Source of the DNA: Atractiella rhizophila
Taxonomy: Eukaryota
Direction of reading: 5' to 3'
DNA length: 36,887 nt
Assembly (NCBI GenBank): GCA_021432655.1
Contig: MU271325.1
Span: 1-36,887, forward strand
Shown here: piece after piece, positions 1 through 36,887 of the stretch
How positions within the stretch are numbered: the first letter of the stretch is position 1
How the letters are laid out: each line of letters opens with the position of its first letter
Translations under genes and position numbers: made by a program
Notes under the pieces: generated by a model
The model's input: only the letters and a program-made list of their open reading frames with translations
What the model was told of the DNA's origin: nothing
Database searches by the model: none

Positions 1-456
1 TGTGAAGGAAGAGATGAAGAAGCTGAATCAGGGAGTGGTGGGAGCGAATGAAAAGGTTAACAGTGTGTATGGTATGTGCTGACTTGTCAACTTGGGTTGT
101 TTATTCATTGACTTTATCTTTGAAGCGAAATCTGTCGAGGGTTTGGAATCTGTTGTTGGCATGAGGAAAGAAGTAACTGGAAATTCAAAGACCATCAGTG
201 CGCTTTCTTCTTCAGGTAAGTAATGTGTTTGGAATGCTGGATTTGTGCTCATGAAATGGGTGGCAGTCAATAACGTCGCAGGATCAATCCAGACTATGGC
301 TTGCCGATGCCGTTTGATGGACGAGAAATCGCCAAAGTATTCCGTACCCAACAAGTGAGCTTGGGAGGGATGACTTACGATAAAAAAACTAACAGTGTTG
401 TAGGAAGAGCAATACACTCGGTGGACATTGAGTCCATGAACGCTTTATCAGATTAT
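1..456 (+). CDS. 3' end of a spliced gene entering from the left edge, product unknown
   Basis: GT-AG introns with typical donors (gtatgt ~72, gtaagt ~215, gtgagc ~355) and branch/acceptor signals. The final reading frame is ambiguous (stop near 430 or 456). Confidence 0.35.
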
Positions 457-965
457 CATTCTCTATTCATTTCTCCAGCATGATTCCAGCTTCACGAATT
501 CAAATTCCACAGTTTTTATTTGGTCTCCCCACAAGCACTGACTTGCGTCCTAACTTTCGTGTTATACGCTGTCTCCATTCCTGTTTCCAAAGTGTCTAGT
601 TAGTTCCGGTCGAGCCTTAATATTTTCTTTCTCCACAGTAGCTTTCAAGTAAACCCTTTCGGCTCTTCAATCACCTTTACACTGTTTACACTGTATCACA
701 CGTCTAGCATTGTGCAAGTTGTGTTGTAGCCATATAGAGGGCCATCAAGAATGGCCCCTTCAGATAGAACAGTGTTAATCAATAAACTATCAATATTGTC
801 AATGGTGATAAATATCAAAGTGCACTAAATACTATTACTAAACTAACACTGTGAAGGAACGGCTAAAGTGAACAAGAAAGCTGTGGTATCCACAATCATT
901 CCACGAAGTCCATCTCTTACTTCTATTCCCTCCTCCTTTCTGTATCTCTGCACCACCGTACACCA

Positions 966-2693
966 CTACACCAGCGACACCATCGCGACCACCGCCGCTA
1001 CCAAAACCATGAAGCCCTTTCCGACCGCCACCACACCCGCCGCCGAATTGCCACCCTGCTCCGCCTGGCTGCCCGTCGACTGAGTCGGCGCAGCAGGCGC
1101 GGCCGTCGTGCTCGTTATCGTGAGTGGAACGACGCTGGAGGAGGTGCTGGAGGTTGTGGGGAGGGAGGAGGTGGAGGTGGGGGTTGTGAGGTTGAGAGAG
1201 ATGGGGACGGTGGAGACGGCGGCGTAGGAGGAGGATTGGGAGGCTTCGTACGATTCGTCGTAGGTTGGGTTGTACGTTGTGGCGTTGGAGACGTCGCCGC
1301 AGGTGCCGGGTGTGGTGTCTGTACAGTTACCATTTACCGTTAGGACGTGATATTCATGTGGCGATTAGGAGAGGACTAACAGTAGAACCAGTGGTCAGCT
1401 CTTGAATCGCCTCCCAGACAGTTCGGGTCGGTAACAGAGTAAGAGCAATACTCATAATTCTGTCCAAAAGTCTAGCACCACCCAAACCAAATCAGCGCTC
1501 CTTACTCAGAAAAAGAACGAGGAAAGAGAGCGCACAGCATTCCCGCTCCCAAAAACATGGAATCCACCAAGAACATGCGTATAATCATCGCTCTCCGGAA
1601 TAGTCTGCGGTATCGCGTCGTCATTCGCTACCGTCCGCGTATTCGAGGATCCTTCAAAGAGCTTATTGAACAGGGCCGCGCCGGCAGGGTTGAAGACTCG
1701 CGGGGAACCAAAGGAGTGGACGGCGTGTGCGAGGTTCCGATACCCAAGGTCTACCGCGCCGATTTGTGCGACCATGGCCCCTGCACCACCAGCCCAATCA
1801 CGCCTCAATCACTTCCGCATCCCGATGCACGTGTGAAAAGAGAAAGGGGAGGACGAACCGAATCCGTGCCCCGTCATGCTCCAGATGTGCCCGTTGTACG
1901 TCTCGACCTCTTGCACGACGGCCATGTCGTTCGTCTCCTCTTTCACCTCTAGCCATGCCTGTAACGCTCCGGCGTGCGCTGTGCACTCTGGACAGCCGAC
2001 GTTGATGGAGGACAGGCTGGCGGGCGTCGCGTTGAAGTTTTCCCAGCCGTAGACGCCAGAGAAGACGACGACGGTCTTGTTCATTTCTCTACACAATGGA
2101 TACATCAAATGTCAGCGGTTCGGTCCAAGTTGGATCGCTGCGGCAAAGCAGGTGCGTAGGAGGAGATGACGAGAAAATGTCTCTTCTCTAATTCGACTCT
2201 CATCCCATCCTTCTTGCCCACTGTGCGGAGAAAGGGAAGAGAAGAAACTGACGGAACAACAGCTGCGTATCCAGTCAGACCGTGTGTAGGTGTTGGACCG
2301 AATTGCAAGATGACGGTAAAAGGCGCTTCGGTGCTGCCTGGGAAGTTGGTTTGGAGTCCAGCATCTGCATTCCAGCTCCGCATCAGCTGACGGTGACAAA
2401 ACAAGAGGGGGGGGCGTGCCAGTGAAGAAGTTGGGACAGGAGGCGAGGTATGCTCCGTTGTAGGCAGCCATGGAGAGGAAGGCATGGTATCGCTATTTCG
2501 AAGTTGACTGTAAGATGATGGAGAAGGAACAGGAAGGGACAGACGTCATGCCAGTATGGGGAGTCGGCTGAGTACACCATAGCTATTAGAAATAGAGAAA
2601 AGGGAGAAAGGAAAGCGCACCTGATGTATCTTGCCCCTTGACGGCGGCGAAGAAGCTGAGGGCGGAGAGGAGGATGGCGCGGCGGGACCACAT
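966..2693 (-). CDS. Secreted class-3 lipase-fold protein (multi-exon), Ser-less nucleophile elbow, Ser/Thr/Pro-rich stalk and putative GPI signal
   Basis: Spliced reading: signal peptide MWSRRAILLSALSFFAAVKG-QD, then SPYWHDRYHAFLSMAAY, GYAAVVPEMNKTVVVFSG, WSMTGHGFGAMVAQ, SFGSPRVFN, VANDDAIPQ, DYTHV, DHWFY. C-terminus GGNSAAGVVAVGKGFMVLVAAVVAMVSLV*. Motif order matches the Lipase_3 family. Confidence 0.85.
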
Positions 2694-3044
2694 GTCTGCC
2701 GACTGGACTAACTGATAATAATGTTAATGGATCGCAGAGGAGTGGATGGATGTCCGATGGGAGGGAAGGGTATTATAAAAGTAAAGAGAGTAGCTGCGTC
2801 GCAGTGGCTGTTTGTCAGATTGACGGGCCATGTCTGATCTATATTTAGCTGCTGAGAAAATGATCTCCCAACTTTGGAAGGTAGATTTAGTTCGGACGAT
2901 AGAGCACTCTTGGCGTAATTTTTGTTGTCCTCTGCCTCATATTAATCGACCATCGATATTCTGTCAATATCTATAGCTTGCTCTTCACTGAGAAGCTGAC
3001 ACTCTCTTGTCACACTACACTCTTTCGTTAGCTATTATAGCAAC
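2694..3044. promoter_or_regulatory. Compact divergent (bidirectional) promoter between the two lipase-like paralogues
   Basis: About 350 bp separate the two oppositely oriented ATGs (2693 minus, 3045 plus). TATTATAAAA at 2771-2780 reads as TATA-like on both strands. Confidence 0.5.
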
Positions 3045-4978
3045 ATGTTGGCGTTACTCTCCTTCCTTCTCCTCTTCCTCACTACCGCCCTCGCTCAGGA
3101 TGTATCAGAAGGTATTCTTCCACATTCTTTATTCTCGATGCCTCAGTAACTCATCAATGTCGCGACATAGAGAGCCCATACTGGCACGATGTTCGTCTCT
3201 TCTTCTTCTCTCCTCCTATTCAACAGCAACTAATTTGTGGACATGGAACAGAGATACCATGCATTCCTGAGCATGGCAGCCTACGACTACTCCTACCTCG
3301 AAACCTGTCCTCTCTTCTTCACCGGTTCGTCCTCCCCTCATCACCTCCATCCCTCCATCCTCCCAAAATCATTTCCATAACCCAACCCGAATCCACAATC
3401 ACATGCTAACATGATGTCACATACGACGGGTTGGGTTGGTATTATAGAGGAGGCGAAGCAGAAAAACTTCCCTGGAAACATCGAACCTCCGTTCACCGTC
3501 ATCATTCAGTTTGGACCGACTCTGAAGCAGGGAGTGAGCGGATATGCGGTCGTTGTCCCGTGAGTCTTCTCCTTTTTCTTCTTAGAGTTGGGTCGCCCGT
3601 TTGCTCTCTTTGTTTCTGGTGCGCGCTTCTTGGGTGGGAGGTGTGGACGCCTTCTTGTCAATGTGCCGGTAAAAAGTGAGAGAGCTGAGGGATGGAATCG
3701 GGTGCTTCCACACTCTCACGACAACTCAAACACCCCCTGTTCAAACTATAATAGTGAAGACTACACCATGTTACAACTAGCGATTGTGCAAGAGAGCTAC
3801 TAGTCCTTCCCACGAACCCATTACATTCAATCGCCGAAACTAAACTGACCATTCCTCGCGTTGCAACAGAGAAATGAACAAGACCGTCGTCGTCTTCTCC
3901 GGCGTCTACGGCTGGGAGAACTTCGACGCCAACCCCGCCTCCCTCGCACCTTTGAACGTGGACTGCGACGAGTGCACGGCCCATGCTGCCGCCCTCGAGG
4001 CTTGGTTGGAGATCAAAGAGCTCACGGCTGATATGGCTGCTGTTCAGACTGTCGAGAGCTATAATGGTCATATTTGGAGTTTGACTGGTCATGGGTTCGG
4101 TCAGTTCCTCCTTTGATCCTTCATGGAGGATTAACTGTGCTGATTCTTCTTTTCCTGTATTATAGGCGCAATGGTCGCTCAGGTCGCAGCTATCGATTTA
4201 GGGTACCGTAATCTCGCTCATGCCATTCACACCTTTGGCTCTCCAAGAGTTTTCAATCCTGCCGGAGCGGCCTTGTTCAACAAACTGTTCTCTGGGTGGG
4301 AATTTGCCTCTTTCCTGTTATTGAGCGAATGCAGGACTGAAAAATGGATAGGACTTCGAATACGAGGACAGTGGCTAACAACGATGCGATCCCTCAAGTC
4401 ATTCCTGAGAGCGAGGACTATGTGCACGTCCTTGGCGGATTCCATGTGTTTGGGAGTGGAAACGCCGTTCGTTTCTTTCATTCACTATCCTTTGGATATT
4501 GCTGATGGTTTTATTTCATCGCCAGACGTATGGACAAAACTACGAATATTGCTCGTATTCCGCCTCGGACCCTAACTGTCTAGGAGGCAATTCACGAGCA
4601 GATCACTGGTTCTACTGTTCGTCCCTCCCTCCTCCACTCCCTCCACTAGCTTTTGTCTTATGAATGGAAACAGACACGACGCCCGGGACATGTGGGAACC
4701 AATACAACGCTACGACCTACAACCCAGCATGGAACGAAGCGTACGAGCAAGCCCAAGCCGCGTCATACGCGACCGTATCCACTACGCCGATCAGCCTCAA
4801 CATGACTGCAACTCCTGGGCCGCTTCCCACCAGCACTGTGAGCGAGACTAACCCGACGGCTGCACCCGAGAAAGGAGGTGCAGGACAGGATAGCTCCGCT
4901 GGTACGTTGAAGGTTGAGGGTGTGATGAGGTGGGGTGGTTTGGCGGCGATGGGAGTGGTTGGACTTGCATTGCTTTAG
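3045..4978 (+). CDS. Secreted class-3 lipase-fold protein, paralogue of 966-2693, Ser-less, putative GPI-anchored
   Basis: Signal peptide MLALLSFLLLFLTTALA-QD, then SPYWHDRYHAFLSMAAY, MNKTVVVFSGVYGWENF, WSLTGHGFGAMVAQ, TFGSPRVFN, DYVHVLGG, DHWFY. Thr/Pro-rich tail and hydrophobic end GGLAAMGVVGLALL*. Intron positions match the paralogue. Confidence 0.85.
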
Positions 4979-5229
4979 GTTGAGAGTTCCGGAGAGAGGG
5001 GTTTGTTTTTCGAGTTCGTTCGTGGAGTATATATTCGGTTCAATACCCGCTGATTGCCTCTTTTACCGGGCATGTATGCGTTATTACCATGTCGTTATTC
5101 TCATAGCCTTCATCCGGCGTGTTGTCCTTGCGTGTGTATGCCAAGCTGATGAGTCAATCTCCTGAACACGTCGTTCTGTAACGTATCACTTCAGGATTCT
5201 CTCGATCAGCGTAATACCAAGGCTTCAGT

Positions 5230-7062
5230 ATGACTGATACTGGCAGGCTTCCCTTTCCCCCCGAAATCTGGCTGGAGATCTGCACCCACCTCCCCATCTC
5301 AGACATAGCGTTGCTCAACCAAACAAACAAGGCTTTGCGTGCTTTGTCTACCTCAGCCTTGTATCGAAAGATACCTGGCGACCTCGAAGTTGAAGCTTCG
5401 CGCCTCCTTTGTAGGACTCTGCTCGAGAATCCGGAATTGGTTCAACATGTTCGGCACCTCGCTTTACACGGTGCTCGATTGAGCGAAGACGAAAGCATAC
5501 ATGTTGATGCTGTCAAATTGCTCAGTTTATCGGTGCTTCAACAAAATCTCGAAACCTTTGAGTTTATTTACACTTCCGAGACGCACGGTGGTATGTTCGA
5601 CGTTCTGACCTCGCTGATTCAAGCTTACGGATTGACTGTGCATCAGGATGGTTTCAGTCCGAAGATGTTCTCAAAGACAACATAATATGGGAAACTCTGG
5701 AAAGAGGAACTTACCCTCGACTGGAAGCAGTTTGCGTTCGCGAGTTTCCTTATGGATCAACTGAAGACCAAAATTCGGTTCGTTTGAGCTCCTCTCCCGA
5801 GGTTGACATAAGCTCATGGACGTGAAGCTGTACAAACTCACTCACTGGAAACGCGTATCAGTAACCACCCAAGAGTTTCAACTGGAAGACGGTGAGCTCG
5901 CTCATGGACTGTCATCAAATGAGGGGAAGTAATATGGTCTTGCTGCAGCGGACGGTGAACCTGACAATGACCCTTACACAATTGGCTTGTTCTCTTGGTT
6001 GGCCGATAACCGCTCATTATGTTACCTCGATCTCGAGCTCAAGCTTGACGAAGGGCCCGCAACAGTCGACTCTTGTTCCGTTACTTCTCTCCTCAACAAA
6101 GCATATTGGCCAGACCTGGTGTCTCTCTCCATTTCTGGTGCAGAGTGTCACGACATGATGAACGGTGCAATTCCCGATTACGGCTCCTCTCCGTCAGTGC
6201 ACAAGTTTTTGCAGTCGCATCCTGGCATTCGAAATCTCAAAATTGGTATTTGCTCCGGAAATGATTTTCGAGGCTGTCAAACAATCCCGTTTGCTGCTTT
6301 GCCTCCTGGCGTTTTACCAAATCTGCAATATTTCACTGGTACGAGAAATCACGTCGAGGACCTCGCTCGGATGTATGGGAAGCACGATAAACTCAAACAT
6401 ATTCGCTTGCTTGGGGATTTTGTGGCCATGAGTTGGCCGGATGGATGCGATCCTCCGCAAGACACTTTCACGAAGGCGCTGGAAGCGTTTCCTAATCTTT
6501 TGTCGTTGGACCTGAACCTTGACTATCCAACCGGCCTGGATCCAGACTACCTCTTTTTTGAAACATTGATAGATCTTTGTCCACACTTAAGAACTCTTAT
6601 CTTACCAGACATTTACCACCAAGATCTCGCCAAGTTAAAACACATCAACAGGGTGGAAGGGATTGAAGAGTGCCAGGATGATTACCCCAAGTATTACTTC
6701 TTAGTATCTCTCAAAGTTACTACCTAGAATCAGGGATATGACATTTGACAGGTTCTTGGTCTTTTATGACTGCTCACAAGCCTCGACCTCGAGGAGGAGA
6801 GGCTCGGTACCGCTTCATCTCGAAGGAGAAGGTTGATCCACGTAGTGTTTCGATAATGGAAATGGGTGTGCTGCTCGCAGTCGTTTCTGATGGTACCTTG
6901 GACTACATTTACTATGACAGAAAGCCTTCGTGGTCTCGTTTAGACGAAGCAGAGTGCCTTCCTCTATTTGTGAAACCTTTGCAAGGTGGTACAAATGCCT
7001 TGCGAAATTTCTCGATCATCACTGAGCTTGCTTTACAACAGAATAAGTTTTCACGCAGGTGA
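5230..7062 (+). CDS. F-box protein with degenerate LRR-like repeats (multi-exon; 3' end uncertain)
   Basis: N-terminal LPFPPEIWLEICTHLPISDIALLNQTNKALRAL..LY is an F-box pattern. Later LPNLQYF, FPNLLSLDL and CPHLRTLIL are LRR-like. Introns at about 5591-5646, 5779-5827 and 5892-5948 join the frames cleanly. Confidence 0.8.
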
Positions 7063-7542
7063 AATTCCATGAGCCATCATACCTCAGAAATTCTGATAGG
7101 AGGCGAATAGAAAGCTTCTCGAGAAGGTAGGATTAATGCAAGAACAATTGAAGGTGCCTGATAAAGTCAAGGGGCACCATGAGATTCATGCAGAATGTGT
7201 TTCTTAGCCGCGTAACACTTCCACCGCTCACAAAATAGCTTTCTTAAGAGGGGAAGTTGTTCGTGAGGTGAAGCACAAGGACGTATGATGCGGATTGATG
7301 CCTAGTCTCGAACCAGACTTGCGCTTAGTGGAATCACGTGACCAATTATGTAATTATTGGCATCAATTCCACTCAGACCCACCACCCACCACCCATTTCC
7401 ACCTCACAAAGTCGGGCTCGAGACTAATTGATGCCGGCTAAAAGTCCAAGACGCGATTCTCTTCTCAACGATTGTGAAGCTGTTCCCGACAATGAGGATG
7501 CAGCCATTGGTAATTCGGTGGTTTATTCTGAAAGAGTGAGAC

Positions 7543-8334
7543 CTATAAGTGAAGGGACTCAATGGAGGGGACTAGGGAGGTCAGAGGCAGGTGGGAATTT
7601 AGACGGCCGTCAATTTCTTTCGTCAGGTCAGTTCTTTCCCATTTTGGAGGAATTCTTCCAGTTACATCAAGCGGAGTGGTTGAATCCTTCTTTACGAATC
7701 GAGTAGTTCTATGCTTGCTGTCTCGGCCTATCAGCACAGATTGAAACATACCTTCTTGCCGATTATCTGTGTGATGGATTAGTTGTGTGCTTGGGATCTT
7801 CGAGAAGGCAAACATTCTGCTTCCAATAATCAACTGGCGCAGCAGGTTTTTGTTTCAAGTAACATTGATGCCATGTATAATTCATCTTCGCACAATTGTT
7901 GGGGCCTTTTCCCCTCCAGTCATAAGCTTAACTGCCCAGTTGATTTCGACTGCAGGAGTAGCGTGCTTCTTGTACTCTCGAGGCATCTCATTTAACAATC
8001 CAGAAATGACTCCGCCAGCCCACCATGGTGATACACCGAAAGGGTCAAGCGAACGAGAACCCACCCAACGGATTGATTCAAAGTGACCTGTTATAAACCT
8101 CCACATCATCTGGTTTTGATCAGGCACTGGGTTCGTCTGTCCAAAGAAGTGGCTTTTCGCGGTCCGTTCTTCATCCAAGAGACTGTGTAAGGCATCTACC
8201 TCTTTCGTTGTGTAAAATTCTGGAAAAACGGCGGCTAGGAGCACGCGGCGCACTCTTCGTGACCCCAGAATAGGCACCCCGTCTCGTCGTTGCCAAGTAT
8301 TGCCTATCAAAACGATGAGTACAAACAAGCGCAC
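7543..8334 (-). other. Protein-like fragments of an unidentified or degenerate gene
   Basis: A 150-aa open frame (7882-8334) of globular composition plus a neighbouring frame with a gtatgt donor. No recognisable motif. Confidence 0.25.
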
Positions 8335-8999
8335 CGCCCACCGTACCTCTCATTCTGCTCATTCGTGACGATGACCCATAATCTTCATCTAGTTCGTTGT
8401 CCTCCTGTCCCTGAATAAGCGCACATCAAGACATTGGTCAATTTTACATTGGGGGAGTTCTTATTTCCCGAATTTGAGCTAGGGGATGACCCAGCTGTCT
8501 GCGTAGAGGAGGCCTTGACCATGATTATAGTACTTGTCCCATCCCTCCCTGGTTTATATACCACCGTTACAGTGAAAAATCTCCAGGAACGAGCAACAAA
8601 TGCAGGACTAAGTTGATTCCCTGTGTCACTGTATGTGCATCATGTAAATGCAACCATGAGTCACACCACAGCTGCTTTCCATGACAGCCCCTTTCACTAT
8701 AGGATTGTATGTAACAGAACTGTAGACTAAAGGTCGTGCCTTTTGACTTGATCGCTAAGTTCAGCTTATTTGTCGTTTACTCTACTTCCCTGTTGCTCAC
8801 GTGTTGCCAATTTTCCCGATCAGGCGGAAACATGTTGTTATTATGCAGTAGTACACAAAATGTAGTAACGCCAGCCTCAGCCAGGGCCTGGCCTACGCGA
8901 CAATATCTGACTTATTCTGGTGCCTCAACCCCATCTCCCTAGTCTAGGGAAGGCACGGATATTTCGTTGAATTATCCTCCGAGCTTGAAGCCATTGTCA

Positions 9000-9640
9000 T
9001 TACTGCAGACAAGTAGATACTCGGGGCGACTCACGATACAAATTACTTCGTGGTCTTTCCGGACCATACACAGGTTCCACGCCCTCTCGGAAGCCATATT
9101 GGTCTCCTGCAGCCTGATCCGCTCTGTGTTGAAGTGTGGATTTTGCTGCAACCCGGTCCTTCAAATCTTCATCGTAAGGGCTACCTCTTGGCCTTGGAAA
9201 GGTGGAAGATGTCCAAGGATAAAGTGGAGCGTCATCCGCTTCATAATACGGATGTAGGTTCGGATCATGTATGTCGCCGCTCGGTAAAGTGATAACCGCT
9301 TTACGTGCGACCCTGTCAAATGCCTGATGATGAGAAATCACTCAACCATGCAAAGGCAAGCAGACCATCTCTTAGATTTAGTAATTCGGCTAGAGTAAAG
9401 CGGATGCAAGTTAACCCACGGCATTTCAACGGTGCGGTATGCAGTCTTCGAGAAGTGTGGGTTGTAGATTGAAACCCTTACTCGAGCTCTTCTTAATAGG
9501 AGCTTGGTCTTTAGGCGTATTGCTAACCGAGAGCTGGCTTTTATGCTCAATGAGAGTGGAGCAGCTTTGTACGCAGCAGTATCCTGCAAATAATGCTGGC
9601 TAAGACGCCTGCCTGGTCAACGGAGCTACCAAACCCAGAT
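9000..9640 (-). pseudogene. Possible degenerate HNH_2-type nuclease-domain gene relic
   Basis: Across shifted frames it reads NLRDGLLAFAW / HQAFDR, resembling the fungal HNH_2 'N-G-L-L....H..FD' segment. An upstream AAH-like site is recoverable only with frameshifts. Confidence 0.3.
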
Positions 9641-10501
9641 ACCTTTGTGCAACAAGGAGCTTATGATTTTTCCCTTTTTCTAGGCAATAAATTGAACTGT
9701 AAACTTCGAAAGATCCCTTTATGCAACAAAGGGGGCCTGTACCTTGTTGGGTTTGTCGCTTTTATTCCTTTTAGCTGACAGTTCGGAATGCTTCATAATT
9801 GAGCCCAGACGCAGACGATTGTTTGAAATTTTTTGATGTCCCTAGACTGCACCCGACATCCTGTGCCGAAGCTCTTCCATTTCCGTAACAAGCGATCTTT
9901 GCATACTTCCAACTCATACAACACACTCTTGAATTACTACGTCCCCTATAAGCGAATGAAAGGATGTCTGCTGCCGGTTCCCGACTATCCGCCGCCTGAA
10001 TACCCAAACATATCCTTTTCCATCCAGATTGTGAGCTTCCGACGCGTTGAAACAAGCAATCTTTGGGGAAACTGTACTACGTTGTCGCATTCAGATGTCT
10101 CGTGATCATGAATGAACACAACTAGGAGGCTCTAACTTTGCCATGGGACGAGGAACAGATCCAACACGTTGACTCTCTTATGGCGGCTGTATCTCCAAGC
10201 TTCATTAGTTACGGTCTCATCTGTAACAACATGTTGCAAGACAATCACTCAGTCTTTCCCCATGTTTGTTACTACGGTACAACATCGCATCGAAAGAACG
10301 CGGAGCGGGACCTGTAGTGGGATGTTTGATAGTCCTATCTGGTCCCGGATGTGCATGTGCATGTGAGGCACATCCTGTCCTGTCGGATAAATACTGCCTC
10401 GATCTTAACCTGGTCAGTAATCAAATCCTTCATAGGTCGAATATTCATCTGCGGTAGGTCTCGGATTTTATCCAGTTGACGTGAAACATTACTTTTACAG
10501 A

Positions 10502-10987
10502 ATGTCCTCCACCAATACCACCGACGCTGATTCCCCTATTTCGTTTCCCATTTCGGATTGGGAGAGGATCAACTACTACCACGGTATCTCACCCGACCCT
10601 CCTGAACTTCTCTATCGCTCGGATCTGCAAACAAATCCATTCCCCATCCCTGAAAGTAGCTCCTCCTACATCCCCACCAAGACCGTCCACGGAGTTTTTG
10701 GCACGCCGCTCAAGGCTATTTGGGATGATGTCTGTTCTCACATCTTCGACCTCATAGAAGCTAGGGAAATTCGTTGCTCGGCAATCAAGACAGCACGGTT
10801 CTCTACCGACAACGAGGACGGGACGACGAGTCGTGGTCCTGTTGTTATTTGGATTGCGGTTTATCCCAATTCAACCACCGCTGCGATGGCACACGACGCT
10901 TCCCAAGCCATTCTCGCTCTTCTTCGGGATAAGGAAATTGAGGGAGTGGTGGTAGAGTGGTACGAGGGAGTTGTGCAGAGATTGTAG
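10502..10987 (+). CDS. Intron-free hypothetical protein, probably an N-terminal fragment of a multicopy basidiomycete family
   Basis: YYHGISPDPPELLYRSD...PTKTVHGVFGTPL..IW...GPVVIWIAVYP.ST...AHDAS..IL.LL...GVVVEWYEG.V.RL. I recall this pattern from Agaricomycete hypothetical proteins that are normally longer; not verified by search. Confidence 0.6.
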   Translation: MSSTNTTDADSPISFPISDWERINYYHGISPDPPELLYRSDLQTNPFPIPESSSSYIPTKTVHGVFGTPLKAIWDDVCSHIFDLIEAREIRCSAIKTARFSTDNEDGTTSRGPVVIWIAVYPNSTTAAMAHDASQAILALLRDKEIEGVVVEWYEGVVQRL

Positions 10988-11887
10988 GTCTCTCTCACGC
11001 TTGCACGGGTCTATTACTCTCTCGAACCCGTCGTGGCTCTCTATCATTATGTATCGTTTTGTTGTTGGATGATTGATTCTCGGCTGCGTTCCTGAATGTA
11101 TCCCAACCACGCTTTATCACTAAACAAATGACATGCTCAATAAATATTCTCCGTTGTAATACATCCTAGCCTCTTCAACTCATTAAAAACGAAGTCATGG
11201 AACAGACCTTCCGCATTGTAATATGCTTCACTCGTCACGTTAGTTGACTATCAGATCATCAGATTCCAAGGGGTGGATATTGCAGTGCTGTGGATTTCAA
11301 CTTTTTTCCACGGCGCCAGTAACGTCTTACTGGCAGCCACCATGGAAACGTGTCCTGTCATTACATTGCTCTATGTATTTAATCGTTGGTTTCTATGCAA
11401 ATTGGTTCAGCTACATCAGCGTAATGGTTCCTTTTACTTGACACAGACAGGCAAACAACAGCGCGTTCAATGCACGTGACTTCGATCACGACAAAAAGAC
11501 AAAAAGGCAAGGTATCCTTCTTATATCCTCTTGGTCCCTCCCACGCCTGCGGCTTTTGGCCACCAGCTCATTGTATCAAGGTAACTCAACAGGTCAGTTC
11601 GGCTTCACTCTCGACGGGCGAGAAAGCGGAGCGGGAGGGAGACTTCCTGTTCAGGATCGTTATCCCATCTGGTCCCGGACGTTGTGAGATTCCTTTAGGG
11701 CTGGCAGTTAAAAGTCACTCACTCTCGCCCTGTATCAGTACCACCCGCTCCGATTCGCTTCAGCCTTTGGTTATTCAAGACGGTTATTGACTATTGTATC
11801 GCTGTCTGGTTGGGTCTACAGGTACTTTTCATAGCACCCAAAGGTACGCTTTCTCGTAATTTGTATTGAGGGACAAGGGATAGACAA

Positions 11888-14800
11888 ATGTTTGGTTTTG
11901 TGGTGGTCATAGGAAGAAGAACAAACACGATGAAGATTTACTCACCTTCCAATACACGGACGAACGACCTTTTCCACCCGCACATCTCCTCTTCCGCGAC
12001 AACGTCACCCCTCGCTTTCAATGTTGGACTATCCACGCCCCTTCCGCCGAAGCCGTACCGAACTAGGATAAGGAAGCCTTCACAAACTCCTTCGCCACTG
12101 TCGGAGGATTCGGTTCCTGGTTTAGGAATGGCTGCCCAGACTCAAAGTGAGGAGGAGGTAGAGGATGTGTTTGGGAGCTCGCCCATTGGATCGCTAGGAA
12201 GCGGTGAAGAGAGGAATACATCCATCCAGTCCGAATCTGGCGTCGCAACTATTCCGTTCCAGGCTACACGTGCCAGGAATACATATATATCTGTCCAGGC
12301 ACCGACTGCACGCCTTGCTTCTGCGTTTACCTTCGGTTCTTCGCCCCCTACGAGATCGTCACAGGGACCTGCTGACAGATCTGAAGAGGACGCGCGAGCG
12401 GCGACATCTGGAGAAGAGATAGCGCAGGCGTCCGACTCTCGCTTTGGACTTCCCACTCCTCCCTCGAGCCCAGATTTGAAGGGAAGGAAATTGAGGCCGC
12501 TCCCTTCGAGATCTTCAAAGGCGGCACAGGCGCAAAAGACACCCAGCGGCAAGGATAAAGGCGGGAGTGGGAAGGGCACTGGTGAGAAGACTCCTGCATC
12601 CGCTTACGTTTCTGGGCTCCATACTCCTCCGTCCACCCCAACGAGGACGTCGAATCTCTCTTCTAGATCTGAGACGCCGGATAATGCTCAAAAGGTGCAC
12701 ACTGATGAGAAGGATGTGAGAAAGCCCGAGGAAAGGAGCCCCACTGGAGCGATCAACACTCCACCGTCCACTCATACTACGACGTCAAATCTCCCTTCAA
12801 GGCCCTCAAAGCAGCCCAACAGACAGGGTCCTGAATCTGCATCGACATCGGCTAGAGCAACGTTCACGAATGCTAACGAATTTGGATCCGCTTTACCTAT
12901 TCCTCCTCCAACGCGGACAAACGGTACAATTTCGAATGCTGATGGTAATACTTTCAAGTTCGTCTTCCCTACCAACCCCCTGCCCACAAAGCCCTCCAAG
13001 GCAGCTCCCGCAGACTCGAGCAGGAAGGAAAGTGAAAAGGTGGAAGCGAATGGGGGAGGTGGGAAAGGGAGACAGAGACCTTTCGACTTCACTACTGCAT
13101 CGAATGTGCCGACAACAACGAACACAAAGACGACGCCGTTGGGGAAGTATTCGTTCAACATTGGCTCTTCAACAGCCCCTCCTCGATCTTCGAATGGACC
13201 TGAAAAGCCCGCGCCGAAAGTTGATCTGAGGTCTACTTTCATGAATACTCCGCCCAACAACGGCGCAGAGAAGATCCCTGCCCCCGCCCCCGGTGTCAAA
13301 ACTACTTCACCTTATCCTCAAACGAATAACTCTCGGTTCACTTCGAACATCCCTTCCACTGGTGCTCCTCCTGCTGCCCAATCTTATCCCCAGACGAACA
13401 ACTCCCGTTTCACCTCCAATGTTCCTACGACTCCTCCTCCGGCCGCTCAGTATCCTCAGAACAACAACTCTCGCTTCACGTCCAACATTCCTGCCGGATC
13501 GTCGAAACCTCCGCCATCAGAGAGATGTAGACGGCCTCCTCCTCGAGCGAAGCCAAGCTATGTTAGTTCTTCGGATAATAGCTCATCAACGTCTTCGGAC
13601 TCAGACTCAGATAGCGAGGGTCCCACTTTCCGTGGCTGGCGTAAAGCATCGTCTAATAATACTCCGCCTCGTAACCCTTCCTCTTCCCGTCCCCCTCCTT
13701 ACAGTCCGCCTCCGTCATATTCCTCTGCGCGCCCCTCCGCCTCTGACAGAGCTTCTCCACCACGTAGCAAGCCGTCTAGGGATGTTTTCACGGATGAGCA
13801 ATTGATTGCACATGCTGAATCTGGTTATTGCGCAGGAGTTGGGACGTCCACGAATCGGATGTGCGGTAACCGTTCGACCACGAGGTATTGTTATCATCAT
13901 GGAGATCAAAGATACACGCCGCAGGGAGAGAGGTTACATGCTTATTTTCAACGTCAACGGAACTCTCAACCTGCCGATGTCTTCACGGACGAACAGTTGA
14001 TCGCACATGTTGCAGATGGCTTTTGTGCTGGAGTTGGGAGGACCACTAATCGCATGTGTCGTAACCGTCCGAGCGCCAGATATTGTTACCATCACAGAGA
14101 TCAAAGTCACACTCCGCAGGGAGAGAGGTTGAAGGCTTATTTTCAAAGTACCTCGTCGAACACGTCCAGAGGGCAGTTTCGCGCTCATTTCGAATCGCCA
14201 AAGTCGGGGAATGAAGAAGCGATTTCCCGCTCAGATAATGAAGCAATTGCCCATGCGGAGCTCGGATACTGTGCGGGAATGACGCTGAAGAACAATTTGT
14301 GCATGAAAACAGCGCAGGTGTGGAAAGGATCGAAGTATTGCCATCTTCATGGCGATCAAGCAAATAACTCACGGGGACGGAGACTTCGGAAGTATTGGGA
14401 CGAAAAGAAGAGGAAGAGTGAGGAGACGAAAGAGCGAGAGAGGAAGAGGAAAGAGGAAGATGTCCGCAAGAAACATGCAGAGGAGGAGGCGGAGTACGAG
14501 AGAAGAAGGAAAGAGAAGGAGGATTGGGCGAGGAAATGGGAGGAGGCTAGGAGGAAGGAGGAGGAACAGGAACGACGGGCTGAGCAAGAGAAGGAAAGGT
14601 TCTGGCAAAAGTTCGAGGAGGATCAACAGAGGGGTAAGAAAGAGCAAGGGCGGCAAAGGTACGCCATCCTTTTGGGCCAAACAAGGTTGCTCAAACCTAT
14701 TCACAGCTTCCGTTCCACAACCTCTGCGCCACGGGCTGCTTCCATGTCTAACTTCTCCATCAATCTGGTCGAATTCTACACCCAGTCCATCTCGGCACCT

Positions 14801-15127
14801 CTCAACGCTTCACGTCCTTTCTCGAAAGTGACGTGGCCAGCCTTGGATACCGGTCGCCCGATTGCCCCATCAGATATCACTGATGAAGCTGTGCGCGCCT
14901 TCTTTGAACGAGTCAAGAAGTGCATCCAGGACGAACAAGCGAAGACAAGAGATGCCACGAAGAAGGCAAAACTGGCGAAAATGGTCACTCAGCTTGCTAA
15001 AGAGACCATTAGGAAGTTCCATCAAGACCGTCTCGAATCTTTGGCAGCCAAAGTAGATGGGGTGGAGAAGGACGAGCTCAAGAGGGTGTTGATTGTCATT
15101 AGTCGGGTTAGCACGGAATTTAAGTGA
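11888..15127 (+). CDS. Intron-free ~1000-aa protein: disordered N-terminus, 3 C-C-C-H zinc-finger repeats, charged coiled coil, C-terminal NFKBIL1-like/J-like domain (HQD)
   Basis: Uninterrupted 3.2 kb ORF (alternative starts at 11930 or 12128). Three IAHxxxGxCAG..C..YCxxH repeats, an E/K/R-rich helix, and a C-terminal VTWP..DITDEAVRAFF..IRKFHQDR..EFK*. Confidence 0.85.
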   Translation: MFGFVVVIGRRTNTMKIYSPSNTRTNDLFHPHISSSATTSPLAFNVGLSTPLPPKPYRTRIRKPSQTPSPLSEDSVPGLGMAAQTQSEEEVEDVFGSSPIGSLGSGEERNTSIQSESGVATIPFQATRARNTYISVQAPTARLASAFTFGSSPPTRSSQGPADRSEEDARAATSGEEIAQASDSRFGLPTPPSSPDLKGRKLRPLPSRSSKAAQAQKTPSGKDKGGSGKGTGEKTPASAYVSGLHTPPSTPTRTSNLSSRSETPDNAQKVHTDEKDVRKPEERSPTGAINTPPSTHTTTSNLPSRPSKQPNRQGPESASTSARATFTNANEFGSALPIPPPTRTNGTISNADGNTFKFVFPTNPLPTKPSKAAPADSSRKESEKVEANGGGGKGRQRPFDFTTASNVPTTTNTKTTPLGKYSFNIGSSTAPPRSSNGPEKPAPKVDLRSTFMNTPPNNGAEKIPAPAPGVKTTSPYPQTNNSRFTSNIPSTGAPPAAQSYPQTNNSRFTSNVPTTPPPAAQYPQNNNSRFTSNIPAGSSKPPPSERCRRPPPRAKPSYVSSSDNSSSTSSDSDSDSEGPTFRGWRKASSNNTPPRNPSSSRPPPYSPPPSYSSARPSASDRASPPRSKPSRDVFTDEQLIAHAESGYCAGVGTSTNRMCGNRSTTRYCYHHGDQRYTPQGERLHAYFQRQRNSQPADVFTDEQLIAHVADGFCAGVGRTTNRMCRNRPSARYCYHHRDQSHTPQGERLKAYFQSTSSNTSRGQFRAHFESPKSGNEEAISRSDNEAIAHAELGYCAGMTLKNNLCMKTAQVWKGSKYCHLHGDQANNSRGRRLRKYWDEKKRKSEETKERERKRKEEDVRKKHAEEEAEYERRRKEKEDWARKWEEARRKEEEQERRAEQEKERFWQKFEEDQQRGKKEQGRQRYAILLGQTRLLKPIHSFRSTTSAPRAASMSNFSINLVEFYTQSISAPLNASRPFSKVTWPALDTGRPIAPSDITDEAVRAFFERVKKCIQDEQAKTRDATKKAKLAKMVTQLAKETIRKFHQDRLESLAAKVDGVEKDELKRVLIVISRVSTEFK
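13313..13492 (+). repeat. Three in-frame copies of YPQ[T/N]NNSRFTSN[I/V]P
   Basis: Copies start near 13313, 13385 and 13451. The peptide is near-identical while third codon positions differ. Confidence 0.9.
13781..14400 (+). repeat. Three ~55-aa Cys/His domain repeats
   Basis: DVFTDEQLIAH...TPQGERL occurs twice (from 13781 and ~13976), with a more diverged third copy from ~14234. Confidence 0.9.
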
Positions 15128-15529
15128 TGATTAATTGGTCGATTGGTCGATTGTATTTGTGTACGACATATCCCTCGCTAATGTATGTCCACCTAAGAAT
15201 GAAATGTCTATGCAACGTGGTCTTCCACGCACCCGCACTACTTCGTTCGACCTGAACGTCGCATTCATACTTGTGACAACGAATCTGAATTTGGTTATTT
15301 GCACATGTTGTCCAGGAAGAAGGTTACGTTGCGCGCCTTGCCACAACGAAACCCAAGGTCCTGTTCAACCAACTCTTTGCGCCGATGTGGTGCGTATTCG
15401 CCTGACATTCTACCCTGACCGCTGACAAGCAGGAGAATAGGCATTATAGACGGAGAGTCCTTTAGTTCATGCAATGAGAGCTCCATTTTGCCCGTAAACT
15501 ACTCTCTAGTATCACTTGGCCGAAGGGAG

Positions 15530-17146
15530 ATGCAAAGTCATCAATTTGGATCAACATCAGCCTATGGCACACCTTCTGCAACACCCTCTGCCCCTACTCC
15601 TTCTCCGCCAGCTTCTAGAGCGTCCACTACGCGCATTCCAGACTTCAGGAGTTTTATCTTCCTCGATGCTACCATCATCGCACACGCTGAAAAGGGAAGA
15701 TGTAGTGGCATTCTTGGACCCGGTCAACTTTGTCGTGCAATAGCAGCAGCCGGTGATTATTGCCCTTTGCATGGATCGGAAGGAGAGACCACACAAGGGG
15801 AAAGGTTGAAGGATTATTGGGCTGCAAGACGAAAACGAGAAGAAGCTGTTCGGAAAGCTCAAGAAACGAACCTTGCGGAGCAGGAGCAGGCGCGCGTTCG
15901 AGGAGAAAAAGTGGCTGAAGCGCGAGAGAAACTGCAGAAGCAGAGAATAATAGAACGTCGCGCCTGGATAGAAAATGATAGGATCCTGAGGGAGAGGGTC
16001 CTGGTCGACAGGATACAAAAGATACAGGCTGAGAAGGAGAGAGCGAGGAGGACGAGAGAGCCGAACCCAAACGGGGAGCCAGATAATGTCATGGATGATT
16101 GCCCATCTGCTCCGCATTGCAGCCCACCGCCACCTTCGAAACCTCGCTCCTCGAGCACTGTCCCGAACTTTGACCCTCCTCTGTTTAAAACTCGAGAGTT
16201 TGAAGCTCCACCACCGTACGAAGGGAATACACATAGCTCATCCAAGCTAAACTCCGACGAAATGTTACAACTAATGGAGGAAGCGATGCAACAACTGCGA
16301 CGCGATTTTGCCTCGTTCCGCGAAGCCAACACAAGGAAAAGAGAAGACTCTAGCGCCTACGACCCCTGTTCCGACAGGGGGATGAGGACAGAACCCACAC
16401 AAGGCGGGGGAAAATCAAGCCCCAACAGCCAAGGGCGACAGCCAGGAATGAAATGTAACCCAGATCCAACAGAGGAGGAATCAACATCCCATCCAACAGC
16501 AGAACCATCAAAGCCACCAGCCTTTTCAACGCAACCTAAAACGCAGCCTTCTTCATTTCCACATGTCCCTTCGCCACCACCACCACACCCTTCCACGACC
16601 CAACCACCGTCATCCCCAACCGGGCAACCCAAACCACCACCCAAGCCTTCCTATTCTGAAGCAGCTGCAATGGCTCGGACAACACCAGAAGAGCCACCGA
16701 GACCAGCACCAGCACCTCTGCGCAAGCCGCCGCGTCCATCACTTGCGCTTCAAAAAGAGGAGACTTTCCGCAGTTGGCTAGCCCGTTATACCCTGGTTTT
16801 ACGAGAACCTCTCGTTCGGGAAGGAGAGACGACACTTCGAGTGCAGAACGTTCCATGGCCTATCAAAAAAGTTTACAAGAGCCAAAAGAATGTGTCTCTT
16901 AAAGACATAACAGTTGACTCCGTAACCGAGTTCCTTCAAAAGGTCAAGAGAAGTATGAAAGAGGAGGAGTTCAAGCAGTTCCTCAAGAAACTGCTACTGT
17001 CTTTCCATGAGGATAAGACAAAGATCCTCATGGACACTGTTAGTGATGCTCCCCTGAAGGATATGAAGGAGGCTCTAGGAATTGTTACGAGAGTCACGAT
17101 TGATTTCAAGAGTGAAGGACCAAAACCCCCAACGTTATGGTTCTAG
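15530..17146 (+). CDS. Intron-free paralogue: single C-C-C-H zinc finger, coiled coil, Pro-rich linker, C-terminal NFKBIL1-like/J-like domain (HED)
   Basis: First ATG at 15530. DATIIAHAEKGRCSGILGPGQLCRAIAAAGDYCPLH..TTQGERLKDYW, and a C-terminal VPWP..DITVDSVTEFL..LLLSFHEDK..IDFK. Confidence 0.85.
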   Translation: MQSHQFGSTSAYGTPSATPSAPTPSPPASRASTTRIPDFRSFIFLDATIIAHAEKGRCSGILGPGQLCRAIAAAGDYCPLHGSEGETTQGERLKDYWAARRKREEAVRKAQETNLAEQEQARVRGEKVAEAREKLQKQRIIERRAWIENDRILRERVLVDRIQKIQAEKERARRTREPNPNGEPDNVMDDCPSAPHCSPPPPSKPRSSSTVPNFDPPLFKTREFEAPPPYEGNTHSSSKLNSDEMLQLMEEAMQQLRRDFASFREANTRKREDSSAYDPCSDRGMRTEPTQGGGKSSPNSQGRQPGMKCNPDPTEEESTSHPTAEPSKPPAFSTQPKTQPSSFPHVPSPPPPHPSTTQPPSSPTGQPKPPPKPSYSEAAAMARTTPEEPPRPAPAPLRKPPRPSLALQKEETFRSWLARYTLVLREPLVREGETTLRVQNVPWPIKKVYKSQKNVSLKDITVDSVTEFLQKVKRSMKEEEFKQFLKKLLLSFHEDKTKILMDTVSDAPLKDMKEALGIVTRVTIDFKSEGPKPPTLWF

Positions 17147-17299
17147 AATATACTCCCTACATTTTGTACGTTACGAGCTACTAATGTTCTGTTGTATTTA
17201 AGGCCAGGCAAACACGATAAGGACGATAAAGATATTTCATTCGAGCTCAGCTCTAGTTCAAGCTGGTGAAAGTGGATTCTCTGCATCCTACACTGACAT

Positions 17300-19010
17300 T
17301 CACTAAGCTAACACGGAAGGCATTTTCATTCAAAAGCTTGTCTTCATCATTTGAGGACGATCATGTGCCTCGCCGATCTGCTGTGACCGTTCTTCTACAG
17401 GAATTACTAGTACTCGCAAATTCAAGTCGCAAGAAGTGCCTACCCCTGCCCCTGAACGCTCTTATAAGCACGCTACGAAGTTTCCTACATTTGTTCCCTT
17501 GAGTCTGTGGCTGCTCGCTGAGGTCCCTTTCGCAGGGTAGAGTTCAAAGTCATGGACAGGTAAGTCACTAAAACATGGCTGGTAGTAACCGGAGCCAGCT
17601 CCAGCTCACGAAGTGGAAAGATTCCCTTCATTGCTATTGGCATGTCGACAATGGATAAGACATCTAATTTCCAAGCGATAATGCGGATAAAGTTATTGCC
17701 CATCAAGGGAACCTGGACGCAACACAGAGTAGGTACAACAAGCACTTCTGACCAGATCCCAGAATCATTCCATGTATTCACCCACCTTTCCTCCCGGTTT
17801 CGAGATATCACTCGCAACACTTTGTGACAATACGACGGTAGTCGCAGTGAGCTCAAAGCCAGCAGGAATACTGGACACCGAATTCGACTGTACATGAAGG
17901 ATGAGATATTGGAACAAGGAACTTGGACAGTAGGAAATTGCGTACGTTGTAGTTCGTAGACGGGGGATATGCAATCGTCCCTTGATATGTCCCTTGCCCA
18001 TGTCGATTGGAAGTCCCACTGGTATGGCCAACAGACCCACTTGACCCCTTTTTCTGGAACGCAGGATCTGAGAGAACAGCTTCGTAAAGGGTCAGGACGG
18101 CAATCACGTAGACTTTCTGTATTCATCCATATCCAGATCTAAGTACCTGCTAAAAGGCGACAGGAGCGGAATTCCTACCGGTGTCCAGAAAGAGACGGCA
18201 TAATGATAGCCCAGCTCTTCTTGTGCATAGAACCACACAAGATGCAAGAGATTCAGTACTGCTGGCGCCAACCCTGTTTGCAGTGAGAGCGTCATCCACT
18301 ATGAGGTGTAAGCTGTAATCAACTCCAAGCCCGAGAAGCATACCTTGTCGACCAAATCGACCGTTTGATGAGATGAAGCGGCCTTCCGTTGGTAGGCGAG
18401 GTGGAAAGAAAACACACTGCCAGACCAACTAGTTAGTTTGCGCCAGGATGCTCTGAATTATACGTACGCAGAAAGCAGAATGCTAAGTCGTAGTGAGCAA
18501 GGTGTGAAAAGCCCTTTTGGAAAACGCAAGGGACTCACTCTGCTGCTGTGGAACCTCCGAGCCATAAAGCCAGTGTAATACTAAGCGCTCCATCAGGTTG
18601 ACACATCAGACAGAAATCAAAGCTCACTCAATCTTCTCCAATTCAGGAAACTTGATATTGATGATGATGAATGATTCGACGATCGAAGCCGCCAACTACC
18701 TCAACTTTGAGCCATGAGGTCGTCAGGTTAACGAACATCCTCTTACACTAGTCAACGACAAGGCGGCTATGAGAATGAGGAGCCTGTCTGATTGTTCAGT
18801 TGTACACAACAAAGGGGCAAGAGGTGAACGAACCCATAAGTGACAACCATGATTGCTCGTGCCTTGTCGCGAAAGTAGTCCCTGGCGTTTCCAACCAGTT
18901 TCAGTGTTCTAGGCATCGTTATTAGTTGATGGTTCAGTTCCCAAAATGGATCGCTAGCATACCGACGAATGAACGCGATATGAGTTAGGGAAGCTATTGT
19001 GGCATCCACA
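17300..19010 (-). pseudogene. Possible decayed LRR/F-box-like gene
   Basis: Scattered LRR-like peptides in different minus frames (FPELEKI, YLDLDM, LDVLSI, LRELEL, CRKLRSVLI) with no continuous model. Confidence 0.25.
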
Positions 19011-21639
19011 GAAGCATAAAAGAATGCGGATTTGGGGTATTTGCCGCTCAGGTAGGCAACCTATTGGGTGGTGAGGCTCAGTACCGCCAGCCATATCAGT
19101 GGTTAGAAGGAAGGCATACCCCATTGACAGCGCAACCCTGGATCAATGTACTGAGATAATGACTTTTTGCGACGCTGTTGCGAAGGTTTCATTGGTGCAA
19201 AATGTTGTAAAGAGGAAACGTACGTATCCGTAATATTTGCAAGGAAGAGAAGAACCAAGAGTGTCCATGTCAATTTGCTCGTCCTCGAAACCTCTGTCTG
19301 ATTTCCCCGAGACAGCAAACGAAAGACGCGCTTACTACTCCATAGCCTCAGTTTCGGTAACGCGTGTCGAGCGATGGACTCACAACTGGACAAGAGAGAC
19401 GCCCAAAAGCAAGAAGGCTATCAGTCCGCCGATAAAACTCGGTCGAATCTGTTCCACCCATAACTTGTCGGTGAAAGGCACAAACTCAGGTGAGGCTGGC
19501 GAAGCCATCTCAGCTGAGAGTTCGACCTTTCTAGAAGGCTACTCAAAGTTGTTGTGGCACGACTGGAATGGTTGGTGGGAGCGAAACTGGCTGGACTCTC
19601 TTGCGGTGCGCTTTTTCAACGAGACGATTGTCCCACACTGGTTCGTGTTTTCGTGTTGGTCGAGTCCTTATCAACTGCGATCATGACCCTATGGATCTCC
19701 CAGAGCCACTCAGTTTGGATCATCCTTAGGCAGAGCCTAACATCATCTCGCGAAGGAGCTCGGATCAGCCGAAGGGAACCCTGACATGTTGAAATCGAAA
19801 TCGGAATCTCAACTCCGCGTGGGCGTACAGACAGCAAGCCACGCCTAAACTCAATATATTTTTGTGTCCTGATACATTCAGAGTCACATTCACGATAGAG
19901 ACTTCAGCTTCTGAAAGTCCTCCTTGGTCCGACGACGCTGTGAAGATGATTGAGAACGTTTCCGCTTCGCTTTGCACCAGGTTCGGCGAATACTCTGTTC
20001 ACATGGATCAAGGTGATAAGTCGGACGAGACCCCGCAGTCATTTGGCCTCCATCTCATTCAAGATGAATCAGAGTAACCCAAAAGATGAACTGGATATGT
20101 ATTGTCCCTCGAAACACCTTGGGAATAACATTGAATAGCGGCTGCCAACACCAGTTGGTATTGAATGGATTGAACTGAAATAAGAGTGGGAGCAAGGAAG
20201 GGATGATCAACATTAAGAGAGACGAACAACATTGGATCAACCAATCGGTTGAGTAATTAGACTAGGCCAGTTCGTGGATGCCGTAAGAATGAACGGTCTC
20301 CAAGCCTGGAAAGAACGCTTGACGGTTGAAGTCGGCTCGGGAACGGGACGATTGAAGTGGAAAGGTCGAACGCACTTCCAGTCGCCTTGCACAAGACAGC
20401 ACTACTCTAAGAATTGGGGAAATTGCAAAGAAATTGCTCCATGGAGGCGCTGGGGAGTGCTCGGAGCTGAGTTGCGAAGAATGAGACTTCCACATTCCAG
20501 CTGCAACTGAGAAGATGATCATGGAGCTGCTGATAGGATGGAAACAGTCGGAAACAAGAGGAACAAACAAACGTCGGGTGGAAGACTCAGTTGAAGCAGC
20601 CCCCGCACTCTTTGCTGGGAACTCAGAACGAAAAAAGGAGCCCCAGAACGCAGCGGTACGAACCGGATGGTCTGAATGAACGCTTTCACCAGAACCACCC
20701 AACTCAAAATCCTCTTCAAAGAGCTACAGATGACAAATGGATAGCTACCTATTTAATGCAAAGCACATCTAGCTCACTGCGTTCCCAGTCATCAACGTCT
20801 CGTGAGACCCAACCGTGTAACCGTGGGAAGTGCAGAGCATTCTGATGGTGAGGAAGGGGGCTGCTCTACGAGGTTGGAGTCAGTAAAATGTATTTGTACA
20901 ACACAAGAAGCTGGTTCGCGTTGGTGGCGGATGTTGGATCTTGTAAGGCCTGTGTCACTATCCGGTTTAGTTTGAAACTACGAGACAACAGTGGAAGAGG
21001 GTGACATTGTGAGGAAATCGATAGATACTATAAGCTAAGCAACGTAATAAGCTAAGTTGTTCTGTGTCGAATCCTGAGGAGGAGGAGGGAGAGCGTCCAC
21101 AGTGGTTTTATGTCACTGTGATGTGGTTCAAAGGTCTGTTGCCCCCTTTTAGTAATAGCTTTGGCGATTGGACGGCGAATCTTGAATCGGAATACACTGT
21201 TGCTAAGCAAGCACCTCTGTTTTGTGCCAACTCGAATTCCTATGAAGGCATTGGTCTGATACGTACAGGCAATTGTCTGGCGATTATTCTCTCCTCCTTC
21301 TAGTCCTTCTCCGCTTCCTTTTGAGGATCTTGACAAAGTCCTCTCCAAAATATTACGAATTAGAGTATTGTTTAGCTTCAATGCACTACGTAACAGTCAA
21401 TTCCTTGACAGTCTTCTTGAAAGCTTTGACTTGATGGGCAGTTGGTGTCAATAACCAAAGAACCACCCTATTTGTGATCCATTGCGGAGTACGAAATCAC
21501 ATTGAGGCATGTTGTCGGTTCAGAGGAGTTTCAACAAAAGCATTAATCGCAGTTGTTTGGGGACCCGTTATTACAGCTGCTCCAAGCACAAAAAATCAAG
21601 GTGTGTCAAATGACTTTCTAAGTATTGCTAAGCAAGTAG

Positions 21640-21955
21640 CCCTCTGTGGCGCCGTGCTCTTCCTTTCAACAGAAGAAGAGCCGCCAGTTCTAAGCCATTA
21701 TTCTATTCTCACTGCGACCTTAATCCTACCAATATCCTCGTACAAAATGGCAATATAACTGGATAAGTCTCTATTACGTTCCAAGTTATTCGCCGGTAGG
21801 GATCACATCCCATAGAATAATTGATTGGAAGTGGAGCGGTTACTATCCGGAATAGGTGCAATATGCCAGCATTCGTAATTGGGGTGTAACGCACCTAAGT
21901 AGGCAGTGCGAGACTTATCTGCTAGATGCCCTAGCTCCATACCCAGAGATGTGAA
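21640..21955 (+). pseudogene. APH/choline-kinase-like phosphotransferase pseudogene (catalytic core; full extent upstream unclear)
   Basis: PLFYSHCDLNPTNILVQNGNITG-[53-nt intron 21763-21815]-IIDWKWSGYYPE*VQYA ... YLLDALAPYPE. This matches the fungal APH 'H.DL...NILV..G.ITGIIDWE..GYYP.W' pattern. In-frame TAG at 21853-21855; the donor reads ATAAGT. Confidence 0.8.
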
Positions 21956-22276
21956 CCTACATTTATGGATTTGGGAACTACCAGGGTTTGGAAGTTGTTT
22001 CCTTTTTAACATCCAAATCTTTTGCCTGTCCTTCGTAATGATTACCTCACTCAATCAGCGAAATGCTCAGATTAAAGGATGGGAGGCCCAAAGGAGGCCT
22101 GAGACTTTCAAAAAAATTTTGGAACATGCCGATGATGTAAAGCTTCTCGCTTTCAACAGTTTCACGCTTTGCAGTTTGAATATATTTGTCTCTTTGGGAT
22201 CGAATTTGTCCCGTACACTTTCTAGCCTGGTTGAAGATCATTCAGATTTCAAAATTCAGACTATCGACACTTTGTT

Positions 22277-23269
22277 CTACCCATGTCGCTCTTTGAATTC
22301 CAAGACCCCTTGCAAGACAATCTTGCTTGCTCTTTGCACCTGCTCCGTCTCATCTGGCGTCACGCTACCGATCAACAAACGAGACTTATCCGTATGAAAA
22401 CGGAGCAGGAGAACCTTGATCAACTTCTGAACTATCCCATCTTCGGCGTGACGTTGCGCTTCAAGCAAGAAGCGCGAGACAGCTAGAGGAGTGATATCTC
22501 GCTCTGCTAAGGTAACAGGAGATGTAAATGTTTTGAAGATCGGCCATGGGATGTCGGCAAAACGAAAGTCTCGTTTGTTCCTTGCTGGCTGTAAGATTGG
22601 CTGTTCGAGCCGCATCAAAAGAAGTTTGGGCCAATTATGGAACTCATGTATGGGGGGTGGAGGTGATGGTGATGGTGAAGGTGTGCTCCTAAACTTTCTC
22701 AGCTCCTCTTCCGAACGTGTACGTCGTAGAGTTTCCGCCCTTGCTTTCGAAGCTTGCGTCTGTCGAAATTGTGTCTCGGAAAGCCGAGCTTCTGCTTCTC
22801 GCTGGGCGTATCGCAGTCGTTCAAGTTTCTCTTCTCCCATCCGTCTTGTTGCCGAGCGCGTTACTTCTTCTTGAAGCGCTCTTTCGTACATTCGCCTTCG
22901 GTGATAGCATTCCCTTTCCAATCGAAGCGGGTCTGTTATCGGCGTGGTGATACCGGAAGATTGCGAAGGAAGGTATGATGGCTGTGCCTGTGCGTAATCA
23001 TAAAGAGGCTGTGAAGGAGTGTTTGGGTGAGAAAAGAAGGGATAAGGAGGGGCATGCTGTGTCTGTGGGAAGTTATATTCTCTCTCTCTGGATGGGAAGG
23101 GACGAAAAGTGTGATTGCGGTAAGCTGGTCTGGGATACGATGTTTTCGAAGAGGGAAAGCATTGGGAAATTGGACGACAGTGATTCTGTTGGTAACAGGT
23201 TGAACGAGAACACCGTTCCAGCGGTGTTGCTGCTCGTGCTTTCTCTACTAACGGAAAGTTGAACTCCAT
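22277..23269 (-). CDS. Intron-free third paralogue: coiled coil plus C-terminal NFKBIL1-like/J-like domain (HTD)
   Basis: ATG at 23269. FRFADIPWP..RDITPLAVSRFL..KVLLLRFHTDKS..VLEFK. The C-C-C-H repeat is absent, but there is an N-terminal CSRSTC..HC..C cluster. Confidence 0.8.
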   Translation of the reverse strand: MEFNFPLVEKARAATPLERCSRSTCYQQNHCRPISQCFPSSKTSYPRPAYRNHTFRPFPSREREYNFPQTQHAPPYPFFSHPNTPSQPLYDYAQAQPSYLPSQSSGITTPITDPLRLERECYHRRRMYERALQEEVTRSATRRMGEEKLERLRYAQREAEARLSETQFRQTQASKARAETLRRTRSEEELRKFRSTPSPSPSPPPPIHEFHNWPKLLLMRLEQPILQPARNKRDFRFADIPWPIFKTFTSPVTLAERDITPLAVSRFLLEAQRHAEDGIVQKLIKVLLLRFHTDKSRLLIGSVTPDETEQVQRASKIVLQGVLEFKERHG

Positions 23270-24119
23270 CGTCAAGGTCTTAGGCTATGTGGAATGTTTT
23301 CAGTTCATTTTTCTTCTAGAGAGTAAATGGACATACAAAATGGAAACGCAGACTACTACTTGAGCCCGAAATGATAATGAAGATTGGTTGTCGATACGAT
23401 GGTGAGGGGATATCGAACAAGAAGAACGGAACAAAGGATGGGGCCGCAAAGTCAAGGGCGACAACAGTGAGGATGCCTTTGTTCCTAAAGCATTGTTCCC
23501 TGTCCTGGGAGCGGGAAGGAAATGCTTCGGCATTCTGCATTTTCTAGCATAGGAAGGAAGGAGAGAAGATGGAACTCGCGGGAAAGAACGGCCAACACTG
23601 AGTCGAAGCATGGGAGCATGGAGAAGAGAAGAACGAAGAGCTTGTCAAGCTCTAGGACATCTATTCCTTATCCCAAACATCCACATGAAGCTGCTAGTAA
23701 ACTTCACCAGTGCATGAAGCATAGCTTGCCTTGAATAGATTCAATATGCAATGAAGCCCCGAAATGATAAGCGACGGAAATCTGTAGGATGGGATTTGAC
23801 CTTCCCCAAATGACCCTGGCGTCTTTGTGATCTTGTATCTGCCAGTAACGTTGAACCAATGAGACCTGGATGTATTGCCTGTGTTCTTGAAAACACAACA
23901 ATACACGTGACAACAAGGACAGTCCGCAACAATTCATTTCAATTCAATTCTGAACATTGGAATTGGAATGTCGTGGAACCGATGACCTATGGTGACCAAT
24001 ATCTTGGCTCTCGGTAGTCTCCAGCCATCACTCCCACTCCAACGGTCGTTCCTTTTTGTTACTCGTTCTGAGTGCACACTGTCTTACACATAACCCGCTG
24101 TTTATACCAGCATACCCTC

Positions 24120-25670
24120 ATGGAGCCACAGAAACATTTTACCTTGAGTGGCCTCAGCCAGTGCTTACTCATTATCTTCCTTCTAGAAATGTACATAGGC
24201 GGAAGGATCGGTTTCGCTCTCCTTCATGAAACTAAAGCTTCAGTAATACGTACGTTGCCAACTGTCTTTGCAGACAATGCTCAGAATCTAAATGTAGAGG
24301 AGAATCCAAAGCCTCTGGTGGCCGAATGGACATTCATGATCCGGCTCTACGTGTTCCACGACTTCTTACGAGTCTGCGCAGGCATTTCAAGGTATGCTAC
24401 CCAGTTTTTTACTTTACTTCATCTTGAATAGGATGTTCTGCAAGCATATACTTTCTATTTCACCCCAAACGGCGCAATCCCAGCGTTCCCCCTTTTATCT
24501 TCGCCTTCCAATTCTTTACCTCCTTCCTAGCAACTTTGACAGCTTTCCACTACCTTCGCACCGTCTCTTCCATACCTACAAGTAAGGAAGCATGTCCTTG
24601 GATGGCTGATATCCGAGAAGACGAAAGACCAAATTTTTACTCAAGTATGGACGAGTGGTGCAAGGCGGATTGGTGGCTCTATAGACATCTCGCTGGTTAC
24701 GCTCTCACCGGCATCCTTGGACTGGATCTCAGTAAGTCGTCCCTCAAAATCCTCACTTATCATAACAAAACTGACGTGTCGACGGCGCAGGTGGAACAAT
24801 CCTCATATATGCTTGGTCATCCGCGCTGAAGAGAATGGATCGCCTTCAAGTTGAGACAGAGAAGTTGAGGGAAGAAAGTGCTTGGAAACGAGAGGAGCAA
24901 AGGGTTCTGGGAAACGACTGCGCGAGATGGTCGTGTGGCATAATTGGCTTGATAGCTGCCGGACTGGTACATGTCATGTCAATCGATTATGGTGAGCTTT
25001 ACCTTTACCTGCTGCTCTCCAGTCAATGTTTCTTGCGAACGCTCATCATGTTTTTGAGACGTACAGGTATGCTCAAGGAAGAATTGGACGTTGTACGGTC
25101 AATGAGAATACCGAGCTCTTCATATTGCGCGCTCCTCGTCCTTTTGTCAGTTCTCTCTCTGCTCGTGCATGCTTTAGCCTCAAATGGCAAATGACACAAC
25201 AGGATCCTGCTCTCCCTCTTTCCACGTTACCCGCCACTCGCACCCATTCTTTTTGCTTTCTCCTTCCTCATCCATCTAGCCGTCACTTACATCTTCCTCT
25301 CCCGAAAAGACGTTTACCTAACGTCTACCCGACTGCCTTGGCTAAAGAGCTCCTGCTTGCACTTACAGAAGGATGACTTACCGCTTGGGTGGGAAAACGC
25401 GAAACATTATTGCACGTTCTTTCAGGAGGAGATCGAGGACGCCTTCCCACTGTTCAAAGTGCTTTGGCTGGCGCTGAGTGCTGGTACGCCTGTTTTCTGA
25501 GTGCAAACTTGGCTGTGCTGACATGATGGACGCGTAGGGATCTTTGTCTTTATCGCTGCTTGGTGTTTCAACCTTTACATCCAGGCAAAGAGACGCGAAA
25601 CTAAGCTTGACTCTGAAAATATCTTAGCAGCGGATGCAGCAAAAGGGTCAGTACTTCCCAAATAATGTGT
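24120..25670 (+). CDS. Multi-exon hypothetical membrane protein (model uncertain)
   Basis: Clear introns (gtaagt ~24732 to cgcag 24790; gtgagc ~24992 to tacag ~25066) join hydrophobic segments (LAGYALTGILGLD, GIIGLIAAGLVHV, IFVFIAAWCFNLYI). Start and some junctions are unresolved. Confidence 0.45.
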
Positions 25671-26346
25671 CCGAGCTGCTGTAGTCAGGTGTCGCCAAAG
25701 ACGGAACTTCACATTATGTTGTTATTTAAGATAGCAGGATTTGATGTTCCACAGCAGTTGATATATAGCATAGAGAAGAATGAGAAATTGTTTAGGACAG
25801 AGACACATGACCAGCACAGTTCTGGACAGTGCGCACAATCAATTCATTTTGACTGAAGAACCCGAAGAAGTTGGGAAGGTCTTGCTGCACACACATGGGC
25901 ACGTAAAATACCAACCAACCTACTCAAGCCAGGAGCCGTGGCCATAAACACCTTCCTGCAAAACCTTTCACTTTGGGTTTTATATCCCCTTCCCTGCGGA
26001 GGCTATCGACCAGAGACCACTTCATTCAATAGAGGGTCACTGAAGTTTGACGTGTTCAGAGAGGAAGAACTGATTTGCTCTCATCACATTCACAATGGTT
26101 TCCTGAAAAAGGTGCTTGGTATATCCAGTAATGCTTTCGAGGTTTCCTAGGAACAAAGGAAAGATGAAGGGTTTGTCCAGCGAGTGGGTTTTTGGGATCG
26201 TCCTAAATCGTACTGCGTAGGTATAGTTTGTACATTCGCCACAACTTCCATAGTCCAAATTGGGACGACATTTCCATCAATAAAACCCATCTATGGCATT
26301 CCCACTATCACACGCCGCTCAACTTTCGCTCCTAATATGTACAATT

Positions 26347-28320
26347 CTATGAAAAATGTTGAGGACAAAACTGGGCGACTGCGAACTTCCCACTCCTCCT
26401 CCAATCTGAGGCCTTGTTTTCCAACTCCTCCTCCTTTCCTTCTTTCAATCCCACACAAACATCTGCCTTGCACGTCCTCAGCGCCAAAATGGGAAACTTT
26501 CCAGCAAGCTCTCCTAGAAACGGTGATGGAGATCAGCAAAGGGAAACGGCGATTCAGGACAAGAAAACGAACCCAGAGCTTCTGGAAACGGGGTCGTAGT
26601 TGGCCACCAGGCGTCTCCTGTAAGCTTCCGATAATTCAAATCTCCTTTGAAAACGACGAGATCTGCCTCTTGTAACCGTTTAAGGAGGACCGGGGCTTGA
26701 GTTGGCAGGTCAGAATACGGTAGTGGCCCACTCCAAACTGTGTCAACACGCCGCCAATTAGAAATGTAAGAAGGATGGAATATCAAGACGAACACTCTTC
26801 TTCCCCAGTCACTTGACCGCCTAACGTTGTATCCAATGGTACTGAAAGGTTCCATCTTCCATCTTTCACATAAACTTCCCAACGTCGTCGCATGCTTTCT
26901 AGCGCGTCTTTTTGTTCGGAGGAGGGCTTAAATGAATCGGTGACAAAAAAATCGGGATCTTTGAGAACTTCGAAGGTGAAGACAAAGTCAGAAGGTGTGA
27001 CGTCGGAGACGAAGTATGGGATCAATTTGGGGCTATCGTTTCAGCGCATCAGAGCTAGCCAAGGGAGAGAGGGATGACCATTACTGGAAGACTATTTTCG
27101 AAGTCAAGGATGAAGAGAGAAGGAAATCGGCAAAAATGAGGTCCTGTCATTTTATTCAAGATCTGTCTTTGGAGCATGTAAGTAAAAAACGGACAGTGTA
27201 AAGCTCGAATCCAGCTATTAATTGATAAGTGGTTTAAATGAACGAAGGAGGGACACACTCACAATTATCTAATACAATATCTACCCTGCGCTTCTTGTCC
27301 TTCAGGTCGGAGAGATAAGCCCAAGCGTCCTGTAGATCGTTCGCCAATATTTCCCTTCCTTCCTCCCCTCCAGAAGATGTATCGCTCTGCTGCAACCTTC
27401 GTATGTCTTCCGCGGTCATATTCGTCAAGAGACTTAGATCCTGGATCCCAACAAAATCACCAGCATCGGTCAGACAGATTTGGAGCAAAAAGTATGATAG
27501 GACGATTTGGAACGAAAGGCTTACAGTGGCGTTCCCCCACAGACTCATGAGCGCGATCTCCAGAAATGCAGTTTTCTTCTTCGCTCCATCCTCATCTAAT
27601 CCAACCCGCAGCTTTTCAAACGAGATTGCAGTCGAATAGACCCCTTCGCCAGAGGAGCGGAAGGCTTGCACCTTTTGGTTGAAGAAGGGATCGTACGTTT
27701 TGAAATGCTCAGAAAGGGAGAAGAGGGCTTAGATGCCTCCTTAGAACGACTTAGAACTGGAACAGGTAAACTTACAGCGCAGACGGCGATATCTTTCTTA
27801 GATCAGGTTATGAGGGGAGAAGGAAGAGAATGGAGGAAGGGACGAACAGATAGCATTCGTTGTATAGCCAGTCTCCAGTGAACCATGTACCTTTCCCTTT
27901 CTCTTTATTCACTCTTAAGAGATCATTATAGGTTGCCAAAGTAGGTTCGCCATCGTCCTCGATCTCACTGTGCCATCAATTCAGCTTCACTGAACAAGAA
28001 GACATCAGTGAACGTACCTGAGCTCTCTATCGCGACTGATTTCATGCTTCAACCTCGCGATTTCAGAGATGAGGAACTTCCCCTCCTCTCGCTTCAAGCT
28101 TTCATCCTCCAAAGTGAAGTTCAGTTTATTGAGACCGTCGATGGCAGAAGTAAGAATTTGTGGCCATCGACGCACAGTCCTGTTCAGTAAATACACATCA
28201 CTCCGTCTGGTGATTATCGTAGAAGACGGGGACGGCGCACGATTCGTAGGCGAAAGAAGTTTGCGGCCCAGACCTCTGGGATGCAGATGCGACGGGATAT
28301 GGGGGTATGTAATAAACCAT
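26347..28320 (-). CDS. DUF89/ARMT1-like damage-control phosphatase (YMR027W-like), multi-exon
   Basis: SFAYES-TVRRWPQIL, LWGNAT-DLSLL, RVDIVLDN-SGFELYT-DLIFAD, IPYFVSDVT..DF, LVVFKGDLNYRKL, LRTCKADVCVGL, GKFAVAQF. These are the hallmark DUF89 motifs in the expected order. Confidence 0.92.
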
Positions 28321-29204
28321 TCCTTTAGATCTCTACCTCTTCTATTGATTTGTCCGATTCGATCGTTTTTGAGCTCAGGCCATCAGGCAGCGGTGACCGA
28401 TCAATGGCGGTCGGAAATGCCAACCGCATCCGCATTTTCTGTGTTGATTTACGAGATACACCATTCACATTCATGCTTTTCATTTCCTTGTTTTTTCAGT
28501 TAGTCTAACGGTCAAAGTTTCGATGACTACGGCAGTCTTGCGAAACTGTGGTCAGCATATGAAAGTGCTTGTTTTTGCATCCATCGTGCGTTCACCATAC
28601 AAGCGTCGAGCGTCTGGAGGACCAGGACAGCGATTGGAGTAATGATTTCGATGCTGACTATCGAGTAGAGCATCAGAATGCGTTCTAGTCTTCTCCAGCT
28701 ATTTTGCCAGGCTGCACCTGCCCTTACCGAATCAATGCTCCTGGTGTATTAAGTTGCTGAGCCCGCCGCGTTGAACAAACATTTTTGCCATGTCTTTTGC
28801 TATTTATTTTGACTAATTGATATTGTAATGTATTTTTCTTCCACAATTTCTCCCGTGCAAAGTTCAATTGCAGCAATCTTCAATCTTGAAATAATGCCCA
28901 AGTTCGAAGGACAATCGAGGGTTTCCCGGTATGAGGGATTGTGGTATCCTCCGCGGGAGAGTCAACCGTCTTGCGCTCCTTGTAGCAATTCGGTTCTCCC
29001 TGCCGCTTTGTGGTAGCAAGCAAAGTTCTCCGAGCGAAGATCACCTCTCCGACGGTGCTGACTGAACTGACAGACTCGTCCAGACGACCATCGACGTCGC
29101 TAGTCTGAACTGTCTACGTGTCCTTTCTCTCTTTTCCGTCTACAAAAGGTGTCATCCTTTCCTCAATGTCATCACTTGTAAATCAACGTCTGTCAAGTGT
29201 GAAC

Positions 29205-31185
29205 ATGCACTCTTGCCTCTTTTCTCTTGTGTGGCTTTTTCTATCCAGTAGGCTGACTACGGCAGTGGAACCATCGGGCTCCGTCGAAGGTGGCTACCTA
29301 TCGAACATGGTGACGCTGAGGAGAGAAAATTTCACAGAGACAATCGCAAAGGATGGATTGACAGTCGTCAAGGTGTGCAGTCTCTCTCTAACATATTGGT
29401 TGCACTCAACAATCTGTACTAGTACTTCGCTGATTGGTGCGGCTATTGCCGTGGTTTGTCCTTGCTTTTTCGCCTTAGATTTGAAACTCACAAAGAAAGC
29501 AGATCTCGCTCCCGCCGTGAGCTTCTTCGTCCTTCTCCGTGTAAAGGTCTCAACGAAGTACAGTACGAAGAAGCCGCCTCCATTCTTAAAGACGACTCTA
29601 GAATAACAGTCGCGTCTGTTGATTGCGAAGCAGACGCTGACCTTTGCTTTGAGCAATCGGTTTTCGCATTGCCGTTCGTCATTCCTTTGCCTAATGATCC
29701 TATTCTTAATCGAAGAATATAAAGAACGATCAAGCTATTCCATGGAGGCGAAGGCAAGGAGTACAACGGCACGCGTTCTGCAGGAGATATCGCATCATAC
29801 GCTCGACGGTACCTGGAACCAACGCTGTCTGTTCTCACCGCAGAAGACGAATCATCTTTTGCGAGAAGTGACGACGTTGTACTTGTCGCACGTTTAGACC
29901 GGACATCGACAACGTATGATGAAGATGAAAGGATCTTTGGGCAGTTGGCGCAAGAACAAAGAGAATTTGTTCGATTTGGAGTCGTTCCGCTTTCTGATTC
30001 AAGTAAAACAAAGGACTTCACCATTTATCAGAATTGGGACAACTTCTCAGCTTCATTGCAGCTCGATCGTGGAGACAAGATGGAAAAGGAGACGTTAGAA
30101 ACATTCATCACGAGGGAGAGCTTGAGAGTTATGGGAGAGATCGAGTGGGGAGATATAGAGCCTTTAAAGGAAGCGAAAATGCCGGTTGCTCTATTATTTC
30201 TGCACGGTGCGGCGGAAGAAGAGAAGGAGAGGATTGAAAGCATACGTGAAGTAGGCAAGCAGTATCGAGGCAAAATAAACTTTGCATGGTCCAATTCCAC
30301 AAAGGTAAGCAGGTCACTAGATTATTGGTGAGGCGCACATATTGTCTGCGACCAGAACCCCGGCCTGCCTCGCTCCGCGAATGTCCAAACGTCTCGAGAC
30401 GCAATCTCAATCATCGACTTTTCGTCCCCTCTAGTTCAACCCGCCACGCCGAAATACCCAATGGACAGATCTCTCCCAGTTGACGCTTCCTCCGTTGCCT
30501 ACTTCGTCTCGCGGTTCTTAGGGGGAGAACTTCAACCACACATTCGGAGCCTACCAGTCCCTAGCGAGGCGGAACAGTCTGATGGAGTAAGGACCATCGT
30601 CGCGGACAGCTTGGAGCAGGAGTTGTGGGGAAAAACTGAGGATAAAGACGTTCTGATCATGTTTATGGCCCCGTGGTGTACGCTCTTCCTTCTTTGTGTG
30701 TCAGATAAAGTTGATGACTTATGTTATGTGTAGGTGGACATTGTAAGAAGCTGAAGCCTGTATATGAGGAACTTGGTCGTCTGTACTCCAATGAAACTGT
30801 ACGCCTCCTCACTCTTTCCTCCTGTTCTTCATTTATTCACCTGAGACATTATAGGACAAGATCATGATCTCTCGTTACGACGCTCACAATAACGATATCC
30901 CAACCTCGCTCGGTTTTCAAATCCAGAGTTATCCAACATTCAAGTTCAAACCTGCGGGTTCAAAAACCCTCCTCGACGTGAGTGTTTCCGATAAGTATTC
31001 AGGTACATTGTTGACTAGGGAAGATACAGTACGACGGTGGGAGAGAAGTCAGGGATTTTGTCAGTTTCATTCAACAGAGCGCAGCGAATGAAATCCAGCA
31101 TCCAGTGATTCCCGGCTCTGAACAGGTCGGAGATGGGACATCAAGCGCTGAAGGAGAAAAACGGAACGCGAAGGATGAGCTTTAA
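29205..31185 (+). CDS. Protein disulfide-isomerase family protein (a-b-b'-a' type), ER-retained
   Basis: Signal peptide MHSCLFSLVWLFLSSRLTTA; YFADWCGYCR; ASVDCEADADLC; FMAPWCGHCKKLKPVYEEL (split by an intron); DAHNNDIP..FQIQSYPTFKF; C-terminal KDEL*. Confidence 0.9.
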
Positions 31186-31231
31186 ATTCTGGTGTACATG
31201 TTCCTCGTATCTTCTTATCACAGTGCAACAC

Positions 31232-34200
31232 TTAGTCAATTCGATCTACCTTGTACATCTTGGTAGTCGTCTCCTGATCCATACCCGTATAGTCGATGAC
31301 GTCGTCCACCCTGTACATTTTTGTCGTTACTTCCATTTCATATCCCTTTTGGCCCTTGGACAAAAGCGTCGTTGACTCTGCTTCATGCGGAGCCGGGACC
31401 TTAAGACCCTTTTCTTTCTGAGCTGACCCAGCGGAGCTGGCAGAAGGCACACCTTTCGGTTTCTCCAGCTTCGTCTCCGCCTTCTTTTTGATCTCCGCGA
31501 CTGGTGCCTTCAGTTGACCACCGCTCTGCTTTCCATCAGGGATGAGGATGAACTCCCTTTCTCCGCCTTTTCCGGCTAATTTGTCGAGGATGAAGTATCC
31601 CTTCCTTTCAAATTGGCATCTGTCTCCTTCTTTCATCCCTTCGACGTTCTGATCCGTCCATCCGGTGACGGAGAACTTTGTGGATGGATTGACGAAGTCG
31701 ATGAGCTGGTCTTCCTCTTCCAGTTTCTTCTTCGTGATGAGGTAATCGTAATCGTGGTAGGTAACAGAGAGGAGAGGATGCTCGGGGGACTTGATGAGCC
31801 AATGAACCTTCTTCTTGGTCTTCTTGAAATCGCCTTCCAAATGCAATTCCAAACCGAGAGAGGTGACGACTCCGGAACCGTCTTTCTCAATGGTCCGAAC
31901 ATACGCATTGCCCCAATCCATGAGAGTGATCTGCATCATCCCCACTTTTAGCTTTCTGATAAATATTAACATCGAGTAGACGACGCTCACCTCCTCATCT
32001 TTGGCGAACGATTTAGCATCATCCTGGTCGAACCAAATTTCCTCTCCATAGACCGTCTTCTTGGTTCCCAGACTCTCATTCTTCTTATGCTTCAAAACAT
32101 CCTTCACCTCCGTCCCCTTCACGCCGCTGACCTTCCCTGGTACCCTACGTCAAAGACGATCAGTAACCTTGGCAAGACCAGCTGGAAAGAGTATCACATA
32201 CGCGTTCTCCTTTGGGATGAACCAATAGCGAGGGACGACAGGGTCGATGAGCCTCTTGTTGAGAGACCACAACGACTCCCAATCCATGTTCACAAAGGCT
32301 TGTGAGGGCCCTTGCTGTAGCATGAAGAGTTTGAGGGCTTCAACGGATAGACCTCGTCGCTTGATACCTGTCACAAAGGGATATCAGCCATATCCATCAT
32401 CAATAAAAGAGTGCTGGCTGGGAACGAACCTCGAACAGTTGGGAAACGGGGATCATCCCAGCCATCCACCAGGTTCTGTTCAACGAACCACTTGAGCTTC
32501 CTCTTCGACAGAAGGGTATACACAAAATTGAGCCTCCTGCACCGATATTGATCAGAATCTAGAATCCATTTCTCCACTCCATGGAAAGATACGAGGACAA
32601 AGGAAAGTCGTACCCAAAATCCCAGATCTGGACCTTCCTCAATCCGACAGCCTCCAACATCCACTCGTATTGAGGATTGCGATCTCGGTATTCGTTTGTC
32701 CTCAGTGCGTGAGTGATGCCTTCGATTGAGTCCTACCAACAAGTCTCAACCTTTCGGAACAGAAAGAATGTGGATGGTGACACGCACAACGATAGGACAC
32801 GCAAAATCATACGTAGGATAAACCTTCCACTTCTCCCTAAACAGCATAGATTAACCCTCTCCTTTCAAGATCAACCAGAAGCGAAACGTACCCAGTCCGA
32901 TGATGCGCCTGCAAGTTTACTCTATAGATGACGGGATCCCTTAAAGCTTTGTTGGGGTTGTCAACAGACAATTTGGCGCGGAGACACCACTTCCTTCCCT
33001 CCTCCGTTCCCTCCTTCATCTCCTCGAAACGCGCTAGGTTCTCTTCGATCGTCGCATCTCGTCGAGCTGATTTCGTGCCATCGAATCGTTCCTTTTGCAT
33101 CTACGACCATTTATCCACATATCAGTCCTGTTTGAGTGAACGGTGCACATCGAGGGAACGGAGGCAAGACCTGTTCTTTAGGCGTATCGTCTGCGTACGC
33201 TTTTCCGTCCTTTATCGCCTTCACGGCGAAATCGTAGATCGTATCGAAGTGATCCGAAGTGTAAGATATCTGGTCTGGCGTCAACTCGAGCATCTTGATA
33301 TCCGCCAAGATGGAGTCCTGAAACTCTTCCTGTTCCTCCAATCAACTGCCGTTTCTTTGCAAGCTTGACTGAAGGAAAGCACCTTTTCATTTGATGGGTT
33401 GGTGTCGTCAAACCTGACTAGGAACTTCCCATCGTAGTGTCTCGCAAAGTACTCGTTTAGGATCGCCGCTTTCGTGTGTCCGATATGTAGGTATCTGCCC
33501 GCCGATCAGAGAAATGAGTGAGATGTATCAGAAAAGGAAGCAGGAAGGACAGACCCAGATGGCTCAGGTGGGAACCGAGTTACGACCTTACCCTTCTCTG
33601 CGCCATCCAGACCCAAATCAAACGAGGCGTTTACCTCTTTGTCCGGTTGAGAAGCAGCGTGCGATTTCTATTTGGGGAACATGAGCGAGAGCAAGAAGTG
33701 GACAGAGGAAAACAAACTTTTCCTTCGTTCCTCTTCTTATCCGCCTCCTTCAACACTGCCCCTCCATCGCAAGCCGCCTCTACGTAGCCCAACCACCTTG
33801 AGACATGTGGATAATTCGGACCTTTCAAGAGTCCTTGTAGGGGAGAAGAACCCTTGATCGTGCTCAGGACCAGGAAGTCTGAGGCTCCCAATCCTGAGGG
33901 AGAGGAGACGAAGGATCGTAAGGTGAGGTACTGGTCGAGGGCTGCGAGGAAGGACAGGGAAGATTCATAGTTACCAGGGGCGGTGGAGAGAGTGGTTGGG
34001 AGGGAGGAGCTGGACGGGGAGGGGAAGAGGGATTGGAGGACTGCGTCTGGGCCAGATTGTAGCTTTTCGCTGTATCAACGTCAGAATATCAGTTCTTTGT
34101 GCATCTGGCACTAAAGTGGAAGAGAAAATACAAACCCGGAAGAGGATAGGAGAGCAATGTCCCCTTCAAGAACCCAAGTCAGTTTCTCCTGCGCGCCAAG

Positions 34201-34275
34201 ATAGTAGACAGCGTAGAGAACCGCAATGGGAACTGAGGGCTTGATAGGCAGCTGGATCTTGTCGTACGAGATCAT
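31232..34275 (-). CDS. GUS1: Cytosolic glutamyl-tRNA synthetase, multi-exon
   Basis: N-terminal GST-like domain; [88 protein letters not shown]. Confidence 0.97.
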
Positions 34276-34482
34276 AATGTTGGTCGATCTCTTCGTATCA
34301 AAGATGCAAAATTTGCAGCATAGATGAGAATGGGTGACTCACAGATAACTTGAACGCTATTATGCTGCGGACAAATAACGGACCGCTTTTTCTTCTACAA
34401 ACAGCAATTCTTATGTTATAGCAAGTCGCACTTGAATTCCTGACCAGTTTTCTTGCTTGCCGTTCCCGGTCCGTTCCGCTCA
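33709..34482. repeat. Segment A copy 1 (GluRS exons 1-2 plus upstream sequence)
   Basis: Direct repeat of 35077-35875. The first 186 bp are identical; the rest is diverged. Confidence 0.95.
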
Positions 34483-35076
34483 CGAAATATCATTCGGTGG
34501 TGGATTAGTAGTCTCTGGGGACAGTGCTAGGGCTTCCACCAGCACTTCGTCAGCAGGTTCACATCCACGCAAAGATGCCCTTTTTCTCTTTTTGCATTAT
34601 TTGTGCCTCTGGATAAGTACCATGCAGAACGCAAAATACCCCACGATTGTTGGGAGACTTGCTTCCTTCTGTCTCTGCTGTCTTCGCGATCGATATTCAT
34701 GTGTTTCGAAAGATGCACCACCACAGAACTTTCGATTATTTGTGTGCCGGTTTGGATCACGTGATTGCAAGAATGTTCATCAACCTCTGCTGCTTCGAAG
34801 AGCCCCATCCAACTCATCTGGCCGACGCGTCTTGCTCCGCTCTGCTGATATCTTATCTATATCCTATTTTCTCGGACGACCTGCGATAGAAATAGGAAGA
34901 CCTTAACTGATGAACGTGGGAGCCAAATCGTTCACGTTCGACCACCTGCTCCATGGCTTGCTTCTACCATTCACCAAGCTCTTTTGGATCTGCAAGCTTC
35001 ACGGAACTTTGATTAATTGGTTCGAGATGGGTTGAAATTGATGAGCACGTTCAGTCTCCTGCTGGGTACTTATCAT
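34483..35076. repeat. Segment B copy 1 (~590 bp, non-GluRS sequence)
   Basis: Direct repeat of 36302-36887 with substitutions and small indels. Confidence 0.95.
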
Positions 35077-35644
35077 AAAACAAACTTTTCCTTCGTTCCT
35101 CTTCTTATCCGCCTCCTTCAACACTGCCCCTCCATCGCAAGCCGCCTCTACGTAGCCCAACCACCTTGAGACATGTGGATAATTCGGACCTTTCAAGAGT
35201 CCTTGTAGGGGAGAAGAACCCTTGATCGTGCTCAGGACCAGGAAGTCTGAGGCTCCCAATCCGGAGGGCGAGGAGACGAAGGATCTTAGGGTGAGGTACT
35301 GGTCGAGGGCTGCGAGGAAGGACAGGGAAGATTCATAGTTACCAGGGGTGGTGGAGAGAGTGGTGGGGAGGGAGGAGCTGGATGGGGAGGGAAAGAGGGA
35401 TTGGAGGACTGCGTCTGGACCAGATTGGATCTTTTCGCTGTATCAACGTCAGAATATCAGTTCCTTGTGCATCTGACACTGAAATGAGAAGAGAAAATAC
35501 GGACCCGGAAGGGGATAGAAGGGCAATATCTCCTTCGAGAACCCACGTCAGTTTCTCCTGCGCCCCAAGATAGTAAACGGCGTAGAGAACCGCAAGGGGA
35601 ACTGAGGGCTTGATAGGCAGCTGGATCTTCTCGTACGAGGTCAT
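34999..35644 (-). CDS. Truncated GluRS duplicate encoding only the N-terminal GST-like domain (short gene or young pseudogene)
   Basis: ATG 35644, intron 1 intact (gtccgt...atacag), frame open through KRNEGK. Homology ends 9 nt into intron 2; read-through gives a novel tail ending in TGA at 34999. Confidence 0.7.
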
Positions 35645-35875
35645 AATGTTGGTCGATCTCTTCGTATCAAAGATGCAAAATTTGCAGCAGAGATGATCAT
35701 ACGTGACTCACAGATAACTTGAACTCTATTATGCTGCGGACAAATAAACGACCGCTTTTTCTTCTACAAACAGCAATTCTTAGGACAAGTTGCTCAGTGT
35801 CCCGTCTGTTATATCAAGTCGCACTTGAACTACTGACCAGTTTTGTTCCTTGCTGTTCCCGGTCCGTTCCGCTCA
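35077..35875. repeat. Segment A copy 2
   Basis: Direct repeat of 33709-34482, with a short extra stretch near 35783-35810. Confidence 0.95.
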
Positions 35876-36301
35876 ACAAAGGCTAGGAACTTAGTTACCA
35901 AAAGCTGGCCAATCCTTGGCCTACCAGAAACCCATCCCAAGGTCTTCTACGCTGTAACAATGTGAACGATTGGATTGACTAGGATAAATATCTCTTCATA
36001 TGTGGCGCCAAAGCGGTCGATAACGTGACAAAGGAAGCTCGTATTGCGACGGCTGATTCTGATCGAGAGAATTGAAGGATCAGATGTACCGCCGTTCGAT
36101 CGAGTGATGGAATGTGTTTTCGAGGATGGAGTTGGGGTCTGGAAGAGATGCATCTGAGAATGCGAGCAAACATTCAGTTATTCAACTGTGTAGTAGCTAG
36201 CTCCATTGGAAATGTGAGAGGGGTTTCTGTTCAGTTGTATCCATTTCTAACAAGTTTTCTCCCAGAGTCGTTGAACGTACATCTCCGACATCCCCAACCA
36301 T

Positions 36302-36887
36302 CGAAATATCATTCGGTGGTTGATTAGTAGTCGCTGGGGACAGTGTTCTACCAGCACTTTGTCAGCAGGTTCACATCCATGCAAAGATGCCCTTTTTCTC
36401 TTTTTGCATTATTTGTGCCTCTGGATAAATACCATGCAGAACGCAAAATACGCCATGATTGTTGGGAGACTTGTTTCCTTCTGTCTCTGCTGTCTTCGCG
36501 ACCGAAATTCATGTGTTTCGAAAGATGCCACACAGAACTTTCGATTATTTGTGCGCTGGTGTTGGATCACGTGATTGCAAAGAATGTTCATCAACCTCTG
36601 CTGCTTCGGAGAGCCCCATCCAACTCATCTGGCCGACGCATCTTGCTCCGCTCTGGTGATATCTTATCTATATCCTATTGCTCGGACGACCTGCGATAGA
36701 AATAGGAAGACCTTAACTGATGAACGTGGGACCCAAATCGTTCACGTTCGACCATCTGCTCCATGGCTTGTTTCTACCATTCACCAAGCTCTTTTTGGAT
36801 CTGCAAGCTTCACGGAACTTTGATTAATTGGTTCGAGATGGGTTGAAATTGATGAGCACGTTCAGTCTCCTGCTGGGTACTTATCAT
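36302..36887. repeat. Segment B copy 2 (runs to the window edge)
   Basis: Direct repeat of 34483-35076. It ends at ...gggtacttatcat, the sequence that precedes segment A in the first unit. Confidence 0.95.

Follow-up and report, generated by a model that had tools for sequence, protein, structure and literature searches.

Among the described systems nearest to the genes analysed here are the J-domain proteins, the J-like protein Pam16/Tim16 and the domain of PF30945 and NFKBIL1 type. In PMC1906734, DnaJ residue 26 is given as necessary for function and alteration of the HPD tripeptide as always abolishing it. The role of the HPD proline has been addressed by simulation in PMC13012618, which has His and Asp contacting Hsp70 and Pro orienting them, and also describes systems in which even an HPD/AAA substitution leaves activation standing. 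Pam16/Tim16 appears in PMC10939069 as a J-like protein with a corrupted HPD and an adaptor role. In a literature search mostly outside subscription journals, we found nothing relevant linking NFKBIL1 with the J-domain or DnaJ/Hsp70, for IPR038753, PF30945 and PTHR15263 only an Aplysia immunome paper, and otherwise no paper on the family.

Our window, the whole 36,887-nt stretch of Atractiella rhizophila DNA analysed (contig MU271325.1), contains three ORFs of 1079, 538 and 330 aa (henceforth referred to as ORF1, ORF2 and ORF3) at the positions given by an earlier, sequence-only reading (11888-15127 and 15530-17146 on the forward strand and 22277-23269 on the reverse strand). That reading had described all three as intron-free, which is wrong for ORF1: RNA contigs define a spliced gene at 11470-15127 on the forward strand with three GT..AG introns of 55 nt (11684-11738, joint in RNA runs X16 and X2), 69 nt (11844-11912, joint in X16 and matching joint in X2) and 48 nt (14659-14706, joint in X1, X2 and X3), and the proposed start codon, ATG 11888, lies within the second. 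The third intron is in frame and stop-free, and is spliced in three of the four RNA runs; in X16 a loose end is found there, reading as upstream exon. The ORF1 start is either ATG 11470 (1161 aa after removal of the three introns) or ATG 11930 (1049 aa), and the NCBI model (P0005), which begins at 11470 and is 1177 aa long, retains the third intron judging from its length. For ORF2 and ORF3, among the contigs listed, those from X16 run uninterrupted by introns across 15904-16949 and 22305-23166, respectively. All three genes are expressed. The ORF1 and ORF2 frames are long and intact in both haplotypes, and the ORF3 allele is absent from the other haplotype (C743) solely through an assembly gap. 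RNA depth in X16 is very unequal among the three genes, and contig depth is unfit for ranking genes.

As expected from the sequence-only reading, the three C-termini do align; W-P, D-I-T, V, F, F-H-x-D and F-K are the same in all of them. Pairwise BLASTP gave E 5e-18 for ORF2/ORF3 and E 1e-9 for ORF1/ORF2, and none of 1000 shuffles reached any of the pairwise local scores (100, 71 and 155 against shuffle maxima of 55, 51 and 51). The domain spans 14783-15124 (forward strand) in ORF1, 16763-17122 (forward strand) in ORF2 and 22280-22642 (reverse strand) in ORF3, and the tripeptides are indeed HQD (15020-15028), HED (17006-17014) and HTD (22396-22388, reverse strand). Structure models were obtained for the ORF2 domain (pLDDT 83.9; helices 2-14, 51-64, 67-80, 83-92 and 98-117) and for the ORF3 domain core (pLDDT 90.4, four helices). 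The core is predicted to be a compact four-helix bundle with an additional helix after HxD, and in both models residue x opens a helix (83-92 in ORF2). Alleles of the ORF1 domain differ by 4 nonsynonymous changes over 275 sites and 11 synonymous changes over 82 (pN 0.015, pS 0.135, pN/pS ~0.11); the HQD domain of ORF1 is under purifying selection. In the ORF2 domain, 5 nonsynonymous and 3 synonymous differences are too few to demonstrate constraint.

The domain, which is of the PWP...HPD type, was matched by 238 proteins at E<=0.001; they make up a large basidiomycete family, of which the three genes are fast-diverged paralogues. A structure match, obtained for the ORF2 domain only, led to a basidiomycete cluster, the aligned portion being PF30945 (Pfam 38.1; TM 0.73, score 459, above the naming bar) and, more weakly, to a molluscan ‘NF-kappa-B inhibitor-like protein 1’ cluster (TM 0.57 over 111 residues, score 133, below the bar); feature matches of 0.90-0.93 were to Basidiomycota clusters. 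The pattern PWP ... [FW]H-x-D[KR] is common to the window domains and the fungal family, and, as in PF30945 and NFKBIL1, the domain is C-terminal and stands behind a charged helix. Unlike NFKBIL1, compared here via the molluscan cluster (Ank in 22-30% of members), the window proteins are without ankyrin repeats (no Ank family at E<=1 in P0001-P0003), carry CCCH fingers in ORF1 and ORF2, and have HxD in place of HPD.

The tripeptide was described earlier as systematically altered, which is true of these three genes but neither of the family as a whole nor of all copies in the genome. HPD is found in 128 of 147 foreign proteins, and Pro is replaced in 18 (~1 in 8); HxD variation, which the sequence-only reading took for the mark of a diverged subfamily, is therefore normal in the family, an outcome that the reading itself had named as refuting it, although a literature search mostly outside subscription journals returned no paper describing it. 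Five family loci were found in the Atractiella genome, four of which are HxD: the fourth, outside the cluster, is HED, which C1470 retains, and an HPD copy lies on C98/C759. Across the genome, a W-H-P-D-K DNA pattern occurred at one site, equal to the control and without family context. In the alignment columns H is conserved at 100%, P at 81-85% and D at 98-99%, so that the claim of a kept His and Asp and a free Pro holds insofar as H and D are much more conserved than P; it fails in that there is no discrete HxD subfamily. Residue x is T, L, Q, D, E, N, S or V among foreign non-HPD rows and Q, E, T and E in the HxD copies of this genome. In a quick tree the non-HPD rows are scattered and require 15 changes, of which well-supported branches force at least 4, and the four HxD copies are not united in a single supported clade. 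Pro has thus been lost repeatedly and independently in the family, and the three copies give the impression of family members that have diverged, not of a new system. Word-index sequence searches were insensitive (2, 3 and 2 matches), and a metagenome scan gave 3 loci that on reading were all unrelated proteins and were discarded.

Upstream of the domain, charged and Pro-rich segments are seen in the translations, as had been claimed, and a coiled coil is predicted from composition. ORF1 encodes a long Ser/Pro/Thr-rich region, three CCCH fingers, a charged helix (the E/K/R-rich putative coiled coil at 14408-14658) and the HQD domain; ORF2 a single finger, a charged helix, a Pro-rich region and the HED domain; and ORF3 a Pro/Gln/Tyr-rich N-terminus, a charged helix (~22694-22924) and the HTD domain. 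The earlier claim of variable zinc-finger N-termini is not confirmed as it stands: by the motif C-x9/10-C-x8/12-C-x2-H, fingers are present in ORF1 and ORF2 but ORF3 has none. Fingers 1 and 2 of ORF1 (Cys..His at 13829-13900 and 14024-14095) are carried by a 195-nt tandem repeat (13781-14146) that is one unit shorter in the C743 haplotype and is skipped by 195 nt in X16 RNA. Finger 3, C-x9-C-x12-C-x2-H, lies at 14270-14350, and the homologous ORF2 finger, C-x9-C-x9-C-x2-H, at 15701-15772, all on the forward strand. The fingers presumably resemble the WRC and zf-C3Hc3H types, neither of which was among the Pfam families listed, but differ in having flanking helices (AHAE..., GERL..Y[FW]). No finger family reached its Pfam cut-off in the window fingers or in two Mycena proteins, KAF8206946.1 (P0032, HED) and KAJ6578172.1 (P0044, HPD). 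The sole recurring family was DUF5763 (PF19067), to which the window fingers are similar in their C-x9-C-x10-C-x2-H-like spacing (E 2e-4 for P0032, 0.044 for P0044, 0.063 for P0123 and 2.9 for ORF1 finger 2); against a cut-off of 26.3 bits the best score was 21.1 bits (P0032), and the window fingers scored 7.9 bits or none. A genome-level DUF5763 search gave no match in the window. The finger region had no Atlas match and a single row in the PDB search (E 0.052), and neither finger motif occurred in 32 genome loci (30 DnaJ matches and 2 DUF5763 matches, with ~1.5 kb flanks).

The two Mycena proteins, both hypothetical, have the same order of finger, coiled coil and domain as ORF1 and ORF2, and were the only matches of a finger profile among 153 proteins searched (E 3.5e-7 for P0032 and 5.6e-6 for P0044). 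The alignment of ORF1 with a Mycena finger protein begins at finger 3 and reaches the end (E 1e-13); the Mycena proteins differ in that their two fingers are unlike in type and a long disordered N-terminal region is absent. We take Mycena to belong to Agaricomycotina and Atractiella to Pucciniomycotina. Because one of the Mycena finger proteins is HPD and the other HED, HxD is not diagnostic of a finger subfamily. A modular sensor/adaptor system had been proposed earlier; the modular layout is real and recurs in Mycena, and a search of literature mostly outside subscription journals returned no description of it, but the ‘sensor’ part is unsupported by any test run.

Among J-domain proteins the nearest comparison is with class C (sacsin J-domain, 1IUR; DNAJB8, 2DMX), with which the family has in common a helix II pattern, K-x2-hydrophobic-[RK]-x3-L-R-[FW]-H-P-D-[KR], in register throughout, and, in the models, a long helix that comes next, where helix III would be. 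In the 128 HPD rows, position -8 is hydrophobic and K/R makes up 87% of the residues at -11, 57% at -7, 89% at -2 and 99% at +3, and this helix II pattern aligns in register with DNAJB8; Glu, unfavoured in the J-domain, occupies -7 in 29% of rows, often in a large HPDR-W clade. The window copies have K, Q or T at -11 and S, R or K at -2, and Lys at -7, which corresponds to DnaJ residue 26, is kept in all four HxD copies of the genome. The family differs from class C proteins in an extra helix after the motif, the upstream PWP and the want of a Pfam DnaJ match, and the window copies, with HQD, HED and HTD, also in the absence of Pro. Pfam DnaJ (PF00226) did not match the three window proteins or their domains, was absent from the 25 of 34 families listed for 66 aligned family members, and had none of its 59 genome matches in the window. 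At the genome's DnaJ loci HPD was seen in 22 of 30, no motif in 6 and an off-frame-looking HRD in 2; alleles are counted twice in this tally, and it was not used as evidence. Overall, J-domain likeness appears, at the level of sequence, limited to helix II and HPD[KR].

The reading we tentatively prefer is that the genes are expressed, diverged paralogues encoding J-like adaptors which have lost the ability to stimulate Hsp70. The C-terminal helical domain of the family (PF30945/NFKBIL1-C type) would bear a J-domain-like helix II and HPD[KR] surface, and the HPD members may be atypical class-C-like co-chaperones docking Hsp70 via the basic helix together with His and Asp. In the window copies, Q, E or T takes the place of Pro where the next helix begins; the fold would survive, as would His and Asp as a pair, but the orienting constraint would be lost, and such copies would therefore bind Hsp70 weakly or unproductively and may serve as adaptors or scaffolds like Pam16 rather than as ATPase stimulators. 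As with Pam16/Tim16, an altered-triad paralogue stands beside an intact relative in one organism, and the HPD copy on C98/C759 may retain the ancestral job. In Pam16 the J fold is genuine and the J partner known, whereas the window copies retain His and Asp and their J-likeness is sequence-based. Their CCCH fingers might tether the ORF1 and ORF2 proteins to nucleic acid or a partner, nucleic-acid binding being only an analogy since the fingers fall below every Pfam cut-off, and the charged helix could space or dimerise the proteins.

A possible alternative, to which we give less credence, is that the domain is unrelated to Hsp70: a helical interaction module of separate origin, whose H-x-D-[KR] serves as a helix cap and in which Pro is no more than the preferred first residue of that helix, Q, E, T or D being harmless, so that the genes would be a fully working lineage-specific expansion. 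Pro, Glu, Gln, Thr and Asp all suit a first helix position, where both models place residue x, and the many losses of Pro with H and D retained agree with such a module. The most conserved element of the family, F-x2-[IV]-P-W-P, has no J-domain counterpart, and the Atlas feature search reached a cluster with 13% DnaJ at only 0.76. The fold searches also favour it, for none gave a significant J-domain match: Foldseek returned no match at E<=0.001 for the full domain and E 5.9 (TM 0.43) for the core against the sacsin J-domain, and wide fold searches gave a best Z of 7.1 for the full domain, with no J-domain among the best 50 rows, and of 7.8 for the core alone, generic helical bundles leading. 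In the search with the core, rows for HscB and Jac1 were rejected as J-domain matches, the aligned residues (87-166 and 96-172) presumably lying in their C-terminal domains. The absence of a J-domain from these searches does not, however, exclude a J fold. Against an unrelated module stand the basic and hydrophobic pattern from -11 to +3, in register with J-domain helix II, the retention of Pro in 129 of 147 rows including very distant proteins, and two PDB profile searches (177,635 sequences) in which the rows over the domain region were J-domain proteins, topped by the sacsin J-domain at E 0.047 and 0.044, which is not significant; the matches to J-domain sequences mostly cover ~25 residues and at most ~57 (Sec63).

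It is improbable that the HxD copies still regulate Hsp70, in an active or a retuned form in which the extra helix would fix His and Asp without Pro and the proteins would stimulate, serve an atypical Hsp70, or inhibit by competing with true J-proteins under finger targeting. HQD together with RLESLA is kept in P0025 (FHQDRLESLA) at 39% overall identity to ORF1 and is constrained between alleles, HxD predominates among the genome loci found, 38 exon-level Hsp70 matches exist in the genome, and the tolerance of HPD/AAA in some systems would permit it. However, x varies among copies and foreign rows, which fits a relaxed choice better than tuning, the HxD copies lack a single supported clade, no Hsp70 gene is present among the part of the window ORFs scanned, and the DnaJ result cited above, that HPD changes always abolish function, speaks against activity. 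That the copies are decaying duplicates, with Pro loss marking decay, is hardly credible despite the long branches of ORF1 (1.71) and ORF3 (1.24) and a one-base deletion that cuts off the HED half of the C92 copy relative to C1470, given the intact frames, the spliced ORF1 RNA in four runs, the RNA-type contigs across ORF2 and ORF3 and the allelic constraint on the ORF1 domain, which largely refutes decay for ORF1.

There is also a bolder proposal, which we consider unlikely: the PF30945/NFKBIL1-type domain would be an unrecognised, rebuilt J-domain missed by DnaJ-profile censuses, carried by animal NFKBIL1 as well as by basidiomycete proteins in their hundreds, and the HxD copies would still engage Hsp70 as helix-braced stimulators or finger-targeted competitors.

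Taken by itself, the cluster amounts to a modest expansion in one lineage, and Pro has been lost recurrently but in only a minority of the family. The greater interest attaches to the family: engagement of Hsp70 by the PWP..HPD domain would bring a large group of fungal proteins, and perhaps animal NFKBIL1 too, into the J-protein network, and the Atractiella genome would then offer HPD, HQD, HED and HTD on one scaffold as a test series for the role of the HPD proline.

The three reading frames described by the sequence-only reading, ORF1 (11888-15127, +), ORF2 (15530-17146, +) and ORF3 (22277-23269, -), are present in the window and share homology over their C-terminal 115-130 residues, with 15 invariant columns in the alignment. 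BLASTP gave E values of 5e-18 and 1e-9 for the two domain pairs tested, and for each of the three ORF pairs 0 of 1000 shuffles reached the observed score. The altered forms of the HPD tripeptide were likewise borne out (HQD at 15020, HED at 17006 and HTD at 22396; henceforth HxD). Features in Atlas, a resource of protein clusters, put the domain in Basidiomycota clusters (0.90-0.93), and by structure it matched a cluster in which the aligned segment is Pfam family PF30945 (TM 0.73, above the naming bar) and, more weakly, a molluscan NFKBIL1 cluster (TM 0.57, under that bar). Searches of the open literature turned up no paper describing the fungal family or its fingers, nor one linking NFKBIL1 to a J-domain.

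The window's copies are expressed. Contrary to the view that all three genes are intron-free, contigs of public RNA runs skip three GT..AG introns in ORF1: 11684-11738; 11844-11912, which contains the ATG originally assumed; and 14659-14706, skipped in three of four runs and with a matching loose end in the fourth. The ORF1 protein has 1161 aa if ATG 11470 is used and 1049 aa if ATG 11930 is used. For ORF2 and ORF3 no intron was seen in the listed stretches of run X16, a run with spliced contigs at other places. The NCBI model of ORF3 (P0004, 311 aa) has a different N-terminus joined via an intron; because an X16 contig is unspliced across 22305-23166, we favour the plain ORF. The zinc-finger N-termini proposed for the group are found in ORF1 (three CCCH fingers) and ORF2 (one) but not in ORF3.

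Among the neighbouring genes, that at 17884-19700 (-), between ORF2 and ORF3, has at least 10 spliced introns, is covered in all four runs and includes a 15-nt microexon between 18416 and 18539; its spliced 5' part is hydrophobic and probably encodes a multi-pass membrane protein. At 5230-6727 (+) lies an F-box-like gene (PF12937, E 6e-5), and the next exon is leucine-rich-repeat-like by eye; exons at 26514-27548 (-) belong to an ARMT1-like damage-control phosphatase and those at 31232-31972 (-) to a Glu/Gln-tRNA synthetase. The 161-aa ORF at 10502-10987 (+) had no Pfam match; the X16 contig covering it leaves out 88 bases upstream, with ends that are not GT..AG.

The window corresponds to contig C146 of a 51 Mb assembly, where many genes appear twice in what looks like a two-haplotype pattern, and NCBI gene models matching the window genes are Atractiella rhizophila hypothetical proteins. 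Contig C743 bears ORF1 and ORF2 alleles, with HQD and HED both kept, and has an assembly gap at the ORF3 position. Its ORF1 allele has one 65-codon finger repeat fewer than the window's contig (two fingers versus three, window 13781-14146), a shorter form also present in run X16. Allele divergence is ~2% left of 13950 and leaps to ~8% right of it. Six domain queries against the genome yielded two extra loci. One is a fourth paralogue on contigs C92 (locus L022, 4879-7121) and C1470 (locus L021), a finger/coiled-coil/HED gene with a wider-spaced CCCH finger; loose ends of X16 match this gene, and the C92 copy has one base deleted relative to C1470, truncating the domain, and may be a null allele or an assembly error. 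The other, on C98 and C759, is a coiled-coil gene with HPD intact. HxD is therefore found in four of the five loci and HPD in one, counts that are lower bounds from an exon-by-exon search with single-sequence queries.

A profile of the three window domains gave 238 matches among 1.84 billion representative proteins, of which the best 150 were listed; the named matches are hypothetical proteins of Mycena, Schizophyllum, Dendrothele, Ganoderma, Auricularia and Cryptococcus. Excluding six of this genome's own proteins and two cluster duplicates from 156 left 148, of which 147 had the motif (128 HPD, 1 HPN and 18 with Pro replaced). As the motif pattern demanded His, alignment columns serve as an independent figure: H 100%, P 81-85% and D 98-99% across two sets (62 and 91 foreign rows) picked mainly for short length. 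Any bias would be towards non-HPD matches because the profile query was all HxD. The domain is already known as a Pfam family, of which HxD is a one-in-eight variant. A single Pro-free subfamily, as had been proposed, was not recovered: on a quick tree (149 rows, 120 columns; five rows without a pattern match left out, P0025 among them) 15 changes are required to explain the 21 rows lacking HPD, and starred branches force at least 4 of these. These rows are somewhat clustered (shuffle mean 19.9 changes; 1 of 500 shuffles as low), and no single supported clade unites the HxD copies of this genome. ORF2 and the C1470 copy pair at 83, ORF3 joins them together with one HPD row at 80, and the long ORF1 branch falls with three Mycena rows at 87; an all-HPD clade of 43 rows contains the C98 copy. 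Loss of Pro is therefore recurrent and not the mark of one subfamily. Among foreign members, P0153 and P0137 combine the domain with a C-terminal RING finger and P0006 combines RRMs with two copies of it; these may be gene-model fusions.

A profile built from the window's four fingers, which presumably resemble WRC-type CCCH fingers, matched two Mycena proteins of the domain family (E 3.5e-7 and 5.6e-6) out of 153 searched, and did not match the C92 finger. DUF5763 was the sole recurring finger family, each time below its cut-off. Both Mycena proteins share the part order of ORF1 (E 1e-13) but differ in triad, one having HED and the other HPD; finger and HxD are thus uncoupled. By analogy, the putative fingers may bind nucleic acid.

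In HPD rows, K/R occupies positions -11 (87%), -7 (57%), -2 (89%) and +3 (99%) from His, with L/V/I at -8; Glu at -7 in 29% counts against J-likeness. Lys at -7 is kept in all four HxD copies of the genome. DNAJB8 and sacsin show the basic/hydrophobic pattern in register with the family in a printed alignment, and passages of PMC1906734 and PMC13012618 describe the equivalent DnaJ residues (25, 26, 33, 35 and 36) as functional or contacting. J-domains came top for this region in two PDB profile searches. Against J-likeness stand the E values of those matches (0.047 and 0.044 at best, over ~25 residues) and confident models (pLDDT 83.9 and 90.4), which predict a core of four helices, with an extra one immediately after the motif. 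Pfam DnaJ was not matched by the window or family sequences searched, Foldseek to the sacsin J-domain gave E 5.9 and TM 0.43 at best, and the proteins do not qualify as J-domain family members by that family's defining tests.

In the simulations of PMC13012618, His and Asp contact Hsp70 and Pro orients them; PMC7289447 regards Asp as the key residue without settling what His and Pro do, and PMC1906734 states that function is lost when HPD is altered. We tentatively favour, at slightly under an even chance, the reading that the window copies are diverged J-like adaptors in a family whose HPD members are atypical Hsp70 recruiters. What the data establish directly is family membership, expression, the motif counts and the constraint on ORF1; each step that involves Hsp70 or nucleic acid is an inference. 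Less probable, though still a serious contender, is that the domain is a module working independently of Hsp70, whose motif caps a helix; the variable residue is predicted by both models to open the helix after His, a first position that readily accommodates Q, E and T. That the window copies are retuned regulators, active or inhibitory, seems improbable. Decay is very improbable, and HxD in ORF1 does not appear to reflect it, as the ORF1 domain is constrained between alleles (by a crude count, 4 nonsynonymous changes at 275 sites versus 11 synonymous at 82) and the Logan protein P0025, a single sequence only 39% identical, retains FHQDRLESLA; the ORF2 domain has 5 nonsynonymous and 3 synonymous changes, too few to judge. 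Under the favoured adaptor reading, HPD members would recruit Hsp70 in an atypical manner, and the window copies, with fold and His/Asp pair kept, would stimulate Hsp70 poorly, their fingers serving to target them and the charged helix acting as a spacer.

Follow-up and report, generated by a model that had tools for sequence, protein, structure and literature searches.

The last 3.2 kb of a 36,887-nt stretch of Atractiella rhizophila DNA (the window, analyzed here at its full length) hold the start of the GluRS gene twice, and the outer copy comes with upstream DNA, a start codon, a spliceable intron and an open frame of its own. This raises the question of what the copy is: a gene in its own right, a 5' module duplicated onto a full-length gene, or the second allele of a single locus that was written out beside the first during assembly. 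An initial annotation of the letters had proposed either a selected free GST-like module that could compete for Arc1, or a fragment of a diverged allele captured by recombination.

Tandem anatomy of the GluRS 5' region

A repeat search and alignment reveal a 1.37-kb unit that is present twice, head-to-tail, at 33709-36887, in repeat families covering the gene part (D1, D2 and D8, at 98%, 92% and 89%) and the upstream part (D3, D5, D6 and D7, at 94-100%). Read on the minus strand, each unit begins with ~590 nt of upstream DNA (B in unit 1, B' in unit 2) and runs through the 5' region, exon 1, intron 1 and exon 2 of GluRS to the ninth nt of intron 2. Unit 1 (33709-35076, 1368 nt) thus holds, in window order, 9 nt of intron 2, exon 2 (33718-34069), intron 1 (34070-34135), exon 1 (34136-34275, encoding MISYDK...), the 5' region and upstream DNA B (34483-35076). 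Unit 2, which we refer to as the copy (35077-36887, 1811 nt), holds its 9 nt of intron 2 (35077-35085, minus strand), exon 2 (35086-35437), intron 1 (35438-35504, 67 nt), exon 1 (35505-35644, minus strand, encoding MTSYEK..., with its ATG at 35644), a 5' region (35645-35875, minus strand; allelic promoter or 5'UTR DNA in the reading favored below) that differs from unit 1 by a 24-nt indel, a 426-nt stretch that unit 1 lacks (35876-36301), and upstream DNA B' (36302-36887). This is the anatomy that the initial annotation had described by eye, with the upstream region, ATG, intron 1 and the whole of exon 2 retained and a break 9 nt into intron 2, and the alignment bears it out.

The two units align over their full length with 66 substitutions, and nearly all of their difference in length is the 426-nt indel between the two versions, the rest being the 24-nt indel and several small ones; at 36345, for instance, unit 2 is without 7 nt (CTAGGGC) that are found in unit 1. 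No obvious target-site duplication accompanies the 426-nt stretch, and searches of this stretch for a gene or RNA returned no Pfam, tRNA or Rfam match. There is likewise no tRNA or Rfam family in 33000-36887, and no Pfam match in the B region. The units abut at 35076/35077, and unit 2 ends on the final base of the window (36887), a point that corresponds by homology to the junction 35076|35077. No N occurs anywhere in the window.

Downstream of unit 1, GluRS continues with intron 2 (33668-33717, minus strand, 50 nt, GTTTGT...AAATAG), only the first 9 nt of which (33709-33717) lie within the repeat, and with eleven further exons (exons 3-13, 31235-33667, minus strand), which encode the catalytic and anticodon-binding domains and run to a TAA stop at 31232-31234. 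This is the single full-length gene, and its exons 3-13 yield a product of 757 aa with either pair of first exons. The intron-1 donor is GTCCGT in the copy vs. GTTTGT in unit 1, and the intron-2 donor GTTTGT is kept in the copy.

Open frame of the copy and divergence between the units

The codon count made by eye in the initial annotation proved exact: 23 of 164 codons differ between unit 1 and the copy, 17 synonymously and 6 non-synonymously, with no stop or frameshift, and translation reproduces the N-termini given there (MTSYEK in the copy vs. MISYDK in unit 1) as well as the tail ...NQLIKVP. The formal calculation that had been suggested as a check gives dN/dS of 0.11 and dS of 0.157 over these 164 codons. 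Such a low dN/dS is what would be expected of two functional alleles of an essential gene. The dS itself is high for alleles and counts against an allelic reading.

Read through without splicing at exon 2, the copy acquires a tail (34999-35085, minus strand, ...VCFMISTQQETERAHQFQPISNQLIKVP, then the stop) made of the 9 nt of intron 2, 75 nt of B and a stop codon at 34999-35001. This tail exists only if the abutment of the two units is real; in the reading favored below it is a product of the abutment and is absent from the cell.

Divergence between the units is uneven. Substitutions reach 3.1% in exon 2 and 9.3% in exon 1, the 5' part at 35645-35880 carries 14 substitutions in 236 nt, and the last 186 nt of exon 2 are without a single difference.

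Geometry of the unit ends

The positions at which the units end are informative about how the junction came to be. Over exactly 95 nt at their right ends, the units share the same sequence, with the last difference at 34981 in unit 1 and 36792 in unit 2, and a 96-mer begun at this last difference ends exactly at 35076 (the junction) and at 36887 (the window end), respectively. The unit ends being 96-mer ends, they match the ends of allele-specific paths in a de Bruijn graph with K=96. This value is the default of a widely used short-read assembler, and its use in the present assembly is putative. Across the junction, at the left end of unit 2, no difference occurs over 186 nt, while elsewhere the units differ by 3.1-9.3%. 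A heterozygous bubble must open and close in sequence common to both haplotypes, and a biological breakpoint need not.

The main rival to an assembly origin is a real tandem duplication in the source strain, in which illegitimate exchange between diverged homologues placed the promoter and exons 1-2 of the other allele upstream of the gene. Several features of the junction speak for it. The junction contains no N and shares only 2 nt ("AA") with the continuation that is found in reads, where the end of B is followed by TCCACCC... (a continuation without a match within the window), and such direct abutment with 2-nt microhomology is typical of real breakpoints and looks more like one than like a graph mis-join. 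A de Bruijn mis-join, by an assembler or scaffolder, would normally need an overlap of K-1, in contrast to the 2 nt found here. Moreover, the first difference is found 186 nt from the left end of unit 2 instead of 95 nt, which would fit a complete common path only with a further heterozygous site just to the left. Even with a real duplication, an assembler run at K=96 would come to a halt at 36887. Against this, a real breakpoint would need to have fallen by chance exactly 95 nt past the last difference, between flanks identical over 95 and 186 nt. Weighing these points together with the run data below, we regard a real duplication as unlikely.

Both versions of the locus in a DNA-like public run

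To date, 9 public sequencing runs match part of 34940-36740, and we compared four of them (X1, X3, X4 and X5). The data are Logan contigs from a k=31 graph, which show bridging and not absence, and the depths given throughout are mean word depths of contigs and not read depths.

Run X1 behaves as DNA, with introns and intergenic DNA covered evenly by 23 aligned contigs. Its version-specific contigs come in pairs of near-equal depth (104.8/110.5, 116.4/144.4, 141.2/155.6, 168.6/112.6 and 134.5/129.2), and its contigs that are common to both versions or that reach the flanks have depths of 221.8-254.8. Each version is thus present at about half the depth of the flanks and the two together add up to flank depth, in a sample whose genotype differs from that of the window. 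Among the 40 rows listed, out of 63, 35 variant letters have a depth above 0 in X1; 8 fall within the 426-nt stretch, which has no unit-1 counterpart, and 27 in the duplicated part, where 25 agree with unit 1 and two, at 35848 and 36455, do not. Given this match, X1 is heterozygous at the sites that distinguish unit 1 from unit 2, an observation that weighs against a real duplication.

The contigs of X1 also show where copy-type sequence leads. One of them (375 nt, depth 221.8) is identical to the window over 35077-35348, the copy-specific letters at 35263, 35269, 35286 and 35289 included, and runs on for 103 nt, the last 30 of which are window 33679-33708, that is, intron 2 of the main gene; linkage across the 186 identical bases rests in these contigs on the absence of branches and not on single reads. 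The X1 locus is therefore single-copy and heterozygous, and copy-type exon 2 precedes the ordinary intron 2. At the other side, the contig carrying the end of B extends for at least 255 nt into other DNA (TCCACCC...), in X1 as well as in X3. X1 contigs run straight through both breakpoint positions, and none among the contigs listed bridges 35076/35077, bearing in mind that contigs can drop variants; loose ends lie at 35077 and 35078. The bin depth at the junction, 238.2, is explained by the two abutting contigs alone, which give 238.3 ((17 x 254.8 + 46 x 221.8)/61).

Neither the junction in DNA nor a doubled copy number, by which a real tandem duplication would be recognized, was found in X1. 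With the junction unbridged, both breakpoints passed by contigs and the versions summing to flank depth, this run argues against a duplication. X1 also bears out part of the refuting outcome named in the initial annotation, a copy that is the same as an allele segregating at the gene's own locus.

X1 is not the source sample of the assembly, a candidate identity that we rejected on finding several window letters missing from it. At 35263-35269 its letters are of the copy type only, and at 35690-35702, 36321 and 36360 of the unit-1 type only; at 35848 and 36455 it carries letters of neither unit; and it holds two versions of the 426-nt stretch (depths 155.6 and 141.2) that are 7 substitutions and 3 indels apart. 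Bubble popping in Logan could explain some of the missing letters, but not the second 426-nt version nor the letters at 35848 and 36455. Since the X1 genotype differs from that of the window, the missing junction in X1 is no proof of its absence in the source strain.

We additionally observed two peculiarities of X1. At 36345 it contains two insertion-bearing versions, CTAGGGC (depth 129.2) and CCGGGGC (134.5), and the form of the window, which is 7 nt shorter, is in no listed contig. A third contig covers ~35580-35626, part of exon 1, at a depth of ~153.6 with the T of unit 1 at 35596; its 32 loose letters match 31015-31044 with 1 mismatch, ~190 nt past the GluRS stop. This joint (31044|35580) is of a deletion type and absent from the window, whose sequence from 31045 onward is without similarity to exon 1, and this third fragment counts against the allelic reading favored below.

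Transcripts of both versions in RNA-like runs

The sample kind of runs X3, X4 and X5 is unstated or guessed, and we read them as RNA-derived only from the absence of intron 1 in their contigs. All three skip 35438-35504 (67 nt, GT..AG on the minus strand, with the joint 35437>35505), which is exactly intron 1 of the copy, and their contigs thus come from spliced RNA. Their exon-2 contigs run into exon 3, the loose ends before 35086 being window 33638-33667 with intron 2 skipped. The last 186 nt of exon 2 being identical in both versions, such an exon 2-exon 3 contig fits either version.

In X3, one version (depth 259.1) matches the copy without a difference, and another (depth 207.1) shows 7 and 11 differences, which are the substitution counts between unit 1 and unit 2 over the same ranges. 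Both versions being present in spliced contigs without intron 1, both are transcribed, and the GTCCGT donor of the copy works. At the end of B, the depth of X3 is 0 in 34940-35000 and 24 in 35001-35061, and we do not count missing contig cover against read-through.

RNA-like contigs that join copy-type exons to exon 3 are also compatible with a real duplication. In that case, the exon-2 donor of the copy would splice over 1418 nt to exon 3, and the two promoters of one gene would yield two full-length GluRS isoforms that differ in their N-terminal GST-like domain. That the intron-2 donor GTTTGT is intact in the copy is in line with such splicing.

These runs yielded two side observations. At 35173 (33805 in unit 1), X3, X4 and X5 read G where both window units and X1 read A, a synonymous change (His CAT to CAC on the minus strand) that could reflect a strain difference or, less likely, editing. 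X3 further contains low-depth contigs of both 426-nt versions, and has CCGGGGC at 36345.

X1 and X3 carry different sample codes and organism labels, and both versions occur at ~1:1 in each. This recurrence bears on another explanation, in which the sequenced material was a mixture of two strains or individuals, each contributing one version, and the assembler stacked the versions in the same way as it would alleles. Everything that speaks for stacked alleles speaks for such a mixture as well, and the ~1:1 depth in X1 alone is compatible with a heterozygote and an even mixture alike. A ~1:1 ratio in both X1 and X3 is nonetheless easier to account for by a heterozygous or dikaryotic organism than by repeated even mixtures, and we consider mixing very unlikely.

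The public GluRS protein and its gene model

The only long protein that matches exon 2 of the copy is KAH8923332.1 (P0001 in our analysis), an Atractiella rhizophila glutamate-tRNA ligase of 757 aa whose 90% cluster has one member on one contig of 91,915 nt. It begins with MTSYEK and equals, residue for residue, exons 1-2 of the copy (its residues 1-164) followed by exons 3-13 of the window. Of its 757 residues, 6 are different in the product of unit 1, none of them beyond residue 77.

Placed on the DNA of the window, KAH8923332.1 would need an intron of 1418 nt (35085-33668) that holds the promoter and exons 1-2 of unit 1; the other introns of the gene are 50-105 nt long. This is exactly the exon chain that a real duplication would use, and it counts in favor of one. 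The protein may have been modeled on the same scaffold, in which case it is not independent evidence; if it lies on another record, it would directly show that the copy is the start of a full-length allele. Overall, a tandem layout that is real, with a captured 5' module spliced over 1.4 kb to exon 3 or, less likely, encoding a free GST-like protein, strikes us as improbable.

The GST-like domain and the question of a stand-alone module

Within the exon-2 peptide, residues 33-100 match the human EPRS GST-like domain (6iy6_E, 4.2e-5; 5a34_A, 6.6e-5; 5a1n_A, 6.9e-5). The four structure matches at E up to 10 do not include a yeast GluRS chain, and a Pfam search of the duplicated part found no family reaching E 0.01. 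In the full-length protein, Pfam identifies tRNA-synt_1c, tRNA-synt_1c_C and tRNA-synt_1c_C2, with the catalytic domain starting at residue 191. Homology to a solved synthetase domain, together with a position N-terminal to a class I catalytic core, places the segment among GST-like N-terminal domains. Domains of this type mediate the assembly of synthetase complexes, and the yeast GluRS-Arc1p-MetRS complex involves the N-terminal GST-like domain of GluRS.

With this background, the copy could be imagined as a genuine separate gene under selection, encoding a free GST-like module of ~190 aa that ends in the tail ...NQLIKVP and rivals GluRS for an Arc1-like partner. Such a gene would be in keeping with an open frame with ATG, spliceable intron and upstream DNA, with the dN/dS of 0.11, and with the homology of the exon-2 peptide to the solved EPRS domain. 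All the points raised against a real duplication apply to it too, and the same low dN/dS is expected of alleles. Furthermore, copy-type exons are joined to intron 2 in DNA (X1) and to exon 3 in RNA-like contigs, and not to the tail. No transcript carrying the read-through tail is present among the X3, X4 and X5 contigs, whose cover cannot show absence, and a search for stand-alone relatives among 85 candidate proteins of 79-254 aa gave 0 matches at E<=0.01, a negative that carries little weight. The selected free module that the initial annotation had put forward as a competitor for Arc1 accordingly finds no support, given that copy-type exons lead into intron 2 and exon 3 of the complete gene, and we think it extremely improbable.

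A probable second allele stacked beside the first

Taken together, these results lead us to conclude, with considerable confidence, that the copy is a second GluRS allele stacked by the assembler, i.e., that a heterozygous genome has given rise to a heterotype false duplication ("false exon gain"). We further infer that the source strain itself is in the single-copy, heterozygous state that X1 displays. Of the captured allele fragment proposed in the initial annotation, the identity as an allele stands; its capture by recombination is the less likely part, since the arrangement looks assembler-made, with units that end at 96-mer ends, a copy that ends with the window and no bridging contig in X1.

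In the mechanism we propose, the single GluRS locus of the source organism would exist in two diverged haplotypes, whether in a dikaryon, a diploid or some other state. From exon 2 through the upstream DNA, these haplotypes would be too different to merge (3-9% substitutions and the 426-nt indel), so that the assembler would have kept both and placed them one after the other at the contig end, making units 1 and 2 alleles and not paralogues. On each real chromosome, intron 2 and the catalytic exons would then be preceded by a single promoter, a single exon 1 and a single exon 2. Purifying selection, acting on two functional alleles of an essential gene, would account for the open frame, the intact splice sites and the dN/dS of 0.11. 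The public gene model, in taking the exons of the copy and reaching exon 3 over an artificial 1418-nt intron, would be a case of false exon gain.

The uneven and locally high divergence, with both classes at ~1:1 in X1 and X3, suggests old haplotypes that have been maintained together, for which a hybrid origin, a clonal dikaryon with conversion tracts, or linkage to a balanced locus are suggested as candidate sources. With regard to mating-type linkage of two old allele classes, a Pfam scan covering 56 of the 209 stop-to-stop frames that reach 70 aa, namely every frame of at least 100 aa outside GluRS and four in the repeat region, found no homeodomain or pheromone-receptor gene, in a window of only 37 kb in which exons are short. 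The only Pfam matches among these 56 frames were F-box-like, ARMT1-like (two frames) and thioredoxin-like.

The window contains other repeats, at a distance from GluRS. Two direct repeats of 174 nt each, 195 nt apart and 80% alike (13781-14149), lie inside a 1085-aa open frame (11870-15124, plus strand) that has no Pfam match. At 1373-4624, nested pairs of inverted repeats (1837-2090/3868-4121, 254 nt, 71%; 1373-1476/4521-4624, 104 nt, 80%) sit in a region of raised GC content with mirrored GC skew, which may represent an inverted pair of diverged genes.

These findings carry a caution for draft assemblies of heterozygous or dikaryotic fungi, in which a promoter, an open frame and mostly synonymous divergence are exactly what a stacked allele looks like. 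As a stacked allele has the appearance of a selected paralogue, a low dN/dS is no evidence for the latter. The artefact has probably already shaped public annotation, in that the sole GluRS model uses the exons of unit 2 and the MISYDK allele is without a model. What remains of value is a strongly diverged pair of GluRS 5' haplotypes that recur together in two other samples, which bears on heterozygosity in a little-studied lineage. A limited literature search found no published paper on the genome of Atractiella rhizophila, nor on the ploidy or nuclear state of the sequenced culture, and the acknowledgements of one paper, in its available text, call Atractiella genome data unpublished (PMC13347111).

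Comparison with known systems

The N-terminal part of the protein resembles the GST-like domain of GluRS and EPRS, as in human EPRS (5a34, 5a1n and 6iy6), in that residues 1-164 lie N-terminal to a class I catalytic domain. The anatomy of the window and the public gene model, taken by themselves, would give the picture of real tandem duplications of 5' exons, such as those behind alternative promoters or mutually exclusive first exons. Unlike in such systems, the DNA of X1 and the 96-mer geometry argue that the layout here is not biological.

The closest parallel is with heterotype false duplications, for which the available portions of two reports give as criteria half depth, haplotype-specific k-mers, adjacent haplotype contigs and false exon gain (Ko et al. 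2022, PMC9516828; Kelley & Salzberg 2010, PMC2864568). The second of these reports deals with duplicate contigs that overlap or are contained. As in the cases described in these portions, diverged alleles appear here as adjacent, paralogue-like copies, with about half the flank depth and haplotype-specific words in X1. The parallel extends to the doubled exons in or beside one gene that distort its model, and may extend to a contig end beside the duplicate, as unit 2 ends with the last base of the window. Our case differs from those presented there in that the copies abut without an N gap, in that the organism is a fungus and not a vertebrate, and in that depth was taken from X1 and not from the source reads.
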